Source of the DNA: an uncultured Candidatus Saccharibacteria bacterium | GTDB taxonomy: Bacteria; Patescibacteriota; Saccharimonadia; Saccharimonadales; JAUPVS01 | Assembly (NCBI GenBank): GCA_964627095.1 | Contig: CAZVKH010000001.1 | Coordinates: forward strand, 8,451-72,450 | Reading direction: 5' to 3' | Length of the DNA: 64,000 nt | Shown here: in pieces, positions 1 through 64,000 of the stretch | How positions within the stretch are numbered: position 1 is the first letter of the stretch | Layout of the letters: every line of letters starts with the position of its first letter | The notes under the pieces: generated by a model | What the model saw: only the letters and a program-made list of their open reading frames with translations | Databases searched by the model: none | What the model was told of the DNA's origin: nothing | Translations under genes and position numbers: made by a program

Positions 1-849
1 AGACCTGTCGTACTGTATGAATCAGGCGATACTACTACCGAAAACATCTTAATGGCCGCTGCTTGTACACCTGGTGAAACCGTAATCAAGATGGCCAGCG
101 CCAACTACATGGTGCAAGACTTGTGTTTTTACTTGCAAAAAATGGGCGTCAAAATTAGCGGCATCGGTAGTAGCACCTTGCGCGTTCAAGGCTTGAAAGA
201 AATAAAAAAGAATGTCACTTACGCCCCCAGCGAAGACCCGGTTGAAGCCATGACTTTTGTGGCCGCCGCCATTACAACCGACTCCGAAATCACCATCAAA
301 AGAGTGCCGATAGAATTTATGGAATTAGAGTTATTGAAGCTGGAAAAGATGGGCCTTAACTATGTCATGACCAAGACCTACAAAGCCGAGAACGGCCAGA
401 CCGACCTAGTTGACCTAACCATCAAGAAGCACAATGGCAGCCTGATTGCCCCGCACGACAAGATTCACCCCAACATCTTCCCAGGCCTGAATATTGATCA
501 CCTGCCCTACTTTGTGCCCATCGCCGCCGTAGCCAAAGGTCGCACCCTGATTCACGACTGGGTTTACGAAGACCGCGCCCTGATGTATACCGAAATGAAA
601 AAAATTGGCGTCAGCGTCGAGCTAGCCGATCCGCACCGAGTTTATATAGAAGGTCCGACCCGCTTTAAGGCAGCCGACTTAGTTTGCCCCAGCGGTATTC
701 GCCCGGCCGTTATGATTTTGATTGGCATGTTGGCGGCTCCCGGTAACTCGATGCTACGTAACGTCTACACCATCAACCGTGGTTACGAAGATTTGGCCGA
801 TCGTCTGAATTCTTTAGGCGCCAAAATCACCGTTCTACACGAGCTATAG
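1..849 (+). CDS. murA: UDP-N-acetylglucosamine 1-carboxyvinyltransferase, C-terminal part (5' end outside window)
   Basis: Frame 1 is open from base 1 (RPVVLYESGDTTTENILMAAA...), so the Met at 52 is internal. The tail ...INRGYEDLADRLNSLGAKI resembles the conserved MurA C-terminus. Confidence 0.85.
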   Translation, partial: RPVVLYESGDTTTENILMAAACTPGETVIKMASANYMVQDLCFYLQKMGVKISGIGSSTLRVQGLKEIKKNVTYAPSEDPVEAMTFVAAAITTDSEITIKRVPIEFMELELLKLEKMGLNYVMTKTYKAENGQTDLVDLTIKKHNGSLIAPHDKIHPNIFPGLNIDHLPYFVPIAAVAKGRTLIHDWVYEDRALMYTEMKKIGVSVELADPHRVYIEGPTRFKAADLVCPSGIRPAVMILIGMLAAPGNSMLRNVYTINRGYEDLADRLNSLGAKITVLHEL

Positions 850-852
850 AAA

Positions 853-874
853 AAGACACCTTTGAAGGTGTCTT
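853..874 (+). terminator. stem-loop after murA (AAGACACCTT/AAGGTGTCTT), weak T tract
   Basis: 10-nt inverted repeat read directly 4 nt after the murA stop. The downstream T-run is poor. Confidence 0.4.
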
Positions 875-883
875 GATAATTCT

Positions 884-961
884 TGGGGCGAATGATGGGG
901 ATCGAACCCACTACCTCCGGAACCACAACCCGGCGCTCTAACCAGATGAGCTACATTCGCC
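884..961 (-). tRNA. tRNA-His (GTG)
   Basis: The reverse complement folds as a cloverleaf with anticodon loop TTGTGGT. An extra 5' G(-1) opposes C73, the tRNA-His hallmark. CCA is encoded. Confidence 0.85.
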
Positions 962-1011
962 TTAAACAGGGGTGATTATAGCGCATTAGCGGCATAACAA
1001 CAAGCTGTACA

Positions 1012-1088
1012 TGGTGCCCCGGGTAGGACTCGAACCTACGGCCTTGAGCTTAGAAGTCTCCTGCTCTATCCAACTGAGCTACCAGGGC
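1012..1088 (-). tRNA. tRNA-Arg (TCT)
   Basis: Acceptor GCCCTGG/CCGGGGC, T arm GTAGG-TTCGAGT-CCTAC, anticodon loop CTTCTAA. Very similar to E. coli argU outside the anticodon stem, which here has G27.A43 and A31.G39 mismatches. Confidence 0.75.
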
Positions 1089-1096
1089 ACATATGA

Positions 1097-1171
1097 TGGT
1101 GCGGGATACCGGAGTCGAACCGGTGTCCAAAGTTTGGAAAACTTTTATATTAACCGCTATACGAATCCCGC
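1097..1171 (-). tRNA. tRNA-Gly (TCC)
   Basis: Acceptor GCGGGAT/ATCCCGC, anticodon arm AAAGT-TTTCCAA-ACTTT, T arm ACCGG-TTCGACT-CCGGT, CCA encoded. Confidence 0.85.
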
Positions 1172-1200
1172 CTAATCAGGGCTATTATACCAGAGATGAA

Positions 1201-3627
1201 CTAACCTCGCTCGTCGAGCGTAGCTAACAATTCGGGGGCATCCAGCAACAGTACCTGCCCTGGGCTGGCCGTACCGGCTAGCAGCCGTTGCGCCACGACG
1301 TTTTCTACCGACCGCTGCACAACTCGGCGCAAGGGTCGGGCACCCAAACGGGGGTCATAACCTTTGTCTACAAGTAGCGCCTTGGCGGCATCGGTCAGGC
1401 TAACCGAAATTTTACGGCTTGCCAGAGTCTTATTAATACTGCCCATTAACAGGTCGACCACTTGCATCAGTTCTGGCTTAGTAAGTGGACGGAATAATAT
1501 AATCTCATCAAAACGGTTAATGAACTCAGGACGGAAGACGTTAGCATTGATAAGCTCGTTGACCAGCTCGTCTTCGAACTGCTCGAGCTGCTGGCCCTGG
1601 TCTATGCGCGCCCGAATATTCTCGGCGCCGGCGTTACTGGTGGCAATAATAATTGAGTCTCTAAAACTGATCGGTTTATTCTGTGAATCACGCAACATAC
1701 CTTCGTCGAGTAATTGCAGAAGCAGGTTCAGTACGTTGGGGTGGGCCTTTTCAATTTCATCAAATAAGACCACACTAAAGGGTTGTTTGGCAATTTGGGC
1801 ACATAGACTATAGGGGTCGGTGGCGCCGGTCGCCAGCAATCGGTTGGTGTCGTCGGGGTGCGAAAACTCATTAAGGTCAATTCGCACAATGCGGTCTTGA
1901 CCACCAAAATAGACATCGGCTAACGCCTTAGAAAGCTCGGTTTTTCCAACCCCGGTTGGGCCCAAGAACAAGAAAGTACCAATCGGCTTCTTTTCGTTAC
2001 CAACGCCAGTGCGGGCGCGTCTTAAAGCATCGCTCACCAGCTTAACGGCGCGCGTTTGGTTGATCATTCGTTGGTGAATCTTGGCCTCTAAGTTCAAAAG
2101 GGTATCTTTTTCTTCAAAGGTATCGGCTGTCTGGACCTTAATATCGAAGGATTTTTCGACACCCTGCTGAACTGAGCGGGCCGTAACAAAATGCTGCTGC
2201 TCCGGAAAGCCACAGGCTACATCAAGCAGCTTGAGTGCCTTACCAGGGAAGGCCTGCTCATGGATGTAGCGTTCGGCTAACTTGTAGGCCTCTTTAATGG
2301 CTTGATTCATTAGCACGACGCCATGTTTACCTTCGATAATTAATGTTTGATCTTCGATTACCTGAATAGTCTCTTCTTCGTTCAGCGGATTGACCACCAC
2401 TCGGTTTAGCGACTGGGTAAAGCCTGGGCTGGTTTGGGCAATCCTTAGCCATTCCTGATTGTCTAATGCCAATATAATCTTAAGGGCACCGCCTTCTAGA
2501 ACTGGCATCAGTACGCTGGACAAGTCCACAGAACCAGTACCTTCCCTTAGGAATAGCTGGGCTTCATCCAAGAACAAGACAACGTTCTTGGCGTGAATCG
2601 CTTCGTTAAAAATATGGATTAATAGTTCTTCAAGCTCACCCTTACCCTTGGCATTAGCGATCAGGTGTGATGCATTCAGCTCAATTACCTGCTGGTAACG
2701 CAAGTTCTGGGGAACATTTTTGGAATCTTGCAGAAGCCGCTGGGCCATGGTGTAGACCAGGGTTGTTTTTCCAACCCCAACATCACCCACCAAGACAGCG
2801 TTACGGCGACCAGGTTGAGCTAGTAAATGGATAATCTGATCAATTGTTTGGGCACGGCTATCGACTGGACGACGCAAGATGCCACCAGATTGCAAACCGT
2901 TGGTTATATTAAAGCCAACGTGGTTCAAAACTGGTGCCCAACCAAAACTAAGATCGCGGCCGACACCCCCGTAATGCCGCTTTTCGCGTTGGCGGTCGCG
3001 CATCATCCGCATATGATGACGCCAACTTACACCTCCCAGCACATCGTCACTATCAAGCTGTAGCTGAGCCAGGTGATGCTCATAGTGCGGTATCGACATT
3101 ACCAACCCAGCCACCAGAACAGCCGAATCGATCCGATCACTCGAAGTTGCCCGCGCAACATTAAGAGCAGTCTGCCAAACAACCGATTCTTGGGAACTCT
3201 CGGTCGATGACAGATTCTGCAAAAACTCCGGACCAATCGCAAAACGGGACCCGTAGAAATAGGCGCCCTGTTCATTGGCGACAAGTTTAGCCAGTGCCTG
3301 CGGTGACATATTGGGCTGCATCTTGGCCAATAGGCGCCGGCTAAGGACATCACTGACATCGCTGACAGTTTCGATTGACGATATCGGCGGCAAGTCCTTA
3401 AGCTCGCCGTAGTACCAAAAAAGCGGCATGGCTAGAGTGCCACTTAGGGCAAATAGTATATGGGCAATCATCTGCTGCTCAAAAAACACCCCCCAGAACC
3501 AAAAGAATAATGACAATACCACCGCCAACCAAGTGATTAGCCGCACAGATTGGTTATCTAAAATCTTTCCAAAGCGGGCTTTGGTGGCACGTGGACTTTG
3601 CAAATTGCAGTGAATCGGTGGGTTCAT
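1201..3627 (-). CDS. Clp/Hsp100-family double-AAA+ ATPase with N-terminal membrane anchor
   Basis: Two Walker A sites (GDVGVGKTT, GPTGVGKTE) and two Walker B sites (VVLFLDEA, VVLFDEIEKAH). Clp-type C-terminus GARPLRRVVQ. Two hydrophobic helices near residues 30-75. Confidence 0.8.
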   Translation of the reverse strand: MNPPIHCNLQSPRATKARFGKILDNQSVRLITWLAVVLSLFFWFWGVFFEQQMIAHILFALSGTLAMPLFWYYGELKDLPPISSIETVSDVSDVLSRRLLAKMQPNMSPQALAKLVANEQGAYFYGSRFAIGPEFLQNLSSTESSQESVVWQTALNVARATSSDRIDSAVLVAGLVMSIPHYEHHLAQLQLDSDDVLGGVSWRHHMRMMRDRQREKRHYGGVGRDLSFGWAPVLNHVGFNITNGLQSGGILRRPVDSRAQTIDQIIHLLAQPGRRNAVLVGDVGVGKTTLVYTMAQRLLQDSKNVPQNLRYQQVIELNASHLIANAKGKGELEELLIHIFNEAIHAKNVVLFLDEAQLFLREGTGSVDLSSVLMPVLEGGALKIILALDNQEWLRIAQTSPGFTQSLNRVVVNPLNEEETIQVIEDQTLIIEGKHGVVLMNQAIKEAYKLAERYIHEQAFPGKALKLLDVACGFPEQQHFVTARSVQQGVEKSFDIKVQTADTFEEKDTLLNLEAKIHQRMINQTRAVKLVSDALRRARTGVGNEKKPIGTFLFLGPTGVGKTELSKALADVYFGGQDRIVRIDLNEFSHPDDTNRLLATGATDPYSLCAQIAKQPFSVVLFDEIEKAHPNVLNLLLQLLDEGMLRDSQNKPISFRDSIIIATSNAGAENIRARIDQGQQLEQFEDELVNELINANVFRPEFINRFDEIILFRPLTKPELMQVVDLLMGSINKTLASRKISVSLTDAAKALLVDKGYDPRLGARPLRRVVQRSVENVVAQRLLAGTASPGQVLLLDAPELLATLDERG

Positions 3628-4094
3628 TTACCTACCCCTACTACCATCATTACCAAGCTAATCGGGAAGGCGAATGGTGCCAACGGCCACAAAGCAATAA
3701 AGATAACCCCGCTCAAAAATGCCAATAAGGCTACAAATAAACCTGTGAAGATGATGAAGCTGCGCGCAAAAAACCCGACAAAGCGTGAGATAACGTTATC
3801 CAAAAGAGCGTGCATCTGTACATCAATCGACCCACCGGCTTGGCTATAAGTTTGCTTAAAGGGCGAGAACCAAGTTTGTGCCAACGCTAAAATCGAAAAG
3901 GTTTCGTTGCACCACTTGAGCCTATCAACAATCGCTTTTTGCATCGCCCATTGCCAACCAGCACCGTACCACCAGCGGAGTCCAAGAAGAATGACCATAA
4001 CCAGTATTGTATCAGATAGCGCCAGAGAGCACACTTCTTGATATACTATAGGAACATGAAAAAACTTATCCACTATTTCAAGACTTACAAACAC
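3624..4094 (-). CDS. small polytopic membrane protein, co-translated with the Clp-like ATPase
   Basis: Hydrophobic ORF whose stop overlaps the Clp ATG (ATGA at 3624-3627). The start is uncertain; the Met at 3998 would avoid overlap with the divergent ATPase gene. Confidence 0.5.
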   Translation of the reverse strand: MFVSLEIVDKFFHVPIVYQEVCSLALSDTILVMVILLGLRWWYGAGWQWAMQKAIVDRLKWCNETFSILALAQTWFSPFKQTYSQAGGSIDVQMHALLDNVISRFVGFFARSFIIFTGLFVALLAFLSGVIFIALWPLAPFAFPISLVMMVVGVGK

Positions 4095-5894
4095 TTGGGC
4101 ATCGTCATCCTAGCCATAATTATGGCCGGAGCACTCGACCTAGGTGGCTACGAACGCTATGCCAACATTGTTTTAGGCGTAACCGCTTCGTTATCGGTTA
4201 TTCCATTACTCCTAGGCATGGTTCAAGACTTACGGGACGGCCAGTACGGTGTTGATATCCTTGCCGCCACCGCCATCATTTCTTCGGTGGCTCTGGGTGA
4301 ATACTGGGCCGGTATTGTTGTCGTATTAATGTTAACTGGTGGTGAATCGCTCGAAGATTACGCCGAACACCGGGCTAAGACCGAACTCGATGCCTTGCTC
4401 AGCCGAGCACCAAAGAAAGCTCACATTCTAAAAGGCAATAAGGTTACTGATGTGCTGGCCAGCAAGGTTCAGACCAACGACAAGCTTATTATTAAGCCCG
4501 GTGAGTTGGTGCCAGTCGATGCCGTTGTCATCGAAGGTCATGCCAGTCTTGACGAATCTAGCCTAACCGGTGAAAGCTTGCCGGTCGAAAAACACGCTGG
4601 CGATGAGCTACTCAGTGGTTCGGTTAACCTGGATGGCGTTCTGACCGTTAAAGCACTGCGACCGGCCGCCGACAGTCAGTACGAACAAATCATTAAGCTG
4701 GTGCGCGGTGCAGCCAGTAACCAATCACCATTTGTACGCCTGGCCGATAAATATAGTATTCCCTTCACGATTGTTGCCTACACCATCGCTATTAGCGTCT
4801 GGGTGGCTTCAGGTGACCCAATTAGATTTTTGCAAGTAATTATTGTCGCCACCCCTTGCCCACTATTACTAGCGGCGCCAATCGCATTAATATCCGGAAT
4901 GAGCCGAGCAGCGCGTCACGGTATTATAATTAAAACTGGCTCGGCCTTAGAAAAACTGGCTCAAGTAAAAACTATTGCCCTCGACAAAACCGGTACGTTA
5001 ACGGTAGGTAAGCCAGTTGTTGGTTCGATCAAGACTTTCAATAAACATAGTCAAAATAGTGTCCTGTCAGCAGCGGCCAGCCTTGAACAGGATTCAAACC
5101 ACATTTTAGCCAAGGCCGTTGTTGCCAAAGCCAACCAGGCAAACATTAAGACCTCTAAGGTAAAGAGCCTGCGTGAAGAAGCTGGTTACGGGTTAAGCGG
5201 CCTGGTTAACCGACAGCCTGTTTTAGTTGGCAATGCCTCACTCTTGCTTAAGCACGACGTTGACCTACCCAAGAAACTCCAAGACATGGCGGCCACAACC
5301 GCCTTTGTCGCCATAGACGGCGTCCTGGCTGGTACAATTGAATTTACCGATGAAGTCCGCCCGGAGTCTAAGTCAACGCTTCAGAGGCTCCGTGATGCCG
5401 GTGTACAGCACATTCTTATGATCACCGGCGATAACGTTGCAAGCGCCAAAGCAATTGCCAAAAAAGTTGGCATAAAAGATGTTCGAGCCAACTGCTTACC
5501 AGCCGACAAATTAACTGCTGTCGAAAATATTACCAACCGACCAGTTGCTTTTGTGGGTGATGGCGTTAACGACGCACCAGTTCTGACAGCCTCGGATGTT
5601 GGCATTGCTCTGGGTGCACGTGGCTCAGCGGCGGCCAGTGAATCAGCTGATGTAGTAATTATGCTCGACGACTTTGGTCGAGTCGCCACATCTGTAGAAA
5701 TCGCCAAGCGCACCTTCTTTATTGCTAAGCAAAGTATCCTGATTGGCATTTTTATTAGCGTCGGCTTAATGTTAATTTTTGCCACCGGTAAATTTAAGCC
5801 TATTTATGGTGCTGCTCTGCAAGAAGTCGTTGACGTGGCGGTTATCTTTAATGCCTTACGTGCCCACGGTTCTTGGCGCAAAAAAACTAGCTAG
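4056..5894 (+). CDS. P1B-type heavy-metal P-type ATPase (TPCP transmembrane motif, no N-terminal metal-binding domain)
   Basis: Motifs TGES, DKTGTLT, GDGVNDAP and VATPCPLLLAAP. I take the ATG at 4056 rather than the TTG at 4038. Confidence 0.85.
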   Translation: MKKLIHYFKTYKHLGIVILAIIMAGALDLGGYERYANIVLGVTASLSVIPLLLGMVQDLRDGQYGVDILAATAIISSVALGEYWAGIVVVLMLTGGESLEDYAEHRAKTELDALLSRAPKKAHILKGNKVTDVLASKVQTNDKLIIKPGELVPVDAVVIEGHASLDESSLTGESLPVEKHAGDELLSGSVNLDGVLTVKALRPAADSQYEQIIKLVRGAASNQSPFVRLADKYSIPFTIVAYTIAISVWVASGDPIRFLQVIIVATPCPLLLAAPIALISGMSRAARHGIIIKTGSALEKLAQVKTIALDKTGTLTVGKPVVGSIKTFNKHSQNSVLSAAASLEQDSNHILAKAVVAKANQANIKTSKVKSLREEAGYGLSGLVNRQPVLVGNASLLLKHDVDLPKKLQDMAATTAFVAIDGVLAGTIEFTDEVRPESKSTLQRLRDAGVQHILMITGDNVASAKAIAKKVGIKDVRANCLPADKLTAVENITNRPVAFVGDGVNDAPVLTASDVGIALGARGSAAASESADVVIMLDDFGRVATSVEIAKRTFFIAKQSILIGIFISVGLMLIFATGKFKPIYGAALQEVVDVAVIFNALRAHGSWRKKTS

Positions 5895-6541
5895 AATAAG
5901 GCTGTCTGTAAAACTACAGTAATAAGCAGGGGTACAAACAAGTTGTCGGTTCCAGCTACGGCTAGATTCTCTATAGCGGTGGCGGCCAAGGGTAGCCAGA
6001 TAAGTAAAGGCACAAGTGGCCAGGTCAAAACAGTCCCGCTAAGTATCACTGTGCCGGTTACTATAGTTAACGATAACGTAAAGAACATCAAGGTCCCGAC
6101 CAATGTCTTGGTGTAGTTACGAATACTGTATTTATGGATAATCCCGTACTTGGTGCCTACTATCGCTGCCAGACCATCAGCCAGAGACAGATGTAAAATG
6201 GCGGCTGTAAAGACTATTGGTTCTGGTGTTAACAGAGCCGTGACGCCTATTCCAATTGGAAAAAACAACTCTCCCCAGGTGCGACGATTAACGCTGTGAA
6301 CAGCATGAAAAATATGCTGTTGCATCGATATTATAATGACAGCCAAAAAGGCCAGGCTCATAAACTCTATTTCGCGCCAGGTTAAAAAATATGGCCAAAA
6401 GGCCACAAAGGTACCAACACCAATATGCACAAACTTGCGCGCCGACTCACCGCGCATAACTTTTAGGCGCCACAGTAGCTCAGAAACTGCCAGTATCGTA
6501 AACACCCCAGTTAAAGCTAACAGGAGTGGCACGTACTGCAT
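5891..6541 (-). CDS. CTP-dependent polyprenol/dolichol/phytol-kinase-like membrane protein (CdsA superfamily)
   Basis: Polytopic protein with motifs RKFVHIGVG, ADGLAAIVGTKYG and ENLAVAGTDNLFVP, typical of the phytol/dolichol kinase family. Confidence 0.6.
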   Translation of the reverse strand: MQYVPLLLALTGVFTILAVSELLWRLKVMRGESARKFVHIGVGTFVAFWPYFLTWREIEFMSLAFLAVIIISMQQHIFHAVHSVNRRTWGELFFPIGIGVTALLTPEPIVFTAAILHLSLADGLAAIVGTKYGIIHKYSIRNYTKTLVGTLMFFTLSLTIVTGTVILSGTVLTWPLVPLLIWLPLAATAIENLAVAGTDNLFVPLLITVVLQTALF

Positions 6542-7516
6542 CTACTTATTGGGCCTAAGATCTAGGAAGTTAGCGCTTTGTAAGTTCTGTAACTGGCGTG
6601 GTGCAATGTCGAAGGTTGGTCGCTTAACATGAGTTGCAACCGAACGTCTCTGCAAGACTGGCTCAATAAAGGCCGGGCGGGGTGCTGGCTGCGGTGACAC
6701 CTTGGGGGCCGGTGGCAACTGTGATGGGTGTTTTCGGCGCTGTTCTTTGGCAGCAGCCTGTGCAGCGGCATACTTTTTGGCCGCCTTGGCCCGGCGATTT
6801 GCTTTTCGGTTAGCTAGATACACAAAGAATACCGACAAGTTATACAGCAGTATTATCGGTAGAGCGATTAGGAATTGCGTTAGTGGGTCGTAGGTAAATG
6901 GCAAAACCAGGGCCAGGGCCAAACTGCCGACAATAACGTGGCGCTCGTACTTAAGCAGCTTGCGCGGTGACATCGGCTTGATGTGGTTGATGAACAAAAT
7001 AAGCAAAGGCAACTGGAACAGTAATATAAACGTCAGTATGCAAGCCAGTGCGAAGTTAAGGTAGTCGTCGGCTGATATAAGCGGATTAACACCTGTGATT
7101 TCGACACCCTGAAAGAAATGCAAGGACATTGGTAAGGCGCCAAAATATGCAAAGGCGGCGCCGGCTACTCCTAGGGTCAAGGAAAGAAGCGTCACCATGG
7201 TAATAAGGCGGCGGGTGATTTTTTTACCAACAGCTGGTTCAATAAACGATATTATATTGTAGATTAGAGCCGGTATAGCCAGGGTTATGCCCAGGATAAA
7301 GCAGATCTTCATAATAAAGTTGAACCCACCAGCCGGCGTGGTGTAGTAAAGCTGCTGGTTGAGCGGGGCCGTCATAAAGACGATTAGCTGATCATGAAAC
7401 ATATAGGCCACACCGGCACCCACTAGCAATAGCAATGCTGGCCAGGTCAGCCGGCGACGCAGTTCCTGGACATGTCCAGAAAAAGTTAGCTTTGGTTCCA
7501 TGATCTGCCCATCCAT
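6542..7516 (-). CDS. tatC: Sec-independent translocase TatC with a ~90-aa basic Ala/Lys/Pro-rich C-terminal tail
   Basis: N-terminus ...HVQELRRRL plus a six-helix TatC-like core. The tail is KANRRAKAAKKYAAAQAAAKEQRRKHPSQLPPAPKVSPQPAPRP... Confidence 0.85.
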   Translation of the reverse strand: MDGQIMEPKLTFSGHVQELRRRLTWPALLLLVGAGVAYMFHDQLIVFMTAPLNQQLYYTTPAGGFNFIMKICFILGITLAIPALIYNIISFIEPAVGKKITRRLITMVTLLSLTLGVAGAAFAYFGALPMSLHFFQGVEITGVNPLISADDYLNFALACILTFILLFQLPLLILFINHIKPMSPRKLLKYERHVIVGSLALALVLPFTYDPLTQFLIALPIILLYNLSVFFVYLANRKANRRAKAAKKYAAAQAAAKEQRRKHPSQLPPAPKVSPQPAPRPAFIEPVLQRRSVATHVKRPTFDIAPRQLQNLQSANFLDLRPNK

Positions 7517-7543
7517 CTCGAAGACCTCTCGTTTAGTTATGGA

Positions 7544-7726
7544 CTAGGCTTTTTTGGTGGCTTTTGACTTAGTAGCAGGCTCTGGTTCGTCGGCATCTGC
7601 AAAACCTTTGCGGATTTCTTTAGCCGACTGACCGACACTGCGTGCTAGTTCTGGTAGCTTTTTAGCACCAAACAGCAACAAAACAATCAATAAAACGATA
7701 ATTAATTCGTCTGTTTTTCCAAACAT
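7544..7726 (-). CDS. tatA: Sec-independent translocase TatA/E
   Basis: 60 aa: a transmembrane helix, then FGAKKLPELARSVGQSAKEIRKGF. GGAGG lies 10 nt upstream of the ATG. Confidence 0.85.
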   Translation of the reverse strand: MFGKTDELIIVLLIVLLLFGAKKLPELARSVGQSAKEIRKGFADADEPEPATKSKATKKA

Positions 7727-7799
7727 TCTTGTTGACCCTCCAAGAGTTATTATTTACAAGCATAATCATAGCAGGATTATGCTACTAAATAAAGCGTGA

Positions 7800-8027
7800 C
7801 TAAGAGCCTAAGATACTGCTTTTGACAGGGTTGCCGCCATAAGCCGACGAACCATAACCACTGGCCGCGCCCCGGCTCTGTTGACTGCTAGAGGTTGCGC
7901 CATGGTGCAATAAAGCCTTGATCATACCACTCACCCCGATTGCTGCTAAAAAGCCAGCACCAATATAACCAAGGAACTCTTTGCGGTCCATTTCCTTTTC
8001 AAAAATTGCTTGTATGTGTTTATGCAT
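7800..8027 (-). CDS. mini-protein with a Tat-signal-like N-terminus and a Gly/Ser-rich tail
   Basis: MDRKEFLGYIGAGFLAAIGVSG resembles the S/T-R-R-x-F-L-K motif plus an h-region (RK instead of RR). First gene of the tatA-tatC transcription unit. An alternative start lies at 7991. Confidence 0.5.
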   Translation of the reverse strand: MHKHIQAIFEKEMDRKEFLGYIGAGFLAAIGVSGMIKALLHHGATSSSQQSRGAASGYGSSAYGGNPVKSSILGS

Positions 8028-8234
8028 ATTTATTGTTTATTTAGTATTACTTAGGTTCATATTAGTGGTAATGGTTAGCCGATGTCAAGTAGTTTATGGT
8101 TATTTTGACAACTTCTTGCGGCGACGGTTTTTGAGCCATATATATAGAACTGTTAGGTTGTACAAAACTAAGGCGACAATTATTACTGTAAGCATGGTTC
8201 TATCATGATATAATTCCCCTTAAGTATACAGCTT

Positions 8235-8723
8235 ATGATTTATATACAACACACATTCAAGATGTTTATGGGCAAAGTTTCGGCCTCTATTGTGGTGTTT
8301 TTGTTTGTTGCTGGGATGGTTCTTACGCCGGCTTCTGCTTTGGCAGCCACTCCCGACTATAGTTGCGGGGCTTACGGTGGCAACGACTATAACAGTAACT
8401 GTCCAACCGACCCTAGTACCCCTAGCTCAAGTAGCAGTTCCTCTAGCAGCTCGACTGGCAGTAGTTCTAGCGACGGAGCGGCGGCCGACACGCCGACAAC
8501 TTCGGATACTACAACTACAACCGACGACAGCACCGCTATCGATACAAACGACAAAAGTTCTTCTACCACCAAGACAGCTGCCGAAGAAGAAGCTGGTACG
8601 TCTAATAGCAGCCGCTGGCTTTTGTTCGGCTTCTCGCTCTTTCTGCTCCTGCTAGCTCTATGGCTGATCTTCTTCTTGCTCAAGCGCCGCAAGCGCCAGC
8701 AAGAAGACAAACCAATGTTCTAG
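8235..8723 (+). CDS. secreted Ser/Thr-rich protein with C-terminal membrane anchor
   Basis: Signal-peptide-like N-terminus (...TPASALAA), a run of nine Ser, a Thr/Asp-rich middle, and a C-terminal helix followed by KRRKRQ. Confidence 0.6.
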   Translation: MIYIQHTFKMFMGKVSASIVVFLFVAGMVLTPASALAATPDYSCGAYGGNDYNSNCPTDPSTPSSSSSSSSSSTGSSSSDGAAADTPTTSDTTTTTDDSTAIDTNDKSSSTTKTAAEEEAGTSNSSRWLLFGFSLFLLLLALWLIFFLLKRRKRQQEDKPMF

Positions 8724-8992
8724 ACGGTCGGCTGGCCGGACGTGAGCTGAGGCTGTTCAACGATTCTATCTATGCCTAGGTCCGGCATCATGTACGATAG
8801 TTCGTCTCGTGCAGTCGGTGGTAGATCTGGGCTAACTTGGGCCACAACCGCTAGGCCATCGTCGCTACGGTCGACGACAACTCTTACAGCACTAGATATA
8901 GCAGGCATTAGATCCCAAAGATCACACTCAGCTGTAACACGGGCTTGCTGGAAGGCCTCATACTCTTGATTAGTGATTCTTCGTTTTGACAT
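8720..8992 (-). CDS. hypothetical protein (90 aa)
   Basis: The ORF has its own promoter with leaderless geometry. No recognisable motif. Confidence 0.5.
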   Translation of the reverse strand: MSKRRITNQEYEAFQQARVTAECDLWDLMPAISSAVRVVVDRSDDGLAVVAQVSPDLPPTARDELSYMMPDLGIDRIVEQPQLTSGQPTV

Positions 8993-8999
8993 ACCAAAA

Positions 9000-9035
9000 A
9001 TCTTACAGCTACTCTGTTAGATATGCAAGCATGAG
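9000..9035 (-). promoter_or_regulatory. promoter: CTCATGCTTGCAT (-35 TTGCAT) N17 TAAGAT, then 7 nt to the ATG at 8992
   Basis: Hexamers and spacing read directly on the minus strand. Shares the 12-mer CTCATGCTTGCA with sites at 9541 and 51888. Confidence 0.45.
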
Positions 9036-9061
9036 CGAAATATGTTTTAAGATGTCTGGGC

Positions 9062-9508
9062 TTAGTCGAGTGCTCGGGCTTGCTGGATCTGTTGCATGAG
9101 GTGACATTTGTCGCCTCCCTCCTCAAAAATTTCACACGCCACCGGGCGCTCTTCGTAAATTCCGCAGTGCTCCCAGCCGTCTTGATCGGTTTCAAGATAC
9201 TTGCAGTCATTCAGCAATACGTACCGACCAAGATTTGCCGCCAATGGTTCGGTTGGTCGCTCAGGGTCAACATAGTAAGTTTTCATACCTGTTTCGGGGT
9301 CCCATTCAAGACCACGCGGATAGGGTGCATCCGGGCGAGCCTTTGGCGATGGCAAGGGAACCGTCAGAAACTTGTTACCCGGTCGAGTCATAAGGGCGAC
9401 TTCTTGAAATGTCAGATCGAATATTTCGTTAGCCCGGCAGCAAGCCGCTTGACACTCATTGCAGTCGTCAACTGGTTCAGATGAAATTTGGATTGGAATT
9501 CTGGACAT
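9062..9508 (-). CDS. YkgJ-family (UPF0153) cysteine-cluster protein
   Basis: N-terminal CNECQAACC (CxxCxxxCC) plus a C-terminal C...C..Y..RP..C cluster typical of the family. Confidence 0.7.
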   Translation of the reverse strand: MSRIPIQISSEPVDDCNECQAACCRANEIFDLTFQEVALMTRPGNKFLTVPLPSPKARPDAPYPRGLEWDPETGMKTYYVDPERPTEPLAANLGRYVLLNDCKYLETDQDGWEHCGIYEERPVACEIFEEGGDKCHLMQQIQQARALD

Positions 9509-9516
9509 ATTCTACG

Positions 9517-9552
9517 ATTATTGAGCCATCTACGGTCGTTTGCAAGCATGAG
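9517..9552 (-). promoter_or_regulatory. promoter: CTCATGCTTGCAA (-35 TTGCAA) N17 AATAAT, then 8 nt to the ATG at 9508
   Basis: Read directly. Contains the same 12-mer as 9024..9035 and 51888..51899. Confidence 0.5.
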
Positions 9553-9576
9553 AGAATTGGAAGCGACTGCCTGGCG

Positions 9577-9667
9577 GCACATTTCGTCGCGGGCTCGGTG
9601 CCAGCACCTGCGCGCGCTCCTCATGAGCGCACCTTCGACTACTGTCTGCTGCGCAGCCAAGTCGAAG
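9577..9667. repeat. diverged copy C of the tRNA-adjacent structured intergenic element
   Basis: Shares the blocks GCACAT, GCTCGG-hairpin-CCTGCGC and T.ATGA.CG.ACC with copies A and B. Hairpins are GGTGC/GCACC (9597..9608) and CTTCGACT/AGTCGAAG (9633..9667). Confidence 0.4.
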
Positions 9668-9690
9668 AACCGGCGTCTTGCTCACTGGCA

Positions 9691-9720
9691 AAGAAAAAGA
9701 GCCATCCTTATGGATGACTC
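9691..9720 (-). terminator. rho-independent terminator of tRNA-Pro
   Basis: On the minus strand, GAGTCATCC-ATAA-GGATGGCTC followed by TTTTTCTTT. The single imperfect pair is G.U on minus but C-A on plus. Confidence 0.6.
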
Positions 9721-9728
9721 ATTTTCTT

Positions 9729-9805
9729 TGGTCGGGGTGAAAGGACTCGAACCTTCGACCTCACGGTCCCAAACCGCGCGCGCTAGCCAACTGCGCCACA
9801 CCCCG
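9729..9805 (-). tRNA. tRNA-Pro (TGG)
   Basis: Acceptor CGGGGTG/CACCCCG, anticodon arm CGCGG-TTTGGGA-CCGTG, T arm GAAGG-TTCGAGT-CCTTT, CCA encoded. Confidence 0.85.
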
Positions 9806-9900
9806 AGGTGTTTAACGGAGAAGATTATAACTGACTCCAGAGGAAATTGCTAGGGTTACTATAGCCTGGGACGAATAAATATGGCATAATTAACGGTAGT

Positions 9901-10059
9901 ATGAAGTATGTGTCGATTTTCTTTACAATCCTGTTGATCTGGGTGGCGGTCATCTTAATGGCAATTACCCGTAACAACTCCACGGAAATCTTCCAGCTTT
10001 TCTTGGCCGCCATTGGCTCAACGGTGGTGTTGTTCTTGATCGGTTTCTCCAGAAAGTAG
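9901..10059 (+). CDS. 52-aa two-helix membrane mini-protein (below the ORF-track cutoff)
   Basis: Hand translation gives MKYVSIFFTILLIWVAVILMAITRNNSTEIFQLFLAAIGSTVVLFLIGFSRK. The stop at 10057-10059 lies 4 nt before the ubiB-like ATG. Confidence 0.45.
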   Translation: MKYVSIFFTILLIWVAVILMAITRNNSTEIFQLFLAAIGSTVVLFLIGFSRK

Positions 10060-10063
10060 TTCA

Positions 10064-11614
10064 ATGAAGCAACAATCAATTGCAGCCATTAAACGGTATC
10101 GCACCAGACGACTGGCTAGCCTGGCAACCCGCTGTTACTATCTGCATAAACGTGGTAAAGACGAACAAATGGCCACCCTGCTCTGCGACGAACTGGTTGA
10201 TTTGGGCGGTGTTTATATTAAGTTCCTTCAGGGTGTATTGTTGCGTAGTAAGTTTTTACGCAAGTGGCAGAACCCGGACCGCTTAAAAATCTTCGAAAAT
10301 CTAGAAAGTGAGCCACTCGACATCGTCGCAGTACTGCGCCACGAGCTAAAGCCGGCTCAGTTAGAACAAATAACCATGGTTCAGCCGCAACCATTTGCGG
10401 CCGGTAGTTTTGGCCAGGTCTACTATGCCCAACTACACAATGGGCAACCGGTCATTATTAAGGTGTTACGCCCAATGGTCCGTGAACTCTTACGCTATGA
10501 CCTACGCCTACTATCGACCTTTAGCAAAAGCTTCTTTACCAAACTGTACAAGAACATGAATCTACAGGTTGATGAGGCTCTGAAAGAATTCCGTGAAGCC
10601 ACCCTGCGTGAAACCGACTACAAACACGAGGCCGGTTTTGCCGATGAGATGTACCGGGCCTACAAAGACAACCCCAAGATGGTGATTCCGCAAACCTATC
10701 TTGATCTGTGTACCGACAATATCATCGTCCAAGATTTTGTACCCGGGATATCGGTTGCTCAAGTCATTAAGCTCAAGGAACAGGGAGTGGACCCAGTCGA
10801 TTACGTTAAAGAGACGCTTGGCTCTGACTTAGACCTGCAATTGAGTACCTTGGGCTACGAATCAATTATGGGCATTTTCCACTTAGAACGCATCCAAGGA
10901 GACCCCCACCCTGGCAATATCCGTTTAATGGATGATGACCGTGTTGGCTTAATTGACTTCGGCATTAGTGCCAAGGCACCACCCGAAAAGGCCGCCTTCT
11001 TTGGTATGCTGCAGGCTTATGACCGCCTATTCAAAGGCTCACAGACGGCTGTTAATTTATTCGAGCAAGGTTTGCGCTTTTTTGTTAGTGACCTATACCG
11101 GGCCCTAAAGAAACTGGCTTCTATCTACGGCAAGGGTGATGACAAAGACTACTTAAGTGAAGTCAGCGGTATTGCCGCAAAGGCCTTTGCCGAGGTTACC
11201 GGGTCGGACATTATCGAGGCTAACTTTACCCAAGACAACTCGGCAATGGCAGTAATTAACCGGCTGGTAAATAAGGGAAATCGCTTTGGGCTGGTGATGC
11301 GCTTAGATGCCAGCGATATCTTACGGGCCGTTCAGACCTATACATCATTAGTTGGTAGCTTGGGACGCTATCAGCAAGTTGTGCCGCCCATTATGGACCG
11401 CGTGGTAACTGATGTACAAAAGCTCTACCCAGAAACAATTTCTGACAGCGATGACCAAATTTCGGTTGATGACGCGATTGATATAATTATGAAGTGGCTA
11501 GAGCGCGTCGCCGAACGCGACCCAGCCCTATTCCGTCAGTTAATGAGCAAAATTAAGACGGGCGGCCAAAAGGTTGTGCCCAAAGTAAAGAAAGAAGGAC
11601 CAGCCCATGCTTAA
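10064..11614 (+). CDS. ABC1/UbiB-family atypical protein kinase
   Basis: Motifs YIKFLQ, AAGSFGQVY, VIIKVLRP, GDPHPGNI and IDFGI follow the ABC1/ADCK pattern. Confidence 0.8.
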   Translation: MKQQSIAAIKRYRTRRLASLATRCYYLHKRGKDEQMATLLCDELVDLGGVYIKFLQGVLLRSKFLRKWQNPDRLKIFENLESEPLDIVAVLRHELKPAQLEQITMVQPQPFAAGSFGQVYYAQLHNGQPVIIKVLRPMVRELLRYDLRLLSTFSKSFFTKLYKNMNLQVDEALKEFREATLRETDYKHEAGFADEMYRAYKDNPKMVIPQTYLDLCTDNIIVQDFVPGISVAQVIKLKEQGVDPVDYVKETLGSDLDLQLSTLGYESIMGIFHLERIQGDPHPGNIRLMDDDRVGLIDFGISAKAPPEKAAFFGMLQAYDRLFKGSQTAVNLFEQGLRFFVSDLYRALKKLASIYGKGDDKDYLSEVSGIAAKAFAEVTGSDIIEANFTQDNSAMAVINRLVNKGNRFGLVMRLDASDILRAVQTYTSLVGSLGRYQQVVPPIMDRVVTDVQKLYPETISDSDDQISVDDAIDIIMKWLERVAERDPALFRQLMSKIKTGGQKVVPKVKKEGPAHA

Positions 11615-11795
11615 GGAATTCATCCTATTCATCAAATATCCCTACACAGCCGGCGTTATTGCCACCGTCTGGCTTGGTAGCGCCGTTTTAATGGCAATTA
11701 ACCATGACTTGCCAATTGTAGCCATGGTTATCATTAATATGGCTGTCAGCGTCGTTATCGCAGCCGTTGGCTTTACCGGCAGTAAAGAAGTTTAG
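11607..11795 (+). CDS. 62-aa two-helix membrane protein
   Basis: Hydrophobic ORF overlapping the ubiB-like stop by 8 nt. Confidence 0.5.
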   Translation: MLKEFILFIKYPYTAGVIATVWLGSAVLMAINHDLPIVAMVIINMAVSVVIAAVGFTGSKEV

Positions 11796-12595
11796 TCCTC
11801 TATAATCTTTTGAACCGGTGCAACGCTCAATGCTAAGCCGGTACTGGCATCAACCTCGACCACTAAGCCGTTCAACTGGAACGGCCCTTTGGTTTCGAGC
11901 TCATTGCGAGTCCGCAAACCATCACGCCAGCGCGGTATGACTGATTCTAGTGCTATGCCCAGGCTGCCGTGTAAAACTCCACACATACCAACATCACTCT
12001 GGTGGGCCGTTCCCTTGGGCAGAATCATGGCATCGGCCGTTGGAACATGCCAGTGGTCACCAACTACCAAGCTGACTCGGCCGTCTAAGTAATAGCCAAT
12101 TATGACTTTTTCACTACTAAAGTCACCGTGAAAATTAATAATCGTGGCTACTTTTTTATGGTCGGCTGTTTCTTCTAATATTTGGTCGATAACTTTTAAT
12201 GGGTTGTCGCTGGGCTTGTCGGCATCTTTGCCAACAATTGTACCCAGCAAACTAACCAGTAATATGTCACCGTGAGCTGTTTTTAAAAACTTGTAGCGTT
12301 GCCCCGGTGTGCCTTCGGGGTAGTTGGCCGGACGCACGACTGGTTGCTGTGGATCACTAAGATGATCAAATATGTCGTCGTTGTATAGCGTCCAGTTGCC
12401 CCCGGTAAAGCCATCGACACCAGCATGGCGCAAGCGCTCGTAATCGGTTTTATTCAAGCCCTTACCTTCAGTAACATTTTCGGCCTGCGCTATAACTACA
12501 TCAATTGAGTGTTCATGTTTAAGGTCGGTTAGTAGTTTTTCAACGGTCTTTATACCTGGCTCACCCATAATATCGCCGAGATAGAGTATCTTCAT
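11792..12595 (-). CDS. ymdB: YmdB-family metallophosphoesterase (2',3'-cyclic-nucleotide phosphodiesterase-like)
   Basis: MKILYLGDIMGEPG..., GNW and NFHG motifs. Located downstream of rny, as in Firmicutes. Confidence 0.8.
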   Translation of the reverse strand: MKILYLGDIMGEPGIKTVEKLLTDLKHEHSIDVVIAQAENVTEGKGLNKTDYERLRHAGVDGFTGGNWTLYNDDIFDHLSDPQQPVVRPANYPEGTPGQRYKFLKTAHGDILLVSLLGTIVGKDADKPSDNPLKVIDQILEETADHKKVATIINFHGDFSSEKVIIGYYLDGRVSLVVGDHWHVPTADAMILPKGTAHQSDVGMCGVLHGSLGIALESVIPRWRDGLRTRNELETKGPFQLNGLVVEVDASTGLALSVAPVQKIIED

Positions 12596-12603
12596 AACTT
12601 GTA

Positions 12604-13203
12604 TTATAGCTCTAAGCCGTTTTGCTGCTTAAGAATTTTCTTAACGTCAGAAATAACTTGCTCGGGCGAAACCGCCTGAATAACATGAATTCCCCTACGG
12701 CGGGCGGGCTTAAGAAAGCGTTCTTGGTCGTCGATAAACACCACTTCGTCGGCCTGGCAGCCAAGCCGTTTTAAAGCTAGTTCGTAGATAGCGTCATCGG
12801 GCTTGGATAGGCCTTCTTCAAAAGAAAGTATTACCGGGTCAAAGTTATCATAGTGACCACCCGCCCGTAATAAGTCGGCACTGGTTTTGTACATATTAGA
12901 CAGGATGGCAGTTTTAAGTCCGGCTTTACGGATTTTGTCGGCCAAGCTATAGACCTCGGGGTGAGCTTCTAAGATACCGGAAGCTTTTAAAAAGTCAGTC
13001 GACAATATTGTGCGGCCCTGGCGGCGACTCAACTCAGCAAAGAATTCGTCGGTACTTAATTCGCCACTCCACAAGCCTTCGCGTAAATCTTCGATACCCA
13101 AGTTATCAGGGCTAACACCCAGCATTCGGGCTAGGCTCCCCTTAAAGTTTTTACCACCCGGCGAAAGGACGCCCCCGTAGTCAAACAATACCGCCTTTAT
13201 CAT
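12604..13203 (-). CDS. HAD-superfamily hydrolase
   Basis: Motif I (LFDYGGVL), motif II (ILSN) and motif IV (FIDD). Confidence 0.7.
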   Translation of the reverse strand: MIKAVLFDYGGVLSPGGKNFKGSLARMLGVSPDNLGIEDLREGLWSGELSTDEFFAELSRRQGRTILSTDFLKASGILEAHPEVYSLADKIRKAGLKTAILSNMYKTSADLLRAGGHYDNFDPVILSFEEGLSKPDDAIYELALKRLGCQADEVVFIDDQERFLKPARRRGIHVIQAVSPEQVISDVKKILKQQNGLEL

Positions 13204-13205
13204 GG

Positions 13206-14720
13206 CTACTTAGCGAACTCGACGGCGCGGGTCTCGCGGATTACGTTAACTTTAATGGTACCAGGGTACTGCATACTAGCTTCGATCTTGGTTGCAATGT
13301 CACGGGCTAACTTAATGGCGCTTAGGTCATCGATGTCTTTAGGTCGCACAAACACACGGACTTCACGGCCGGCGCTAATGGCGTAAGATTTCTCGATACC
13401 CTTAAAGCTGTTGGCAACATTCTCGAGATCTTTCATGCGCTCCACAAAGTTCTCGGCGCTAATATTGCGGGCACCGGGTCGTGAGGCGCTGACAGCGTCA
13501 ACCACGCGCACAATCAAAGCTTCGGTAGTGGTGGCTTCAACGTCATCGTGATGCTGTTCGGCAGCCAAGGCGACTGCTTCGGGCGCACCATATTTGCGTA
13601 GCATCTCACCGCTAATGTGATGGTGCTTGCCTTCCATCTTGTGCGTCATGGCCTTGCCTAGGTCATGCACCAATGCAGCGTACTTAGTGGTCTTAACGTC
13701 AGCGTTAAGTTCTTCGGCAATAATACCGGCCATATGCGCCATCTCGGTGCTGTGCTTAAGAACATTCTGGCCGTAACTGGTACGGAATTTAAGTTCACCA
13801 AGGAGCTCCAGAATCTCGCGCGGGATACCTATTACACCAACTTCGCGAGCGGCATCTTCGCCAGCGCGCACCACGTCTTTATGAACATTCTTCTGAGCCT
13901 TCTCGACAACTTCTTCGATACGGCCAGGGTGCACCCGACCATCTTTTAGGAGCATTTCTAAGGCTTGGCGGGCAACTTCGCGACGAACCGGGTCAAAGCT
14001 ACTAAGCACAACGTAACCAGGTGTATCATCAACCATAATGTCGACGCCAGTGGCGCGCTGCAAGGCTTGGATGTTGCGACCTTCCTTACCTATAATGCGG
14101 CCTTTCATTTCTTCATCTTCTAGTTTTAAGCTAGTAATGGTTCGCTCGGCAGTTACTTCGCTGGCCATGCGTTCCATGGCTTGAGCGATAATGCTACCGG
14201 CCTGCTCTTCGGCATCAACCTGGGCTTCCTTCTGCATTTTAGAAATCAAACCGATCAGGTCACCCTTAATATCACGCTCGGTCATTTGCATCAGCTTCTC
14301 GGCCGCTTCGGTCTTGGTCAGCTTGGCAATCTTTTCGAGTTTTTCTTGTTGCTTAACGCGCACCGCTCGAATTTCGTTTTTCAGCTCTTCGGCTTCGTCC
14401 TCGGCCTTACGCAAGTTTTCGTTGCGCTTGTCGAGGGCGTCGAGTTTTTTGTCTAAGGCTTCTTCGCGGTCGAGTAGGCGTTGTTCAATTTGCTTGATTT
14501 CGCGACGGCGTGTCTGTTCATCTTTGCGCGCCTCTTCGGCCACAGCGGCAGCTTCTTCGCGTGCCTTAGCCAGTTCTTTGTTGGCCTCTTTTTTAGCTTG
14601 CGCCAGCTCTTTAGAAGCGGCTTCTTTACTTGCACCAACTCTTTTTTGCGTCACAGCAGTGCTGGCACCAAAGCCTGCGGCTAATCCAGCCACAGCCAAT
14701 ACGATGGTAATTGGATCCAT
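13206..14720 (-). CDS. rny: ribonuclease Y
   Basis: N-terminal anchor, a Lys/Glu-rich coiled coil, a KH region (GRIIGKEGRNI) and an HD domain (HDLGK). Confidence 0.9.
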   Translation of the reverse strand: MDPITIVLAVAGLAAGFGASTAVTQKRVGASKEAASKELAQAKKEANKELAKAREEAAAVAEEARKDEQTRRREIKQIEQRLLDREEALDKKLDALDKRNENLRKAEDEAEELKNEIRAVRVKQQEKLEKIAKLTKTEAAEKLMQMTERDIKGDLIGLISKMQKEAQVDAEEQAGSIIAQAMERMASEVTAERTITSLKLEDEEMKGRIIGKEGRNIQALQRATGVDIMVDDTPGYVVLSSFDPVRREVARQALEMLLKDGRVHPGRIEEVVEKAQKNVHKDVVRAGEDAAREVGVIGIPREILELLGELKFRTSYGQNVLKHSTEMAHMAGIIAEELNADVKTTKYAALVHDLGKAMTHKMEGKHHHISGEMLRKYGAPEAVALAAEQHHDDVEATTTEALIVRVVDAVSASRPGARNISAENFVERMKDLENVANSFKGIEKSYAISAGREVRVFVRPKDIDDLSAIKLARDIATKIEASMQYPGTIKVNVIRETRAVEFAK

Positions 14721-14912
14721 GGTTATTCCTTTCTGATATGTGTTTGCAGATCAACGCTGATAATCGTTGGCCGGCAATCACTATCACTTCTTTAGCACGG
14801 CTTCTCGAACGCGGAAATCTGAAAATTCAATTAAAAATTACTTGAGGTGCGGATTTTGTTCCCAAAACTCTTAAAATCCTAAGCCTACTATACCCCCCAG
14901 TGACGGCTTTGT

Positions 14913-15305
14913 CTATTTGCGCGGCTTGGTTATATGGATTTCGCCACCATACTCTGGTAGCGCACTTTTTTCATTCTCACCAGCGACGAGTCTAGCGACG
15001 CCGTCTTCTTGCCAGCCAGTACCACCGGCTCCCACTACGGGGATTTCTAAGCCATAGGCCAGGGCATTGCCGACACTCATGCCAATTCGTAAGCCAGTAA
15101 AGCTACCCGGTCCCTTGTAGCAAACAATGCCACCGAGGTCTTTTTGGCTCTTATTATTGGACTTAAGCAGTTCGTCGATTTTACTATGCAGCGTCTCGGC
15201 TAGTTGACGATGAGCTTCCCAGGTCAGTTCGACTTTTGTCTCACCCTCAATTAGCAGAGCAACTTCGGCCTTAGGCTGGTCGGTCTTAATGGCTAGAACA
15301 ATCAT
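14913..15305 (-). CDS. tsaB: tRNA t6A37 protein TsaB, short form (130 aa, N-terminal domain only)
   Basis: GPGSFTGLRIGMSVGNALAY motif. About 100 aa shorter than typical TsaB. Confidence 0.7.
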   Translation of the reverse strand: MIVLAIKTDQPKAEVALLIEGETKVELTWEAHRQLAETLHSKIDELLKSNNKSQKDLGGIVCYKGPGSFTGLRIGMSVGNALAYGLEIPVVGAGGTGWQEDGVARLVAGENEKSALPEYGGEIHITKPRK

Positions 15306-15307
15306 AG

Positions 15308-15766
15308 CTAGCTTAACCCTTCTGTCAAATAAGATAATTCATCAGCACATTTAATCTTTAGCTCACGACCATCGTCGTCGGTTTGGGTAATAGCAACTGT
15401 CAGACGTTTTTCTGGCAGTACATGCTGAACAACATCACCCCATTCAATCACAACTACACAATTCTTGTCAGTCAACACATCGGCTAGCTCATGCTCGATC
15501 AGGCCGGCTTGGGGCAGGCGGTAAAAGTCAAAGTGGTGCATCTCCTTGGAACCACTCTTGTAAACCTTGCTAATCGTAAAGGTTGGACTAGCCACCCGGT
15601 CGGGACTACCAAATCCTCTTGCTAAACCGCGCGTAAAGGTTGTCTTGCCTCCACCCAAGTCGCTAACTAGCTCAATTACCTCACCACCACGTAGATTGCC
15701 GCCGATTATCTCGGCAATATTTTCGGTTTGGTTAGCGTCAGCCGTCTTAATAACTTTCATGCTCAT
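15308..15766 (-). CDS. tsaE: tRNA t6A37 ATPase TsaE
   Basis: P-loop GDLGGGKTTFTRG-like sequence (SDLGGGKTTFTRGLARG), SPTF and HFDFYRL motifs. Confidence 0.8.
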   Translation of the reverse strand: MSMKVIKTADANQTENIAEIIGGNLRGGEVIELVSDLGGGKTTFTRGLARGFGSPDRVASPTFTISKVYKSGSKEMHHFDFYRLPQAGLIEHELADVLTDKNCVVVIEWGDVVQHVLPEKRLTVAITQTDDDGRELKIKCADELSYLTEGLS

Positions 15767-15823
15767 TCATGGTAGCGTGATTTACCAACCGTCGGCAAGC
15801 TTATGCGCTATAATAGGGTAACT

Positions 15824-16348
15824 ATGTTGCAGTTGAGTAAAACATTGATGGATCGTCCTGTTATGAGTCTTCGTACCGGCGGCAGGGTAGCAACGGCAAC
15901 GGCGCCTATTATTAACCCTAATAACTTGAAAATAGAAGGTTGGTACTGCCAGGATCACTTTAGCAAGAATACCCTGGTGCTTTTAAGCCAGGATGTCCGT
16001 GACATAATTGGCCAAGGTTTGGTCATTAATGACCACGAAAACTTAAGCGAAGTAGAGGATTTGGTCAGGCTAAAAGACGTGCTGGACCTAAACTTTGAAC
16101 TCCTAGGCAAGCCAGTAGTAACTGTTAATAAGAAGCGCTACGGTAAGGTCAGTGACTTTGCGGTTGAAACAGAAACCTTTTACATCCAAAAAATTTACGT
16201 TAGCCAGTCGATTATGCGTAGCCTTAACGGCGGCAACTTAGGTGTAGATAGAAGTCAGATCGTTGAAATAACGCACCACAAAATTGTTATTCAAGATCCT
16301 CTTAAGCCCGTCAAAGCTTCGACTTCAACTGCTCCGGCCGTTGGCTAA
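15824..16348 (+). CDS. PRC-barrel-like domain protein
   Basis: MLQLSKTLMDRPVMSLRTGGRVA... and a second similar half. Start taken at the Met at 15824. Confidence 0.45.
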   Translation: MLQLSKTLMDRPVMSLRTGGRVATATAPIINPNNLKIEGWYCQDHFSKNTLVLLSQDVRDIIGQGLVINDHENLSEVEDLVRLKDVLDLNFELLGKPVVTVNKKRYGKVSDFAVETETFYIQKIYVSQSIMRSLNGGNLGVDRSQIVEITHHKIVIQDPLKPVKASTSTAPAVG

Positions 16349-16953
16349 TCTTCTACCGAATCATGTAGAGCGACTTTGATATCACCATAGTTGTAGCCCT
16401 GCCTTAATAGATAAGCGATAAGTTTTTGCGGATCTTGATAACGGCTCTGACTGCGTTTCTTTTCTATTACCTCTTTTAGAGCCGATGTTTCATCTCCCTC
16501 GTCTTCGGCCAAAGCGGCTTCGATGACCTCCTTATTAACATGCTTCTGCATAAGTTCCTGGCGTAGTCGACGCAGGGAAGTGGGCTTTAACAAGCGCCGA
16601 TTAGTAATCCAAGACTGGGCAAACTTAGCATCATCAATATAATCATATTCACTTAACTTGTTAAGTATATTATCGACCGTGGGGGAGTCATATTCTTTAC
16701 GCTTTAAATAATCTCTGACCTCCCACTCACTGCGTGGTCGCCTCGCAAGGTAATCCAGCGATCTCATAAATGCCTTGTCGAGCACGGCCGTCTGTTGCAG
16801 CTCTTCTAGCTCTTGCGTGTTGTAGTCTCGCCCAATCCTAATACCGGACTTCATTAACTCGGTTTCACTTAAACTGAATGAGTATTTGTCATCAACATAT
16901 ATTGAGTACCGACTTTTACGCTTTACCTGTTGCTTGATGTCAGTAATACGCAT
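16345..16953 (-). CDS. recX: recombination regulator RecX
   Basis: Three-repeat helical protein (RSEWEVRDYLKRK...) immediately downstream of recA. Confidence 0.8.
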   Translation of the reverse strand: MRITDIKQQVKRKSRYSIYVDDKYSFSLSETELMKSGIRIGRDYNTQELEELQQTAVLDKAFMRSLDYLARRPRSEWEVRDYLKRKEYDSPTVDNILNKLSEYDYIDDAKFAQSWITNRRLLKPTSLRRLRQELMQKHVNKEVIEAALAEDEGDETSALKEVIEKKRSQSRYQDPQKLIAYLLRQGYNYGDIKVALHDSVED

Positions 16954-16971
16954 TACTGCGGGTGCCTTAGT

Positions 16972-18003
16972 CTAGGCAGCCTTCTTGGCAGAGGCTTCAC
17001 GAACCTGGGCAGCTATCTTGTCTAATACTTTAGGGTTGGCTTCTAGATACTTCTTAGCAGCTTCGCGGCCTTGAGCTATTTTCTCGCCGTTATAGGCAAA
17101 CCACGCACCACTCTTTTCGACTATATTGTCTTCGACAGCCAGGTCAAGAGTATCGCCACTCACGCTGATACCTTGGTTGTACATAATGTCGAACTCAGCT
17201 TGACGGAAAGGTGGGGCAATTTTGTTTTTAACAACCTTGACGCGCACGCGCCCACCAACAATCTCTTCGCCCTGCTTAATCTGGCTGATGCGACGAATAT
17301 CCATACGAACGCTGGCGTAAAACTTGAGAGCGTTACCGCCCGTTGTTGTCTCTGGGTTGCCAAACATCACACCGATCTTCATGCGGATCTGGTTAATAAA
17401 TATGACCGTTACATTCGACTTGTTGATAACACTGGTTAGCTTACGCAGGGCCTGGCTCATTAATCGAGCCTGCAAGCCCATGTGTGAGTCACCCATGTCG
17501 CCCTCAATTTCAGCACGCGGCACAAGTGCGGCCACTGAGTCGATTACAATTAGGTCAACGGCATTACTACGCACGAGGGTTTCAACAATTTCGAGGGCTT
17601 GTTCACCACTATCTGGCTGTGAAAGCAAAAGATTAGCTGTATCGACACCGATGCGCTTGGCGTAGGCCGGATCAAGGGCATGCTCGGCATCGATGAATGC
17701 AGCCGTGCCACCAAGTTTTTGGACTTCGGCGATGGCATGCAAGGTCATGGTTGTCTTACCGCTTGACTCTGGACCATAAATTTCGACAACACGGCCTTTG
17801 GGAATACCACCACCAAGTGCTAAGTCTAACGACAGGCTACCAGAAGGGGTGCACTCCACGTGAGTAGCGTGGGCTTCACCCAACTTCATGATTGCACCTT
17901 TACCAAATTGTTTTTCGATTGTTTCGACAGCGAGGCCTAAGGCTTTGGATTTGCCTTGACTGGCTGTATTGTCGGGTTTTTCTGAATTAGCTTTAACGGC
18001 CAT
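16972..18003 (-). CDS. recA: recombinase RecA
   Basis: GPESSGKTT, the IDSVAAL loop region and FINQIR. I take the ATG at 18003, preceded by GGAGG, rather than the GTG at 18015. Confidence 0.95.
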
Positions 18004-18181
18004 GACTACCTCCACTTATGTTAGTGGGTAGTATTATAGCTTCCGCCCATGTTACTGACAATGAGTCGTATTTGCCACCTCTGTTATAAATACTAACTTT
18101 TAATTAAGAGTTAATATTACTCGTCATGCCCAACAAGCATAACGAATATGCTACAATAACGCCTAGGAATACATGTGTTGA

Positions 18182-18685
18182 ATGACTAAGAAGAATCTTC
18201 GTACCGTTAGCAGCAATCAGGATGGGTTCACCGTCCCTGAACTGCTTTTGATGGTTCTTATAATTATAATCCTGTCTGGACTTGTTCTGACCAACTATCA
18301 GGCCCAACGCGCCAAGCAAAGAGACAGCCAGCGGGTTCAAGACATTAACTTGATCGACAACAAGCTCGAAACCTACTACAACGACAAAAACGCCTACCCA
18401 GCCACCTTTTCTGCCCAAGACTTGTTTAATGTTGATGAAGCGGTCTTAAAAGATCCCGATGGCAAGATGATCGTTTTTCACCCAGCGGTGGGTGACTCGG
18501 TGGCGGCTCAGGCTGTTACCAACCCGAACGAAAAAAGTGCTTCGAGCTACCTCTACATACCTTATCCAACTGGCTGTACCAATGCTGCCAATAATTGCAC
18601 CGGTTTTGTACTTAAAACTTTCGTTGAAAAGCCCACCAGCACAACTCCCAACCCATACACCAAGGTTGGCATTAATAACAACTAA
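18182..18685 (+). CDS. type IV pilin / pseudopilin
   Basis: Prepilin leader ...NQDG|FTVPE with Glu5, a hydrophobic N-terminal helix and a C-terminal Cys pair (CTNAANNC). Confidence 0.75.
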   Translation: MTKKNLRTVSSNQDGFTVPELLLMVLIIIILSGLVLTNYQAQRAKQRDSQRVQDINLIDNKLETYYNDKNAYPATFSAQDLFNVDEAVLKDPDGKMIVFHPAVGDSVAAQAVTNPNEKSASSYLYIPYPTGCTNAANNCTGFVLKTFVEKPTSTTPNPYTKVGINNN

Positions 18686-19266
18686 CGGCGACGGTTTCTA
18701 GAAGGATCGCTGTCTAGATATTTTTGACGGGCGTCTAATACTACTTTGCCGTAAAAGTTTGGTCGCGGGCAGTACTTAAAGTTAAAGTTTGCCTGCTCAC
18801 CGGCGGTTTCTACAATCAGATTGCCAAAACCAAAAATAGAGGCAAATATGCCCCGCTGCTTGGCGGTCACATCTTCTACGTTTGCTAGTGATAGTTCCGA
18901 GACTTTGCGATTAAATAGACCGTGCTGTAATACCTGGGTCAGATTCTTATTGCTTATGATAAGTTTGCTCTGCCTATAAATGTATGTGTAAAGCATTAGT
19001 ACCATCCAAACAGCGATTGCAATCAAGCCAATCACCACCGACAAAAATAGACGTAATTGTGAAAGCTGTTCGTTAGGGAACATAATCGGCGCCAGGAGCA
19101 TTAGCATAAATGAGCCCGCCACAAAACCAACTCCAACTTGGCAGTAAACTACAATAAGCCCGAATGAATGACGCTTAACTTCATAAAGTAAGGTTTCGCC
19201 TTCACTAATACCTTCTATAGTATTTTCGACGGTGTCTGGTGGCAGTGGGGTATCTGGATTCATCAC
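18682..19266 (-). CDS. membrane-flanked bacterial PH-domain (DUF304/YdbS-like) protein
   Basis: Two transmembrane helices followed by ...VEDVTAKQRGIFASIFGFGNLIVETAG. Confidence 0.55.
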   Translation of the reverse strand: MMNPDTPLPPDTVENTIEGISEGETLLYEVKRHSFGLIVVYCQVGVGFVAGSFMLMLLAPIMFPNEQLSQLRLFLSVVIGLIAIAVWMVLMLYTYIYRQSKLIISNKNLTQVLQHGLFNRKVSELSLANVEDVTAKQRGIFASIFGFGNLIVETAGEQANFNFKYCPRPNFYGKVVLDARQKYLDSDPSRNRRR

Positions 19267-19271
19267 TGCTA

Positions 19272-20303
19272 TTATAGCAAGATTTCTTGTTCTTCAGGAG
19301 TGTCCGGAGTTTTACCTAGGTGCTTATAGGCCTTGCGTGTAACCTTGCGGCCGCGCGGAGTACGCTCCAGTAGCCCAATCTGCATAAGATAAGGTTCGTA
19401 AAAGTCTTCGATAGTAGAACGCTCCTCGGCTGTAAGGGCAGCTAATGTTTCGACACCAACTGGGCCACCTTGATAGTTGTCGATTATCGCCATTAAAAGC
19501 ATGCGGTCGGCTGGGTCAAGCCCCAGATCATCAACTTCTAACAGCCCCAGAGCTTGGGTACTAATTTCGGCGTCGATGATGCCGTCGCCATTAATGTCGG
19601 CGTAGTCACGTACTCGCTTTAGTAAACGATTGGCGATGCGCGGCGTAAGCCGAGCGCGTTTGGCTAGATCTTGGGCGGCGGCCTTATCAATCTTTATGCC
19701 AATGATCTTGGCGGCCCGTTCAATAATCTGCTGGACTTCGTCTGGAGTGTAGAACTCTAAGCGGTGTATCATGCCAAAACGATCACGTAGGGGAGCGGCC
19801 AAGGCACCAGTTCGGGTGGTGGCGCCAATAATTGTAAACTTGGGCAAATCTAAGCGCAGGCTGCGGGCGGTTGGGCCCTTACCAAGCATGATGTCGAGTT
19901 TGAAGTCTTCCATGGCACTGTAAAGAACCTCTTCGACCGAACGGTTCAAGCGGTGGATTTCGTCGATGAACAGAATATCGCCGTCCTGCAGGTTGGTTAG
20001 TAGGCTAGCCAAATCACCGGCCCGCTCCACAGCCGGGCCACTGGTGACGCGAATGTTGGCTCCCATTTCGTTGGCAATAACAGTTGCCATGGTCGTTTTG
20101 CCCAGGCCTGGTGGACCGTACAACAGAATATGGTCGAGCGGCTCTCCACGTTTGGTGGCGGCCGCAATCGCCAATTGCAAATTCTGTTTTAAACGCTTCT
20201 GCCCAATATAGTTGGTGAAGTCATGGGGGCGGAGTGTAATCTCTAACTCGGCCTCAATTGGGTCTTCTTCATCCTTGGTACTTACAATTCGTTCAATCGC
20301 CAT
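19272..20303 (-). CDS. ruvB: Holliday junction helicase RuvB
   Basis: [17 protein letters not shown] and a typical RuvB C-terminal winged helix. Confidence 0.95.
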
Positions 20304-20304
20304 A

Positions 20305-20886
20305 TTATTTTCCGGTTAAGGCTCGTTTAATGCGATCCTCAGTTGGGATGTCTTGCGGGATGCCAGCTAGGGCAGTGGCAGCATCGGGAGCAGTGTAACC
20401 CAAGGCCATCAAAGCCTCGACAGCTTCGTCCTGCACCAAACTTGCATCCGACTGTAATATACCCAAACTATCTAAATCAACGCCAGCCAAACCAACTTTA
20501 TCTTTTAGCTCAACGACAACTCGTTCGGCGACACGTTTTCCAACACCGTTAGCTTGCTGAATGAACTTGGTATCGCCACTTGCTAGTGCTCGCCTCACCT
20601 CACCCACTGTGCCAATACTTAACATGTTAAGTGCCATTCGTGGACCAATGCCATTGACTGAAAGGAGTAGTTCAAACAAATTTTTAGTTTCTAGGCTGCA
20701 GAAACCGTACAGGTCGTAACTGCTCTCTCTTATGTGTTCGTAGATGTAGAGCTTGGTCACCTGCTCTGGCGTCAGCTTTCCAAAGTCTTCAGCCGTTACT
20801 AGCAGCCCATAGCCAACCCCGGCGACGTTTAGAACAACGACGTCTTTCAGTTTTTCGGATACAGTCCCCTCTAACGTTGCAATCAT
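20305..20886 (-). CDS. ruvA: Holliday junction DNA-binding protein RuvA
   Basis: MIATLEGTV..., GVGY and HhH motifs ([19 protein letters not shown]). The start at 20886 avoids overlap with ruvC. Confidence 0.9.
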
Positions 20887-20908
20887 ATGATACTTATTAT
20901 CGCATATA

Positions 20909-21382
20909 TTACCGTAAAGCGGTGCTACAACAGATGGCCGCTGCCAATGCATCGGCAGCATCGTCCGGTTTTGGTATTTCTTTTAGATTGAGTAGCATAC
21001 GCACCATCTCTTGAACCTGCTTTTTGTCGGCTTTGCCATAGCCAGTCAACGACTGTTTTATTTGCTGAGGCGTGAACTCGTGCAGTTCCAGGCTATGCTG
21101 CTTACCGCAGAGCAGAACTACGCCACGGGCCTGTGAAACACTCATTGCCGTTGTAACATTCTGGGCGAAGAAGAGCTTTTCTACCGACATAACTGTTGGT
21201 TGGGTGCTTTTGATGATCTCGTGCAGCTCGTCATAAATTGTACTTAGACGCTCGCTATCGGCCTGCTTAACTGGCGTTCGGATGACACCGGCGTCAACCA
21301 GCGAAAGCTTCCCTTGCTTACTGACTTCAACGACGCCGAAACCAAGAATACCGGTACCTGGGTCAATCCCTAAAATTCTCAT
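20909..21382 (-). CDS. ruvC: crossover junction endodeoxyribonuclease RuvC
   Basis: MRILGIDPG..., EKLFF and a C-terminal DAADALA. Confidence 0.9.
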   Translation of the reverse strand: MRILGIDPGTGILGFGVVEVSKQGKLSLVDAGVIRTPVKQADSERLSTIYDELHEIIKSTQPTVMSVEKLFFAQNVTTAMSVSQARGVVLLCGKQHSLELHEFTPQQIKQSLTGYGKADKKQVQEMVRMLLNLKEIPKPDDAADALAAAICCSTALR

Positions 21383-21401
21383 AGTAGTAGCATAGCAGAG
21401 G

Positions 21402-22928
21402 CTAGTTGGTTATTAGGCTTTTAATACGTTGCACCAGTCGGCTTATTTCTTGGCGGTATTCATACGCGCCGTAGCTAACGATGATTATCATGACAGCCCC
21501 GATGATTACTATGTGACCCTTGCGTGGAGCAACAGTTTTATCGCCCAGAACCTTACCTGTTGTCTTGGCCACAATTTTGCGGCAGCGGCCAGTAGTGGGG
21601 TTGCGCTCTTGGCCGGCCTCGCAGGCTTTTTGAGTGCTGGCAGTTTCGATTTTGCGACAACGATTGGTCGCTGGATTCTTTTCTTGCCCAACCGGGCAGG
21701 TAATGGCTGCTAAGACTGCTAGCTTGCGGCAACGGCCAGTTTCGGGATTACGTTCTTGATCAGCATTGCAAGCCACCAAAACAGCAGATTCTTCGTTAGA
21801 CTTGCAGCGTCCGGTGGCAGGGTTGCGGAACTTACCAGCTGGGCATGGTTCTGCCTCGCCTTGCTCGGTTTGCTGTGCTGATTCACTTACGAGTAAGTTT
21901 TCCAAAGCTGGCGTTGGCTGTTTGGTTAGCGCCCAGAATCCGTTTACCAAAGCCCAGGCTTCGTCATCGGATAGGGCTGGGTAATTAACTGATGTTGTTT
22001 CAGTTATAGTCTCGAGGGTTACCACACCGCCACTGTTACCCAACTGAAGAGCCGAGACTGAGTAGTAGACAGCCTTGTATTCGTGGGCCTGTATTGTGGT
22101 TTGTTCAGGAAAAATATACTCCTTGGTGGCCGTGCGAAGCTTGCAGCCATGTAGTGATTGAGTTTGGTCGGTTGGATTATATATTTCTATAAATTCGCCA
22201 AGTGTATCGTCGCCGGCTGGGTTGGGCAAAATTTCGTTAATCTGAATGCCCTGGCAAGTTGGCTGTGAACTCGTGGGTGGCGGCACCGAAGGTGGCAGAC
22301 TTGGTGGGGTTACGCTAACGCTATATATATTGCCACCTTGCGGTGTGGCCGGCTTATAATTGGCAACACCATCTGACTTGTTGTACAGACCATTGGTTGT
22401 TGGTCTTTGTAGCGTATAGCTAGGTCCCGCTACGGCCGACACCTTATCGCAGCCAGTAATAGTAGTCGCCGAGCCCCAAGCCACGCAGTCGACCATGGTC
22501 GTGCCGTTCATCAACCTAACATGTCCGCCAGACTTAGCTAGAAATCCAGAAGTTGATACATCACCAGCACCAAAGATACTATCTGGTGCAACCGGGTAAT
22601 ACCCGTCGTGCTCCCAGATTCCATGGCCATTACCGCTTATTTGTCCGGAAATTGTGTCGATAATTTGGGTGGCGGCAGCTGTGCCATTATGCGAAGCTGA
22701 CAGATATTCTAGTCGCCAACCGGTCATATTAACCGCTGCGCCCGTAGTATTTGTTAGCTCAACGAATTCCTGTCGTGGGTATTCTACCCCAGCGCTGTCG
22801 ATAAAGCCGGTCTGAACTTCGGTAATAAGAACTGATGGCTGGACGGCGCCAACTGGCGAAGCCATACACAGCTGTAAGACAACTAATGTAGTGGCGCCAA
22901 GGCTTAGTGCGGTTAGATATTTCTTCAT
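21402..22928 (-). CDS. secreted, membrane-anchored protein with two lamin-tail-like domains and four Cys-bracketed repeats
   Basis: Signal peptide MKKYLTALSLG... LTD-like segments (VLITEV...VELTN and IQINEILPNP...EFIEIYNP). Four repeats of C-x3-Q-E-[RK]-N-P-x-T-[GN]-R-C-[RK]-K, then a C-terminal transmembrane helix. Confidence 0.65.
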   Translation of the reverse strand: MKKYLTALSLGATTLVVLQLCMASPVGAVQPSVLITEVQTGFIDSAGVEYPRQEFVELTNTTGAAVNMTGWRLEYLSASHNGTAAATQIIDTISGQISGNGHGIWEHDGYYPVAPDSIFGAGDVSTSGFLAKSGGHVRLMNGTTMVDCVAWGSATTITGCDKVSAVAGPSYTLQRPTTNGLYNKSDGVANYKPATPQGGNIYSVSVTPPSLPPSVPPPTSSQPTCQGIQINEILPNPAGDDTLGEFIEIYNPTDQTQSLHGCKLRTATKEYIFPEQTTIQAHEYKAVYYSVSALQLGNSGGVVTLETITETTSVNYPALSDDEAWALVNGFWALTKQPTPALENLLVSESAQQTEQGEAEPCPAGKFRNPATGRCKSNEESAVLVACNADQERNPETGRCRKLAVLAAITCPVGQEKNPATNRCRKIETASTQKACEAGQERNPTTGRCRKIVAKTTGKVLGDKTVAPRKGHIVIIGAVMIIIVSYGAYEYRQEISRLVQRIKSLITN

Positions 22929-23045
22929 AGTGCAGCCATAGTAAAACGACCACAACAACAGCGTCAAAACTATCCAATTAACAGTTAATTAATAGTTAAT
23001 ATTACCCTATTGGACCTTAATTAAATCTAGGCGAATTATTAACTT

Positions 23046-23777
23046 TTAATTAGCTAGAAATTCTTCTGGAATATCAAAATTGACGTGCGTATTGCTAACG
23101 TCATCAATGCTATCAATGGCATCCATCAGTCGTAAAATTTTACCGGCGGTGGCTTCGTCTTCCACGGTAACGGTATTATTGGGAACATAGGTTAGTTCAG
23201 CTTCAGTAATTTCTAGGTCAGCCGCCTTAAGGGCATCACGAACCTTACCCAGTTCTTTGGCATCGGTGTAGATGACTGACTCGTTTTCTTCTTCCTGGAC
23301 ATCCTCAGCGCCAGCGTCGAGCGCAGTTAGCATTAACTCGTCTCCAACGCCATTAACCCGAATCATGCCTTTGTGATCAAACTGGAAGGCGACAGCGCCC
23401 TTTTCGGCAATACTGCCACCATGTTTACTAAAAGCCAGTTTTACTTCTGGATAAGTGCGGTTGATGTTATCGGTAGCAACCTCAACTAAAATGGCGACGC
23501 CACCTGGCCCGTAACCTTCGTAAAGTAATTCCTGAATCTGTTCGCCACCTAGTTTGCCGGAACCACGGTCAATCGAACGCTGAATATTGGCCACCGGCAT
23601 GTTTGATGCTTTGGCACGGTCAATTGCCAAGCGTAAGCTGAAGTTCATATCGGGGTCGGCACCAGCGCGGGCGGCCACTGCAATGGCATTACCAAGTTTA
23701 GTAAACAAAGCACCACGAGCGGTATCTTTGGCGCCCTTTTGACGTTTGATTGTTGACCACTTAGAATGACCTGACAT
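23046..23777 (-). CDS. yebC: YebC/PmpR-family DNA-binding regulator
   Basis: MSGHSKWSTIKRQKGAKD... is the canonical YebC N-terminus. Confidence 0.9.
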   Translation of the reverse strand: MSGHSKWSTIKRQKGAKDTARGALFTKLGNAIAVAARAGADPDMNFSLRLAIDRAKASNMPVANIQRSIDRGSGKLGGEQIQELLYEGYGPGGVAILVEVATDNINRTYPEVKLAFSKHGGSIAEKGAVAFQFDHKGMIRVNGVGDELMLTALDAGAEDVQEEENESVIYTDAKELGKVRDALKAADLEITEAELTYVPNNTVTVEDEATAGKILRLMDAIDSIDDVSNTHVNFDIPEEFLAN

Positions 23778-23782
23778 ATCTG

Positions 23783-25207
23783 TTATTCTAGCACATTTTG
23801 GACGTTTCGGCGAACGGCAATTCGTTTGAGCAACATTACCACAATAACAATCGCACCATAAGCTATGGTCATACTATAGACATCTATGGAAAGTTCAGCG
23901 GCGGCATGCGGGAGCCGGCTAAATTGGGCCGAGATGTCGATCATGTAGGTGAGCAGGGTCTTGGCGGGCCAGGCCAAAAGCCCAGAAACCGGCAGCCACG
24001 ACAGAGGACCTAAACCGGCGATCAAGGTTAACAACATGGCTAGCGGCACCAATGGAACAACCAAGACGTTGGCAACAAGACCGATAATCGATACCCGGCC
24101 AAATATATACATGATTATAGGCACGGTCATAACTTGAGCTGACACGGTTTCGGTAACTAGGCTACCAAGCAGCTTGGGTGACTTACGCCGCAGCCCACTT
24201 ATAGCCGGGGCAATTACCAACACTCCAAAGAATGCCAGGAATGACAAGTACCAGCCAATGTCCGACCAAATATAGTATGGGTTCCAAGCAGCTGTAATGG
24301 CGGCAGCCAGAGCCAGTAGTAACACCGGCTTAAACTGACGACCATAATACCAAGCTAACAAACTTAGGCTGCTAACTAGTGCGGCTCGTATTATTGAAGC
24401 ACTTAGGCCAGTGAGCATTACAAACACCAGCATTAATGCGCTGGCTGCTACCACAATCTGAAACTTTGAGCCCTTCTGCAAAAGCTTGCGGACGGCCATG
24501 ATAATGATCGTTAGGTTATAGCCCGAAACAGCCACCAGGTGCGTTAAGCCGGTGACCGAAAGCTGGTCATTGACTTCTTTTGGGATGGTACTTCTCTGAC
24601 CCAATAATAAACCGGCTCCAAAAGATGCTTCGGGTTCGGGTATTGAAGACTGCAGGCCGGCAATAAACCGCCGCCGCACCACATCGAGCCGTGACTGATG
24701 GCGCTGCGTAACTTTAATGTTGGCAAAACTCATTCGAGCCTGGGCAGCACCGCGCGTGGGGCTGAGCTTACCAGAGACTTGTAGTTGATCACCGCGGTAG
24801 ACCATTGATTCACCGCGGCCCTCGACCTTGATCTTTCCAAGCAAAGCAACAGTTTCAGGCTGCCTAACAACAAGCTGGTTGGCATCAAAACTTAACATAC
24901 CTTTGTCGCTATATACGGCATCGGTTTCGGCCTGTGCCGTAACTACGACTGGCCTAGCAAACAATGACTTATAACGAGACAGCTGGTACATATAGGCAGT
25001 ACCCCTAAATAGCCCTAACTGGAATCCACAACACAATAGCAGCAAACAACTAAGCACATTCTGCCAACGATAAACTGCCGCCATGAAAACAAAACTTGCA
25101 GCCAGCAGCAAAGTTTGCCGATATTCAATTCGGCGGGCCGCCACCAAGCCAAGTAAGACAGCCAAGAAAAAGCCCACCAGTTGGGTGTTTTGTTTAAAGT
25201 AGTTCAC
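23783..25207 (-). CDS. comEC: ComEC/Rec2 competence channel (membrane domain only)
   Basis: OB-like N-terminal part plus a polytopic core with TGLTHLVAVSGYNL and LTGLSASIIRAA. No metallo-beta-lactamase domain. Confidence 0.75.
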   Translation of the reverse strand: MNYFKQNTQLVGFFLAVLLGLVAARRIEYRQTLLLAASFVFMAAVYRWQNVLSCLLLLCCGFQLGLFRGTAYMYQLSRYKSLFARPVVVTAQAETDAVYSDKGMLSFDANQLVVRQPETVALLGKIKVEGRGESMVYRGDQLQVSGKLSPTRGAAQARMSFANIKVTQRHQSRLDVVRRRFIAGLQSSIPEPEASFGAGLLLGQRSTIPKEVNDQLSVTGLTHLVAVSGYNLTIIIMAVRKLLQKGSKFQIVVAASALMLVFVMLTGLSASIIRAALVSSLSLLAWYYGRQFKPVLLLALAAAITAAWNPYYIWSDIGWYLSFLAFFGVLVIAPAISGLRRKSPKLLGSLVTETVSAQVMTVPIIMYIFGRVSIIGLVANVLVVPLVPLAMLLTLIAGLGPLSWLPVSGLLAWPAKTLLTYMIDISAQFSRLPHAAAELSIDVYSMTIAYGAIVIVVMLLKRIAVRRNVQNVLE

Positions 25208-25241
25208 CTAGCCACATTACATGGCCAGTATTAAGAAGTTC

Positions 25242-26750
25242 TTAACTTTCGCTGAAGACTTTTTGGACTAATTCAAGTTGCCTTTGGTTAGTCGGATCAA
25301 ACTTAGCCTTAAATACTAGGTCAAGCATCGCCGGGTCGTTTTTATACTTTTCCCAAAATGTGACAACTCGCTGCTTACCCTCTAAGTATGCCAAGTCTTT
25401 GTTAAATGTAAGTAGGTGATGCTCCCCGTCAGAAAGTCTATCATCAACGCTGGTTGGCGTGCCTCTAAATATTCGAACGCAGCCCGCGTAAGTGTTGTTT
25501 TGAGCGGTAGAAATTTGTTTTTCAGTTGGCTCTTCGCCGCTTTGAGCTTTTATCAACACTCGTGCCCGCCAAAGTGTTTCGAATACCTTGCGAAAGTCAT
25601 TTCCTTCGTAAGCTAAACCGTAGGCTGCATATCGCTCCAGATTCGGTGCATCCCAACTCGTATCCTCACCTGTTGTTGCTTTCTCGCAAGTCGAAGCAAA
25701 ACCTTCTTCGAAAGTCAGGTAGTCACTTACTTCGCCAGGTTCGGCAGCCGTGTATAGCCCCGTCCCAACCACCGGAATATCTGTCTCGATGCCACTCATG
25801 GCCCGGCCAGCATGAACTATGTATTCGTGCACTACTTTACTTAACATCTCTTTTGCAGAAGAAATAGGACCACGCTTGCCACCAATTACTACAGCCATCT
25901 GTTCTGTTTCCCAAGAAAGTGCAGTCGCCGATGGGTCGATAAGCACTTGGATTCCAGAACTATTATCAGGGTCACGCTGTTGATGAATAAGACTAAAGAT
26001 AGCGTACATATCATCGACGGTAAAATGCTGTTCTTCCGTCGGTCTTGGCTTAACATTTTCGTCCCAATACCGTAATATAGTCGGCTCAAGATCTGGGTTA
26101 TCGCTCAAGACTTTCTCATCCAGATAATCGAGTAGTTCTTGAGGTAGTGGCTTAAGTGGCTCGGCATCATTACGCTTAAGTGGAGATACGACGATAGATT
26201 TGCCTGCAACTTCTACCACAAAGCCATGTTCTAGCTCTTGCTTGAGTTGTTGCCCAACTCCAACCAACTCCTTGCCATCAATCTGACGCCAAATTTCACT
26301 TACTACGCCAGCGTACAAGTCTTGATCGGGTTTGCCGTACAGCTGTTCGTTCAGGTTTTGAACATAGCTAGCCCGGCGATCAAGTTCGTCTTCTGACATC
26401 GTAAAGTGGCCATCAATAAGTTCTTTGGCGCTTAGCAACCAATACATCTCGGCCATTCGATAAGCTGCGCTGTCCCAAATTGCCTCTTTGGCAGTCTGGT
26501 CGGGCTGCGCCTCGGCTAGTTTTAGAACCTCACCCAGAACAGATATGCCATTTCTTAGTTCGTTTTCATCTAAAACTGGGTAATCAAGGGTGGGGTTAAC
26601 AACATCGCCTGCGAGAAAATCATCTCTTTGTTGAGCCCGCTCATCTTTGTCGCCCGCCAAACGTTTATACGACTGAAATGCGATTTCAGGAGTATTGAGA
26701 GGATGGAGTTGTTCGCGTAGCGAGACTCCTTCAAGAAGTATCTCTGACAT
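25242..26750 (-). CDS. DUF1704 / MATCAP-like putative metallo-carboxypeptidase
   Basis: HEYIVH (HExxxH) and a downstream FEEGFA (QEGLA-like) motif. I take the ATG at 26750, 6 nt after a TATAAT. The longer track ORF would run through a repeat and a tRNA terminator. Confidence 0.55.
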   Translation of the reverse strand: MSEILLEGVSLREQLHPLNTPEIAFQSYKRLAGDKDERAQQRDDFLAGDVVNPTLDYPVLDENELRNGISVLGEVLKLAEAQPDQTAKEAIWDSAAYRMAEMYWLLSAKELIDGHFTMSEDELDRRASYVQNLNEQLYGKPDQDLYAGVVSEIWRQIDGKELVGVGQQLKQELEHGFVVEVAGKSIVVSPLKRNDAEPLKPLPQELLDYLDEKVLSDNPDLEPTILRYWDENVKPRPTEEQHFTVDDMYAIFSLIHQQRDPDNSSGIQVLIDPSATALSWETEQMAVVIGGKRGPISSAKEMLSKVVHEYIVHAGRAMSGIETDIPVVGTGLYTAAEPGEVSDYLTFEEGFASTCEKATTGEDTSWDAPNLERYAAYGLAYEGNDFRKVFETLWRARVLIKAQSGEEPTEKQISTAQNNTYAGCVRIFRGTPTSVDDRLSDGEHHLLTFNKDLAYLEGKQRVVTFWEKYKNDPAMLDLVFKAKFDPTNQRQLELVQKVFSES

Positions 26751-26792
26751 ATACATATTATAACATAATAGAATGAGTTTTACGATGCCACT

Positions 26793-26868
26793 GGGGCAAC
26801 GCACATCTACGGCCTTGCTCGGAATGCATTCCTGCGCATGGCCTTGATGACCGAACCCCGGCTGCGCC
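26793..26868. repeat. copy A of the tRNA-adjacent structured intergenic element
   Basis: 65/76 ungapped identity (hand count) to 53731..53806. Internal palindrome GGAATGCATTCC (26821..26832) and hairpin GAACCC/GGGTTC (26853..26878). Confidence 0.55.
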
Positions 26869-26895
26869 GTTTGGGTTCTCGGCGCGTGCTCCATG

Positions 26896-26920
26896 AAAAA
26901 AGCCGAACACAAGGTTCGAC
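26896..26920 (-). terminator. rho-independent terminator of tRNA-Lys
   Basis: On the minus strand, GTCGAAC-CTTGT-GTTCGGC followed by TTTTTT. The imperfect pair is G.U on minus only. Confidence 0.6.
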
Positions 26921-26928
26921 TGTTTTCA

Positions 26929-27005
26929 TGGAGGGCCCACTGGGACTCGAACCCAGGACACCCTGCTTAAAAGGCAGGTGCTCTAACCGGCTGAGCTATG
27001 GGCCC
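26929..27005 (-). tRNA. tRNA-Lys (TTT)
   Basis: Acceptor GGGCCCA/TGGGCCC, anticodon arm CCTGC-CTTTTAA-GCAGG, T arm CTGGG-TTCGAGT-CCCAG, CCA encoded. Confidence 0.9.
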
Positions 27006-27078
27006 ACATAGATCAAGAATTGCCGAATTAACTTCTTACATTATCCGTATTTTTGCCAAAAAGTCAATGTTCGGCGCT

Positions 27079-27573
27079 TTAGCGACGGCGGCGTTGACGG
27101 CGTCGGTGATGCCGTGGGTGAGCCATCCAAAAGCTGGCTAAGCTAACAAACACGCCGACTACCACCACAAATTCTTTGCTATTCATTAGCAGTGTCCAAC
27201 CACTTAGGCTGGTAATGGTGTCTTGTGGGCCGCTAGGCAGCAGCGGTACGGCTAAGATCACGCCAACAATACCCAGGGCAATGGCTGGCAGAACATTAAC
27301 GAAAGTTTTAGGACCAGACATCGACTTGGTGGTAAAAATAGTGCTCAGGACGGCTGGTAAGACCAGTAGAGCAAACTGAAAGTACTGATTAACAACGTCG
27401 GAGTTATTGCCAATTGCTGAGCCAACTAAGCCGGCTTCGTTACCAGCAAACTGCACTAATACAGCGCCGGCGCAAAGGCTTAAAAAGACCACGGCGGCGT
27501 TTGCTCGAAGCAATAAAACCACCAAGACTGGGGCAGCAATCGCTACCAACAGAGCAATATTTTGCATTATCAT
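27079..27573 (-). CDS. four-helix membrane protein ending in a poly-Arg tail
   Basis: Hydrophobic ORF 33 nt downstream of rimK on the same strand. The C-terminus is HPRHHRRRQRRRR. Confidence 0.55.
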   Translation of the reverse strand: MIMQNIALLVAIAAPVLVVLLLRANAAVVFLSLCAGAVLVQFAGNEAGLVGSAIGNNSDVVNQYFQFALLVLPAVLSTIFTTKSMSGPKTFVNVLPAIALGIVGVILAVPLLPSGPQDTITSLSGWTLLMNSKEFVVVVGVFVSLASFWMAHPRHHRRRQRRRR

Positions 27574-27606
27574 GCGCCCATCATAGCATGAGCGGGTTGG
27601 TTTTGC

Positions 27607-28512
27607 TTAGGCGCCGACGCGGTCGCGCTTGCCGCGCTTGCTCTTGGCATTTTGTTCGACGTAGTCGATAATCTTGCCGGCAATATTGCGGCCGGTCACT
27701 TTTTCAATAGCAAAGCCAGGGCTGGCGTTAACTTCTAGTACTAATGGCCCGCGCTCGGAACGCATCAAGTCGACACCAGATATTGGCAGACCCATGGCCT
27801 TGGCGGCCCGTACGGCTGTCTTCTTTTCTTCGTCGGTCAGCTTAACCACCGTACCTTCACCGCCCTGGTGTAGGTTTGAACGGAAGTCATCATCTAGGCT
27901 TTGGCGCTGCATACTAGCTACAACCTTGCCATTAACTACAAAGGCCCGGATGTCGGTACCGGCCGATTCGGCCACAAATTCCTGCACCAAAAAGTTCACG
28001 CCTTCTACATAGAAAGCTTGCATTACCGCCTCGGCAGCTTTGCGAGTTTCGGCTAGTACGACGCCCTTACCGTGAGTACCGCGGGCCACCTTAATAATTA
28101 GTGGTGCACCGCCGGCTTGTTCAATTAAGTCCTCTACCTGGGCAGTTTCGCGGGCAAATACAGTTTTAGGGATACCAACGCCAGAACGAGCTAGAATCTG
28201 AGCGGCGCGCAGTTTGTCGCGCGTGCGGTTGATCGCTAGCGAACTAGCGGTACTAAAAACGCCCTGCATCTCGAATTGGCGCACAATTGAAGTACCGTAC
28301 TTGGTTAAGTTAGAGGCAATGCGCGGGATAATAACGTCGATGTCGTTTATTTCTTCACCTTCGTAACGCACGACTGGGTTGCCTTGTTCTAGAGTTACAT
28401 AGCACTTGGCATAGTTAATAACGCGGACGTTGTGGCCACGTTCTTCGGCTTCGGCCTTGATTCGCTTGGTTGAAACGTTATCAGGGCCCTTCGACAAAAT
28501 AGCTATGTTCAT
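27607..28512 (-). CDS. rimK: RimK-type ATP-grasp alpha-L-glutamate ligase
   Basis: Collinear by eye with E. coli RimK along the whole length (IPRI, RQFE, RDKLR, GAPLIIK, GVVLAETR, DIR..VV, DFRSNLH.GG, GVDL, GPLVLEVNASPG). Confidence 0.9.
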   Translation of the reverse strand: MNIAILSKGPDNVSTKRIKAEAEERGHNVRVINYAKCYVTLEQGNPVVRYEGEEINDIDVIIPRIASNLTKYGTSIVRQFEMQGVFSTASSLAINRTRDKLRAAQILARSGVGIPKTVFARETAQVEDLIEQAGGAPLIIKVARGTHGKGVVLAETRKAAEAVMQAFYVEGVNFLVQEFVAESAGTDIRAFVVNGKVVASMQRQSLDDDFRSNLHQGGEGTVVKLTDEEKKTAVRAAKAMGLPISGVDLMRSERGPLVLEVNASPGFAIEKVTGRNIAGKIIDYVEQNAKSKRGKRDRVGA

Positions 28513-28521
28513 ATTCCGACC

Positions 28522-28935
28522 TTACTTATTTATTCTGTTTACGTCAACTAGCAAGTTATTCTTGCGGATAAAACGACGACCAATTAACACCGGCCACTTC
28601 ATCTCGCTGCGATCGGCCAAGGTTAATAGGATGTCGTATTCATTACCATCAAGAATGATTTTAGTATCTATGGCGTAACGACGCTCTTCGTGACCATTCG
28701 AGCTAGTGACGCGTTTTATGCGATATTCGTTTACGGCAATAACCTTTTCGGGATGGTCAAAGGGCGAAAAGTAGAGCGTTTTGACACCGTCCACCACTTC
28801 TTTACGAATGTTGGTAGCATGAAGCGCACCGGTGTAGGCACCGGTATCAATTTTGGCGACAACCTTAGTAATACCAAACTCTGGGAAGCTGGCTTTTTCG
28901 AAGGCACCAATAACTTTTTGCGGTTCTTTAGTCAT
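28522..28935 (-). CDS. DUF785 retropepsin-like protease ('ATP-dependent zinc protease' family, RimB-like)
   Basis: KIDTGA (D-T-G-A aspartic signature) and a LIGRRFI tail. Directly upstream of rimK. Confidence 0.75.
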   Translation of the reverse strand: MTKEPQKVIGAFEKASFPEFGITKVVAKIDTGAYTGALHATNIRKEVVDGVKTLYFSPFDHPEKVIAVNEYRIKRVTSSNGHEERRYAIDTKIILDGNEYDILLTLADRSEMKWPVLIGRRFIRKNNLLVDVNRINK

Positions 28936-29004
28936 AGTTATCCCACTTACGCTTAAACTATCTAAATTATAGCATATTTCTTTATATTTTTCAATACTTT
29001 GCGC

Positions 29005-29121
29005 CTATTTTGGGGCGCTGGCAACCCTGGCGTAAACCAAGACGATCGCTACAACCAGTATAACAAGCAGGAATATCATAAGTGGGATAAAGCCATCTTG
29101 ATTAAGCTTGAGCCGTTTCAT
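29005..29121 (-). CDS. 38-aa prepilin-leader-like micro-protein
   Basis: MKRLKLNQDGFIPLMIFLLVILVVAIVLVYARVASAPK shares NQDGF plus a hydrophobic helix with the pilin at 18182, but has no Glu5 and no globular domain. TATGAT lies 6 nt upstream of the ATG. Confidence 0.35.
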   Translation of the reverse strand: MKRLKLNQDGFIPLMIFLLVILVVAIVLVYARVASAPK

Positions 29122-29136
29122 GGTATAATCATACCA
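29121..29136. promoter_or_regulatory. near-palindromic bidirectional -10 region TGGTATAATCATACCA
   Basis: TATAAT (+, 29124..29129) faces the GGDEF gene. TATGAT (-, 29128..29133) faces the 38-aa ORF. Confidence 0.4.
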
Positions 29137-29166
29137 GAATCGACCAAATAAAAACGACAACAAACT

Positions 29167-30039
29167 ATGAGCCAAGATCAACCTCAACAACCTCAGGAAG
29201 CTCCAGCTGAGTATGCCGACGTCTGGCACCAGCTCGACCCAGGCACGAAACTGCTTTTGTCGGACCCCGAAGGCTTAATACCAGCCGAGCAGCCACCTTA
29301 TAATCCCGATCCACCAGAAAGTCTCGGTTTAATCGGCAGCGTTGAAAAAGATGCTTATAAATATGCCTATACAGCAGCTCGCGGACTAGTTGAAAAGGAT
29401 GTCTTGAAAAAAGAAAACCTAATAACCACCCAAGAAAGAGACCAAGCCCAACTGGCCGCCAAAGAGGCTCGTTACGAAGCCACACATGACAAGATGACTG
29501 GGTTTTATAATAGAGCTGGTTTTGATATAGCCTTACAGCGCATGATAGACACCAACCCTGATGCCGATATTGGCATACTATATATTGATATTGATAACTT
29601 CAAATCTATAAATGATTCCGAAGGGCATGATGGAGGTGACGCCTTCCTTAAGGAGACCGTTGCTTGGTTGCGAGAAGTCAATGATCACCCCGAGCAAACC
29701 ATGGACAGCCAAATCGATCCGGCCGAACAAGATATGATCATGGCTAGAGTCGGTGGCGATGAGTTAGTCATAGCTATAAACTACAGCCGGGTCAACCGGC
29801 CCATAGACGAAAGCGTCGAAAAACAACTGCTAACTGATCGCGACCGCTTATACAAAGGTTTTAACCAGTTCATGGAAAAACAACATTACTACCTACTTAC
29901 CGAATTCAATGTTGGTGTCTCAATTGGCGTAGCCCACTGGCGCCTGGGCATTGACCCAGATAAACTTGTTATTCGTGGGGATAAAGACATGTACCGTCAA
30001 AAGGCTATTAATAGACGTGGCGGTGATCGGCGTCGTTAG
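29167..30039 (+). CDS. GGDEF-domain protein (motif GGDEL)
   Basis: DKMTGFYNR, DIDNFKSINDSEGHDGGD and RVGGDELVIA. The N-terminal ~100 aa is unstructured and coiled. Confidence 0.75.
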   Translation: MSQDQPQQPQEAPAEYADVWHQLDPGTKLLLSDPEGLIPAEQPPYNPDPPESLGLIGSVEKDAYKYAYTAARGLVEKDVLKKENLITTQERDQAQLAAKEARYEATHDKMTGFYNRAGFDIALQRMIDTNPDADIGILYIDIDNFKSINDSEGHDGGDAFLKETVAWLREVNDHPEQTMDSQIDPAEQDMIMARVGGDELVIAINYSRVNRPIDESVEKQLLTDRDRLYKGFNQFMEKQHYYLLTEFNVGVSIGVAHWRLGIDPDKLVIRGDKDMYRQKAINRRGGDRRR

Positions 30040-31139
30040 CGCCAAAAACCTTTTTTGTGGCCCTGACTTTTACCAAACTGTTCGAGTAAGTCCTTCTGTT
30101 CTTTAGAAAGTTTGTGTGGTGTTTCGACCACCAAAGTAACAATATGAGCGCCGCGGCCACCACCACGCATGTGCGTGACACCGTGACCAGATAGTTTAAA
30201 GTCGGTGCCACTCTGCGTACCAGCCGGCACTTTCATGCGGACTGGTCCATCGACAGTTTCTACTTCTATTTCGGTACCGAGGGCGGCCGCTACCATGCCG
30301 ACGGTTTCTTGGCTCAAAATTAGATCGCCTTCGCGCGTGAACTTTTTGTGGGGTTTAACTCGTACATCAACGTACAAGTCACCGGTTTCACCACGCCCCA
30401 TGGCGTTGCCTTGTTCGCGTAAACGGATGGTTGTACCATCGTCAATGCCGGCCGGAACTTTAATTTGCAGCTCGCGTTGTTTGTGCTGAGTGCCCTTACC
30501 GTGACAAACACTACAAACCTTTTCTGGAACCTTACCGGCACCATGGCAGGTTGGGCAAACGGCGGCTTGCTCGATATTACCAAAGATCGTTCGGACGGCC
30601 TGGCGAACCTGTCCGTGCCCGTTACAGGTTTGGCAAGTCTTTAGTTCGTGACCAGGTTCAACAGTTGTACCCTTACAGTGTTCGCATTTAACCTGGCTGC
30701 TATAACGAACGGTCACCTCAGTGCCAAAGACAGCTTCTTCAAAACTAATTGTCGTGGCGACACTAACGTCTTCGCCGCGACGACGCTGCCGGCCACCTTG
30801 CTGGCCACCACCAAAGAAACTACTAAAGATGTCGCCCAGGCCAAGATCGCCAAAATCAAAGTTCACATTTTGGCCTTGGCCACCAAAACCAGCAAACGGA
30901 TCACCGCCGCCACTCGCACCACCGACGCCAGCATGGCCAAACTGATCATAGCGCTGGCGCTTACCACCATCTTTTAGAACCTCATAGGCTTCGTTGACTT
31001 CCTTGAACTTGGCCTCGTCGCCACCACGATCGGGATGAAACTCAATCGCCTTCTTGCGAAAGGCTTTCTTGATTTCGTCATCGCTGGCCGATTTACCAAT
31101 GCCCAGGACTTCGTAGTAATCACGCTTGCTCATTATCAC
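30036..31139 (-). CDS. dnaJ: chaperone DnaJ
   Basis: J domain (DYYEVLG, HPD), a G/F region and four CxxCxGxG zinc motifs. The start may be at 31133. Confidence 0.95.
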   Translation of the reverse strand: MIMSKRDYYEVLGIGKSASDDEIKKAFRKKAIEFHPDRGGDEAKFKEVNEAYEVLKDGGKRQRYDQFGHAGVGGASGGGDPFAGFGGQGQNVNFDFGDLGLGDIFSSFFGGGQQGGRQRRRGEDVSVATTISFEEAVFGTEVTVRYSSQVKCEHCKGTTVEPGHELKTCQTCNGHGQVRQAVRTIFGNIEQAAVCPTCHGAGKVPEKVCSVCHGKGTQHKQRELQIKVPAGIDDGTTIRLREQGNAMGRGETGDLYVDVRVKPHKKFTREGDLILSQETVGMVAAALGTEIEVETVDGPVRMKVPAGTQSGTDFKLSGHGVTHMRGGGRGAHIVTLVVETPHKLSKEQKDLLEQFGKSQGHKKGFWR

Positions 31140-31290
31140 CTCGTCTTAGTTGGGTAGCTTCTATTATATTCCGAAAATTCAATTCTGGGTCGGCTGTTTC
31201 ATCCGGCGGTATTGTCGTATCTTGTAGATCCTGGTAATACTGAGTTACTCGCCGACCCTTTTCTTGTAGAGCATCATCGAATTCACTCAT
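31120..31290 (-). CDS. 56-aa acidic hypothetical protein inside the dnaK operon
   Basis: Its ATG overlaps the cutA-like stop (ATGA) and its end overlaps the dnaJ start. No motif recognised. Confidence 0.4.
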   Translation of the reverse strand: MSEFDDALQEKGRRVTQYYQDLQDTTIPPDETADPELNFRNIIEATQLRRGDNEQA

Positions 31291-31601
31291 GCCAACTCCT
31301 GTTCTAGCCAAGTCTGAGCATCTTTTGATAACTTAGTGACAGGAATCGATTGAAGGACAAACGTGTCATAACTATGCAACTTGGCAACTTCTCTTTCGAC
31401 CTTTTCAAACAGATCCTCGCGCGAGTCCATCACCAATAGAGTTTCGTGGTTATTGGCTTTTTCGCCCTTCCAAAGAAAGTGAGAATCTACCGAAACCTGC
31501 TTGGCGCAAGCTACCAACTTTAGGTCAAGTAAGGATTGAGATATCAAGTCAGCCTCAGCTCGATCTTTACAGGTTAACCAAAGTTGGCAAAAGCCTGGCA
31601 T
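31287..31601 (-). CDS. cutA: CutA1-like divalent-cation tolerance protein
   Basis: ~104 aa with the ...LVACAK....S.F.WKGE......E..L..K pattern of CutA. Confidence 0.7.
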   Translation of the reverse strand: MPGFCQLWLTCKDRAEADLISQSLLDLKLVACAKQVSVDSHFLWKGEKANNHETLLVMDSREDLFEKVEREVAKLHSYDTFVLQSIPVTKLSKDAQTWLEQELA

Positions 31602-33520
31602 TATTTTTTCTTCTTGTCTTCTTTTTCGTCGTCGACGACTTCGCCTTCGACTGGTTCGTCTTTGTCGGACTTCTTGTCACCGTCTTCGGCTGGGGCTTCT
31701 TCTTTGGCAGCTTCTTCATAAAGCTTGGCGCCAATTGGCATAGTCTTGTCGGTTAGCTCCTTGGCAGCGGCTTCTAGGGCATCTTTGTCGGCCTTGTCGT
31801 CAGCTACAACTTTTTTAGCATCTTCAACGGCTTCTTCGATTACCTTCTTGTCGTCATCGCTAATCTTGTCTTTATTGTCGGCAATCATCTTCTCGGCCTG
31901 ATAGACAGAACTGTCTAGGGTATTGCGGGCATCAATTGCTTCGCGCTTTTTCTTGTCCTCTTCGGCATGAGCTTCGGCTTCTTTAGCCATTTTTTCGACT
32001 TCTTCTTTAGAAAGGCCCGAGCTGTTTTGGATAGTAATACTCTGTTCCTTACCCGAACCCTTGTCCTTGGCCGAGACATTCAAGATACCGTTGGCATCCA
32101 AGTTAAAAGTAACTTCAATCTGGGGAACACCGCGGGGGGCCGATGGAATACCATCGAGCACAAAACGTCCGAGTGACTTGTTGTCGGCGACCATTTCACG
32201 CTCACCTTGGACAACGTGGATTTCTACTTGTGGTTGGTTGTCGGCAGCAGTACTAAAGGTTTCGGACTTGCTGGTTGGAATTGTCGTGTTACGTTCAATC
32301 AGTTTAGTCGCGACGCCACCAAGCGTTTCGATACCAAGACTAAGTGGTGTTACGTCTAGCAAAAGCACGTCTTTAACGTCACCCTGCAAGACACCACCTT
32401 GAATGGCGGCACCAATGGCCACAACTTCGTCGGGGTTAACACCCTTCATTGGTTCTTTGCCAAAGATGTTCTTAACCTTTTCTTGAACGGCCGGCATACG
32501 GGTCATACCACCAACCAGAACAATGGCATCGATGTCACTGGCTTTTAGGCCAGCGTCTTTAAGGGCCTTTTCGCAAGGAATAGCTGTTTTGTCGATTAGC
32601 TCGCCAACCAAGCTTTCCAACTTAGAGCGAGTCAGCTTGTGCTCAAAGTGCTTAGGACCATCGGCGTCGGCTGTTAAGAATGGCAGGTTAATGTTGATTT
32701 CGTTAGTGGTACTAAGCTCGATCTTGGCCTTTTCGGCTTCGTCACGCAGACGCTGCATAGCAGCTTTGTCGTCGGTAATGTCTAGGCCGTGTTCTTTTTT
32801 GAACTCGTCGGCAAAGTAGTTTACTAAAACGCGGTCGAAGTCGGCACCACCTAGGTGAGTGTCACCATTGGTGGACTTAACTTCAAAGACACCGTCACCC
32901 AGTTCCAAAATGGAAACATCGAAGGTACCACCACCAAGGTCGTAAACGGCAATTTTTTCGTCTTTCTTACTGCCCTTGTCCAAACCGTAGGCTAAAGCCG
33001 CGGCAGTTGGTTCGTTGATAATACGCTTGACTTCTAAGCCGGCAATTTTACCAGCATCTTTAGTAGCTTGGCGCTGTGAGTCATCAAAGTAAGCCGGTAC
33101 GGTAATAACAGCCTCGGTAACGCTGTCGCCCAAAAAGCTTTCGGCGTCAGTTTTAAGCTTGCCCAAGATCATGGCACTAACTTCTTCGGGGCTGTATTCT
33201 TTGTCGCCCATCTTTACCTTAACGCCGTTACCAGACTTAACCATCTCGTAACCCATTAGCTTGATGTCGCGCTGAACTTCTTTGTCGTTCCAGTTGCGAC
33301 CAATTAGGCGCTTTACTTCGTAAATTGTATTGCCGGGGTTAGTAACTTGCTGGCGGCGAGCTACCTGGCCGACTAATCTTTCGCCATTTTTATTGACGGC
33401 GACGACTGACGGCGTGGTGCGCGCACCTTCTGAGTTAGCAATAATTTCTGGCTTACCAGCCTGCATAACAGCCATGGCTGAGTTAGTTGTTCCTAGGTCG
33501 ATTCCGATGATTTTTCCCAT
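31601..33520 (-). CDS. dnaK: chaperone DnaK (Hsp70)
   Basis: [17 protein letters not shown] and other canonical Hsp70 blocks. Lys/Glu/Asp-rich tail. Confidence 0.97.
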
Positions 33521-33536
33521 AATTGTGGTTCCTTTC

Positions 33537-33725
33537 TTAATCTGAGTACACTTGTTCGTTTAATTCTGCTGGCGTTGCTTCTGGCGGCTTTTGGGGGTGG
33601 GGTGGCCGGTGAGCATTTTTGTGTGCCTCCTGGGCGGCTGCGACATCTGGTCTTACGGGAGGACCGTCACCACCAAGCGCTTCGGCTTTAGCAATAAAGT
33701 CGGCCTGGCTTGCTATTTCGCTCAT
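33537..33725 (-). CDS. 62-aa Pro-rich hypothetical protein between grpE and dnaK
   Basis: 4-nt overlap with the grpE stop. No motif recognised. Confidence 0.4.
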
Positions 33726-34207
33726 GTCTGACTCCCCTTTTGCATTGTTACCTTTACCATGGCATGGCGAATAACCGAGTCATTCAAGCAATAACCCGAC
33801 TGTAGCTCTTCGCTAACCACCTCTACCGCACCCTCGCCCAAACCATCGCCTTCGTCCATACTGACGGCTTCGTGAACGGTTGGGTCAAAGACTTCACCAA
33901 CCGTTTTAATGCGCTGTACACCCATTTGCTGTAAGGTGGACTCGAACTGCTTAACAACACCTTGGACGCCTTGTACGTAGCTGTTGTCGGCCAATTCAGC
34001 GGGCACATGCTTAAGGGCTCGTTCAAAGTTATCAATTACCGGCAATAAATCTTCGATGACCTGCACCTTAATATGGTTTTGCAAGTTAGCGACTTGGTCA
34101 CCATGCTGGCGGCGAACATTAATTACGTCGGCGCGTTCGCGCTGCAGGGCTTCGGTTAGTTCGGCAATCTGCTGTTGTAACTCAGCAACGGTTGGTTTTT
34201 TAGGCAT
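33722..34207 (-). CDS. grpE: nucleotide exchange factor GrpE
   Basis: Coiled N-terminus, DNFERA and the GrpE-type C-terminus ...RHAMVKV. Confidence 0.9.
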   Translation of the reverse strand: MPKKPTVAELQQQIAELTEALQRERADVINVRRQHGDQVANLQNHIKVQVIEDLLPVIDNFERALKHVPAELADNSYVQGVQGVVKQFESTLQQMGVQRIKTVGEVFDPTVHEAVSMDEGDGLGEGAVEVVSEELQSGYCLNDSVIRHAMVKVTMQKGSQT

Positions 34208-34904
34208 ACAGCATCTCCTCTAAGGTGTTACCAGCGTGTTCCACCAAGCGCATAACGTCACGATATTGCTGGCGGGTAGGTCCCAGTACGCCAATATAGC
34301 TATGGTCGCTATACGGACTCCGGAACTTACTAATGATCAACGAGCAACGCGCACTGCGTCCAATTGGGTTTTCGCTACCAATATAGACGTTAAGCGGCTG
34401 GTTGGGGGCGGCTTCTTTCAGCCACGGCTCCAGGTTGTCCAGCAGCCTCGCAACTTGCTGGACCTGTTGACCATTAATAAACTCCGGCTGACCAAATAAG
34501 TTCGACAAACCACTCATGTATAACTGATCACCAATCGTGGCTATCCCCAAGTTATGAGTTAGCTCAACTAGGGTGTCAACAGTGTTACGAATCGCTCGTT
34601 CCGGTAGGCCGCTGCTAGTAGCTCGGGTTTCCAGGGCTTTAGAGGCTCGTTCGGGTGTTTTGTCGGGGTTGTCGTTGGCCAGAGCGTTTACGTAAACGCG
34701 GTAACCTTTGTCGGTCGGTACACGGCCGGCACTGGTGTGGGGCTGTGAAATGTAGCCCATGCGCTCTAGTTCGGCCATTTCGGCGCGGATAGTGGCCGAA
34801 GAAACACCAAAAACTTTGGCCATTAAACTAGAACCTACCGGACTGGCAACCTCGGCATACTGTTCCACAATAGCGGCTAGTATTTTCTGCTGTCGTTCTG
34901 TCAT
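34200..34904 (-). CDS. hrcA: heat-inducible repressor HrcA (short, 234 aa)
   Basis: N-terminal wHTH (RQQKILAAIVEQY...PVGS...SSATIR.EMAELE..GY). A CIRCE operator lies just upstream. Confidence 0.85.
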   Translation of the reverse strand: MTERQQKILAAIVEQYAEVASPVGSSLMAKVFGVSSATIRAEMAELERMGYISQPHTSAGRVPTDKGYRVYVNALANDNPDKTPERASKALETRATSSGLPERAIRNTVDTLVELTHNLGIATIGDQLYMSGLSNLFGQPEFINGQQVQQVARLLDNLEPWLKEAAPNQPLNVYIGSENPIGRSARCSLIISKFRSPYSDHSYIGVLGPTRQQYRDVMRLVEHAGNTLEEMLYA

Positions 34905-34925
34905 ACCTACAGATATGATAGAAAA

Positions 34926-34952
34926 TTAGCACTCACAAGTCAAGAGTGCTAA
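34926..34952. promoter_or_regulatory. CIRCE operator TTAGCACTC-N9-GAGTGCTAA (perfect)
   Basis: Exact consensus inverted repeat. On the minus strand the N9 spacer carries TTGACT (-35, 34938..34943), then 17 nt to TATCAT (-10, 34915..34920). Confidence 0.9.
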
Positions 34953-35524
34953 TTAGCTTTTTTAAGCCAGTCTTGGTAACCCTTTAAAACAAGCTCTCGG
35001 ACTTGTTCTAGACTGTTAACTGCCGTATCAATAACCAGATCATAGTTACTCATGACATATGGATCAATGCCATAAAGTGCTTTATAACGGCGTGATTCGC
35101 TATCCAGTCGTTTTTGCAATAATTTAGCGTATTCACTAGGGTCGCGCTCAATATTCTCGCTAGCCAAACGAGCATCATCCATACCTTTAAGAATACGCTC
35201 GGCGGCAGTTTTTAAGTCTAGGTCTAGAAAAACCTTAAATGAATCTGGCATCCAGTGCCAAGCGGTGCGCGAATCTAGCACCAACTTATCGCCAGTATTG
35301 TTAAGTTCCTGTAAACGACCGTCGACTTTCCTATCGATATCGGCGTTGTCTTCGGCTGACAGGTTGGCTTGCAACACATCAACCCCATTCTCGCGGGCAA
35401 TTGCCCGAAATAAATCACCAGAAGAGAAATGATCATAACCAAGTGCGGTCGCAACTGCTTTGGCAGTACTCGATTTACCGCTGCCCGGTCGACCGGCAAT
35501 AGTTATAATCATCTTCTTTGTCAT
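34949..35524 (-). CDS. cytidylate-kinase-like NMP kinase
   Basis: P-loop GRPGSGKSS near an MTKKMIITIAG start (35524). The stop codon lies inside the CIRCE repeat. Confidence 0.6.
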   Translation of the reverse strand: MTKKMIITIAGRPGSGKSSTAKAVATALGYDHFSSGDLFRAIARENGVDVLQANLSAEDNADIDRKVDGRLQELNNTGDKLVLDSRTAWHWMPDSFKVFLDLDLKTAAERILKGMDDARLASENIERDPSEYAKLLQKRLDSESRRYKALYGIDPYVMSNYDLVIDTAVNSLEQVRELVLKGYQDWLKKAN

Positions 35525-35570
35525 TGACCAAGTATATAATAGAGATGGAGAGCAAACAAAAGGGGAATAC

Positions 35571-36020
35571 ATGAAAGCACTGAACTTCAGTTTACAAGAT
35601 CAAGACGACCAGACACATTCTTTACAAGATTACCGCGGCCAGTGGGTGGTGATTTATTTCTACCCCAAGGATGACACGCCGGGTTGCACCACCGAAGCTT
35701 GCAGTTTTCGGGATGAATACGATTACATCAAAGAGCATGGCGCCGTGGTATTCGGCATCAGCAAAGACAGCGTCGCCAGCCACAAAAAGTTTGCCACAAA
35801 ATACAACCTACATTTTCCGCTACTTAGCGACGAGTCACTAGATACCATCAAGGCCTACGGTGCTTATGGCGAGCGGAGCATGTACGGCAAAAAGTACATG
35901 GGCATTATCCGCTCCACCTTCTTGATTAACCCAGATGGCGAGATCGTTAAAGAGTACCCTAAGGTAACTCCCAAGGATCATGCTGTTCAGATCGTAAAAG
36001 ACTTAGTCGCGCTTCAGTAA
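35571..36020 (+). CDS. bcp: peroxiredoxin Bcp
   Basis: FYPKDDTPGCTTEAC active site. ATG at 35571 preceded by AGGGGA. TATAAT at 35535..35540. Confidence 0.9.
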   Translation: MKALNFSLQDQDDQTHSLQDYRGQWVVIYFYPKDDTPGCTTEACSFRDEYDYIKEHGAVVFGISKDSVASHKKFATKYNLHFPLLSDESLDTIKAYGAYGERSMYGKKYMGIIRSTFLINPDGEIVKEYPKVTPKDHAVQIVKDLVALQ

Positions 36021-37784
36021 AACAGTGAAGGCTTCGGCCGGGATATCAACTTTACCAAAGCGTTTCATGCGCTTCTTTCCCTTAGCCTGTTTGGCCAGCA
36101 CCTTCTTTTTGCGCGATACGTCACCGCCATACAAACCAGTCGTGACGTCTTTACGGAAGGCGCTGATGTCTTCGCGGGCGATAAACTTACCGCCAATAGC
36201 AGCCTGCAAGGCCACCTGAAAGTTCTGGCGCGGGATAACTTCTTTAAGCTTTTCAACAACTTCCCGACCCAGTCGCTGGGCTTCGCTGCGGTGCACCATA
36301 ATACTTAGGGCGCTGACAATTTCGTTGGCAACATAAAAGTCCAGTCGTACCAGATCTTCGGCCCGGTAGTTGTCTAGCTCGTAGCTAAACGAACCGTAGC
36401 CACTGGTAACGCTCTTGAGCTGATCATAAAAGTCGGTTAGTAGGTTCGCCAAAGGTGCCTCGAATGACACCAATGCCAACTGGGCATCAACGAATGACAG
36501 ATTCTTTTGCTGACCGCGCTTACTAACAATCAGCTGGATAACGGCACCGACATAGTCTTTAGGCACGACAATCTCACCCTTAATCCAAGGTTCGCGAATT
36601 TCGGCTATCTTGGCGGGATCTGGTAAGTCGGCGGCGCTTTTTATACTTAATTCTTCGTCATTTAACAGGGTTATCTGGTAGTCGGTCGAGGGATTGGTTA
36701 CTACCAAGTCAAGATTGTACTCACGCTCCAGGCGTTCGCGCACAATATCCATGTGTAGCAGGCCCAAAAAGCCAACGCGCACGCCAAAACCCAACACCGG
36801 TGAGTTTTCGAGCTCGAACTGCAAGGCCGAGTCACTTAAACTTAGCTTTTCAATGGCATCTTTGAGCTCTTGGTAGTATTCGTTCGACTCGGGAAAGAAA
36901 CCAGCATACACAAACGGCTTAACGTCTTTATAGCCAGGCAACGATTGTTCGGCCGGACGTTTAGTTAGCGTAACGGTATCACCAACGCGGGCTTCACGCG
37001 TGCTCTTGAGGTTGGTAACGATGTAGCCAATCTCGCCGACTTCGAGCTGCTTATTGGGAGTCATCCCTGGAGTTAGAGCGCCGACTTCGAGGGCAATGCC
37101 TTCAGCGCCGGTGGCCATCATGGTAATTGGGGCGTTCTTAGCAACGTCGCCGTCGACTAGACGAACATACAAGATGACACCGCGGTAGTCATCGTAGTAG
37201 CTATCAAAAATTAAGGCCCGGGTGGAGTCGGTCATGCCGCCGACGGGTGCCGGTACTTCTTCGATAACCTTTTGTAAAACGGCTTCGACACCTTGGCCGG
37301 TTTTGGCCGAAATATGCAAAATCTCTTCGGCTGTGCAGCCCAATAGCGCAATAACTTCGGCGCTCACCCGATCCACGTCAGCCGCTGGTAGATCAATTTT
37401 GTTAAGTACCGGGATAATCTTGAGGTCGGCCGCCATAGCCAAATAGACGTTGGCCAGTGTTTGCGCCTGGATACCCTGGCTAGCATCAACCACCAGAATC
37501 GCCCCTTCGCAGGCTTCGAGGCTGCGCGAAACTTCGTAACTAAAGTCAACGTGCCCAGGAGTGTCGATGAGGTTAAGCTGGTAGCCCTGATAGTTCATCC
37601 GCACTGGGGCCAGCTTAATGGTAATACCCTTTTCTCTTTCTAGGTCCATCTTATCGAGTAACTGGGCTTTCATAGCCCGCTTCTCGACCGTTCCGGTCAA
37701 TTCCAATAGACGATCGGCCAAGGTCGATTTACCGTGGTCAATATGGGCAATTATGCAAAAGTTTCTAATCTGTTCTTGATCCAT
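36003..37784 (-). CDS. lepA: elongation factor 4 (LepA)
   Basis: IAHIDHGKST, DTPGH, NKID and the LepA-specific C-terminal domain. Confidence 0.95.
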   Translation of the reverse strand: MDQEQIRNFCIIAHIDHGKSTLADRLLELTGTVEKRAMKAQLLDKMDLEREKGITIKLAPVRMNYQGYQLNLIDTPGHVDFSYEVSRSLEACEGAILVVDASQGIQAQTLANVYLAMAADLKIIPVLNKIDLPAADVDRVSAEVIALLGCTAEEILHISAKTGQGVEAVLQKVIEEVPAPVGGMTDSTRALIFDSYYDDYRGVILYVRLVDGDVAKNAPITMMATGAEGIALEVGALTPGMTPNKQLEVGEIGYIVTNLKSTREARVGDTVTLTKRPAEQSLPGYKDVKPFVYAGFFPESNEYYQELKDAIEKLSLSDSALQFELENSPVLGFGVRVGFLGLLHMDIVRERLEREYNLDLVVTNPSTDYQITLLNDEELSIKSAADLPDPAKIAEIREPWIKGEIVVPKDYVGAVIQLIVSKRGQQKNLSFVDAQLALVSFEAPLANLLTDFYDQLKSVTSGYGSFSYELDNYRAEDLVRLDFYVANEIVSALSIMVHRSEAQRLGREVVEKLKEVIPRQNFQVALQAAIGGKFIAREDISAFRKDVTTGLYGGDVSRKKKVLAKQAKGKKRMKRFGKVDIPAEAFTVLLKRD

Positions 37785-37826
37785 TTGTCTTGCAGTATAA
37801 CAGAGGTCAACAGATATGGGTACTGT

Positions 37827-39416
37827 CTACTGGATTTTGACCGTACCTAGAACTATCTTTTTGGCCTTATCAACAATTGGCCGAACTTCTTCCAATCCGA
37901 ATATCCAAGAAACCGTGATGTGAACCATTAATGTAACTAATGAAATTGTTCCAAGCTTAACACCAAGCGTCACAAAACCTCGGTCTACTGTGGTTAACGG
38001 CAGTAGCGATATCATCATAAAGGCGGCTACCAGCGAGAATCCAGTGACGGCAATGATTTTGAAAATACCACCCCAGAAGTATTTATCAATAAGTTTTGGA
38101 TCACGCACCACCATCACCACAAATAGCAGCGCTACCTCGGCAGTTGCCACAATCGACTGAGCCAGAGCCAGGCCGGAAACCCCGTAAGAATCGTTGCGAG
38201 CCAGCGTAAAGGCTAGATATATGTTAAGTGCGATGGCGGCAATCGAACCAAGCAGCGGCGTTACCGTGTCCTTCTGAGCATAGAAGTATCGCGATACCAT
38301 GGCATAGATTGATCTAAAGAAGATGGCAACAACCAAGAAGCCAAAAATCAGGGCCACTTGTGGTGCCAGATTACCAAATATCAGACGCGCCAAGTAACCA
38401 CGCGCAAAGTAAGCTACAACGCAGACCGGCATCAGCAGCCAAATCATGGTACGCAAAATGCTGAGGAAGTCTTTACGGAATAGGTCAGGGCGGCCTTGAG
38501 CCAGGCGTTCGTTTAAACGCGGAAAGGCAGCGGTGGCGATTGAACTACCCAGCAGCATGATTGGCACGTTCATAAGGGTAACAGCATAGCTATAGTTACT
38601 AATTGAACCAATCCCTAGGTTATTGGCGCGGTTCAGCTCAACAACAGTATTAACCTGGTCGATACCTTGGTCCAGAGATCTGGGTGGCAGCTGCCGTAAA
38701 ACATGCCGAAAATCATTGTTCTTAAAGAATATTTTGGGAGTGTACTTAAATTTAAGTCCCGCCATACCCATCCAAGAAACGATCAGTTGTAATATACCAC
38801 CAATTACAGCGCCGACGGCCAGGCCAACGATACCCATACTATCTTTAAATATGTAGATACTCGCAATCACCGAAGCGTTATAGATAAGTGGGCCTATTGC
38901 GTAGAAGAAGAAACGACCAAAGGTCTGCTGCACGCTAGTGACGATTCCAGCCAGAGTAAAGAATAATGGGTTCAACGAAATTAGCCGCAGCATTAGTACG
39001 GCTTCGTTCAAGTTTTGCTCAGGTAATTTTGGATAGAGCGCGCTGATGAGTGGCTGGGCAAACACGAACAGAATCACCGCCACGATTACCATGGCGATGG
39101 TTAGTAAGTTTATGATGCTGCTTGTTATTGCCCACAAGTGCTTCTTGTCGCCAGCCTCGAGCCGTTCGGCCAAAACCGGCATAAAGGCCACACCCAAAGC
39201 ACCTGCGGCAATAGTGTAAAAGAAGAAATCTGGAATCTGGAAGGCCGCAAAGAAAGCATCGGTTGAGCCAATTTGTGACGGTGCATTCCAGTTGGCGCTA
39301 ACTAACCGGTTGCGCAAGAAACCAAGTAATTGACCAGCCAGAGTAACCACGAATAGCAATGTGGCGGCACTGCCAAAGCTAACGCGCGAGTTGGCACGGT
39401 TCTTGAGTTTATTCAT
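37827..39416 (-). CDS. murJ: lipid II flippase MurJ (MviN)
   Basis: 14-helix MOP-family protein with MurJ-like N-terminal motifs. TATAAT lies 8 nt upstream of the ATG. Confidence 0.85.
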   Translation of the reverse strand: MNKLKNRANSRVSFGSAATLLFVVTLAGQLLGFLRNRLVSANWNAPSQIGSTDAFFAAFQIPDFFFYTIAAGALGVAFMPVLAERLEAGDKKHLWAITSSIINLLTIAMVIVAVILFVFAQPLISALYPKLPEQNLNEAVLMLRLISLNPLFFTLAGIVTSVQQTFGRFFFYAIGPLIYNASVIASIYIFKDSMGIVGLAVGAVIGGILQLIVSWMGMAGLKFKYTPKIFFKNNDFRHVLRQLPPRSLDQGIDQVNTVVELNRANNLGIGSISNYSYAVTLMNVPIMLLGSSIATAAFPRLNERLAQGRPDLFRKDFLSILRTMIWLLMPVCVVAYFARGYLARLIFGNLAPQVALIFGFLVVAIFFRSIYAMVSRYFYAQKDTVTPLLGSIAAIALNIYLAFTLARNDSYGVSGLALAQSIVATAEVALLFVVMVVRDPKLIDKYFWGGIFKIIAVTGFSLVAAFMMISLLPLTTVDRGFVTLGVKLGTISLVTLMVHITVSWIFGLEEVRPIVDKAKKIVLGTVKIQ

Positions 39417-39472
39417 CGTTTCTAATTATAGGTACAAGCGCCCTAATTAGAAACCTTGTTTTTTAGTTGCGG

Positions 39473-41356
39473 CTAGTAAAGAGCGGCTTCGGTAGGCATC
39501 TTAGCGCCTTTTAAGATTTCGATGACTTCGGGGGCATCAACCGTCTCTTTTTCGAGCAAGGCTTTCTTGAGTGCTTCTAGCTTGTCTTTATTTGACTTAA
39601 TGACTAGCTTGGCGCGACGGGCGGCTTCGGATATCAATGACTCAATTTCATCGTCAATAATCTTGGCGGTGTCTTCGGAGTACTGACGTTCGTGCATTAG
39701 TTTGTCCATCATAATACCTTCATCGGTGTGGAAGACTTGGTTGCGCAGCTTACCGCTACCCATACCTTGGTTAACAATCATGTCGCGCGCTAGGTCGGCG
39801 GCGGCTGGGAGGTCTGAACCAGCTCCAGTGGTAACGTGATCAGGCCCGTACATAATTTCTTCGGCAATGCGGCCACCCAACATACGTGCCAGGACGTCTT
39901 TAAATTCAACAATGCTGTGATAACTTTTATCTTCGGGTGGGATAGACCAGGTGACACCGCCGGTACCGCCTCGGGGGATAATCGTGACCTTGTGAATAGG
40001 ATCGCTGTCCGGCAAGATGTGACCGACAATGGCGTGGCCGGCTTCGTGGTAGGCCGTCATTTCTTTTTCTTTTTCGCTCATAATCTTGCTCTTGCGCTCG
40101 GGGCCGATGGCAATCTTTTCAAAGGCACCAGTTACATCGGATTGAGTGATTTCTTTTTTGTTATGGCGGGCAGCCAAAATGGCGGCTTCGTTAGCAATAT
40201 TAGCCAAGTCAGCACCAGACGAACCGGCTGATTTTGCGGCTAGGGCATCGAGGTCAACCGACTTAGACAGTGGTTTCTTTTGGAAATGAACTTTTAGGAT
40301 AGCTTCACGGTCTTTGCGATCGGGCAAACCAATATTAACGCGCCGGTCAAACCGACCAGGTCGTAGAAGAGCTGGGTCAAGTACATCGGCGCGGTTGGTA
40401 GCGGCTAAGACAATGACGTTCTGGCCTTGTTCAAAGCCGTCCATTTCTACCAAGATCTGGTTAAGGGTTTGTTCACGTTCGTCGTGTCCACCACCCATAC
40501 CAGAACCACGCTTACGCCCCACGGCATCAATTTCATCAACAAAGATAATACATGGTGAGTTCTTTTTGGCTTTAGCAAATAAGTCACGGACGCGGCTGGC
40601 ACCGACACCAACAAACATTTCAACAAACTCAGAACCAGAAATACTAAAGAAGGGCACGTTGGCTTCGCCGGCGACAGCTCGGGCCAACATCGTCTTACCG
40701 GTACCAGGAGGCCCCACTAGTAATACGCCCTTAGGAATCTTGGCACCAACGCCTTCGAACTTTTTGGGGAACTTTAGGAATTCGACGACTTCTTCGAGGT
40801 CTTGTTTGGCTTCGTCGCTACCGGCAACTTTTTTAAAAGTTACCTTATCTTTTTCGTTGCCATACAAACGAGCCTTGCTCTTACCAAAGCTCATTGCTTG
40901 GTTACCCTGGCCTTGGGCGCTACGCAACATAAAGAACAGTACACCGCTAATTAATATGACTGGCAATATACCGCTTAATAGTGATACCCACAGGCTACCA
41001 GTATTAGGATCGGGTTGCGGGTTAACGGTTAGGCCTTCGACGTCCTTATTCAGCCCCTGGTCGTAAATGCTTGAGCCGGCTTCTTTATAGGACTGTTCGG
41101 TAGGCTTATCTTGATCTTTCTTAGTGACAAGCACTTCGTTGCCCTTGATAGTTAGCTCTTTAGTTTGGCCGGCATTGGCTTCTTCGACCACCTTAGACAA
41201 GGGAACTTTGGTGAGTTTGCTCGGTTGATTGTAGGCAGCAAAAACTACCATACCAAACAAAATAATTATGGCCACTAAAGCTAGGTTTTTGAGGCCACGC
41301 TTACCGGCGCTCGGCTTTTGGGGGCTACGAGAATTTCGAAAAGGTTTTTTATCCAT
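39473..41356 (-). CDS. ftsH: ATP-dependent zinc metalloprotease FtsH
   Basis: GPPGTGKT, the SRH region and the HEAGHA zinc site. Confidence 0.95.
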
Positions 41357-41393
41357 GTACGTATTCTAGTATATCTTCTTGAAAGGCAGAAAT

Positions 41394-42278
41394 CTAGCGG
41401 TCTGGTCGACCGAGTGCTAAGTGCTTAGCTTGAACGTCCAAGTAGTAGCCAGCACTGATATCGGCCCGCTTGTGGGACTGGTAGGTCTTAGCTGCCACCA
41501 CCAAGCGCTCCAGTGTTTTTTTATCAAATTCGACTTGATGTGAGCGCAACCAACTTGCCAAAACCTCTTTGGCAACATTGTGCGGTAAATGCACAAACCA
41601 TGCTCGGTCAATCTTGTCGGTGGCTGGCTGAATATGAAGTTGTACCGCCAGAAGTTGTTCCAACTCTTGGTTGGTGCGATGGGCCGACTGGATGTGGTCT
41701 AAAAGTTGCTGCCGCTGCGCCGCCGTAAACTTGTTGGTAATGTTTTGGCGAACATAGTTACGCAAGTAGGTATCATCCGAATTGGTACTATCTTCGCGCC
41801 ATCTGATATTGTGCGCCTGGGCGTAGTCTTTAATCTGTTGTTTATCGTAACTAAGTAAAGGGCGGACTACAACATCGGTGCTTTTGAGCGAACTTAAACC
41901 CCTGCGGCCAGTTCCGCGCAGCAAGTTAATAATGGCTGTTTCGAGCATATCGTCTTGATGATGAGCGGTAATAATTGACTGAGCGCCAGACGCTTGCCGC
42001 ACCTTATGCAAGAATTCATAACGCGCCCGTCGTGCCAATGCTTCGCTGGCGCCAGCGCCAAGTTCACCCTTGTGGTAGGCAAATGGTATCTGGTGAGAAC
42101 GTGTTACATCCTGGATTAGCAGACGATCCTGATGGGAATCATCACGAATGCCATGGTCAAAATGCGCCACTGTAATGCGTACATCCGGCTGCTGGCGCAG
42201 AATATCAAGTAGTACCATTGAGTCGACACCACCCGAAACAGCTAGCACGTAGTGGCCGCTAGGGACATGAATATTCAT
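41394..42278 (-). CDS. tilS: tRNA(Ile)-lysidine synthase TilS
   Basis: PP-loop SGGVDS near the N-terminus, AHH.DD and TilS-type architecture. Confidence 0.85.
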   Translation of the reverse strand: MNIHVPSGHYVLAVSGGVDSMVLLDILRQQPDVRITVAHFDHGIRDDSHQDRLLIQDVTRSHQIPFAYHKGELGAGASEALARRARYEFLHKVRQASGAQSIITAHHQDDMLETAIINLLRGTGRRGLSSLKSTDVVVRPLLSYDKQQIKDYAQAHNIRWREDSTNSDDTYLRNYVRQNITNKFTAAQRQQLLDHIQSAHRTNQELEQLLAVQLHIQPATDKIDRAWFVHLPHNVAKEVLASWLRSHQVEFDKKTLERLVVAAKTYQSHKRADISAGYYLDVQAKHLALGRPDR

Positions 42279-42313
42279 ACTCCTATCTTATCAGGTGTGC
42301 TATAATTTGCATT

Positions 42314-42874
42314 ATGTCAGAAATATTGGCTGGATTCGTTGGCAACCCCAGTTCGGGCAAGTCTCGCTTAACCTCGCATTTGTCTACCACACTGGAGATT
42401 CCTCGAGTTACCGGGTCGGACATTATCAAAGGCTGGGCCTTAGAACGTGGCGTGTCTTTAAACAAACGCCCCGACTTTACAGCTTTTCAGCTTAGAATGC
42501 GCCAGGAACTTGGGCCGAATTGTCTAATGCAAGCGATGCTTACTCATCGCAACGAGGCCGGCCTGATTATCGATGGTCTTAGAAACATACAGGACTACAA
42601 TATGTTTAAAGAAGAGGGCGGACTAACTATCGCCACCTGGTGTCCACTAACCGAAAGGTTTAGACGCGCCCAAGAGGATGGCGATCAAAAAAATGCTATT
42701 TGCTCAATCGAACAATTCCAGCAGGCCGAGGCAGTCGAATATGCCGACGCTAGCCTCGTCGGACAGCACACCGTAACAATAATGCAGATGGCCGATGTCT
42801 CAGTTGACGCCTCCAGCCCCCTTGACAGGGTTCGGGCTGAAGTTGAAGCACTCTTGCTAGCATCTGCCAGCTAG
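42314..42874 (+). CDS. P-loop kinase-like protein (unassigned)
   Basis: GNPSSGKS P-loop. TGcTATAAT (42298..42306) lies 7 nt upstream of the ATG. Confidence 0.45.
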   Translation: MSEILAGFVGNPSSGKSRLTSHLSTTLEIPRVTGSDIIKGWALERGVSLNKRPDFTAFQLRMRQELGPNCLMQAMLTHRNEAGLIIDGLRNIQDYNMFKEEGGLTIATWCPLTERFRRAQEDGDQKNAICSIEQFQQAEAVEYADASLVGQHTVTIMQMADVSVDASSPLDRVRAEVEALLLASAS

Positions 42875-44172
42875 TTACTTACTTGGCTGGGCGAACTGCC
42901 CCTTGGGTAGACAACCAGATCCTGGCTCGATTTTTCCCAAGCTGCTTGGATCGGCGCCAGTACGCGCCAGCTTTCTAGCACCTCATCACTAGTAGCAAAC
43001 AGGGTGTGGTCGGACTTCATGGCGTCAACAAAGACGCGTTCGTAGGCATCGGCCAGACGGTCTTCAAAATGATGCTTGTAGTGGAAAGATAGCGGGTGCT
43101 GTTCAATTTGCCAGGCATAGCCCGGTTTCTTAACCCACAACCCTACACAAACCGCTTCGTCGGGCTGAATTCGTAGGGTTAGTAAGTTGGCTTCGGTATT
43201 GCCTTCGCCTTTGTAGGCGACACGGATTTCGGTGTAGTCGTCATCCATCGACTTGCCGGTGGTAAGCTTGATTGGCATTCCCTCCCAACGAGGATCTTTG
43301 GACTCCAACTGAACCGAAACAAAAGTTTCGACATTGCTGTCAGGGTTTTTTACTTCATCTTTATAGCCATCGTACTGGGCGCGCACGGCTTTAGTAGCTG
43401 GCACCAATTTTTTAAGTGCCTCGCGGCGTAAGCGCGGAATGCTTTTCCAGTCATCAAGCTTTGGTAGCTCCATAAGAGTTAAGGCAAGGAGTTGCAAAAG
43501 ATGGCTTTGCACCAAGTCACGCAAAGCACCGGTTTGTTCATAAAAGTGAGCCCGGCCTTCTATACCAATCTTTTGGCAGGCCACTACCTCTATATTGGCA
43601 ATGAATTCACTGCTCCAGGTTTGGGCAAAGACCGGATTAGCCGACCGGAAAACTACCAAGTTTTGGGCCATTTCTTTGGCCAGATAATGATCGATTCTAT
43701 AGACCTGGTCTTCTTTAAAATGCTTGTCGAGATCTTTAACCAGCTTTTCTGCCGAAGCCAGGTCGGTTCCAAATGGTTTTTCTAATAACAGCTTGGTGTC
43801 GGTCTTTTCGGCTAGTCCGGTTTGGCCAAGATGCTCAATCACACCCAAGGCGGCACTGGGCGGTACCGACAAATAGAACAGTCGCTGAGCCGAACCACCT
43901 AATGATCGTTCGATACCTTCTAGCTGTGTGGCTAGATTGTGATAATCTTGCTTGCTATCTAGGTCCATCTGACGCAGTTCAAGGTGGTGCTCCCAAAATT
44001 CGTCGGCGTCTGGAGCGACATCAGCTAACTTAAGATGGCGCCGTGATATACCAATGATGCGAAAAGCCTCGGGCAGAGCCTTGGCCTGAGCAATCTCGCG
44101 AATCGCTGGCAGTAACTTGCGCTGAGCCAGATCGCCGCTAATACCAACAATAACTAAAATGGTTGGTTTCAT
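42871..44172 (-). CDS. zwf: glucose-6-phosphate dehydrogenase
   Basis: GISGDLA..KL.PA, RIDHYLAKE and the EKP motif. Confidence 0.9.
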   Translation of the reverse strand: MKPTILVIVGISGDLAQRKLLPAIREIAQAKALPEAFRIIGISRRHLKLADVAPDADEFWEHHLELRQMDLDSKQDYHNLATQLEGIERSLGGSAQRLFYLSVPPSAALGVIEHLGQTGLAEKTDTKLLLEKPFGTDLASAEKLVKDLDKHFKEDQVYRIDHYLAKEMAQNLVVFRSANPVFAQTWSSEFIANIEVVACQKIGIEGRAHFYEQTGALRDLVQSHLLQLLALTLMELPKLDDWKSIPRLRREALKKLVPATKAVRAQYDGYKDEVKNPDSNVETFVSVQLESKDPRWEGMPIKLTTGKSMDDDYTEIRVAYKGEGNTEANLLTLRIQPDEAVCVGLWVKKPGYAWQIEQHPLSFHYKHHFEDRLADAYERVFVDAMKSDHTLFATSDEVLESWRVLAPIQAAWEKSSQDLVVYPRGSSPSQVSN

Positions 44173-45071
44173 TTATTTAACTCGTGTCCGCCAAATTTAT
44201 TACGCATCGCCGCGAGTAATTTAGTAGCAAAGTTAGTTTCGCCTTTTTGCGAGGCTAGTCGCACATCAAACGAGGTCTGAATCGCTGGCAGTGGAATACC
44301 CAAATCTTTAGCCGTTTCGAGTGTCCAACGGGCTTCGCCCGACTCGGCCACAAAGCCGTCGATGCCGTCTAGGTTGGGGTTTTCGGCCAAGGCTGCCTGC
44401 GAAAGTTCATTAAGCCAAGACGTTACCACGCTATGGTGCTGCCAAACGTTGCCGGCTGCTGCCAGGTCAAGATCTTTGTAGGCACCTTCTTTAAGCATCC
44501 GGTAGCCTTCGGCCAAACTTTCCATCATGCCGTATTCAACGGCGTTATGGACCATCTTAACGTAGTGACCAGAGCCACTCGGACCAAAATGGAAGTAAGC
44601 GCCTTCTGGTTGCGCTAGGGTTTTAAGGACTGGTTCAATTACAGCCACGCCGGCTTTGTCACCACCGACCATCATCGAAAAGCCGTTTTGGTAACCCCAA
44701 ACGCCACCACTAGTACCAACATCAAGCAATAACGAACCTTGGCTAGCTACTAACTCGGCCCGTTTTTGCGTTAAGCGGAAGTCGGAATTACCACCGTCTA
44801 CCAAGACACTTCCCTTAGGTACCAACTTAAGCCAATCATTAATTGTTTCGTCCATAATCTCGGCCGGTAGCATAATCCACAGCACCACCGGCTCATCACC
44901 AAAGGCAGCCACCACATCTTGTGGGCTCGGGGCAGTAGTTGCACCGTAGCCAACGGCTTCATCAATTGGCCCTTGACTACGATTATGAGCAATTACCTCG
45001 TGACCATTTTCACTTAGCTTGCGAGAAATTTGCATACCCATGCGGCCTAGGCCAGCGATTGCGATTTTCAT
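44169..45071 (-). CDS. gnd: 6-phosphogluconate dehydrogenase, short (decarboxylating, GndA-like) form
   Basis: GLGRMG Rossmann N-terminus, VDGGNS and GSGHYVKMVHN. Confidence 0.85.
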   Translation of the reverse strand: MKIAIAGLGRMGMQISRKLSENGHEVIAHNRSQGPIDEAVGYGATTAPSPQDVVAAFGDEPVVLWIMLPAEIMDETINDWLKLVPKGSVLVDGGNSDFRLTQKRAELVASQGSLLLDVGTSGGVWGYQNGFSMMVGGDKAGVAVIEPVLKTLAQPEGAYFHFGPSGSGHYVKMVHNAVEYGMMESLAEGYRMLKEGAYKDLDLAAAGNVWQHHSVVTSWLNELSQAALAENPNLDGIDGFVAESGEARWTLETAKDLGIPLPAIQTSFDVRLASQKGETNFATKLLAAMRNKFGGHELNK

Positions 45072-45730
45072 ACGGTGTCTCCTGTTTGGTCATTAAAAAT
45101 TGTGAGCTTGGGAACTTGTTTAAGGGCTTGGGCCGGCTGGTCGGTAATTGGTAAATCTTGCTGAAGTCGCTCTAGTTGAGGAAGCTTGGCCTCGCCCATG
45201 GCATAGACTACGGCCTCACTAAGTGCCGCTATGGCCGGTGCCGTCATGGTAATTCTTTGGTAATCGCCGTTATCAAATGAAGCCGCCCATTCGGTGGCAG
45301 TAACGGCTGGGCTACCCGGAATAATACCGGCGGTGTGGCCATCCGGACCAATCCCAAATAGACCAACACAGTAAGCCGCACCTTGGCAGAATTCTTGAAG
45401 GTGCTGAGCATATTCAGTGGTTGTTTGGCTACGATCATGGCCGTGTAAAACTGGTACGGCGGTGGCGCCTGGCAAGTTAAAGCCAGCGTCTTTGAGCTGC
45501 TGCCAATTAGAATCACTATGCCCCACCGGGCCAAAACGTTCGTCAGTTAAGGTGACGGTAAGATTTTCTAGGTTGGCGTCTTGGAGTCTTTGAGATACCG
45601 CTACGGCTACGGCAATGGCTGATCCACCCGGAACCAACCAAAGCACCTTACCCTCGCCCAGCTTTTGACGAAACACCCCCGCCAGGTAAGTGACAACCGA
45701 TTCATCATTGGTGACTTTGTACAGCTGCAT
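45068..45730 (-). CDS. pgl: 6-phosphogluconolactonase
   Basis: VPGGS, DERF and GIGPDGHTA motifs of the Pgl/NagB family. Confidence 0.75.
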   Translation of the reverse strand: MQLYKVTNDESVVTYLAGVFRQKLGEGKVLWLVPGGSAIAVAVAVSQRLQDANLENLTVTLTDERFGPVGHSDSNWQQLKDAGFNLPGATAVPVLHGHDRSQTTTEYAQHLQEFCQGAAYCVGLFGIGPDGHTAGIIPGSPAVTATEWAASFDNGDYQRITMTAPAIAALSEAVVYAMGEAKLPQLERLQQDLPITDQPAQALKQVPKLTIFNDQTGDTV

Positions 45731-45758
45731 TGTGTACTCAGTATATTACAATGAGGCT

Positions 45759-46373
45759 ATGAAACTAGCGGTTATTGGGGCAAACGGTAAAACCGGTCGC
45801 GTGTTTGTACGGACCGCCCTAGAATCCGGCCATACTGTTACGGCCGCCGTCCACCGTCACAATTCCCTACCCAGCCATCCAAATCTTGTCATTAGGCAGG
45901 TTGACGCCACCAAGCCGGACGATATGAACGACCTGGTAAACGGTCAAGATGCCGTGATTAGCCTAATCGGTCACGGCTTAAAAACTCCACCCAATGTTCA
46001 GACTGACGCTATCAAGGCGATCGCCAAGGCCATGACTAAAAACCAAAAGCTAATCAGCCTCACCGGCACTGGTGTGCGCCAACCAGGTGACCACATTGCA
46101 ATCTTTGACCGTCTACTAAACGAACCCCTGGCATTAGTTATGAAAACTATGGTTCAGGACGGGCGTAATCACCTGGCCGCCCTGGAACAAAGCCAAGTAG
46201 ATTGGACAGTGCTGCGTGCTCTAAAACTAACCAACCGGCGCAAACATAGCTTTCAGCTGCTAGTAAACGGCCCGGCAAGATTATTTGTGTCACGAGCCAC
46301 CGTGGCTCAGGCCATTCTTGATGTTCTAAAACAAAAAAGTTTCTCGCGCCAAGCACCAATTATTGGCAAATAA
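45759..46373 (+). CDS. NAD(P)H-binding NmrA/BVR-B-like protein
   Basis: MKLAVIGANGKTG Rossmann start preceded by GAGG. Confidence 0.65.
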   Translation: MKLAVIGANGKTGRVFVRTALESGHTVTAAVHRHNSLPSHPNLVIRQVDATKPDDMNDLVNGQDAVISLIGHGLKTPPNVQTDAIKAIAKAMTKNQKLISLTGTGVRQPGDHIAIFDRLLNEPLALVMKTMVQDGRNHLAALEQSQVDWTVLRALKLTNRRKHSFQLLVNGPARLFVSRATVAQAILDVLKQKSFSRQAPIIGK

Positions 46374-46390
46374 TCAGGTACACTAAAGCC

Positions 46391-46834
46391 ATGAAAACAA
46401 TCACTATTTGTTCCAGCGCTGCTTTCTACCGTGACGTCATTAAGATTAAAGAAGAGCTGGAAAAGCTTGGTGTACACGTAATAGTGCCCAAGACTGCCCT
46501 GCGCATGCAAAAGAATAATGACTACGAAGTCAGCCACTACAAAACCTGGATGGCCGATGCCAACGACTACCACAAAAAAGCCGAACTAATGATGAGCCAC
46601 TTCGAGGAAATCGATAAAGGTGGTGCTATCTTGGTAGTTAACAACACTAAGCACGGAGTAGAAAACTACATTGGCGGCAACGTTCTAATGGAAATGGCCT
46701 TGGCCTTCTTTCAGAAAAAACCAATCTTTATTCTTCATGACATACCCCATGAATCACCTCTTATCGAAGAAGTCTTGGGGGTTTTACCAATCACACTAAA
46801 GGGCGATATCAAAAGCCTCGTTAAGCAGCTTTAA
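46391..46834 (+). CDS. hypothetical Rossmann-like protein (possibly nucleoside 2-deoxyribosyltransferase-like)
   Basis: MKTITICSSAAF... then GG.ILVVN pattern. Weak assignment. Confidence 0.35.
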   Translation: MKTITICSSAAFYRDVIKIKEELEKLGVHVIVPKTALRMQKNNDYEVSHYKTWMADANDYHKKAELMMSHFEEIDKGGAILVVNNTKHGVENYIGGNVLMEMALAFFQKKPIFILHDIPHESPLIEEVLGVLPITLKGDIKSLVKQL

Positions 46835-46896
46835 CTAAGACCACTGCCAGATTTCCGTCATGCCATCACTATAGCAAATAGGCTATACTGTTAGGA

Positions 46897-48018
46897 GTGA
46901 CTAAGAAACCGCGACCAAGTAAAAAACAAGGATTTGCCAGCCTCGGGCTGGTGGTTTTACTTTTGGTAGCCGGTGCAATTTTTTATCAGTTAGCCGTATC
47001 AGCTCCACGCACCCCTAAACTTCCCGAACCATCATTAAAGGCTTTGGCCAAGGAAAAGAACATTGAGCTTGGTAACTTTGCGATCGCCAACCATCTTGAT
47101 GTTAAGCCCTACACCGACATCCTAACGTCGCAGTTCGACTTTGCATTGGCCGATAACACCCCCAACTGGTACTTCACCGATGGCGGGTTACGACCAACCG
47201 AAAGTACCTATAACTTCGTCCAGATGGATCAAGTAGTTAACTTTGCGAAAAGCAATAACATGCCGGTTCAAGCCCACCACTACGTTTGGGGTGAAGAAAA
47301 GTGGCTGCCAGCTTGGCTAAAAGACGGTAACTACACTAAAGAGCAGCTGATGAAGCTCTTGCAGGATCACATTACAACTGTTGGTCAGCGTTACAGTGGT
47401 CAGGTTCGCGAATGGACGGTGGTCAACGAACCTTTCACCCGGCAACAACACCTGTTTGACCTTAACGACTGGTGGGCCGATAACATCGGTGATCAAAGCT
47501 ACATTGATCAATCGTTCATTTGGGCTCGCCAAGCTGACCCCAAATCTAAACTAATCATTAACGACTTCAATAACGAAAGCATTAACGATACTTCTAACTT
47601 GATGTACGACTACGTTAAAGGGGCGTTAGCCCGCGGCGTCCCAATTGATGGCGTTGGCATGCAGATGCACATTGATGGTGGCCATCCACCAACCAAGGAT
47701 GAGGTTATTTCCAATATGAAGCGTTTCGGTGCCCTTGGTGTGCGCGTCTATGTTACCGAATTCGACGTCAATATGAATGATGTCAAAACCAATGCCGCCG
47801 GCAAAGATGAAATTCAGGGCAATATTTATTACGAAATGATGCGGGCTTGTATTGAATCAAAAGTTTGCGACAGCTTTGCCTACTTAGGAATTACCGATAG
47901 CGAAACTTGGTACAACTACATCGGACTAGCCGACCCCCGACCACTGATGTTCGACAAGAATTACCGACCAAAACCAGCCTTTTGGAGCACACGAGTCGCT
48001 TTAGAACAGCAAGACTAG
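46897..48018 (+). CDS. GH10 endo-1,4-beta-xylanase with N-terminal membrane anchor
   Basis: WTVVNEP (acid/base Glu) and YVTEFDV (nucleophile Glu). The only in-frame start is the GTG at 46897. Confidence 0.85.
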   Translation: MTKKPRPSKKQGFASLGLVVLLLVAGAIFYQLAVSAPRTPKLPEPSLKALAKEKNIELGNFAIANHLDVKPYTDILTSQFDFALADNTPNWYFTDGGLRPTESTYNFVQMDQVVNFAKSNNMPVQAHHYVWGEEKWLPAWLKDGNYTKEQLMKLLQDHITTVGQRYSGQVREWTVVNEPFTRQQHLFDLNDWWADNIGDQSYIDQSFIWARQADPKSKLIINDFNNESINDTSNLMYDYVKGALARGVPIDGVGMQMHIDGGHPPTKDEVISNMKRFGALGVRVYVTEFDVNMNDVKTNAAGKDEIQGNIYYEMMRACIESKVCDSFAYLGITDSETWYNYIGLADPRPLMFDKNYRPKPAFWSTRVALEQQD

Positions 48019-48551
48019 AATAGCTCAGTGTTCTTGGTGCTATAACGTGACTCTAAAGTATAGGTGCCGTCTTCTTCTAAGTTTGTCTGTAGAGTGTATT
48101 CGTCACACTCGATACAGCCTTCCGGTCCAACTGTGTATTCGTAGGCAGCCCCTTTGGGATCGGTCTTAGGATAAACACCGCGCAGCTCACTCAGTTCATT
48201 TGGATAAAAGCCGTACTGGCGGTGGTAATTTTCTAGGCGAACTTGCAGGGTCTGCACATCGCGGCGACGCTCGTCGTTACGGGCCTCACGCATTAAGTAA
48301 GGCCAGAAAGCTATGATCATACCAACAATGACAATTACGATGATGCAAATAACTAGGTTCATTATCCAGCCAATCCTAGAGATTACTGGTGAATTACCAG
48401 CTTTTTTGGCCTGGCTAGCACCAACTAATCCGACAATAAAACCGGGCAAAGACAACCCAAATAATGCTAAACCAAGACTAACTAAACCAAGTACATCAAC
48501 CGGTTCATTTTTGGGTGCATGGGCAACTGGAGTGGTACTGTCTTTTGTCAT
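48015..48551 (-). CDS. membrane protein with DUF4190-like N-terminus and pilin-like C-terminal domain
   Basis: Two or three transmembrane helices, then RDVQTLQVRLENYHRQYGFYP, reminiscent of pilin/pseudopilin globular domains. Confidence 0.5.
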   Translation of the reverse strand: MTKDSTTPVAHAPKNEPVDVLGLVSLGLALFGLSLPGFIVGLVGASQAKKAGNSPVISRIGWIMNLVICIIVIVIVGMIIAFWPYLMREARNDERRRDVQTLQVRLENYHRQYGFYPNELSELRGVYPKTDPKGAAYEYTVGPEGCIECDEYTLQTNLEEDGTYTLESRYSTKNTELF

Positions 48552-48585
48552 AGTAGTTTCCTTATTTATGACAACAGTATATCAG

Positions 48586-49128
48586 CTACTTAAGCTTATT
48601 AAGATGGCGCAAGCCTAATAGCACCAACAGCCCCATAACACCGGCTCCAATAAAGGCGGCCACAGCGGCGTAGTAGGCGATCATACCAAAGGTCCAGTAA
48701 GCGTAGCCGTCACCCAACAAAATTCCACGCAGGGTTTCACCTTGGAACAAGCTCTGCTTTTGAGCTTGCAACTTAGCGTTAGTAGGGTCCTTCATAGCTT
48801 CGGCACTAACTTCGGCGTAGGTTTTACCACCAGCAATATCATCAAGATGCTTACCAATGTAGTCATTGGCGTATGCCTTAGCCTTAGGTCCGTCATCCAC
48901 CTGTTGTCCAGCGTACTTTTGCAAAGTTGGGTACTTGGCCGGATCCAGTGCTGGGCTACCCTTGGCCGGGAAGTAAATTTTTTGAGCCGAAAGTTCGTTG
49001 CGCACGTTGGTAGTAGCGAAGTTGTAGGCGTAGAAAGATAGACTACCGACGGCCAGTAGTACGGCTGTCATAGCAGCGCCCAGTAGTATAAATACTTTAT
49101 CAATTGTTTTACGATCTGATTTTGCCAT
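48586..49128 (-). CDS. hypothetical bitopic membrane protein
   Basis: N- and C-terminal transmembrane helices flank a soluble domain. Confidence 0.5.
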   Translation of the reverse strand: MAKSDRKTIDKVFILLGAAMTAVLLAVGSLSFYAYNFATTNVRNELSAQKIYFPAKGSPALDPAKYPTLQKYAGQQVDDGPKAKAYANDYIGKHLDDIAGGKTYAEVSAEAMKDPTNAKLQAQKQSLFQGETLRGILLGDGYAYWTFGMIAYYAAVAAFIGAGVMGLLVLLGLRHLNKLK

Positions 49129-49188
49129 GTTTATTCCTTTTTACTGCCCTACCTTAGCATTCTTAGCGCTTACGTTTTGTGATTTGAA

Positions 49189-49398
49189 TCACAGTTCGGG
49201 CTCGGGCGTATCCTTCCTATGCAGTATCAAGTAGAGTATTGGCAATAAGCCGGCGGTATTTAGAACTAGCATACACATGAACCAGCCAGTTTGATAACGC
49301 CGGGCTGACCGCCACAGACCGATTCCTTTCCATACGACATCCCAAAGTGCCACTGCAACTATTACCATTGCCCAGCCTAGCGATAATGAATTGTCCAT
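49189..49398 (-). CDS. small two-helix membrane protein (DUF5652-like)
   Basis: WDVVWKGIGLWRSAR...WF pattern. Confidence 0.5.
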   Translation of the reverse strand: MDNSLSLGWAMVIVAVALWDVVWKGIGLWRSARRYQTGWFMCMLVLNTAGLLPILYLILHRKDTPEPEL

Positions 49399-49422
49399 TT
49401 TTACCTCCTTGTTGGTAGTTTT

Positions 49423-49815
49423 TTATACAATCCGGGCTAACTTGCGCAGCTCTTTGCGGTGTGAAAAACGAGGATTGTCGGTAATAACTTCGCGGGTCGG
49501 GATTATCCGCCCGCGCAACTTGTGGTCGTTCGGCAAACCACTCAGTAACAAATAGCCCTGCCAGTAACGGCCGCCAACTTCTAGTTCCAGGTGGGTCAAA
49601 TCAGAGGCATAGGCTTCATCTTCGACTTCGTACAATCGATAGCGCCCCAAGCCAAGCACACAGTCTGACTTATGAGCGTTATGTGAAGTTACTAAAATTT
49701 CACCGATTCCCTTAGCGTCAACCCAGGCAAATACCTTTTTGTCTAAATATAAAACTTTGGTGTGATGCTGGGTTTCGATAAGCTTATAGATGCCGTTAGC
49801 GCGTAACCGTATCAT
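49423..49815 (-). CDS. hypothetical protein (130 aa)
   Basis: ORF overlapping the upstream gene by 20 nt. No motif recognised. Confidence 0.45.
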   Translation of the reverse strand: MIRLRANGIYKLIETQHHTKVLYLDKKVFAWVDAKGIGEILVTSHNAHKSDCVLGLGRYRLYEVEDEAYASDLTHLELEVGGRYWQGYLLLSGLPNDHKLRGRIIPTREVITDNPRFSHRKELRKLARIV

Positions 49816-50320
49816 GATGTCCCTCGTGGTTTAACTGCTCGAGGCAACGTAGTTCGATGTATTCCGAGAAGTTGTTGGCACAACGCTCATTAAAAGTTCG
49901 GATCTTAAAGTCTTTAACACGGGTATGTAAGACAACCGTACTACCCCAACCAGCATGCGAGTAATTAATACCGCTCACAACGTCATAGGTAACCTCATCT
50001 TCGTTGACGAACAGTGGTTTTTTATCAAGGTAGATGATTCGCCTATCGGTCGCTACCAGGATCACAAAACCATCTAAGTTCTGGCCATAAACAAGGCCGC
50101 CAATATGCTCGTCGGCATGAACAATACTGGGCAAGTAACGGCTGGCGCCGTGTAGCAAACCAACCCGCGTCATACCTAGATCTTTAAGCTCTTGTATAAT
50201 CCGCCGACGGTGGTTCGGCATTTCTTTATTGCTGACATGTAGGTTGCGGTTATCCTTGGTGGCTAAAGCTGTGTACATAATGGCCGTCCTCCTGCTTACA
50301 GTAAAGCAGTTGCCAAGCAC
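49796..50320 (-). CDS. YokE-like bacterial PH-domain protein
   Basis: ...LPSIVHADEHIGGLVYG....LVATDRRIIYLD... pattern. Start uncertain. Confidence 0.45.
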   Translation of the reverse strand: MLGNCFTVSRRTAIMYTALATKDNRNLHVSNKEMPNHRRRIIQELKDLGMTRVGLLHGASRYLPSIVHADEHIGGLVYGQNLDGFVILVATDRRIIYLDKKPLFVNEDEVTYDVVSGINYSHAGWGSTVVLHTRVKDFKIRTFNERCANNFSEYIELRCLEQLNHEGHHDTVTR

Positions 50321-50360
50321 CGTTACAGTGACACTAGTCAGTTGTTGCGTGTGATACCAA

Positions 50361-51005
50361 TCACAGCTTGAGTTTTTGCTCGATGGCCGGCAAATCTGTC
50401 ACGATAATTGCCTGGCTATTCACCTCTACCAAGTTAAGGTCTTTGGCTTTGTGCAATTCTCGGCTGACGGTTTCGCGTGATAAACCAGTGCGCGCCGCCA
50501 GGTCACCTTCTTTAAGTGGTAATTGGTAGGTGCTAGTTTTGACTTTTAGGCCAAGCCGATGGCACTCAATAACCAGCTCGTACAGCAAGCGCGTTTGGGC
50601 GCTGCCCGACATCAACTGAACTAGACGCCCCAGTAGACCATCGGTGCCTTGATATAAACGCGCCAGTAGGTCGTACATAACATCCGGGTTGTCCTTTACA
50701 AACTTAACTGCAGCCGTGGCCGGGACAATATGTAGTTCGGTGTCTATTTCGGTTTTAAAGAAATACTTGTTGGGTGTTTTGTTTATAGCCCAAGACATTG
50801 GGAAAAAAGCTGGAGGTTTAAAAACATTAACAATTACTTCTTCGCCGCGGTAAGAAACATCGTACTGGCGAACCCGGCCTTTGGTGACATAAAAAATATG
50901 CTCCGGCTCTTCACCGGCAAACACCAAAATCTGGCCTTTTGGGTAGGTGCGTTGCGGGTAGGTTCTAAAAAACTGGTCAATTTTACTGGAAACTGCGGAA
51001 GTCAT
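50361..51005 (-). CDS. Crp/Fnr-family transcription regulator
   Basis: cNMP-binding beta-roll followed by an HTH (LAARTGLSRETVSRELHK). Confidence 0.8.
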   Translation of the reverse strand: MTSAVSSKIDQFFRTYPQRTYPKGQILVFAGEEPEHIFYVTKGRVRQYDVSYRGEEVIVNVFKPPAFFPMSWAINKTPNKYFFKTEIDTELHIVPATAAVKFVKDNPDVMYDLLARLYQGTDGLLGRLVQLMSGSAQTRLLYELVIECHRLGLKVKTSTYQLPLKEGDLAARTGLSRETVSRELHKAKDLNLVEVNSQAIIVTDLPAIEQKLKL

Positions 51006-51038
51006 ACTGTCTTCCTCCTACTCTGACTATAGAACTGT

Positions 51039-51854
51039 TTAGGCTGTCTGGCAATCAGGAGTGGCTGTTGCCAACCAGGCAGCTAATGACGTATTAAACG
51101 CTTCTTGCTTGATAGCCTTAGTATCTTCGCTGTAATTATCGAAGTCTGTTGGCTGTACTATGGCAAAAGCACGATTAATATACGCCGACCGGTCTGCAAG
51201 ATAACGCTTAACCGGAACATACTCGTCAGACCTCTCCATGAGAGCCACCACGTGGCCGCCGACTACGTCAGCAACAAGCCAGCGAAGCCCCAGCTCACAG
51301 TCGGTTGCCGTGTCGTTAACAACATGCTCGGAAGCCCGTATCGCTGTTCTTAGGTAGCCGACCCGCTCAACTGTGTTGAAGATTCTCCCCAATTTAGTGT
51401 GGTCATCAAAGACCACTTCTTCGGCGGCCTCAAAGATTAAGTCGGCCAAATGAGGCTGTTGTTGGGCGACATCTTCTATAATCTTGCGCAAATGGCCACG
51501 CTCTTGCGCCTCGTCTTGGATTGTTTTGTTGCTGTAAGTAATATCCCCAACAATCACTTCGGCCCAGTCATGGATAATGGCAGCAGCTTCTAGTACCTGC
51601 TCTTCGTGTGGCGTCATTAGCCCAGGCTGATCGCGACGCAAATTACGGTTCATAGCCCGGGCAATTCCTCGCGTCAGCGGCATGTGCAAAAGGTTGTTAA
51701 CGTCTGCGCCAAGTAGCTCTTGCCAACGTTCGTTAGTTACCCCTTCGGGCATGTAACGTTCGTAACGAACACGGGTCGCCAGCTCCTGTCCAAGATCAGT
51801 GGCGGCAAAGGCGTTGTGGATGTCCATGATGTTGGGTTGAATTTCGGTGCTCAT
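51039..51854 (-). CDS. HD-superfamily phosphohydrolase
   Basis: H...HD...D pattern (PHEE, IIHDWAE, VGDI). Start taken at MSTEIQ (51854). Confidence 0.6.
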   Translation of the reverse strand: MSTEIQPNIMDIHNAFAATDLGQELATRVRYERYMPEGVTNERWQELLGADVNNLLHMPLTRGIARAMNRNLRRDQPGLMTPHEEQVLEAAAIIHDWAEVIVGDITYSNKTIQDEAQERGHLRKIIEDVAQQQPHLADLIFEAAEEVVFDDHTKLGRIFNTVERVGYLRTAIRASEHVVNDTATDCELGLRWLVADVVGGHVVALMERSDEYVPVKRYLADRSAYINRAFAIVQPTDFDNYSEDTKAIKQEAFNTSLAAWLATATPDCQTA

Positions 51855-51863
51855 ACTACTTTC

Positions 51864-51899
51864 ATAGTCCTGCTTGGCTATTAATATTGCAAGCATGAG
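51864..51899 (-). promoter_or_regulatory. promoter: CTCATGCTTGCAA (-35 TTGCAA) N17 GACTAT, then 9 nt to the ATG at 51854
   Basis: Read directly. Third copy of the 12-mer. Confidence 0.4.
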
Positions 51900-52407
51900 C
51901 ATAATAGTTTTAGGCTATACTTATAGGGTGAATAAAAAACTTTTGTTGGCCATTGCCGTAATAATCGTCGTCATAGGTGCTGGTGTTATTTACTTGCTAA
52001 CCAGTAGTGAGCCAGAAAAAGCCATGGAAACAGTTACTGATCAGTCGACAACCACGTCTACTAGCCCGACCACGCCCCCTCCAGTTACTGACAATTCAAA
52101 ACCCGGCGCCTACATTGACTACACCAGCTCGGCAATTTCTCAGACTTCGGGCACAAAACTACTGTTCTTTCATGCGCCGTGGTGCCCCCAATGTCGCGAT
52201 CTCGAAGACAGCATTAAGCAGGATGGCGTGCCAGACAGTGTGACAATTATTAAGGTCGACTACGACAGCAACCAGGCCCTCCGCCAAAAGTATGGCGTAA
52301 CCCTACAGACGACCGTGGTTAAAATTGATGATAACGGTAACTTGATAGATAAGTTTGTCGCCTATCAAGAGCCTAGCCTGGCGGCTGTAAAGCAACGACT
52401 GTTGTAA
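51895..52407 (+). CDS. membrane-anchored thioredoxin-fold protein
   Basis: WCPQC active site after a transmembrane helix and a Thr/Pro linker. Start uncertain (ATG 51895 or GTG 51928). Confidence 0.7.
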   Translation: MSIIVLGYTYRVNKKLLLAIAVIIVVIGAGVIYLLTSSEPEKAMETVTDQSTTTSTSPTTPPPVTDNSKPGAYIDYTSSAISQTSGTKLLFFHAPWCPQCRDLEDSIKQDGVPDSVTIIKVDYDSNQALRQKYGVTLQTTVVKIDDNGNLIDKFVAYQEPSLAAVKQRLL

Positions 52408-53147
52408 TGGCGCTATTGATTCTTTCATTTATCGCCGGTGTACTCACCATTGCGGCACCCTGCGTACTACCGTTGTTGCCGGTTATTGTCGGCGGTTCAT
52501 TGGTAGAGAATGACGAAGAAAAATCTACCCGTCAATGGTTGCGACCGTTAGTTATCGCTCTAAGTTTAGCCCTGTCGGTGGTTAGCTTTACGCTGCTTAT
52601 TAAAGCCACGACCGTTTTACTGGGAGTGCCACAAATTGTCTGGCAAGTTGTTTCGGGACTGATTGTGATTGCCCTAGGTATTAATTACGTCTGGCCTAAA
52701 GCTTGGGAAGTTCTGTCGGCCCGGTCTGGGTTATTTACCACTTCTAACGCCGCTTTGGGTAAGGCCTATAAACACAAAGGCCTGTGGGGAACCGTCTTAA
52801 TTGGCGTGGCGCTGGGTCCAGTCTTTAGTAGTTGTAGCCCAACTTACGCTCTGATTGTGGCGACGATTCTACCGGTTTCATTTGCGCAGGGTCTGATTTA
52901 CCTAATTGCTTATGCCTTGGGTATGAGCATCACCCTTTTACTAATTGCCTACCTGGGTCAGGTTTTCTTGAGCAAATTGCGTTGGTTGAGCAACCCCAAC
53001 GGCTGGTTTAAGAAATTTATTGGGATTCTTTTTATTACAGTTGGCATCTGTGTACTGTTTGGCGTCGACAAAAAAATCCAGGCCTACGTGCTTGAAAAAG
53101 GCTGGTACGACCCAATTAGCAATATCGAGAGGCGCCTCAGTAACTAG
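52407..53147 (+). CDS. ccdA: CcdA/DsbD-family thiol-disulfide electron transporter
   Basis: Polytopic protein with APCVLPLLP and ...SSCSPTY half-sites. Its start abuts the thioredoxin stop. Confidence 0.8.
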   Translation: MALLILSFIAGVLTIAAPCVLPLLPVIVGGSLVENDEEKSTRQWLRPLVIALSLALSVVSFTLLIKATTVLLGVPQIVWQVVSGLIVIALGINYVWPKAWEVLSARSGLFTTSNAALGKAYKHKGLWGTVLIGVALGPVFSSCSPTYALIVATILPVSFAQGLIYLIAYALGMSITLLLIAYLGQVFLSKLRWLSNPNGWFKKFIGILFITVGICVLFGVDKKIQAYVLEKGWYDPISNIERRLSN

Positions 53148-53181
53148 ACGCTCTAAATTATAAGTATATAATAGGCTTATT

Positions 53182-53715
53182 ATGTCAACTTTTGAACAAG
53201 AACGTCGTTCCCAGATGATCGATATTGCTACCTACCGGCAGATTAAGGAAATCGGCAAAGGCTTGGTGACTTTGTCGGGCGTGGCGTTTTCGGAAAAGCC
53301 CGACTATGACCTTGACCTTACTATAAGCCGCATCACCGACGAAACTTTTGGCGTATTCCCACAAATGGGTTACAAAGTTCGCGTGGCAAGCAAACAAACA
53401 CCGGAGGCAAACCACGAAAACCTATTAATTACCGTCAAAGGTTTTGGAGTAGTCGATAGCGAAGGTGAGCTACTCTACAGACGCAAAGTCGGGATAACAG
53501 TTATCGACCAAGAAGTTAAATATTCGTGGGTAGACCTTTTACTACCGCGTGATGGCAAAACACCAGAGAGAGCTCAGCCACAGAGTCAACTAGAGGCTGG
53601 CATCCGCGAACACTTTGAAGCATGGGAGCATGAAATCAGTGGACGACAATTTTACCTCGACCCGGAAAGCGCCCAAATGCTGATGGCCGAAATTCAGGAA
53701 ATCGCCGAGCTCTAA
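53182..53715 (+). CDS. hypothetical protein (177 aa)
   Basis: ORF with TATAAT 9 nt upstream of the ATG. No motif recognised. Confidence 0.5.
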   Translation: MSTFEQERRSQMIDIATYRQIKEIGKGLVTLSGVAFSEKPDYDLDLTISRITDETFGVFPQMGYKVRVASKQTPEANHENLLITVKGFGVVDSEGELLYRRKVGITVIDQEVKYSWVDLLLPRDGKTPERAQPQSQLEAGIREHFEAWEHEISGRQFYLDPESAQMLMAEIQEIAEL

Positions 53716-53730
53716 GGCTTTTGGCGGGGC

Positions 53731-53806
53731 AGGGCAACGCACATCTGCAGCCATGCTCGGAATATATTCCTGCGCGTGGCTTTGATGACCGAACCTGGGC
53801 TACGCC
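53731..53806. repeat. copy B of the tRNA-adjacent structured intergenic element
   Basis: 65/76 identical to 26793..26868. Palindrome GGAATATATTCC (53759..53770) and hairpin GAACC/GGTTC (53791..53815). Confidence 0.55.
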
Positions 53807-53835
53807 CGACGGTTCAAGTCTTCTCTGTGACCAAG

Positions 53836-53862
53836 AAAAAAGACCCTTCTTGTGAAGAGTCT
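53836..53862 (-). terminator. rho-independent terminator of initiator tRNA
   Basis: On the minus strand, AGACTCTTC-ACAA-GAAGGGTCT followed by TTTTTT. The imperfect pair is G.U on minus only. Confidence 0.6.
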
Positions 53863-53869
53863 CTTTTCT

Positions 53870-53944
53870 TGGTAGCGGGGGCAGGACTCGAACCTGCGAC
53901 CTCGTGGTTATGAGCCACGCGAGCTGCCACTGCTCCACCCCGCG
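53870..53944 (-). tRNA. initiator tRNA-fMet (CAT)
   Basis: Very close to E. coli tRNA-fMet (CGCGGGGTGGAGCAG...GGCTCATAACC...AGGTCG.AGGTTC). The 1:72 position is an unpaired C.U. The anticodon stem ends in GG/CC. Confidence 0.8.
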
Positions 53945-54024
53945 TCGAGTTGAGCAAGCTATAGCATACCAGATGAAAGCTACTTATACAACATCGGTGG
54001 GAAATGTGGTAGAGTATCTTCACT

Positions 54025-54726
54025 ATGACCGATATGCTCGCTCCTTCAGCCGAAGCCGAAAAATTGCCAACAGATGACCCGACAACCATACTAGCACTTG
54101 AAGCACGCGACTTATTACTCGCCGCCAGCCAAGCCGAACCGGGCAGCCCGGATGAGGTAGCCGCCCTAGAGGAAGCCAATAGTCGCTTTAGCGAGCTGGT
54201 TAGCGAAACCCAGGAATTCCTTACCAAATTTGCTCTGAGCCGCCCCCACCCCAGGCATTTTGATGTGCAAGAAGTAGTCCAGGAAACCTACGCCCGAGCC
54301 TATAAGGGTTTACATAATTTTAGGGGTGACGCCAAGTTTTCTACGTGGCTATTTTACGTTTTGCGCAGCTGTACTGATAACTACTGGAGACGCGAGGCAC
54401 GTCACAACAATCAGCCCCTACCCGAAGAAGACGGTTCAGATCCATCCTTGGTTGGTAGTATTGCCGTGGTGTCATCATTAGATACTGGCGAGGTCGACAG
54501 CTTTTTGGACTACAGTAGCCTTTCGCCGGAACTAGAAGCAATGCTGGCCACTTTAAGTCCCAAGCAACAACAAGCTATTCGTATGCATGACGTAATGGGA
54601 CAAACCACTAAAGAATGTGCCGCGCAACTAGGTGTTAGTGAAATTAGTTTTAAGATGAACGTACACCGGGCTCGCCATAACCTACGCCGCGAATTCCCCG
54701 ATGCCAGAAACTGGTTAGAAGAATAA
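54025..54726 (+). CDS. sigma-70-family (group 4/ECF-like) sigma factor with an acidic ~70-aa N-terminal extension
   Basis: Region 2 (ETYARAYKGLHNFRGDAKFSTWLFYV) and region 4 (QQQAIRMHDVMGQTTKECAAQLGVSEISFKMNVHRARHNLR). Confidence 0.8.
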   Translation: MTDMLAPSAEAEKLPTDDPTTILALEARDLLLAASQAEPGSPDEVAALEEANSRFSELVSETQEFLTKFALSRPHPRHFDVQEVVQETYARAYKGLHNFRGDAKFSTWLFYVLRSCTDNYWRREARHNNQPLPEEDGSDPSLVGSIAVVSSLDTGEVDSFLDYSSLSPELEAMLATLSPKQQQAIRMHDVMGQTTKECAAQLGVSEISFKMNVHRARHNLRREFPDARNWLEE

Positions 54727-54728
54727 TC

Positions 54729-54756
54729 TTGACAAATTAGCAACTTCATGTATAAT
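54729..54756 (+). promoter_or_regulatory. consensus sigma-70 promoter TTGACA-N16-TATAAT
   Basis: Exact hexamers read 3 nt after the sigma-factor stop codon. Confidence 0.6.
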
Positions 54757-54764
54757 ACTTAGTG

Positions 54765-54776
54765 TTGTCATGACAA
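54765..54776. promoter_or_regulatory. perfect 12-bp palindrome TTGTCATGACAA at the predicted transcription start
   Basis: Self-complementary 12-mer 9 nt downstream of the TATAAT. Candidate operator. Confidence 0.35.
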
Positions 54777-54814
54777 AACAAACAACAAAATAAAACAACA
54801 GGAAACTACACACA

Positions 54815-54898
54815 ATGAAATCACAACTCGCCTACGAGTTCGCCCAAACCCAAGATCAGGCAGTTTCACAATTTGACGATCTAATCTCATCTTTGTAA
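54815..54898 (+). CDS. 27-codon acidic ORF (MKSQLAYEFAQTQDQAVSQFDDLISSL)
   Basis: Hand-translated. AGGAA lies ~10 nt upstream in a CA-rich leader. Bracketed by the consensus promoter and a terminator. Confidence 0.35.
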   Translation: MKSQLAYEFAQTQDQAVSQFDDLISSL

Positions 54899-54923
54899 AC
54901 CTACTCGATCAAACTCCCATAAA

Positions 54924-54956
54924 AGAGCCCTTTAAGCGCAAAGGGTTCTTTTTATT
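54924..54956 (+). terminator. rho-independent terminator
   Basis: AGAGCCCTTT-AAGCGC-AAAGGGTTCT followed by TTTTATT. The one imperfect pair is G.U on the plus strand. Confidence 0.6.
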
Positions 54957-55034
54957 GCCGTTCGCCTTTCAGCTAGCTGGTCAACAGAGGCAAAACATGG
55001 TATATTCACTGCTGTCCATGTAACAAGTTTATAG

Positions 55035-55111
55035 GGCGGCGTAGCTCAGTTGGTTAGAGCACAGGACTCATAAGCCTGGGGTCACAAGTTCAAATCTTGT
55101 CGCCGCTACCA
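55035..55111 (+). tRNA. elongator tRNA-Met (CAT)
   Basis: Closely resembles E. coli metT (GTAGCTCAGTTGGTTAGAGCACA..ACTCATAA....GGGGTCACA.GTTC.AATC). Acceptor GGCGGCG/CGCCGCT. A31.G39 mismatch. Confidence 0.8.
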
Positions 55112-55167
55112 AACTTATTTGATATCGCTTGTGTTTAACCCCGTTTGGGGTAATAATAAACGGTATT

Positions 55168-55842
55168 ATGGATATGGATCTTAAACCCCCGACGCAGCCC
55201 AAATATCAGCTTAAGGAAACTCCGCCACCCGGCGCAACGCCACCTGAACCGCAGATGGACGACCCCTTTAAAGTTGATCCGCCACCACCCGAACTAACCG
55301 TACCTAAACCAAAGAAAAAACGCAGCGGCAAAGCTAAAAAGGCTTTGCTGGTTATTTTAGTATTGGCTCTGCTTGGTGCGGCCGGCTATGGTATTTACTA
55401 CTGGCAACACCAGCAAGTCGACAAACTAGCTAAAGAAAACCAGGCTCTAACCGCCCAACTAGCTGCCGCCAATAAAAAAGCTAGTGATGCCGAAGCCGAG
55501 AACGCCAAGCTTAGCGAAGCAGCCACCCCGCCAACGGCCGATACTTTGGTAATTACGGCTGCTACCGCCGATTGCCAGGCCGAGGTTGACCCAGCCACTA
55601 AGAAGGCTTTGGTATACACCCAAGGCACGCAAGGCACTGACAAAAAGAAAGTGCTGTATTCGACTGATAAGACCTTTGCCAAGGTTAGCGCTACCTGTGC
55701 TGCCACCGCTAACGCCACCGAGCCAGCCACGCTGTACTATGCTAAATTAGCCGGTACTACCTGGACGGTCATCTATGCTGACACCGCCGAGCCCGACGCC
55801 GACGTAACTGCTTTGTACGCCATCCCAACTGAATTCAAATAA
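55168..55842 (+). CDS. hypothetical bitopic protein (Pro-rich N-terminus, transmembrane helix, coiled coil, C-terminal domain)
   Basis: ORF from the ATG at 55168. KKKRSGKAKK then a transmembrane helix. No motif recognised. Confidence 0.5.
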   Translation: MDMDLKPPTQPKYQLKETPPPGATPPEPQMDDPFKVDPPPPELTVPKPKKKRSGKAKKALLVILVLALLGAAGYGIYYWQHQQVDKLAKENQALTAQLAAANKKASDAEAENAKLSEAATPPTADTLVITAATADCQAEVDPATKKALVYTQGTQGTDKKKVLYSTDKTFAKVSATCAATANATEPATLYYAKLAGTTWTVIYADTAEPDADVTALYAIPTEFK

Positions 55843-55843
55843 A

Positions 55844-55869
55844 AGAACCGGCCTCTGGAAGCCGGTTCT
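55844..55869. terminator. bidirectional terminator hairpin AGAACCGGC/GCCGGTTCT
   Basis: Perfect 9-bp stem between convergent genes, flanked by A-rich and T-rich runs. Confidence 0.5.
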
Positions 55870-55891
55870 TAATTTTACGTTAACTCTTTAA

Positions 55892-56296
55892 TTAAGAGTC
55901 TTCGCGTAGCTCGCCACCATGAACGATCAATGCGTAAAGCACCAATACGTCGATCAGGATGGCAGCGAGTGACCAGACTGGGTAGGCTGGAATAAACGCC
56001 ATGCTAGTCAGCAATGATACAGTTGTCACGATAACGGCAACGATGCGACCAAACAAGTGGCCCGAAAGTACCGAGAAACCAGCGAACAATAGAATCATCG
56101 CCAAAACTAGTTGACCCCAGCCCCAAGCTGTAAAGTTAAAGACTGCTAGGTGCTGTTCGGTAACAACGTAGAATGAACTACGAGTTAATGAAACGATGCC
56201 CAGGAATGCCTCGAAAAAGGCGCGCACGATCAGAAGTATACCGGCAAAGTATACCCAGCCGACCCATCCAGATGGTTGTGTTGTTGGTTTAGCCAT
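55892..56296 (-). CDS. four-helix membrane protein (DUF7144-like)
   Basis: GWVGWVYFAGILLI... plus three further helices. Confidence 0.5.
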   Translation of the reverse strand: MAKPTTQPSGWVGWVYFAGILLIVRAFFEAFLGIVSLTRSSFYVVTEQHLAVFNFTAWGWGQLVLAMILLFAGFSVLSGHLFGRIVAVIVTTVSLLTSMAFIPAYPVWSLAAILIDVLVLYALIVHGGELREDS

Positions 56297-56361
56297 AAAA
56301 GCCCTCCTTAGTTGATGATTAAATCATCTCGCTTACTGGAATTTTTGTCAAGGAAGTTGCC

Positions 56362-56676
56362 TTAACGCTTATGCTTTTCAGTATGAGATTCGGCACGGGC
56401 TTGCATTTTTTGACCACGCTTCTTTACAAAGGCGTTTATAAAGGCACCAAAAATAGCAATTCCTAGCAGAATGTAGATGGTCGTAAATAACTTACCGGCA
56501 TCGGTTTTGGGCGTAATGTCGCCATACCCAACAGTGGTTAGGGTGACGATGCAAAAATAGTAGGCATCGACCCAGCCCCACTTTTCGACAAAGTGATAGA
56601 AAGCCATGCCAACCCCCAACACTGCGAAAGTAATGGTTAGTAGTAGCCTGTACATATAGCGGTCAAGTGGGTTCAT
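56362..56676 (-). CDS. minimal two-TM potassium channel (104 aa)
   Basis: TM1, pore helix, selectivity filter TTVGYGD, then TM2. No cytoplasmic regulatory domain. Confidence 0.8.
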   Translation of the reverse strand: MNPLDRYMYRLLLTITFAVLGVGMAFYHFVEKWGWVDAYYFCIVTLTTVGYGDITPKTDAGKLFTTIYILLGIAIFGAFINAFVKKRGQKMQARAESHTEKHKR

Positions 56677-56691
56677 TGGTTTCTCCTGTAA

Positions 56692-57150
56692 TTATTTATC
56701 TGTCTGGCGATGTTGGAAAAAGTCCATCCAGGCTTGAAAGTTGCGCTGGAAAGTCGATACTACCACAGCTGGCTGAGCGGCCTTATTTTGCTCTTTGGAC
56801 ATATCAACAGTGTTGGCCAGCGCCACCCGCTTGGGCACCAAAACCAGTTTTTCATTAGGGGCGGCCTTGCCGAACTGGCGCCGGGCGGCTAGTTCCAGGA
56901 ATTGGTTGGTATTGTAGTACTGATTGGCTAGCTTTTGGTTATTATTCTGGAGATCCAGCACCTGGTTTTCTTGCTGTATAGCCGAGATTTGCTTTTGCAG
57001 GCCGTAGTTAGTCTGAATAGCCGAGATTGTACTCCAGCTTACTAACAGGGCAATGCCGGCAAAGATTAAAAGCCCCACCACGCGCACGTCTTGGAGTTGC
57101 TTAAAATAGGGATGGTTTTGGATATTTTTGATTTTACTGTTCATGAACAT
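56692..57150 (-). CDS. FtsB/DivIC-type septum formation initiator
   Basis: Single transmembrane helix, a coiled coil and the ...ELAARRQFG......E tail typical of the family. Confidence 0.65.
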   Translation of the reverse strand: MFMNSKIKNIQNHPYFKQLQDVRVVGLLIFAGIALLVSWSTISAIQTNYGLQKQISAIQQENQVLDLQNNNQKLANQYYNTNQFLELAARRQFGKAAPNEKLVLVPKRVALANTVDMSKEQNKAAQPAVVVSTFQRNFQAWMDFFQHRQTDK

Positions 57151-57211
57151 TTTTATTATACAATCCTTTGCCCAAAATCTGCTATACTCACTCTGTTAAT
57201 ACCACGACCAC

Positions 57212-57287
57212 GGGGGTGTAGCTCATCGGTCAGAGCAGGCGGCTCATAACCGCTTGGTAGATGGTTCAACTCCATCCACCCCCACCA
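57212..57287 (+). tRNA. tRNA with CAT anticodon, probably tRNA-Ile2 (lysidine substrate)
   Basis: Anticodon arm and variable region (GAGCAGGCGGCTCATAACCGCTTGGT) nearly match E. coli ileX (GAGCAGGCGACTCATAATCGCTTGGT). The cloverleaf is sound; the identity is inferred. Confidence 0.75.
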
Positions 57288-57291
57288 AATA

Positions 57292-57326
57292 TCATGCTTG
57301 AGCTTACACCGTTTAACCTCTATACT
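57292..57326 (+). promoter_or_regulatory. promoter TCATGCTTGAGC (-35 TTGAGC) N17 TATACT
   Basis: Read directly. Shares TCATGCTTG with the 12-mer promoters. Followed by a ~30-nt leader with GAGAGGG before the ATG at 57359. Confidence 0.5.
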
Positions 57327-57358
57327 AACTAGCAATAGGTAAAAGAGAGGGTTAACGC

Positions 57359-58408
57359 ATGGCTAGACTACCAGTTCCGGGCGGCGATACGGGTACATGG
57401 GGCACTGTACTCAATGACTTCTTAGGGGTAGCACATAATAGCGACGGCACGCTGAAGTCAATCACTTCGGCTACCGTGTCAGATTTTTCCGAAGCAGCCA
57501 TCGACGCTGCCGGTAGCGCCATGACAGCAGGTCCGGGCGTTTCTGTAACTGTCGACGATAACGCCAACACCATCACTGTTGGTAACGTCCGAACTACTAA
57601 TGTGCAAACTGCCAGCTACACACTGGCCTTAACCGATGCATTTAAGACCGTCCAGTTTGATGCTGCCGGTAATGTTTTCCCTACTCTTACCATCCCGACC
57701 AACGACGTTATACCATTTGCAATTGGAACGGTAGTTTATGTCACTCACTTAGCTACCGCCCGCTATACCACTGTAGCCGCTTCTGGAGGTGTTACACTGC
57801 AAGCTCCTAGCGGTCTTTCGGTTGGGCCAAAGCAAACCCTAACTCTGCAAAAAACCGCCAGCGATACCTGGATTGTTACCAGCGCCATCAGTGCCAGTGA
57901 CCCAGGCGTACTTCACGAAGTTGGCGCCTTGCCACCGGGTTACTCGCATCTTGGTACAGTTTCAACACTTAGCCTAAATGGTCAGATTTGGGTTCCTTTC
58001 GAAATCCAGTCGCCAATGGCGATGCCGGCAATAGTCATAAGGGTCACCACTGCCGTACCCGGATCACAGTTTAACCTGAGTATCTATCAGTGTGATACTT
58101 CTTGGACGGCTGCCTCATTTATTGGCACCATAATCAACCAGACGGCTGTTACCGGACTAAATACTATTACCCCACCGGCCACTACACTGCCACCAGGGCG
58201 TTATAGTATAAAGCTACGTTATTCTGACCTTTCGGCTATCGATATCCGAGCCATTAACTGTGCTCCGCCTTTCGTGGATCCCAGCATTGGTGCCACCGCT
58301 GGTGTCCAAAAACTAACCGGCTCATCTGGTAGTAACGACTGGACCGCTGCCACCTTAGCGACCGGAGGCTTTCAGCTCCCTTTCTTCTTCAGCCAACGGG
58401 CTCTGTAG
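57359..58408 (+). CDS. hypothetical protein with phage tail-fibre-like N-terminus
   Basis: MARLPVPGGDTGTWGTVLNDFLGVAHNSDGTLK resembles the N-terminal motif I recall from actinophage minor-tail/fibre proteins. The rest is beta-rich and Thr/Ala/Gly-rich. Confidence 0.45.
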   Translation: MARLPVPGGDTGTWGTVLNDFLGVAHNSDGTLKSITSATVSDFSEAAIDAAGSAMTAGPGVSVTVDDNANTITVGNVRTTNVQTASYTLALTDAFKTVQFDAAGNVFPTLTIPTNDVIPFAIGTVVYVTHLATARYTTVAASGGVTLQAPSGLSVGPKQTLTLQKTASDTWIVTSAISASDPGVLHEVGALPPGYSHLGTVSTLSLNGQIWVPFEIQSPMAMPAIVIRVTTAVPGSQFNLSIYQCDTSWTAASFIGTIINQTAVTGLNTITPPATTLPPGRYSIKLRYSDLSAIDIRAINCAPPFVDPSIGATAGVQKLTGSSGSNDWTAATLATGGFQLPFFFSQRAL

Positions 58409-58443
58409 CACCTCCGGCGGACACACCGCCAGATGTTCCATCA

Positions 58444-59388
58444 ATGCAGCTCGTTGGCTCGAATCCATTCGCGCTTACGCAACCTTCGGGTGCGCGTGGT
58501 CTTCATACGCTTATGCCGTTTGGCAGTAAGCTTTACGCCGGTTTTGGTGACTGGATTTCGAATACCGGTCCGGTTGAAATCACTTCTTGGAATGGCTCAT
58601 CTTGGACTAGCGAATTTACTGCCAAAACGGAAAGTATAGTTCGCTACCGAGTTTTGAACGGTAAGCTGTTTGTACCTTATATCGACCCACGCACCAGTTA
58701 TCACAACGACTTTGCCGTTCTGGAATCTGGTGGCTGGACCGAATATCGAACTGGATCAGGGCCAAACGAAGCCACCTTACACACCTTTGATATGACATAC
58801 TTTGGCGGTCAATACTGGGGGGCCGGTGCCGCCACCGATGACAATAAGGCGTCGGTTTACCGCAGCGCCGACTATACATCCGGTGGATCCTGGACTCGTT
58901 CCAACTTTGGCACACCGAACGGCGAAGATCGTATCTATACTATCTGGCAAGCCGATGGCAATTTGTACTGCCGCTTCTCGACCGGGCCTGGTGTCGTTTT
59001 CTTATGGAATGGCTCGGCGTGGGTAGACTCCGGCCTATCCAACACCAACGCACCCGGCTGGAACACCGAAACTTTTGGTACCAAAACTGCCTACACCAAT
59101 GCCTTTAACGGCGGTAGTGCCGACAAAGTCCGCACCTTCGACAGCACTAATGGCGTCCAAACCTGGGATAACGCCGGCAACACCTATGCGCTGTGTGTCA
59201 GTGGTAGTTACGTATACGCCCTGGCCGACGCCGGTACGGCCTTTAAGCAAGTTCTCCGCTCCACCGACCTCGTAACTTGGACACCAATCGCCCTGCCACC
59301 GTCTGACTGCGAAAGCATAGCTATTTGGAATAATACCGTCTACGTTGGTACCACTAGCGGCGCGCTATACAACTATGCGCTTAGTTAG
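58444..59388 (+). CDS. beta-propeller-like protein with degenerate Asp-box (BNR) repeats
   Basis: Recurrent Trp-containing blades: STDLVTW, STNGVQTW, SGGSWTRS, NGSAWVDSG. Confidence 0.45.
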   Translation: MQLVGSNPFALTQPSGARGLHTLMPFGSKLYAGFGDWISNTGPVEITSWNGSSWTSEFTAKTESIVRYRVLNGKLFVPYIDPRTSYHNDFAVLESGGWTEYRTGSGPNEATLHTFDMTYFGGQYWGAGAATDDNKASVYRSADYTSGGSWTRSNFGTPNGEDRIYTIWQADGNLYCRFSTGPGVVFLWNGSAWVDSGLSNTNAPGWNTETFGTKTAYTNAFNGGSADKVRTFDSTNGVQTWDNAGNTYALCVSGSYVYALADAGTAFKQVLRSTDLVTWTPIALPPSDCESIAIWNNTVYVGTTSGALYNYALS

Positions 59389-59950
59389 CTCGGGCTTTTT
59401 GCAAGACCTTGGCCCACCACACCAAGTTGTCCATCAGCTTCTCAGGGCTAGAGCCTCGCAAATTTCCTTCGCTAAAGTTGCCTTCTTCGTCAAAAGCACC
59501 CCAAACGTCAATCACCTTGACTGAAGTACCTAGTAGCGGCACCATCCCAATTTGGGCAACCACCGGCACAAGATGCTCTAGTGTAGCCGAGCCACCTAGG
59601 GCACCGTAGCCAACAAAGGCCACCGGCTTACGGGCCCACTCGTTATACAAGTAATCTATAGCGTTCTTTAGGCTGGCTGGATAGCCATGGTTATACTCGG
59701 GTGTAACAAAAACATAGCCATCGAATGAATCAATAAGTTTTGACCACTTCTTGGTATGCTCTCTTTGATATTGTTGCATCGAAGCCAAATTTGATTCATC
59801 TAGAAATGGCAGATTAACATCAGCCAGGTCGATTAGCGTAAACTTAACATCCGGCGTGTCAGAAACTTGATCAACAAACCAGTCGGCAATTTTACGACCG
59901 ACACGGGAAGGGCGGGTAGAGCCAACGATAACGGCAATTTTTAAAGTCAT
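59381..59950 (-). CDS. NADPH-dependent FMN reductase family protein
   Basis: IAVIVGSTRPSRVGRKIADW and TPEYNHGYP motifs. Confidence 0.8.
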   Translation of the reverse strand: MTLKIAVIVGSTRPSRVGRKIADWFVDQVSDTPDVKFTLIDLADVNLPFLDESNLASMQQYQREHTKKWSKLIDSFDGYVFVTPEYNHGYPASLKNAIDYLYNEWARKPVAFVGYGALGGSATLEHLVPVVAQIGMVPLLGTSVKVIDVWGAFDEEGNFSEGNLRGSSPEKLMDNLVWWAKVLQKARAN

Positions 59951-60046
59951 GGGTGTGTAACCTTTCGTTAATTTTCTATATCGCTATAAATTGTATAGTA
60001 ACTTACTATACTTTGTAAAGCCTGAAGTGTGCGTTATACTGCTAGC

Positions 60047-60379
60047 ATGAATCCTGCCATCGAAAAACATCCTGGCTGTATCGAAAATACTTTAACCATC
60101 CTCGGCGACAAATGGACTGCCTTAATTGTGCGTGACCTCTCTTCTGCCAAAGCCCGCTTTGGTGACCTCGAGACCTCTTTGGCTGGTATCAGCCCGCGTA
60201 CCCTGAGCCAACGCCTCGACAAACTAGAAAAAGAAGGCATTGTAATTAGACGCCTCTACTGCGAGCGACCACCACGTTACACCTACGAACTAACTAGTAA
60301 GGGGCTGGAACTTCAAGAAATTCTAGTCAAGATGTCCGAGTGGGGTGACCGCCATAACTGCCAAAAGGGTATCGCGTAG
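60047..60379 (+). CDS. HxlR-family transcription regulator
   Basis: C.IE..L.ILGDKWT.LI.RDL and RF.DL......IS.R.LSQRL..LE..G.V.R. TATACT lies 6 nt upstream of the ATG at 60047. Confidence 0.8.
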   Translation: MNPAIEKHPGCIENTLTILGDKWTALIVRDLSSAKARFGDLETSLAGISPRTLSQRLDKLEKEGIVIRRLYCERPPRYTYELTSKGLELQEILVKMSEWGDRHNCQKGIA

Positions 60380-61291
60380 CTCGTCAACATTGTTAGCGGC
60401 CATAAAACGCTCGCGGAGTTCTTTGGCGCCATCAAAGCCGTTAATATAAACCTTACAGAATTTGTTAAGGGTATGAACTTTTCTTTCATTATTTTGCCAG
60501 GTTTGGGCGAACAGCTCGATATGGCGCTGGAACAACTCCATCTTTTGCTGCTTGGTCATGTCTACCCACGGACTTTGCTGAGCAAACACATAGGGGTCTT
60601 CAAAAATACCACGGCCGATCATAATTCCATCCAGCTTATACTCCTCTGCCTTTGCCAAGGCCTCTTGGCGCGTTAGCACATCGCCATTACCAACTAGTAA
60701 GGTGGCGGGGGAGAGCTGGTCACGCAACTCGCGGATCTGGTTGATAACATCCCAGTGAACCGGCACCTTAGACATTTCTTTAGTGGTCCGACCATGTATA
60801 GTTAACATGTTAAGTTTTAAGCTTAGCAGAAATTCTGGCCAGGTAATGTCGACTTCATTAAAGCCAATCCGGGTTTTTACCGAAACGGGGAAGTCTTCCC
60901 CGGCGGCTTTTTGGACAGCCCGGATGATCTCCCCTGCCGCTTCCCTGTTATTAATTAAGGCGCTGCAGCAGCCATTCTTAACGACAGTCTTGTCGGGACA
61001 CCCCATATTTATGTCCACCCCAGCAAAGCCCATTTCTTTAAGTTCCAGAGTAGTTTTGTAATAATTATCGGGGTTTTTACCCCATAACTGGGCAATAATT
61101 GGCGTTTCTTGGGCAGTAAACTGCAACTTGGGGAGTAGCTTTTCCCGACCCGGACTTTGCAAGCCATCGACGTTAACAAACTCGGTAAAATAGAGGTCGG
61201 GTGGAGCGGTACTAGCCACTACCTGACGGAACACGCTGTCGGTGACATCGTCCATGGGGGCTAAAACTAGGAAGGGCTGCGGTAACTGCAT
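60323..61291 (-). CDS. dus: tRNA-dihydrouridine synthase
   Basis: LAPMDDVTD, DINMGCP and HGRT motifs. Confidence 0.85.
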   Translation of the reverse strand: MQLPQPFLVLAPMDDVTDSVFRQVVASTAPPDLYFTEFVNVDGLQSPGREKLLPKLQFTAQETPIIAQLWGKNPDNYYKTTLELKEMGFAGVDINMGCPDKTVVKNGCCSALINNREAAGEIIRAVQKAAGEDFPVSVKTRIGFNEVDITWPEFLLSLKLNMLTIHGRTTKEMSKVPVHWDVINQIRELRDQLSPATLLVGNGDVLTRQEALAKAEEYKLDGIMIGRGIFEDPYVFAQQSPWVDMTKQQKMELFQRHIELFAQTWQNNERKVHTLNKFCKVYINGFDGAKELRERFMAANNVDELRDTLLAVMAVTPLGHLD

Positions 61292-61300
61292 CGCTCTAGT

Positions 61301-62098
61301 TTATTGGTACTTACGTAGTTCTTGCAACACATTACTTTGCGATGTCCGCAACAGACTGTCGCGGCGCTGGGCATACTCTAAGGTATGCTCAGTGTATCTC
61401 AACCAGTGTCGTGTTCGCTGATTGCCGTCACCATGCAAACCAAATAAAACGACCGTTAAGGCTCTTTTGGCCATAACGTGTTCATCAACCGACCAGCCCA
61501 GCCGTTTACCAGCTACTCCAATCATATTGCCAATAGTGTCTTTGGTTTGCACTACTTTAGGGTATAGTTTATCGGCGCGATAATGGGCCCGACCGCCACT
61601 TCTAGCCTCTTTGGCGACAACTCGAACACAATCGACTTCGGCCTGTATGGCCGCTCGGCGATCTTCTAGTTTAACGACACGACCTTCAAGCCCTTCCCTA
61701 GCCTTACGCTTCTTAACGGCTTCAACAAGATGTGGGCGATTCTGATACTCACTTTCGGCGCGAGCCCTAATTCGCTTGGCCAGCATGACTGGACTACTAA
61801 CAATCGCCTTGTAGTCATCGGCCGGGAAAACCAATCCGCGCCAAGCGTTATCGACATCATCATCATGGGCATTGCCGGTATACAAAGCTAAGCGAATGTC
61901 TACCGGATCAATTATTGCCAAGTCCTCGACAGCCGTTGCCCCCATGGCTTGGCGACTAGTTTCGGTATCGCTTAAAACATTCAACAGATGACTGAACGTA
62001 ACTGGCTGTTCCCAGTCAATTCCTAACTCATGCCTTGGCTGGGTGCCTTCGAATGGAAGTGGTCCCTGCCCCACCCCGGGATGTGTTGCTTGTGCCAT
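61301..62098 (-). CDS. hypothetical protein (265 aa)
   Basis: ORF in an operon-like array. No motif recognised. Confidence 0.5.
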   Translation of the reverse strand: MAQATHPGVGQGPLPFEGTQPRHELGIDWEQPVTFSHLLNVLSDTETSRQAMGATAVEDLAIIDPVDIRLALYTGNAHDDDVDNAWRGLVFPADDYKAIVSSPVMLAKRIRARAESEYQNRPHLVEAVKKRKAREGLEGRVVKLEDRRAAIQAEVDCVRVVAKEARSGGRAHYRADKLYPKVVQTKDTIGNMIGVAGKRLGWSVDEHVMAKRALTVVLFGLHGDGNQRTRHWLRYTEHTLEYAQRRDSLLRTSQSNVLQELRKYQ

Positions 62099-62103
62099 CG
62101 CTA

Positions 62104-62472
62104 TTAACCAAGCAGCCTTCGGGCGGCTGCTACACCAGCTCTGCCAATATCAATTTCGTCTTTACCGGGACGCATATAAGCATCATGCCCGATTGGTTTA
62201 GGTGGTCCTTTTACCATGTCTTCAGGTCCAAGTTGATCGGATGTTTTTGCAGGTTTGGGTTCTGCCGTATCAACACGAGCAACTGGAGCCTGCTCAGCAG
62301 CCAAATCTTCGTCACGACTAGCGACTATACCAGCCGCTCGGGCAGCTTGTTCGCGATATGGGTCTTTAAACTCTGGCTGTTCGGTAGGTGGCGTTGTATC
62401 TGCAGACATTCCAGAGGGCGCTTCGGACGGAGCTTGAGGAGTGGGATCAAACAATGACGGCTGATCGTTCAT
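62104..62472 (-). CDS. hypothetical acidic, Pro-rich protein (122 aa)
   Basis: ORF 5 nt upstream of the 265-aa gene. Low complexity except for the C-terminal ...GKDEIDIGRAGVAAARRLLG. Confidence 0.45.
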   Translation of the reverse strand: MNDQPSLFDPTPQAPSEAPSGMSADTTPPTEQPEFKDPYREQAARAAGIVASRDEDLAAEQAPVARVDTAEPKPAKTSDQLGPEDMVKGPPKPIGHDAYMRPGKDEIDIGRAGVAAARRLLG

Positions 62473-62520
62473 ACGCCAAATATACCATGTGTGTGTAATT
62501 TTTACAATTATGCGGTGGGG

Positions 62521-63633
62521 TTATTCCCAGCGGAAAATGCGGAAGGCAATGAAGTATATAATTACCGTCCAAGCTGCCATCAAGCCAAGTTGTGGTCCTA
62601 GCTCTAACAAAGTCTTGCCTTCGGTGGCGATTAAACGAATGCCCTCGATAACCGGTGTTAGCGGCAAGAATGACGACACCGTTTGCAGCCACTCGGGCAT
62701 TAAGAAGCGCGGGAAAAACGTGCCCGACAAAAATAACATCGGAAACACCACAATGTTAGACAGTGGTGCGGCCTGCTGCTCGTTCTTGGCCCAACCACCC
62801 AGCGCCAGGCCAATGCCTAAAATCATGGCAATACTAAATACTAAAAACAGGGCCAAAGCCAAGTAGTTGCCAACCACATTAAGATCAAATACGACTATGG
62901 CGACAATAAACATCAGCGCCATGGTCATCATGCCAACCACGCTTTGCGAAACAACGTTAGCTAAAAAGTACTGCCAAACCCGTAGCGGCGTGGTGTGCAA
63001 GCGGCGCAGTACGCCCTGCTTTTTAAGCTCCGGAAAAACGTTAACTGGGCCAAATATGCCAATACCGATAATCGAAAAGCCTAGTAAGCCAGCAAAAGTG
63101 TAATCGAATTGGCTGAGCGCTTGTTCATTAATCTGCTCGGCCTTAACTGTGAAAGGTGTTGGGGCTTTGACAAACTGGCTATTCAAGCCCTGGAATTGGG
63201 ATTGCAGAATAGACGTTAGGGCTTGGCTGGCTTGTAGGTTGTTTTGGGTATAGTAGACCACGGCCTGGCCGCTTGGTAGCTCACCACTTTGCTGCCCAAA
63301 ACTAGAAGGCAAAATTATGGTGGCGTCTAACTGGCCGCGTGTCATCTTTTCTTTGGCGCCGTCCAGCGAAGTTACATCAGTGCTGACTTTGTAAATCTGG
63401 GCCTTGCCAATCTGTTCGGTGAGCTGCTTAGCGTAGGGCGAGTCGGACTGATTTATAACCGCCACTTTAAACGAAGTGTCGTTGTTTTTGCCAAAGATTC
63501 CGCCAAAAACAAACAAGAATATCAACGGGAATGCAAAGATGAAAAACAGCGAGGTTTTATCACGAAAAGCCCGCCGAATCGCCACCTTAGCAAAGACTTT
63601 AACAGGCAGCAACGACTGTTTCAGGTTGCTCAT
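62521..63633 (-). CDS. ABC-2-type transporter permease
   Basis: One N-terminal transmembrane helix, a large loop, then five C-terminal helices. Adjacent to the ABC ATPase. Confidence 0.8.
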   Translation of the reverse strand: MSNLKQSLLPVKVFAKVAIRRAFRDKTSLFFIFAFPLIFLFVFGGIFGKNNDTSFKVAVINQSDSPYAKQLTEQIGKAQIYKVSTDVTSLDGAKEKMTRGQLDATIILPSSFGQQSGELPSGQAVVYYTQNNLQASQALTSILQSQFQGLNSQFVKAPTPFTVKAEQINEQALSQFDYTFAGLLGFSIIGIGIFGPVNVFPELKKQGVLRRLHTTPLRVWQYFLANVVSQSVVGMMTMALMFIVAIVVFDLNVVGNYLALALFLVFSIAMILGIGLALGGWAKNEQQAAPLSNIVVFPMLFLSGTFFPRFLMPEWLQTVSSFLPLTPVIEGIRLIATEGKTLLELGPQLGLMAAWTVIIYFIAFRIFRWE

Positions 63634-63635
63634 GG

Positions 63636-64000
63636 CTAGTCCTTCAGGTCCTTGCCGGTAAGATCAATAAATACGTCCTCGAGGTCGGCTTGCTCAACAT
63701 GCTTTGCCTTTTTAAAGCCACGTTTTAGAAGTTGCTGGACAAGGTTTTTGGGCGTGTCTAAGGCGATGATTTTGCCATTATCCATAATGGCAACGCGATC
63801 ACACAATATCTCGGCCTCTTCCATATAGTGCGTAGTTAAAATGACTGTGACGCCACTATCACGAGTCTTTTTGACCAAGTCCCACAAATGACGGCGAGCT
63901 TGGGGGTCCAACCCAGTGGTGGGTTCGTCCATAAAAAAGACTTTAGGCTTATGTACCAATGAGGCCACAATGCTAAAGCGTTGGCGCTGGCCCCCCGACA
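63636..64000 (-). CDS. ABC transporter ATP-binding protein, C-terminal part (5' end outside window)
   Basis: The frame stays open to the window edge and encodes SGGQRQR (signature) then FMDEPTTGLD (Walker B). Confidence 0.85.
   Translation of the reverse strand, partial: SGGQRQRFSIVASLVHKPKVFFMDEPTTGLDPQARRHLWDLVKKTRDSGVTVILTTHYMEEAEILCDRVAIMDNGKIIALDTPKNLVQQLLKRGFKKAKHVEQADLEDVFIDLTGKDLKD

Follow-up and report, generated by a model that had tools for sequence, protein, structure and literature searches.

The gene pair and its membrane modules

The analysed window, a 64-kb stretch of Saccharibacteria DNA, carries on one strand two overlapping genes that encode an 808-aa Hsp100/Clp-like double-ring AAA+ ATPase and, directly upstream, a 124-aa membrane protein, hereafter the partner (Table 1). 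Pfam assigns AAA (residues 278–382), AAA_lid_9 (417–507), AAA_2 (547–709) and ClpB_D2-small (715–792) domains to the ATPase, of which the lid and the D2-small domain are Hsp100-specific, and the Hsp100 fold is present. As the first-pass annotation had proposed, both AAA+ modules retain their Walker pairs: these read GDVGVGKT and FLDE in D1 and GPTGVGKT and FDEIE in D2, and are kept in 120 homologues (G281xxGxGKT with D354-E355, and G556PTGVGKT with D623-E624). The protein is colinear with ClpA in a single alignment (residues 246–793 against 181–732), and its gene is conserved, in one copy, throughout Saccharibacteria.

Table 1. Features of the ATPase and partner genes, with window coordinates
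Feature	Coordinates	Strand	Basis
Hsp100/Clp-like double-ring AAA+ ATPase gene, membrane-anchored, 808 aa	1201..3627	-	ORF, Pfam, NCBIfam, alignments
Basic cytoplasmic tail (RAxKARF), ATPase residues 1-29	3541..3627	-	charge bias, conservation
TM helix 1, ATPase residues 30-49	3481..3540	-	hydropathy 2.0, AF2
TM helix 2, ATPase residues 53-72, then WYYGEL	3412..3471	-	hydropathy, AF2
Putative Clp_N-like domain, divergent and all-helical, ATPase residues 78-218	2974..3396	-	family-profile matches
Family-specific motif GG(I/V)GRD(L/W)xFG(W/Y)(A/T)P before D1, residues 220-232	2932..2970	-	conservation
D1 AAA+ module with lid, residues 255-507	2107..2865	-	Walker A/B intact; no pore-loop Tyr; atypical Arg-finger region
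D1 pore-1 loop equivalent, residues 325-331, NAKGKGE versus ClpB GAKYRGE	2635..2655	-	ClpB/ClpC alignment
D2 AAA+ module and D2-small domain, residues 547-792	1252..1989	-	Pfam, conservation
D2 pore-1 loop equivalent, residues 599-611, ATGATDPYSLCAQ	1795..1833	-	alignment and conservation
Stretch matching the ClpP-docking loop region of ClpA/C/X, residues 665-699	1531..1635	-	tripeptide absent
ATGA overlap, ATPase start codon over partner stop codon	3624..3627	-	read directly
Partner gene, 124-aa membrane protein, ATG 3998, stop TGA 3624-3626	3624..3998	-	homologue alignment
Partner residues 1-72, amphipathic, aromatic, basic N-half	3783..3998	-	hydropathy, conservation
Partner residues 73-122, ~50-residue hydrophobic hairpin, central WPLAP kink	3633..3782	-	hydropathy
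Weak sigma-70-like promoter candidate TGGATA-16-TATAGT upstream of partner gene	4045..4072	-	9/12 matches

The first 76 residues of the ATPase consist of a basic tail and two hydrophobic helices, the sequence and length of which are conserved in all 120 homologues. K plus R averages 5.8 in the tail versus 0.12 in the inter-helix loop of the 120 members, a positive-inside bias, and R13 and R29 of the tail are invariant. In the AF2 model of the ATPase, the helices span residues 26–50 and 53–76 with a pLDDT of ~90. The hairpin, the RAxKARF tail and the WYYGEL motif persist in all sampled homologues, the most distant of which are 59% identical, and N-terminal hydrophobic segments were found in 134 of the 140 nearest full-length 50%-cluster representatives. 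The two strongly hydrophobic N-terminal helices originally noted in this one protein are thus confirmed by both conservation and structural modelling.

The helices lead into a putative Clp_N-like domain, for which Pfam Clp_N gave no direct match in the 808-aa protein; one of 15 family members matches PF02861 at 1.1e-5. The family profile, in turn, matched the N-domains of Hsp104 (E = 1.6e-4), a Clp_N protein (1.2e-3), HSP101 (6.8e-3) and ClpA/ClpB (0.04). G220, G221, G223, R224, D225, G229, W230 and P232 are invariant in the pre-D1 motif, which is also kept in the wider family, and AF2 pLDDT is low at residues 219–225. The Walker A and B motifs of D1 are often degenerate in distant relatives. 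In D2, the Walker motifs, sensor-1 N665, the Arg finger R705 (FINRFDE) and the sensor-2 GARPLRR are invariant in the 120 members, and the D2 catalytic motifs are equally conserved in distant relatives. Judged by these motifs, D2 carries every catalytic residue, and D1 retains the nucleotide-binding motifs with its pore-loop tyrosine gone.

The start of the partner was set by alignment of five syntenic homologues together with 45 homologues of ~124 aa, among them a database entry (P0121) of 124 aa that is identical to it. The upstream ORF had initially been taken to begin at the GTG at 4094, but the conserved product begins at the ATG at 3998; a 156-aa partner is ruled out by the homologues, which are ~124 aa long and align from MxxxLxLRWWYG, and the extra segment is an over-extension into a divergent P-type ATPase gene. 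Nor did hydropathy bear out the three or four helices ascribed to the partner, showing instead one C-terminal hairpin behind an amphipathic N-terminal half. The motifs LRWWYGAGW and FSxxxLxxTxFxPFKQT of the N-terminal half are conserved and recur in homologues fused to the ATPase. The hairpin reaches Kyte-Doolittle 15-mer means of up to 2.76, and the equivalent region of a fusion model forms helices 55–102 and 104–121. Neither Pfam nor NCBIfam holds a family for the partner or the fused N-terminal module, matches to DUF2070 and Tmpp129 being insignificant. As for the promoter candidate upstream, the number of sigma-70-like sites in the region does not exceed the shuffled expectation.

The two genes travel together. 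The overlap of the ATPase ATG with the upstream stop codon was seen at the outset and reads directly as ATGA; across 71 related loci, the junction is a 4-nt NTGA in 60 and a 1-nt TAATG in six. Co-occurrence, which the first-pass annotation had proposed as a check, proved reciprocal: the partner lies directly upstream in 71 of 71 loci retrieved via the ATPase, and the ATPase directly downstream in 72 of 72 testable metagenome loci retrieved via the partner. In 14 distant cluster representatives (E values of 1e-9 to 1e-19) the two form one polypeptide. These in-frame fusions, confirmed on genomic contigs, are colinear with the partner plus the ATPase and lack TM helix 1 of the latter, the single helix that follows the partner domain aligning with TM helix 2; fusions have two or three hydrophobic helices versus four in the split form. 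When the first 340 aa of one fusion (P0213) served as a homology query, no matches were returned, probably because hydrophobic words overwhelmed the search. Taken together, the data strongly support a fixed, obligately linked unit, its membrane localisation and the link between ATPase and partner; through the ATGA overlap, synthesis of the partner is coupled to that of the ATPase.

Departures from the Clp families and genomic context

The lack of a ClpP-docking tripeptide, suspected from the sequence of this gene, holds on proper alignment to B. subtilis ClpC, in which the gaps fall exactly opposite the ClpC VGF loop, and in the family at large: [ILVM]G[FLM] occurs in the loop region of 0 of 120 members and, as a chance LGL, in one of 136 distant representatives. 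The long ClpB-type middle domain is missing too, as had been surmised, with 30 residues of the ATPase (476–505) opposite 152 of T. thermophilus ClpB (393–544); the Walker A-to-Walker A spacing is 275 versus ~397 in the same ClpB, and the D1–D2 interval is ~57 residues shorter than that of B. subtilis ClpC. Since the M-domain is absent, coupling to Hsp70 is not expected. Among the Pfam matches of the 808-aa protein there is neither a UVR motif (PF02151) nor a Peptidase_M41 domain. NCBIfam scores fall far below the family cut-offs for ClpB (TIGR03346; 426 bits, cut-off 1232) and ClpA (TIGR02639; 372 bits, cut-off 993, with a colinear alignment of residues 142–791 against 77–728), and far below those of the ClpG and ClpK models (325–330 bits, cut-offs of 1900).

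Every well-studied polypeptide-threading AAA+ ring has an aromatic pore-1 residue. In D1 of the ATPase, K[G/A]RG stands where the Hsp100 canon has KYRG; at position 328, G accounts for 88 and A for 17 of the 120 members, and none of the four commonest residues there is aromatic. The D2 loop, five residues shorter than that of ClpB, reads GAxDPYS, with D604, Y606, L608 and C609 invariant in the 120 members. Y606 is its sole conserved aromatic and falls, in the HMMER alignment, two residues before the next helix and not at the GYVG position, although GAxDPYS can alternatively be set in register with GAPPGYV. Both loops vary greatly across the wider family and mostly lack an aromatic residue: among 136 distant representatives, the D1 loop is aromatic in nine and the D2 loop contains any aromatic in 57, with D2 loop lengths of 17–30 residues over the segment compared.

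Apart from the partner, the gene neighbourhoods compared contained no recurring functional neighbour, secretion or uptake partners included. A heavy-metal P-type ATPase (24 of 75 loci) and a 216-aa membrane protein (34 of 75) lie near the pair among closer relatives only, and the fused homologues are located after dnaG-rpoD or infC-rpmI-rplT. A genuine FtsH is encoded at 39473–41356 of the window, so the ATPase is not a replacement for FtsH. In Dodola systems, a ClpB-like DolB is encoded beside DolA in a defence island. The PADLOC DolB model matched the ATPase at 2.6e-30, the match being confined to residues 486–672 (AAA_2 domain); together with those to PDC-M37B and TRIP13, it is a generic AAA-domain match, and an anti-phage reading was set aside. 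The single-copy conservation of the ATPase across Saccharibacteria makes a location in a defence island less likely.

In the cultured relative Southlakia epibionticum, SEML1_0701/0700 are the probable orthologues of the pair, as judged by domain coordinates and gene order. In Tn-seq of this species, both genes were scored NE, NE and GD, with falling read counts (PMC10633639, Table S1); the two are non-essential in co-culture and share mild, matching late growth defects (PMC10633639). S. epibionticum has, separately, a canonical ClpC (two PF02861 repeats plus a PF02151 UVR motif) and a ClpP, which exists in related Saccharibacteria.

A proposed membrane-integrated Hsp100-like machine and competing readings

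With high confidence, we assign the pair to a two-part, membrane-integrated, ClpP-independent Hsp100-like ATPase. In the proposed machine, the 808-aa subunit contributes the basic cytoplasmic tail, a membrane hairpin, the putative divergent Clp_N domain and two AAA+ modules, to which the 124-aa partner, an N-terminal domain of the same chain in distant relatives, adds its amphipathic half and a second hydrophobic hairpin. The ATPase presumably forms a hexamer, as other Hsp100s do, with ~24 helices (6 x 2 + 6 x 2) around the ring entrance. Because the anchor precedes the N-domain and D1, this entrance would face the membrane, as in FtsH and Msp1. D2 would act as motor, with D1 serving mainly in assembly or regulation, and ATP hydrolysis in D2 would pull on or remodel polypeptide segments presented from the membrane side, so as to extract proteins in or near the membrane or to control their quality. 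Products would go to the cytoplasm, not to ClpP, and the action would be DnaK-independent.

Taken whole, a ClpP-independent membrane-integrated Hsp100 machine that acts on polypeptides from the membrane side is our best explanation, though one proposed with some reserve. Its component that polypeptide is pulled through or into the ring is more tentative: D1 has no aromatic pore-1 residue, the D2 loop is shortened, and the loops of the wider family are mostly non-aromatic, all of which speaks against pulling. The differing helix numbers of the fused and split forms, which bear on topology, and the mildness and lateness of the fitness cost in Tn-seq also count against the best explanation. The initial suggestion of a membrane-localised disaggregase or extractase working with the small membrane protein stands as far as localisation and linkage go (co-occurrence, overlap, fusions and Tn-seq), whereas unfoldase, disaggregase or extractase activity does not follow, given the non-canonical pore loops. 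A bolder and improbable extension has the collar of six ATPase hairpins and six partners as a protein-conducting or lateral-gate structure and the Hsp100 ring as a retro-translocation or import motor with a non-aromatic grip; bacteria would then possess an equivalent of ERAD/Msp1-type dislocation or of chloroplast TIC-associated motors, one widespread in ultra-small Patescibacteria.

Pore loops that depart from the canon here and are not conserved across the wider family, next to nearly invariant D2 catalytic motifs, would also suit a conformational machine that threads nothing, in which the D2 cycle, relayed via D1 and the N-domain, reshapes the membrane module in the manner of Torsin-LAP1/LULL1 or Bcs1. 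Family-wide conservation of the membrane module and of the GGIGRD..G(Y/W)(T/A)P junction motif fits such a relay. Such a machine would open, close or reshape a target in the bilayer, whether a channel, an insertase-like groove or some partner complex, the axial pore carrying no polypeptide. However, the Arg finger R705 and sensor-2 are intact, unlike in Torsin; the D2 loop, tyrosine included, does not vary within Saccharibacteria, as expected of a pore contact surface; and the Clp_N-like domain binds substrate or adaptor in all characterised Hsp100s. We regard this reading as somewhat unlikely, yet one to be taken seriously.

The absence of an M-domain, and hence of Hsp70 coupling, and of the ClpP loop, the 325–330 bits scored with the ClpG and ClpK models and the mild stress-type fitness phenotype in Tn-seq are all consistent with a stand-alone, DnaK-independent disaggregase of the ClpG/ClpL kind, tethered to the membrane, with the partner as only an extra anchor. 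A tethered disaggregase would act close to the membrane, on aggregated cytosolic or nascent secretory proteins that it would bring back into solution. Known stand-alone disaggregases, however, keep both pore-loop tyrosines, of which D1 has none and D2 a non-canonical version; the ClpG and ClpK scores are far below their cut-offs, and a mere anchor would need no conserved second membrane protein that is encoded in a 4-nt overlap and fused elsewhere. A role as simple tethered disaggregase thus appears improbable.

Similarly poor prospects attach to a translocation motor, with the 24-helix collar as a protein-conducting channel and the ring pulling polypeptides into the cell. The models for such a motor are Hsp93/ClpC or Ycf2-FtsHi at the chloroplast TIC and, in the reversed direction, HSP101 at PTEX. 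The geometry would be that of a pulling motor at the inner membrane face, and the organisms that carry the pair are episymbionts reliant on material from their hosts. Against this, pore formation by the helices is hypothetical, the pore-loop weakness of our best explanation applies equally, the pair is non-essential in co-culture, and no secretion or uptake partner recurs in the gene neighbourhoods; we consider import quite improbable.

Source annotations, colinearity with ClpA and the presence of ClpP in related Saccharibacteria would favour a ClpP-coupled ClpC-type ATPase, but this assignment is very improbable and was ruled out on the NCBIfam scores (372 of 993 bits for ClpA, 426 of 1232 for ClpB), the gap at the VGF loop and the absence of the tripeptide from all 120 members; the UVR motif and M-domain are also missing, and a related genome has a canonical ClpC of its own. 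An annotation artefact, in which the true start would lie downstream of the hydrophobic region at the internal methionine near residue 103 and the ATPase would be soluble, is practically excluded, since the check for such a start found the N-terminal 76 residues conserved in all 120 homologues, the ATPase start overlapping the partner stop in 66 of 71 loci (in 60 by 4 nt), and the N-terminal region continuous with the partner in one ORF in natural fusions.

Comparison with known systems

Hsp100/Clp ATPases are textbook soluble machines, and ATP-driven handling of membrane proteins in bacteria is assigned almost entirely to FtsH. Literature searches yielded no account of a membrane-anchored Hsp100 or of the ATPase-partner arrangement. 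The family described here is large and inserts an Hsp100 double ring into the membrane, an arrangement that is widespread; its membrane module comes as a fused domain or as a subunit of its own that is translationally coupled, and the ClpP loop, the M-domain for Hsp70 coupling and the canonical pore tyrosines have all been lost. If the ATPase extracts or moves polypeptides, it would provide Patescibacteria with a second, protease-free route of membrane proteostasis or transport; a non-threading ATPase would be an example from bacteria of an Hsp100-type ring working on another principle, with a bearing on the unsolved mechanism of Torsin. The system is testable, given that S. epibionticum is genetically tractable and tolerates insertions in both genes.

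Among the Clp proteins, ClpA is soluble, docks on ClpP via an IGL loop and has KYRG and GYVG pore loops, whereas the ATPase is anchored by an N-terminal membrane hairpin, is paired with a dedicated partner, lacks the docking tripeptide and departs from the canon in its pore loops. The best sequence matches are to ClpB/Hsp104, which also lack the ClpP loop, D2 being 44% identical to NBD2 of T. thermophilus ClpB; the ATPase differs from them in its membrane anchor, in having neither M-domain nor D1 pore tyrosine and in its score of 426 bits against a cut-off of 1232. PTEX HSP101 and TIC Hsp93/ClpC are soluble proteins with canonical pore loops that are recruited to a separate channel, the D2 exit facing the pore in PTEX; the anchor of the ATPase, in contrast, is covalent and N-terminal. 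Torsin has no Arg finger of its own and obtains one from its partner LAP1 or LULL1, whereas the ATPase has two rings with Arg finger and sensor-2 intact and a partner without an AAA-like fold. Msp1/ATAD1, a eukaryotic single-ring AAA of the classic clade whose pore loops are aromatic and which has no obligate partner in the membrane, resembles the ATPase in geometry only, namely in the N-terminal TM anchor, the ring entrance at the membrane and the lack of an attached protease; it has one TM helix and one ring, the ATPase two Hsp100-clade rings behind a two-helix hairpin. FtsH, a membrane-anchored AAA+ hexamer that acts on membrane proteins with its pore entrance toward the membrane, combines one classic-clade AAA with an M41 zinc protease, in place of which the ATPase has two Hsp100-type rings and no protease; by its membrane anchor and probable entrance orientation, FtsH would nevertheless be the nearest functional analogy.

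The partner and ATPase genes form one unit

The ATPase of this Saccharibacteria-type genome carries the Pfam domains AAA (residues 278-382), AAA_lid_9 (417-507), AAA_2 (547-709) and ClpB_D2-small (715-792). Its best NCBIfam models are ClpB and ClpA: it scores 426 bits with the first (cut-off 1232) and 372 bits with the second (cut-off 993), which it matches along a single colinear stretch, residues 142-791. These sub-cut-off scores place it in the Hsp100/Clp superfamily, outside all named equivalogs. The best 120 homologues share 59-93% identity and nearly all measure 804-819 aa; databases call the family ClpC or AAA family ATPase, and the named homologues bear the Saccharibacteria/Saccharimonadales label 'ClpC'.

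Directly upstream lies the gene for a small membrane protein, the partner, whose stop codon the first-pass annotation had seen overlapping the ATPase ATG. Indeed, the junction reads GGT AAA TGA, with the ATG drawn from AAATGA, and the partner ORF ends four bases inside the ATPase start. The true partner gene follows from the lengths of the homologues and from where they begin to align: syntenic homologues of 118-125 aa align from M-x-x-x-L-x-L-R-W-W-Y-G, and the 45 database homologues are mostly 123-127 aa (a few of 85-119 aa match just part of the query), with one record identical to the 124-aa partner. A 156-aa ORF from a GTG was rejected, as its start extends into the divergently oriented gene of the P-type ATPase and the homologues are shorter. 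Residues 1-72 of the partner are amphipathic, aromatic and basic, and residues 73-122 form a ~50-residue hydrophobic block with a WPLAP kink in its middle, that is, one hydrophobic hairpin instead of the three to four helices first proposed. Pfam detected no domain in the partner, and neither Pfam nor NCBIfam holds a family for it. Its C30, in WCNETFS, is kept in the closest homologues from a word-indexed search and replaced in more distant syntenic partners.

Among the ATPase-based loci (5 found by exact look-up and 70 by scanning one genome for each GTDB species, the latter nearly all titled Saccharibacteria/Saccharimonadia), a partner homologue stands immediately upstream on the same strand in all 71 with upstream DNA, and the junction shows an NTGA overlap of 4 nt in 60 of these and a TAATG overlap of 1 nt in 6. 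A search of an independent metagenome collection with the partner showed the ATPase directly downstream in 72/72 loci with enough downstream DNA; 8 further loci end too early for the next gene to show. Moreover, a partner profile matches the first ~120 residues of 14 distant ATPase-family representatives (E 1e-9 to 1e-19). These fused genes are continuous ORFs on independent contigs, colinear with partner plus ATPase in the alignment, and no separate partner gene lies upstream of them there. By four independent lines, co-occurrence from either gene, the overlap and the natural fusions, partner and ATPase are one unit, in keeping with the first reading of the locus, in which the ATPase may work with the small protein.

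A functional hint for this unit comes from Southlakia epibionticum ML1, where SEML1_0700 is an 'AAA family ATPase' and the gene that overlaps it upstream, SEML1_0701, codes for a hypothetical protein of 127 aa (PMC10633639 Table S1). The Pfam coordinates of SEML1_0700 (544-706, 713-792, 276-381) nearly equal those of the window ATPase, and, judging by gene order and domain coordinates alone, we infer that the pairs are orthologous. Both genes are called NE, NE and GD over three Tn-seq time points, and their reads drop (4124 to 1638; 258 to 51; PMC10633639 Table S1). Besides this pair, the S. epibionticum genome encodes a canonical ClpC that bears a UVR motif and two Clp_N repeats.

Coordinates of the features discussed
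Feature	Window position	Strand	Remark
ATPase gene	1201..3627	-	ORF, 808 aa
Partner gene	3624..3998	-	start set by syntenic and database homologues
ATGA junction	3624-3627	-	
Partner C30 codon	3909-3911		
Motif GG(I/V)GRD(L/W)xFG(W/Y)(A/T)P	2932-2970	-	residues 220-232, between N-domain and D1; modelled with low confidence
D2 loop with YSLCAQ	1795-1833	-	residues 599-611; holds invariant C609
FtsH gene	39473-41356	-	TIGR01241, 774 bits (cut-off 600), full-length
Heavy-metal P1B-type ATPase	4056-5894	+	TIGR01525, 536 bits
216-aa polytopic membrane protein	5891-6541	-	no Pfam or NCBIfam match
TatC-like (324 aa) and TatA-like (60 aa) ORFs	6542-7726	-	named from sequence only
tRNA-Gly, tRNA-Arg, tRNA-His	884-1171	-	
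Hairpin, 9-bp stem	853-874		terminator-like on both strands
Three tRNA-Met (CAT) genes	53870-57287	both	within 3.5 kb
RuvB	19272-20303	-	NF000868, 502 bits

Membrane anchor and domain anatomy

All homologues sampled share one N-terminal layout, a basic RAxKARF tail, two hydrophobic helices (~30-49 and ~53-72, with a loop of 3-4 residues between them) and WYYGEL; R13, R29, W71, G74 and L76 do not vary across 79 aligned sequences. The tail averages 5.8 K+R versus 0.12 in the inter-helix loop, a charge pattern that reads as positive-inside and predicts an N-in/C-in topology. AlphaFold2, run from the homologue alignment (mean pLDDT 80), places helices at 26-50 and 53-76 with pLDDT ~90 and an all-helical domain at residues 97-218, after the anchor. 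The two hydrophobic helices noted at the first pass are thus conserved, and a start near residue 103 is refuted because the tail and both helices are conserved and modelled.

The domain after the anchor is predicted to be a divergent Clp_N: a profile built on residues 78-222 of 15 diverse family members, searched against PDB targets, matched the N-domains of Hsp104 (E 1.6e-4), a Clp_N protein (E 1.2e-3), HSP101 (E 6.8e-3) and ClpA and ClpB (E 0.04). Directly before the first AAA+ module, D1, stands GGIGRD(W/L)xxG(Y/W)(T/A)P, which is family-wide and absent from canonical Clp proteins. The ATPase aligns with Thermus thermophilus ClpB in two blocks (234-475/153-392 and 506-796/545-838) and has 30 residues where ClpB has a 152-residue M-domain region, whereas ClpA forms a single colinear block with it (246-793 versus 181-732). 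Both absences reported by the first-pass annotation therefore stand, that of a ClpB-type middle domain and that of a ClpP-docking tripeptide, found in the relevant stretch of 0/120 family members.

D1 is degenerate and the second module, D2, intact. In 120/120 members D2 conserves GPTGVGKT, DE, sensor-1 N665, the Arg finger R705 and sensor-2 GARPLRR. In D1, Walker A and DE are retained, the pore-1 loop has K[G/A]RG in place of KYRG, and the canonical RR is replaced, with an invariant N408-R409 two residues further on. The D2 pore-1 loop, GAxDPYSLCAQ, is five residues shorter than that of ClpB, and D604, Y606, L608 and C609 are invariant; the HMMER alignment leaves a gap over PPGYV, and the motif can also be aligned in register with GAPPGYV.

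The family is large. In a set of 1.84 billion cluster representatives, searched exhaustively, the 150 best matches share 30-56% identity with the ATPase, and 134 of 140 full-length ones carry hydrophobic segments before D1. Their D2 catalytic motifs are nearly invariant and their D1 Walker A/B motifs often degenerate (GKRT, D-N/D-D). Hydrophobic helices number four in the split form, three in most fusions and two in the fused relative P0212. After the partner domain, two helices follow in the split ATPase, one in the fused relative P0213 (contig L076, 4001-6673; helices 55-102, 104-121 and 125-151) and none in P0212; relative to the fusions, a block made up of Met, the basic tail and TM1 is inserted in the split ATPase. 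Three true crossings would leave the N-terminal half of the partner across the membrane from the AAA+ rings; either one helix is then re-entrant or that half lies outside the cell.

Genomic surroundings

The window also contains the gene for FtsH, so that the genome has this canonical membrane AAA+ protease next to the membrane-anchored Hsp100-like protein, and therefore the ATPase is not its replacement. Neither ClpP nor ClpX was found within the 64-kb window, where the ClpX search gave only a weak AAA+ cross-match to RuvB; related cultured Saccharibacteria have ClpP. The neighbourhoods of the pair and of the fusions revealed no further functional partner. The fused gene directly follows rpoD, 45-62 nt downstream, in two independent contigs, L078 (3734-7691) and L079 (1980-7739; order dnaG-rpoD, then the fused gene). 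In L076 it comes after infC-rpmI-rplT and lies close to lspA, lgt and a signal peptidase I gene.

The P1B-type ATPase gene diverges from the pair, with ~57 bp between the start codons, and its homologue neighbours the pair in 24/75 related loci. Homologues of the 216-aa protein occur within 4 kb upstream in 34/75, often with a VIT1-family or P-type ATPase gene in between, and in the flanking DNA retrieved, 6 loci have a homologue of the TatC-like ORF close to the pair. The tRNA-Gly/Arg/His genes start ~30 nt beyond the stop codon of the ATPase and may be co-transcribed with the pair. The tRNA-Met cluster was also recorded.

A proposed membrane-facing Hsp100-like machine

The ATPase is very probably a membrane-anchored, two-part (or fused) Hsp100-like complex, with D2 catalytically complete, D1 degenerate, and neither M-domain nor ClpP loop. 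If it is built like known Hsp100 hexamers, the N-domain/D1 entrance of the ring would face the membrane, because the anchor precedes the N-domain; ~24 helices would ring this entrance, and D2 would drive the ATPase cycle. The machine would act without ClpP and DnaK, pulling on or remodelling polypeptide offered from the membrane side. That it works by pulling is a tentative reading. The main rival, a conformational machine that does not thread, strikes us as rather unlikely; it draws on pore loops that are unconserved and largely non-aromatic, the D1 loop being aromatic in 9/136 wider-family representatives and the D2 loop, of variable length, holding any aromatic residue in only 57/136.

In full-text literature searches, neither a membrane-anchored Hsp100 nor this partner was found described. 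The fold and engine of the ATPase are those of Hsp100; what sets it apart is that it is integrated in the membrane, has a dedicated membrane module (split or fused) and has lost the canonical pore loops. The membrane-facing ring entrance of the model is shared with FtsH and Msp1.

Follow-up and report, generated by a model that had tools for sequence, protein, structure and literature searches.

The short open reading frame beside tatA and tatC in the 64,000-nt stretch of Saccharibacteria DNA analysed here (the window) is a real, single-copy-looking and strongly conserved gene that has been kept next to tatA-tatC, and its product probably serves the TatAC export machine as a dedicated client or partner. 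The reading that we favour, with about even confidence, is that of a Saccharibacteria-specific micro-protein made of a Tat signal with a very short cargo and serving as a dedicated TatAC client, possibly as an uncleaved Tat-targeted anchor. A first-pass annotation had proposed a Tat-signal-like mini-protein tied to TatAC; this core idea is strongly supported at the family level by the motif, the linkage and a matching TatC.

Saccharibacteria have very small genomes and retain TatAC, and to our knowledge nobody has stated what it exports. If the micro-protein were the principal client, this retention would be explained, and the combination of a naturally occurring R-K signal with a TatC devoid of E103 and Y100 (E. 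coli numbering) would amount to an evolutionary experiment on how twin arginines are read. Such a natural pair is directly comparable with the 2026 cryo-EM structure (PMC13323110). Were the protein instead a subunit or an escort, a transporter credited so far with TatA-type and TatC-type components only would turn out to have a new architecture. Either way, the YGSxAYG motif common to the micro-protein and a sortase-type surface protein points to an envelope module that has not been studied in this lineage of episymbionts. The gene and the features discussed below are as follows.

7800..8027, minus strand: 75-aa Tat-associated micro-protein gene, stop codon included, from the ORF list
7971..7988, minus strand: codons of the Tat-consensus-like motif D14-R15-K16-E17-F18-L19
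7917..7970, minus strand: Gly-rich h-region or membrane helix G20-K37, ending in the near-invariant basic K37
7833..7859, minus strand: codons of the C-terminal motif G57-G65 (GYGSSAYGG), of the form G-[YF]-G-x-x-x-Y-G
8059..8088, minus strand: sigma-70-like promoter candidate upstream of the gene (TTGACA, 18 nt, TAATAT)

Both the sequence read and the ORF list bear out the 75-aa frame called earlier at this position, and its translation is MHKHIQAIFEKEMDRKEFLGYIGAGFLAAIGVSGMIKALLHHGATSSSQQSRGAASGYGSSAYGGNPVKSSILGS. Conservation of the 12 residues ahead of Met13 among homologues speaks for a start at the ATG at 8027. The promoter candidate agrees with the consensus at 10 of 12 positions in a consensus scan, as a pattern match only.

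The ORF stands far beyond chance: it has 43 close homologues, and a threshold of E<=1e-3 gathers 1,415 cluster representatives. Members are about 67 residues long, and the 150 representatives listed are all small proteins of 52-102 aa. Every named genome match of the family belongs to Saccharibacteria, and the gene is widely conserved across this group; the search for orthologues in related genomes that had been suggested as a check found them in abundance. A 432-aa 'sigma factor' that clusters with the family (P0194) is unrelated and an apparent clustering artefact.

The association of this family with Tat is already catalogued. The micro-protein matches NCBIfam NF038009 (E=1.1e-19, 70.4 bits, aa 1-66 against profile positions 2-67 of 70), as do all 44 of its 44 aligned relatives. 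The title of this model (NF038009.1) is 'twin-arginine translocation system-associated protein' and its short name is TatB_1. Our protein and the catalogued family have equal size, full-length similarity and the tatAC neighbourhood in common. However, the score lies below the curated cutoff of 100 bits, so that the name is withheld from the micro-protein under NCBI's own rule, and the best score among the individually tabulated family proteins is 82.1 bits. By these scores the protein is a divergent homologue that falls beyond the limits of the curated subfamily; P0001, 97% identical to it, carries the label 'hypothetical protein'. NF038009 itself is a named family without a described function, and a literature search returned no paper on the family, with one paper merely mentioning TatA and TatC in Saccharimonadia.

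The neighbouring Tat genes are well supported.

7544..7726, minus strand: tatA (60 aa), matching Pfam PF02416 (TatA_B_E) at 2.1e-13 and TIGR01411 with 59.9 bits against a cutoff of 53.9
7737..7741, minus strand: GGAGG ribosome-binding site of tatA, ahead of its ATG at 7726
6542..7516, minus strand: tatC (324 aa), matching Pfam PF00902 at 6.5e-46 and TIGR00945 with 135.8 against a cutoff of 132.7

Pfam matches, and TIGRFAM matches above cutoff, confirm the earlier calls of tatA, with its GGAGG, and of tatC; the GGAGG is invariant across five aligned spacers between the micro-protein gene and tatA. The order in the window is micro-protein, tatA, tatC. As for the conservation next to tatA that had also been proposed as a check, tatA-tatC is adjacent in 27 of the 29 genome loci seeded with the micro-protein, and the micro-protein lies within about 630 bp of tatAC in 44 of 52 decidable loci seeded with tatC, these coming from a metagenome scan that used a narrow TatC alignment. 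Over both sets of loci the distance is no more than about 650 bp. All four relative orientations occur. In 18 of the 44 tatC-seeded loci the gene is on the strand opposite tatAC and therefore is not co-transcribed with it. It is absent from eight tatAC loci with full flanks (about 15% of those decidable), and two micro-protein loci have no tatAC nearby. Hence its description as the first gene of the operon is right for the window, but this layout is lineage-specific and in the minority among the loci. Rearrangement has recurred, at least four times, and the gene has kept its place beside tatAC.

The family alignment reads as a cap residue, R, K or R, any residue, F and L, then an h-region rich in Gly that is followed by a basic residue, and, past a variable linker, G-[YF]-G-x-x-x-Y-G near the C-terminus. 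R15, F18 and L19 are invariant. The cap (−1) residue is D, S, N or T in 105 of 106 distinct members and P in the remaining one, and the pair that follows it is RK in 86 (81%), RR in 17 (16%), RT in two and RQ in one. The window protein itself has no twin arginines, carrying R15-K16. The uncharged stretch spans 19 residues in the median member, 20% of the h-region is Gly, and in 105 of 106 members the first charge to follow comes from K or R. Hydrophobicity over 15 residues, KD(15), is 2.07 +/- 0.20, between the 1.5-1.6 of E. coli Tat signals and the 2.1-2.4 of Sec signals. Measured against published descriptions of Tat h-regions (at least 12 residues, weak to moderate hydrophobicity, Gly-rich, basic c-region; PMC7317946), the micro-protein agrees in length, hydrophobicity, Gly content and the basic residue that follows. 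Its N-terminal 40 residues bear all the sequence hallmarks of a Tat signal save the second Arg, which is usually Lys.

Further along, the −3/−1 rule is satisfied in at least 90% of members solely within the h-region (after G31 and S33) or the YG motif, and the same rule applied to the family alignment columns found no conserved signal-peptidase site beyond K37. Given this result and the intermediate hydrophobicity, the plain transmembrane helix that the first-pass annotation named as a refuting call is a conceivable reading too. The n-region ahead of the motif is conserved too, and the G23/G31 glycine pattern is typical of helix packing. The tail, earlier described as having no recognisable domain, holds a conserved motif: Y58, G59, Y63, G64 and G65 are five of the nine invariant family positions, and G-[YF]-G-x-x-x-Y-G is present in 105 of 107 distinct sequences, 20 of which finish one residue later. 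An AlphaFold2 model predicts helices at residues 4-9 and 15-44 (pLDDT 84-90 across residues 21-40), followed by a disordered, low-confidence tail; the long helix begins at R15, directly after D14. Net charge is +3.3 on the C-terminal side and +1.2 on the N-terminal side.

Profile searches against Pfam and NCBIfam Tat-signal models, TIGR01409 and PF10518 included, gave no match for the window protein. Among RR relatives, two of seven pass TIGR01409 (19.0 and 17.6 bits, cutoff 16.7) and three fall just below it; family matches to PF10518 are sub-threshold, as are those of RR members to the Rieske Tat-anchor model PF10399. A TatA or TatB paralogue was considered and ruled out by an hhalign probability of 0.58% against the TatA profile and by the lack of any match to PF02416 or TIGR01410/01411. 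The predicted succession of helices 4-9 and 15-44 and a disordered tail departs from the TatA/B/E architecture of N-terminal membrane helix, hinge and amphipathic helix.

The adjacent receptor carries a change of its own. In E. coli, the first arginine of the signal contacts E15 and F94 of TatC and the second contacts E103 and Y100, whereas the signal Phe sits in a pocket formed by F94, L9, H12 and L13 (PMC13323110). Alignment of the window TatC to the E. coli chain 9dzz_A places H15, E18 and F91 at H12, E15 and F94, and G97 and T101 at Y100 and E103. Across 102 TatCs of the clade, the H12 column is H in 100, the E15 column is E in 101 and the F94 column is F in 97 and Y in 4, while no Y occurs in the Y100 column and no acidic residue in the E103 column. 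By this alignment, clade TatCs keep the residues that bind the first Arg and the Phe and lack those that bind the second Arg. The change at the binding site matches the RK motif of the micro-protein, as a single clade-level correlation: site by site, no co-variation of RK or RR with the TatC loop was seen, RR micro-proteins adjoining TatCs without E103. An acidic residue occurs somewhere in the loop in a third of clade TatCs. In the TatBC-MdoD cryo-EM structure the first residue of the motif caps helix H1, and the position of D14 immediately before the predicted helix start at R15 resembles this capping (PMC13323110).

On the other flank, the micro-protein gene has a divergent neighbour of what we call the c2 family.

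8235..8723, plus strand: c2-family protein of 162 aa, secreted and membrane-anchored, divergently transcribed from the micro-protein gene
8358..8381, plus strand: YSCGAYGG motif within the c2 gene

In the window c2 protein a signal peptide precedes the mature N-terminus (ATPDYSCGAYGGNDYNSNC), and a Ser/Thr-rich linker leads to a C-terminal TM helix with a basic tail. Its relatives adjoin the tat cluster in 39 of 109 loci, divergently in all but two, and many bear an LxxTG sorting signal; a YGS[GS]AYG-type motif is common to c2 proteins and the micro-protein. The two genes are adjacent even at a locus where tatAC is not nearby (L005). Many c2 proteins, the window's included, have Sec-type leaders of 31-47 residues and paired cysteines. 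At 12 loci the c2 protein has a C-terminal sorting signal and just 9-18 residues before the motif, leaving no room for a canonical signal peptide. A sortase gene is present in 11 of the 29 genome loci. A regex scan of the 64-kb window for other genes with N-terminal Tat-like motifs yielded none, and the same kind of scan over about 763 kb of related DNA, a sample biased toward tat neighbourhoods, yielded no convincing RR-type client; apart from spurious frames, the matches in window and related DNA were the ELRRRL segment of TatC itself and RR in a few c2 leaders.

If the micro-protein is a dedicated client, its D-R-K-E-F-L would cap the helix and dock on the adjacent TatC from the cytoplasmic side. 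Insertion by TatAC would then follow in an N-in, C-out orientation, and the short net-positive tail, which a Sec/YidC route would disfavour, would cross the membrane. The helix would either remain in place uncleaved, like the anchors of Rieske proteins, or be cut off, and the YG motif would in both cases end on the outer face, where c2 would present YGSxAYG at its mature N-terminus. Genetically, the micro-protein would be coupled to TatAC as phoD is to tatAdCd.

Known systems offer partial parallels. Tat signals and Rieske anchors (TIGR01409, PF10518, PF10399) likewise combine a cap, Arg, a basic residue, any residue, Phe and Leu with a Gly-rich moderate helix and a basic residue after it; the micro-protein differs from Tat signals in its conserved n-region and in having Lys for the second Arg in 81% of members. 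No conserved peptidase site was found beyond its h-region, which fits an anchor such as the uncleaved ones of Rieske Fe-S proteins, but in place of their folded or cofactor domain there is just a linker and an 8-residue motif. In Bacilli, substrate genes lie within or beside tat operons (phoD with tatAd-tatCd, efeB/ywbN near tatCy), and there too a client gene is kept beside a two-component TatAC, although the Bacilli clients are folded enzymes of large size that carry RR signals, in contrast to a candidate client of ~67 residues with a disordered tail (PMC3827258). The 'formate dehydrogenase region TAT target' family TIGR02811 (about 66 aa) is similarly tiny, mostly Tat signal and defined by its neighbourhood; it occupies a different neighbourhood and lacks the YG motif. 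Its best match among the relatives is at chance level (16.4 bits against a cutoff of 48.45, in one relative), and no formate dehydrogenase neighbours were seen in the window or related loci. The earlier claim that such an operon-encoded substrate would be unusual is weakened by the naming of NF038009, the Bacilli tat-operon substrates and these ~66-aa proteins.

Several observations weaken the client reading. Lys in place of either Arg is poorly tolerated in model Tat systems (PMC7317946), the window protein matches no Tat-signal model, and the h-region is hydrophobic enough for an ordinary membrane anchor with no conserved peptidase site beyond it. A disordered tail of ~30 residues has no obvious need for an exporter of folded proteins; the receptor match is a single clade-level one, with RR micro-proteins beside TatCs without E103 and a loop acidic residue in a third of them; and there are eight full-flank tatAC loci without the micro-protein and two micro-protein loci without tatAC nearby. 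The 'signal', n-region included, is also more conserved than usual signal peptides, so that a structural partner would fit equally well. Such a partner, which we deem unlikely, would be an accessory or regulatory subunit, a signal-peptide mimic that resides, permanently or semi-permanently, in the signal-binding site and helix groove of TatC in a TatAC system without TatB. Its effect there could be to stabilise, gate or prime the receptor, with the outer motif touching the wall or the TatC cap. The very tight linkage to tatAC across rearrangements, the conservation throughout the N-terminal 40 residues (n-region helix and G23/G31 pattern included) and a size resembling TatA or TatB agree with a subunit. 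RK motifs direct transport poorly in model systems (PMC7317946), as would befit a ligand that stays in place, and since TatAC complexes devoid of TatB show weak signal-peptide binding in vitro (PMC13323110), a third factor is conceivable. The NCBIfam nickname TatB_1 likewise hints at a TatB-like third component, and TatB, TatA and TatE (PF02416) are also small single-helix membrane proteins encoded with tatC. But TatA/B homology is missing (hhalign 0.6%, no PF02416 match) and the order is reversed, with a polar N-region, the helix and a disordered tail, and no amphipathic helix after the membrane helix. Moreover, a resident mimic would compete with real substrates, the gene is not co-transcribed with tatAC in the 18 of 44 loci with opposite strands, the gene is missing at about 15% of decidable tatAC loci, and the conserved, extracytoplasmic-looking motif would be left without explanation.

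That outer motif is the starting point of a very improbable alternative, in which the micro-protein acts as a Tat signal in trans: GYGSSAYGG would pair in the cytoplasm with YGSxAYG of c2, TatAC would export the pair as a hitch-hiker complex, and sortase would then anchor c2 to the wall. Tat systems are established to carry a partner without a signal of its own along with a signal-bearing one (PMC10924467), and an escort would account for the motif common to two genes that are divergent in all but two loci, their adjacency at L005, the 12 loci with short-leadered c2 proteins that still carry a sorting signal, and the sortase gene in 11 of 29 genome loci. Many c2 proteins, however, have ordinary Sec-type leaders of 31-47 residues and paired cysteines and need no escort; c2 was detected in just 39 of 109 loci; and the putative complex would owe its stability to a motif of 8 residues, which is a thin basis. 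Distinctly unlikely, in our view, is a single-pass membrane micro-protein inserted independently of Tat by YidC or Sec, with R-K-x-F-L as a membrane-interface motif and the linkage reflecting shared envelope regulation. Consistent with it are an h-region hydrophobicity overlapping that of Sec signals and membrane anchors, the RK rather than RR of 81% of members, the failure of the window protein to match a Tat-signal HMM and the frequent location on the strand opposite tatAC. The charge on the C-terminal side, higher than on the N-terminal side, predicts the opposite topology if Sec/YidC inserted the protein, and this counts against the client reading. On the other hand, a net-positive tail and a basic residue after the h-region are features of Sec avoidance (PMC7317946), and the invariant R, F and L plus the cap are the exact contact set of the TatC-signal structure (PMC13323110). 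Against Tat-independent insertion stand also the RR variants that exceed the Tat-signal threshold, the adjacency to tatAC held through at least four rearrangements and the fit between the TatC binding-site change and the motif change. A broader proposal, rather unlikely in our view, would make the micro-protein a new, Saccharibacteria-specific kind of Tat component rather than ordinary cargo, and the main reason why tiny genomes keep Tat, either as a resident mimic completing a TatB-less TatAC that has lost its second-Arg pocket or as a detachable escort of signal-less LxxTG surface proteins by pairing of the YGSxAYG motifs.

Three further features concern the spacer ahead of tatA and the region after tatC.

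7759..7783, minus strand: perfect 9-bp hairpin between the micro-protein gene and tatA (stem AGCATAATC / GATTATGCT, 7-nt loop)
7765..7773, minus strand: extended −10-like box TGCTATGAT in the same spacer, conserved as TGnTAnnAT
5891..6541, minus strand: ORF of a 216-aa polytopic membrane protein directly after tatC

The sequence read verifies the hairpin reported by the first-pass annotation. It is kept in the nearest relative (L001) only and is absent from L002, L030 and L031 (z about 0), where gene order is equal. With no T-run, no call by a terminator scan and retention in L001 only, it was rejected as a conserved terminator or attenuator. The whole spacer is 80% identical, and TGnTAnnAT is conserved in the window, L001, L002, L030 and L031; this conservation fits the extended −10-like box, a possible internal promoter for tatAC, better than the hairpin. 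The product of 5891..6541 had been labelled polyprenol-kinase-like, which found no support in Pfam, NCBIfam or PDB, in either single-sequence or profile searches. Relatives of this gene follow tatAC on the same strand at nine loci (L001, L002, L009, L016, L030, L031, L077, L092 and L109), directly after tatC in most of them and 1.9 kb downstream in three.

We re-read the sequence and recovered the same coordinates and peptide that the first-pass annotation had assigned to the Tat-signal-like micro-protein gene (hereafter mini). The identities of tatA and tatC in the same row of genes are unambiguous.

Features of the mini-tatA-tatC row in the window
8088..8059, minus strand: sigma-70-like promoter candidate (TTGACA, 18 nt, TAATAT) upstream of mini
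8027..7800, minus strand: mini ORF, 75 codons
mini-tatA spacer, minus strand: 73 nt, with a perfect 9-bp hairpin at 7783..7759
7741..7737, minus strand: GGAGG ahead of tatA
7726..7544, minus strand: tatA (Pfam 2e-13, above the NCBIfam cutoff)
7516..6542, minus strand: tatC (Pfam 6.5e-46, above the NCBIfam cutoff)
6541..5891, minus strand: polytopic membrane-protein ORF, 216 codons, last gene of the row

The last gene had been labelled polyprenol-kinase-like, a name that nothing in Pfam, NCBIfam or the PDB backs, as neither the single 216-aa sequence (5891..6541) nor an eight-sequence profile yielded a match there. Among the 52 positions that never vary in this protein are R35-K36, H39 and D122-G123. 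Its gene comes after tatAC, in the same orientation, in the window and in the lineages nearest to it (L001, L002, L009, L016, L030, L031, L077, L092 and L109, among 109 related loci comprising 29 mini-seeded genome and 80 TatC-seeded metagenome loci), immediately 3' of tatC in most but at a distance of 1.9 kb in three. Just upstream of the mini promoter candidate, a putative 31-codon gene (ORF 8100..8195, minus strand) would encode a hydrophobic helix with a basic tail behind it (MLTVIIVALVLYNLTVLYIWLKNRRRKKLSK).

Mini is a genuine gene, and its family is already catalogued. The NCBIfam model NF038009.1, described as 'twin-arginine translocation system-associated protein', matched residues 1-66 (E=1.1e-19) with 70.4 bits, below its curated cutoff of 100. 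A word-indexed search retrieved 43 homologues of 56-75 aa, all matching this model, and among 1.84 billion cluster representatives a profile search returned 1,415 matches at E<=1e-3, of which 380 reached E<=1e-10; the best 150 of the 1,415 were all 52-102 aa long and matched end to end. The 29 loci from the genome scan are labelled Saccharibacteria or Saccharimonadales, bar a few titled only 'bacterium' or 'Patescibacteria group' and one labelled Limnocylindria; the closest relative (L001, 97% identity) derives from a 'Patescibacteria group bacterium' MAG. Conservation extends to the residues ahead of Met13, which confirms the start codon at 8027. Our literature search found no paper on the NF038009-type family, and one survey on Saccharimonadia notes TatA and TatC and nothing more. 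Since the Tat association is already in the model name, mini adds a new, divergent member to a family that is known though uncharacterised.

The proposal that mini is the first gene of a tatA-tatC operon stood as to adjacency but only seldom as to order: tatA and tatC adjoin mini on the same strand in 27 of the 29 genome loci, four of which share the window order and 23 of which read tatA-tatC-mini. In the reverse test with the TatC-seeded loci, context was decidable in 52 of 80, and mini lay within about 630 bp of tatAC in 44 of these (18 downstream and 8 upstream on the same strand, 13 upstream divergent, 5 downstream convergent), counts that are not independent because some loci are near-duplicates. 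Eight TatC-seeded loci with full flanks contained no mini gene. Adjacency kept through at least four rearrangements argues for a functional tie between mini and tatAC, and the frequent location of mini on the opposite strand shows that co-transcription is not required. In many of the Saccharibacteria genomes (L006, L010, L011, L014, L017, L020, L021 and L022) groES-groEL lies directly downstream, convergent with tatA-tatC-mini.

In five relatives, identity is 80% over the mini-tatA spacer against only about 68% between the proteins. An extended -10-like TGnTAnnAT box (window 7765..7773, minus strand) is kept in the L001, L002, L030 and L031 spacers. The hairpin noted in the first-pass annotation is indeed a perfect 9-bp stem, but among the compared spacers it recurs only in L001. 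Taken with the promoter candidate of mini, these features suggest that tatAC may have its own promoter, internal to the spacer, even in the window layout.

Family anatomy was derived from 107 distinct sequences (median length 67 residues), 106 of them with the N-terminal motif. The N-terminus comprises a short stretch with hydrophobic spacing and then K-[EP]-[MV]. Next, a residue that caps the helix (D 48, S 29, N 14, T 14, P 1) precedes an invariant R, which is followed by K in 86 members, R in 17, T in two and Q in one, then by an acidic or polar residue and by F and L, both invariant. The h-region is an uncharged stretch (median 19 residues, 20% Gly) with a basic residue after it in 105 of 106. 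From the first charged residue past the h-region, a variable linker (median 18, range 7-42) leads to G-[YF]-G-x-x-x-Y-G near the C-terminus, and 20 members stop one residue beyond this motif. The Gly/Ser/Ala-rich tail of mini, described in the first-pass annotation as having no recognisable domain, holds five of the nine invariant positions (Y58, G59, Y63, G64, G65). AlphaFold2 with the family alignment predicted a short helix (4-9), a long one (15-44; pLDDT 84-90 over residues 21-40) and a disordered tail. Past the basic residue, the family alignment has no column that obeys the -3/-1 peptidase rule throughout, and the helix is plausibly an uncleaved anchor. Net charge is +3.3 for the tail versus +1.2 for the N-region.

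By published criteria, Tat signals combine S-R-R-x-F-L-K with a weakly hydrophobic, Gly-rich h-region that has a helix breaker close to its end, and with a basic 'Sec-avoidance' residue (PMC7317946); as judged from its sequence, mini has them all bar the second arginine. The window mini did not match Tat-signal models. Of seven RR-bearing relatives, two scored above the 16.7-bit cutoff of TIGR01409 (19.0 and 17.6) and three just below, and on PF10399, which models the Rieske Tat anchor, two relatives scored 18.4 and 18.8 bits, under its cutoff of 24. Lysine for arginine is poorly tolerated in model Tat systems, and higher h-region hydrophobicity can compensate (PMC7317946), which fits the fairly hydrophobic h-region of mini: maximal 15-residue hydrophobicity is 1.95 in mini and 2.07 +/- 0.20 in the family, above E. 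coli Tat signals (1.5-1.6) and below Sec signals (2.1-2.4). Kinship of mini with TatA/B was ruled out separately (hhalign probability 0.6%).

The receptor side was compared with a 2026 cryo-EM structure of E. coli TatBC with bound signal peptide, in which a long helix is capped by the first residue of the motif, Arg1 makes a water-mediated bond with E15 of TatC and lies stacked beneath F94, Arg2 is salt-bridged to E103 and packed against Y100, and the signal Phe occupies a pocket of F94, L9, H12 and L13 (PMC13323110). In an alignment with E. coli TatC (chain 9dzz_A), H15, E18 and F91 of the window TatC fall at the positions of H12, E15 and F94, and G97 and T101 stand where E. coli has Y100 and E103. 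Across 102 TatCs of the clade (L001-L109) the columns are as follows.

Residues in 102 clade TatCs at E. coli signal-binding columns
H12: H in 100
E15: E in 101
F94: F 97, Y 4
Y100: Y 0
E103: D or E 0; T 32, S 31, P 13, K 12, others fewer

The clade TatC thus retains the Arg1 and Phe sites and lacks the Arg2 site, while in the mini family R, F and L are invariant and the second position has drifted to K. This match, a single clade-level correlation, is the strongest indirect evidence that the mini N-terminus is read by the clade TatC. Site by site within the clade, RK/RR did not co-vary with the TatC loop, and a third of the 102 TatCs carry an acidic residue elsewhere in it. The window TatC also bears a variable, basic, Pro-rich C-terminal extension of ~90 residues (about 240-324; 6542..6800, minus strand) ending in a short conserved motif: NFLDLR in the window, [SI]-[LI]-D-G-[LMV] or ISDFIP in relatives.

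A small secreted surface-protein family, c2, adjoins the tat cluster in 39 of 109 loci (window copy 8235..8723, plus strand), divergently except in L087 and L091, where c2 and tatA point alike. Its mature N-terminus, Y-[GN]-[SC]-G-A-Y-G (window YSCGAYGG, 8358..8381), is nearly identical to GYGSSAYGG of mini. The C-terminus of most copies is a sortase-type sorting signal made up of LxxTG, a hydrophobic stretch and a basic tail; the window c2 lacks LxxTG, and just the TM helix and basic tail are present. In 11 of 29 genome loci a sortase gene (PF04203, 8.7e-24) is located no more than a few kb from the c2/tat cluster (e.g. L010:3641-4213), and none was found in the 64-kb window. L005 keeps the c2-mini pair without tatAC nearby. 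In 12 loci (L006, L007, L008, L010, L012, L013, L015, L017, L021, L024, L026 and L027; genes at about 4300-4700, minus strand, C-terminal sorting signal present), an in-frame stop just upstream leaves c2 only 9-18 residues ahead of the YG motif and thus no canonical signal peptide. Shared motif, L005 pair, sortase context and short leaders suggest that mini and c2 may take part in one envelope process.

Present data do not separate the four readings of mini that we weighed. To the one we favour, a dedicated Tat client, we give an even chance. Mini would dock on TatC via cap-R-K-x-F-L and insert its helix N-terminus in, C-terminus out; the helix would stay as an anchor or be cleaved, and the YG motif would thereby be exposed outside. 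Sec/YidC insertion in that orientation would be impeded by the net-positive tail and by the basic residue that follows the helix, a reason for using Tat, and Bacilli offer a precedent for substrate genes within or next to tat operons (PMC3827258). Mini could instead be a resident signal-mimic subunit, which we deem unlikely. A Tat-independent membrane micro-protein is distinctly unlikely. That mini serves as an escort of c2 is very unlikely.

The papers found describe neither a family-wide R-K signal paired with a TatC lacking E103 and Y100, nor the conserved C-terminal motif of the mini family, nor a mini motif common to a sortase-type neighbour. The window showed no other gene with an N-terminal Tat-like motif, and about 763 kb of related DNA, a sample biased to tat neighbourhoods, held no convincing RR-type client. 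In two full-flank loci without mini (L040:3221-3709 and L083:1012-1500, both plus strand), the slot upstream of tatA is taken by an anchored protein of 158 aa, in which the motif takes a KK form (S-K-K-Q-F-L-L-L) and which gave a weak cupredoxin-like match below threshold; it may be another non-RR Tat client, again beside tatAC.

Follow-up and report, generated by a model that had tools for sequence, protein, structure and literature searches.

We describe a 17-nt sequence box that covers the -35 region of three weak predicted promoters in a 64-kb stretch of Saccharibacteria DNA (hereafter the window) and that probably marks a small set of co-regulated genes. The core of the box is a 12-mer, CTCATGCTTGCA in its minus-strand reading, that was originally predicted to define a small regulon, and this is still the best reading because of where the box lies and because it is conserved. 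That the box is the site of a class-II-type activator working with the housekeeping holoenzyme has, judged from the sequence data, about an even chance of being correct. As the promoter box of a regulon, it is an ordinary kind of element and involves no new mechanism.

Almost nothing is known about transcription control in Saccharibacteria or other Patescibacteria, and our full-text literature search returned no description of leaderless transcription or promoter motifs in Saccharibacteria, nor of the box. The box predicts a co-regulated set of mostly unannotated genes, is usable as a probe to pull down its regulator, and, as a candidate regulated promoter, could serve the genetic tools now under development for Saccharibacteria.

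Three copies of the box precede minus-strand genes

A recount of the sequence returned three exact copies of the 12-mer TGCAAGCATGAG on the plus strand (9024-9035, 9541-9552 and 51888-51899) and no others in the 64-kb window, as had been claimed. In the minus-strand reading, all three copies supply TTGCA(T/A), each followed by a 17-nt spacer and a weak -10 hexamer that ends 7, 8 or 9 nt before the ATG at 8992, 9508 or 51854 (copies A, B and C, respectively). The geometry thus bears out the earlier placement of the 12-mer at the -35 position of three predicted promoter-like arrangements. In all three cases, the 12-mer lies 43-45 nt 5′ of the start codon and shares its strand with the gene that it precedes, and the full box spans positions -49 to -33 (A), -50 to -34 (B) and -51 to -35 (C) relative to the ATG. 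The features are as follows, with matrix scores in bits.

9025..9041, minus strand: box copy A, ATTTCGCTCATGCTTGC, 28.3 bits; its 3′ TTGC opens the -35 hexamer TTGCAT (9028-9023)
8990..9005, minus strand: -10 hexamer TAAGAT (9005-9000), 7 nt, and the ATG (8992-8990) of a 90-aa gene; the geometry implies a leaderless start
8720-8992, minus strand: gene downstream of copy A, 90 aa, without a Pfam or NCBIfam match
9542..9558, minus strand: box copy B, AATTCTCTCATGCTTGC, 23.4 bits; -35 hexamer TTGCAA (9545-9540)
9506..9522, minus strand: -10 hexamer AATAAT (9522-9517), 8 nt, and the ATG (9508-9506) of a YkgJ-like gene
9062-9508, minus strand: CxxCxxCC (YkgJ-like) gene downstream of copy B
51889..51905, minus strand: box copy C, ATTATGCTCATGCTTGC, 27.7 bits; -35 hexamer TTGCAA (51892-51887)
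51852..51869, minus strand: -10 hexamer GACTAT (51869-51864), 9 nt, and the ATG (51854-51852) of an HD gene
49796..51854, minus strand: putative operon downstream of copy C, encoding an HD phosphohydrolase, a Crp/Fnr-family regulator and a PH-domain protein
51039-51854, minus strand: HD phosphohydrolase, with a profile weakly related to HDDC2 / YGL101W / OxsA-type HD proteins
50361-51005, minus strand: Crp/Fnr-family regulator, cNMP-binding
49796-50320, minus strand: bacterial PH-domain protein

The start of the HD gene at ATG 51854 gives a protein of 271 aa, the same length as the database protein P0005, which is 100% identical to it over 99% of the query. A coding explanation of the 12-mer was rejected: the copy-A counterpart of the frame at copy C runs into a stop, and the longest ORF at copy C begins within the box (ATG 51902), but P0005 and the orthologues use the downstream ATG.

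Copy C sits in the 73-bp gap (51855-51927) between the HD gene and a divergent gene for a membrane-anchored thioredoxin, which starts with a GTG at 51928, 73 bp from the HD start, and is followed by DsbD. The same box occupies positions -39 to -23 of a predicted thioredoxin promoter with the -10 hexamer TATACT at 51916-51921. Because copy C overlaps this promoter, one bound factor could affect both the HD and the thioredoxin genes.

The copy number is compatible with chance, the placement is not

The original prediction put the expected number of chance copies at 0.01, which holds for one 12-mer chosen beforehand but ignores the roughly 8 million possible 12-mers. When 200 windows were simulated with a second-order Markov model, 83% held some 12-mer in at least three non-overlapping copies, with a mean of 2.0. 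Because such triples are frequent in simulated windows, the copy count alone is not significant. Matches to the 12-mer with up to two mismatches were also at chance level (7 in the window versus 6.5 expected). A second triple, ACTTCTTCGATA, located at 13909 and 37255 on the plus strand and at 46762 on the minus strand, lies within genes throughout; it is probably due to chance and can be used as an internal control for the statistics. For the box, chance is excluded by its position before genes and by its conservation in other genomes.

Alignment of 16 sites gave the 17-nt consensus WTTTTG-CTYATGS-TTGC, with an information content of 1.2-2 bits over G-CTYATGS-TTGC and background level directly 3′ of TTGC. 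The box is asymmetric and has no dyad. We built a matrix from 15 sites, which at 12 bits yields approximately one match per shuffled window, and scanned approximately 0.49 Mb of related sequence. All matches of at least 20 bits in these 0.49 Mb were in sense orientation and upstream of an ORF, and six sites outside the training set also precede ORFs (L005, L009:12635, L010, L131:8568, L133 and L155). Because the scanned sequence was mostly picked around HD genes, the size and content of the regulon are poorly sampled. A REP- or MITE-like repeat does not fit the 0.49 Mb: the block is just 17 nt long, has no dyad, and its matches of at least 20 bits all stand before ORFs. As a negative control, viral contigs were searched for the box together with a -10 hexamer; 118 stretches matched, with a single match in each of the 80 listed; because none of these 80 is a multi-hit contig, the viral scan is consistent with chance.

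It is very unlikely that no dedicated factor is involved and that the box is a favoured -35 context of the housekeeping polymerase combined with recent promoter duplication, or chance. The frequency of 12-mer triples in simulated windows would fit this account, as would TTGCAA, an acceptable -35 hexamer, and copies A and C share approximately 11 of 15 additional upstream bases, so part of their identity may stem from promoter duplication. However, the box is kept before non-homologous genes, with unalignable flanks, in genomes whose HD proteins are 44-56% identical, and TTG itself is no more informative than the 7-8 bases on its 5′ side. The other promoters of the window that have a -35 use TTGACA or TTGACT without the box context, and chance cannot put every copy 41-45 nt (55-65 nt with a leader) before a start codon. 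The comparative data already largely refute this account.

The box is kept in related genomes

The motif was also found before orthologous genes in relatives: the HD orthologue carries it in at least 11 genomes, and the YkgJ-like gene or its operon in two more. Beyond these, it stands before small unannotated genes that vary from genome to genome. The 11 sequences with an upstream box at the HD orthologue (L007, L009, L010, L129, L130, L131, L132, L133, L139, L144 and L155) were fetched from assemblies and metagenomes, and the encoded proteins are 44-78% identical. In L007, the box of copy C is kept and the intergenic region is 90% identical, compared to 75% for the coding sequence.

At the YkgJ locus, both boxes are intact as GCTCATGCTTGCA in L003, whose YkgJ protein is 86% identical. 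In this relative, identity is 94% over the 69-nt region of promoter A, compared to 82% in the YkgJ gene and 70% in the 90-aa gene that the promoter would drive. Promoter B differs at 5 of 17 spacer positions and in the upstream flank, but its box is the same. L004, with a YkgJ protein of 43% identity, has GCTCATGCTTG ahead of a methyltransferase-YkgJ operon. In L009, five boxes occur within 6 kb, each ahead of a different unannotated gene; apart from the HD gene, these box-driven genes have no homology to those of the window, and no Pfam domains were found in them.

Across the relatives, the box is thus kept while flanks, spacers and downstream genes diverge. This agrees with the earlier proposal that the conserved bases 5′ of the -35 hexamer exceed what RNA polymerase needs. 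Sites within a genome tend to have the same variable base, with G at three sites of L009 and C at every window site, and this agreement fits one co-evolving reader. The box was found in one clade of Saccharibacteria, and no regulator gene was found as a conserved neighbour of the HD gene in this clade.

Two differences at the YkgJ locus were observed in passing. Between box promoter B and YkgJ, L003 has an extra 137-aa gene (186-599) with a Shine-Dalgarno leader; its counterpart in the window (9509-9522) lacks this gene, and YkgJ starts 8 nt past the -10 hexamer. A gene-sized indel would thus have switched a leadered operon to a leaderless gene, or the reverse. The YkgJ protein of L005 has 58% identity; its gene follows a CIRCE-like element, TTGGCACTC-N9-GAGTGCTAA (77-103), and the box variant GCTCAAGCTTGC would drive the neighbouring 114-aa gene. 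The CIRCE-like element hints, speculatively, at stress control of the YkgJ homologue in this relative.

Outside the box clade, HD orthologues of a sister clade lack the box (L134-L138, L140-L142, L148-L150, L152, L156 and L163). Instead, a palindrome such as CCAGGGGTATAAAGTACCCTGG (TAGGGTA-N6-TACCCTA) lies approximately 60-90 nt upstream, and at least five of these loci have a divergent gene for a winged-helix and NUDIX protein, an NrtR-like layout. The box in one clade and the palindrome in the other point to regulatory turnover at one gene. Because the HD gene has a box in one clade and a palindrome with a winged-helix-NUDIX gene in the sister clade, it would be tightly regulated throughout the group; regulation by nucleotide-derived signals is plausible but speculative.

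Box promoters combine a weak core with predicted leaderless starts

We compared 21 non-redundant box promoters. The last four bases of the box open the -35 hexamer, the spacer is 16-17 nt long and the register between the box and the -10 hexamer is constant. In 16 of the 21, the start codon follows 6-10 nt past the -10 hexamer; this predicts leaderless transcripts and thereby places the centre of the box at approximately -41 to -43. Both the box promoters and the leaderless starts are predictions from geometry.

The -10 hexamers of the box promoters mostly keep A2 and T6, which is the pattern of housekeeping sigma factors, whereas T1 is present in 13 of 21 and is otherwise often G or A. With mostly A2 and T6, and a distance of 16-17 nt from a TTG-containing -35 (17 nt in the three window copies), the box promoters conform to a sigma-70 arrangement, for which 16-18 nt is expected, and a scan for the TTGACA/TATAAT consensus (at least 9 of 12 positions) accepts copy B (TTGCAA-17-AATAAT) but not A or C. 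An extended -10 (TGn) was present in 2 of 21 box promoters, compared to 8 of 17 other leaderless promoters of the window (p = 0.02); a comparison of -10 scores between these groups is biased, the control promoters having been selected for a good -10. The rarity of TGn at box promoters favours dependence on a dedicated factor.

Leaderless starts appear to be common in the window. Of 72 genes, 19 have a -10-like hexamer whose last base lies 5-10 nt upstream of the start codon, with no Shine-Dalgarno sequence; apparently leaderless examples are the genes at 11792-12595 (minus strand), 37827-39416 (minus strand), 42314-42874 (plus strand) and 53182-53715 (plus strand). Such promoters often have an extended TGnTATAAT and no recognisable -35, whereas the three 12-mer promoters differ in having a -35, a weak -10 and no TGn.

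We propose that a dedicated sequence-specific protein reads the box and, at these intrinsically weak promoters, assists initiation by RNA polymerase that carries a housekeeping-type sigma factor. In this model, the box would serve as an activator site of the class II type, overlapping the -35 region, and would define a small regulon, possibly tied to nucleotide or stress signalling. The factor would be a protein other than the adjacent Crp, and its gene probably lies in another part of the genome.

The TTG of the -35 hexamer is part of the box, so the pattern of conservation would look no different if a repressor bound there or if a sigma factor directly recognised an extended -35. We consider it quite unlikely that the box is an operator at which a repressor blocks the -35 region until a signal releases it. 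Overlap with the -35 is a common operator position, a protein bound at copy C could shut both the HD and the divergent thioredoxin promoter, and the palindrome at the HD gene of the sister clade, beside the divergent winged-helix-NUDIX gene, is a typical repressor layout. However, repressed promoters are usually strong, whereas the box promoters have a weak -10 and lack TGn; most repressor operators are dyads, whereas the box is asymmetric; and occlusion does not need a constant register with the -10 hexamer.

Regulators encoded in the window

The original prediction named two possible readers encoded in the window, the Crp protein (50361-51005) and a sigma factor (54025-54726), and neither gained support. 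For the Crp protein, the box has no CRP/FNR dyad, and Crp-type palindromes were found nearby instead.

50350..50365, no strand: exact CRP-type palindrome TGTGATACCAATCACA (TGTGAT-N4-ATCACA), upstream of the bPH gene
49178..49193, no strand: exact CRP-type palindrome TGTGATTTGAATCACA (TGTGAT-N4-ATCACA), centred at approximately -41 from the TGnTAAGGT -10 of gene 48586-49128

Both palindromes (49178-49193 and 50350-50365) lie in the cluster downstream of the Crp gene and are kept in L007 (4743-4758 and 5937-5952). The neighbouring Crp protein probably binds them, and a second small regulon would result. Because two exact palindromes of its own lie nearby, Crp is unlikely to bind the box.

The sigma factor is of the ECF type. 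Most ECF promoters are marked by a -35 with AAC and a -10 with CGT. Among the 21 box promoters, neither AAC in the -35 nor a conserved CGT in the -10 was found, and the bases 3′ of TTGC are not conserved. The region upstream of the sigma gene at 54025 contains the leaderless promoter TGGTAGAGT, with no box and no matrix match nearby; because this promoter lacks the box, the usual ECF autoregulation is absent.

An unlikely reader, though still one worth weighing, is an alternative sigma factor such as the ECF-type factor at 54025-54726, which would recognise the box as an extended -35 and direct polymerase to the gene set. The rigid position of the box relative to the -10 in 21 of 21 promoters would fit such a factor, as would base 4 of the -35 hexamer, which is a conserved C in contrast to the TTGACA or TTGACT of other window promoters, and the frequent G or A at base 1 of the -10. 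The ECF sigma stays a minority candidate because, alone among the regulators of the window, it has no site that could be assigned to it, whereas HrcA, Crp and HxlR have plausible ones. On the other hand, the -10 hexamers mostly have A2 and T6 at 16-17-nt spacers, as for housekeeping sigma factors, the AAC and CGT signature is absent, the promoter of the sigma gene itself has no box, and no anti-sigma gene was seen adjoining.

A more specific version is doubtful: the box would be the element of a Saccharibacteria-specific initiation factor, either an unusual ECF-like or alternative sigma or an activator that appropriates sigma region 4, switching on a leaderless nucleotide-signalling or stress regulon, perhaps in the epibiotic life cycle. 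The genes of such a regulon would be those for the HD nucleotidase-like hydrolase, Crp, the Cys-cluster protein and small lineage-specific proteins.

The sites assignable to the other two regulators were noted as follows. A perfect CIRCE element, TTAGCACTC-N9-GAGTGCTAA (34926-34952, minus strand), overlaps the TTGACT -35 of the hrcA-grpE-dnaK operon. The 9-1-9 palindrome GTATAGTAA-C-TTACTATAC at 59993-60011 lies between the divergent genes for an HxlR-family protein (60029-60379) and an NADPH-dependent FMN reductase (59381-59950), and is likely the operator of the HxlR protein.

Comparison with known promoter systems

The closest parallels to an activator site at the box are the CRP/FNR class II sites (-41.5) and the pho box of PhoB, which likewise overlap or replace the -35, accompany a weak core promoter and keep a fixed register. 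Relative to the ATG, the box overlaps the -35, is centred near -41.5 and stands at a weak core, and as with class II sites, one motif is common to a small set of unrelated genes. The box has TTGC twice at a distance of 10 bp (TTGCTCATGCTTGC), which loosely resembles the direct repeats of PhoB/OmpR-type regulators, but the bases between the two TTGCs are as conserved as the TTGCs themselves and there is no repeat-spacer-repeat structure. It differs from CRP/FNR sites in having no TGTGA-N6-TCACA or TTGAT-N4-ATCAA dyad, and from class II systems in general in that most box transcripts would be leaderless.

Sigma-32 (TCTCNCCCTTGAA) and sigma-28 have extended -35 consensus sequences. Like these, the box is a conserved, regulon-defining block of 13-17 nt with (C)TTG at its -35 end, and copy B (TCTCATGCTTGCAA) has a superficial likeness to the -35 region of sigma-32 promoters. 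However, the -10 of the box promoters is a degenerate TATAAT-like hexamer, unlike the CCCCATNT or GCCGATAA of sigma-32/sigma-28-type promoters, and the only extra sigma factor seen in the window is of the ECF type, the signature of which is absent. The T4 MotA box is a TGCTT centred at -30. Both the MotA box and the sigma-32 -35 were rejected as the identity of the box because of a misfit in spacing or in the -10. A sigma-54 promoter, which has GG at -24 and GC at -12 (TGGCAC-N5-TTGCW) and starts transcription about 12 nt further on, was likewise rejected: TTGCTC-N4-TTGC in the box has no GG and is one base short, and the -10-like hexamer and start codon follow approximately 23 and 35 nt later, respectively.

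In Bacillus subtilis, an element of approximately 4 nt at about -44, upstream of the -35, is read by the complex of Spx and the alpha-CTD. The box shares with this system conserved bases directly 5′ of the -35 in housekeeping-type promoters, and copy C adjoins the thioredoxin-DsbD pair. It differs in that 11-14 bases are conserved and no Spx/ArsC-family gene was identified in the window. By this analogy, a link between the box and redox control is speculative.

The leaderless promoters of Actinobacteria and Deinococcus-Thermus have the -10 hexamer directly before the start codon, as do 16 of the 21 box promoters. Here, the predicted leaderless trait is genome-wide rather than specific to the box, which would add a regulatory layer to it.

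The proposed fourth site

A fourth promoter had been proposed to share part of the motif.

57292..57326, plus strand: fourth site TCATGCTTG, then TTGAGC-N17-TATACT (57298-57326); sigma-70-like, with a Shine-Dalgarno-containing leader

Its sequence and hexamers are as described, but its membership in the box family did not hold up. The site scores less than 12 bits against the box matrix, and in L167, an 88%-identical relative, it reads TCACGCTTGAGC, where the CATG core is lost and the -35, spacer and -10 are kept. We take the fourth site for an ordinary promoter that by chance looks partly like the box.

The gene behind it (57359-58408, plus strand) encodes a 349-aa protein, previously called tail-fibre-like, whose full-length homologues are confined to close relatives. 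A part covering approximately 10% of its length recurs at 76-85% identity in many Saccharimonadales proteins that are otherwise dissimilar, including some annotated as tail fibre. This suggests a short module that variable proteins have in common.

Genomic context

The window encodes a ClpB-like ATPase, a P-type ATPase, RNase Y, DnaK, LepA, MurJ, FtsH, G6PD and ComEC, and eight tRNA genes are scattered over it. A phage origin of the window was rejected given this chromosomal gene content and the lack of a phage DNA match; the window is a segment of a Saccharibacteria chromosome. The named homologues of the HD protein belong to Candidatus Saccharimonadales or Saccharibacteria, and among the genome fragments retrieved, a Patescibacteria MAG is the closest. 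In this source lineage, the HD gene is predicted to be co-transcribed with the Crp and PH-domain genes.

Beside copy B, a G+C-rich stretch (about 9560-9692, in minus-strand reading) lies between the tRNA-Pro terminator (9699-9720) and the box, and is 96% identical to L003, compared to 82% for the adjacent gene. An Rfam search of this conserved stretch matched no family. It folds better than shuffled sequences (z = -3.7), with a C-G to U-G change in one stem, and may be an undescribed small RNA from either strand.
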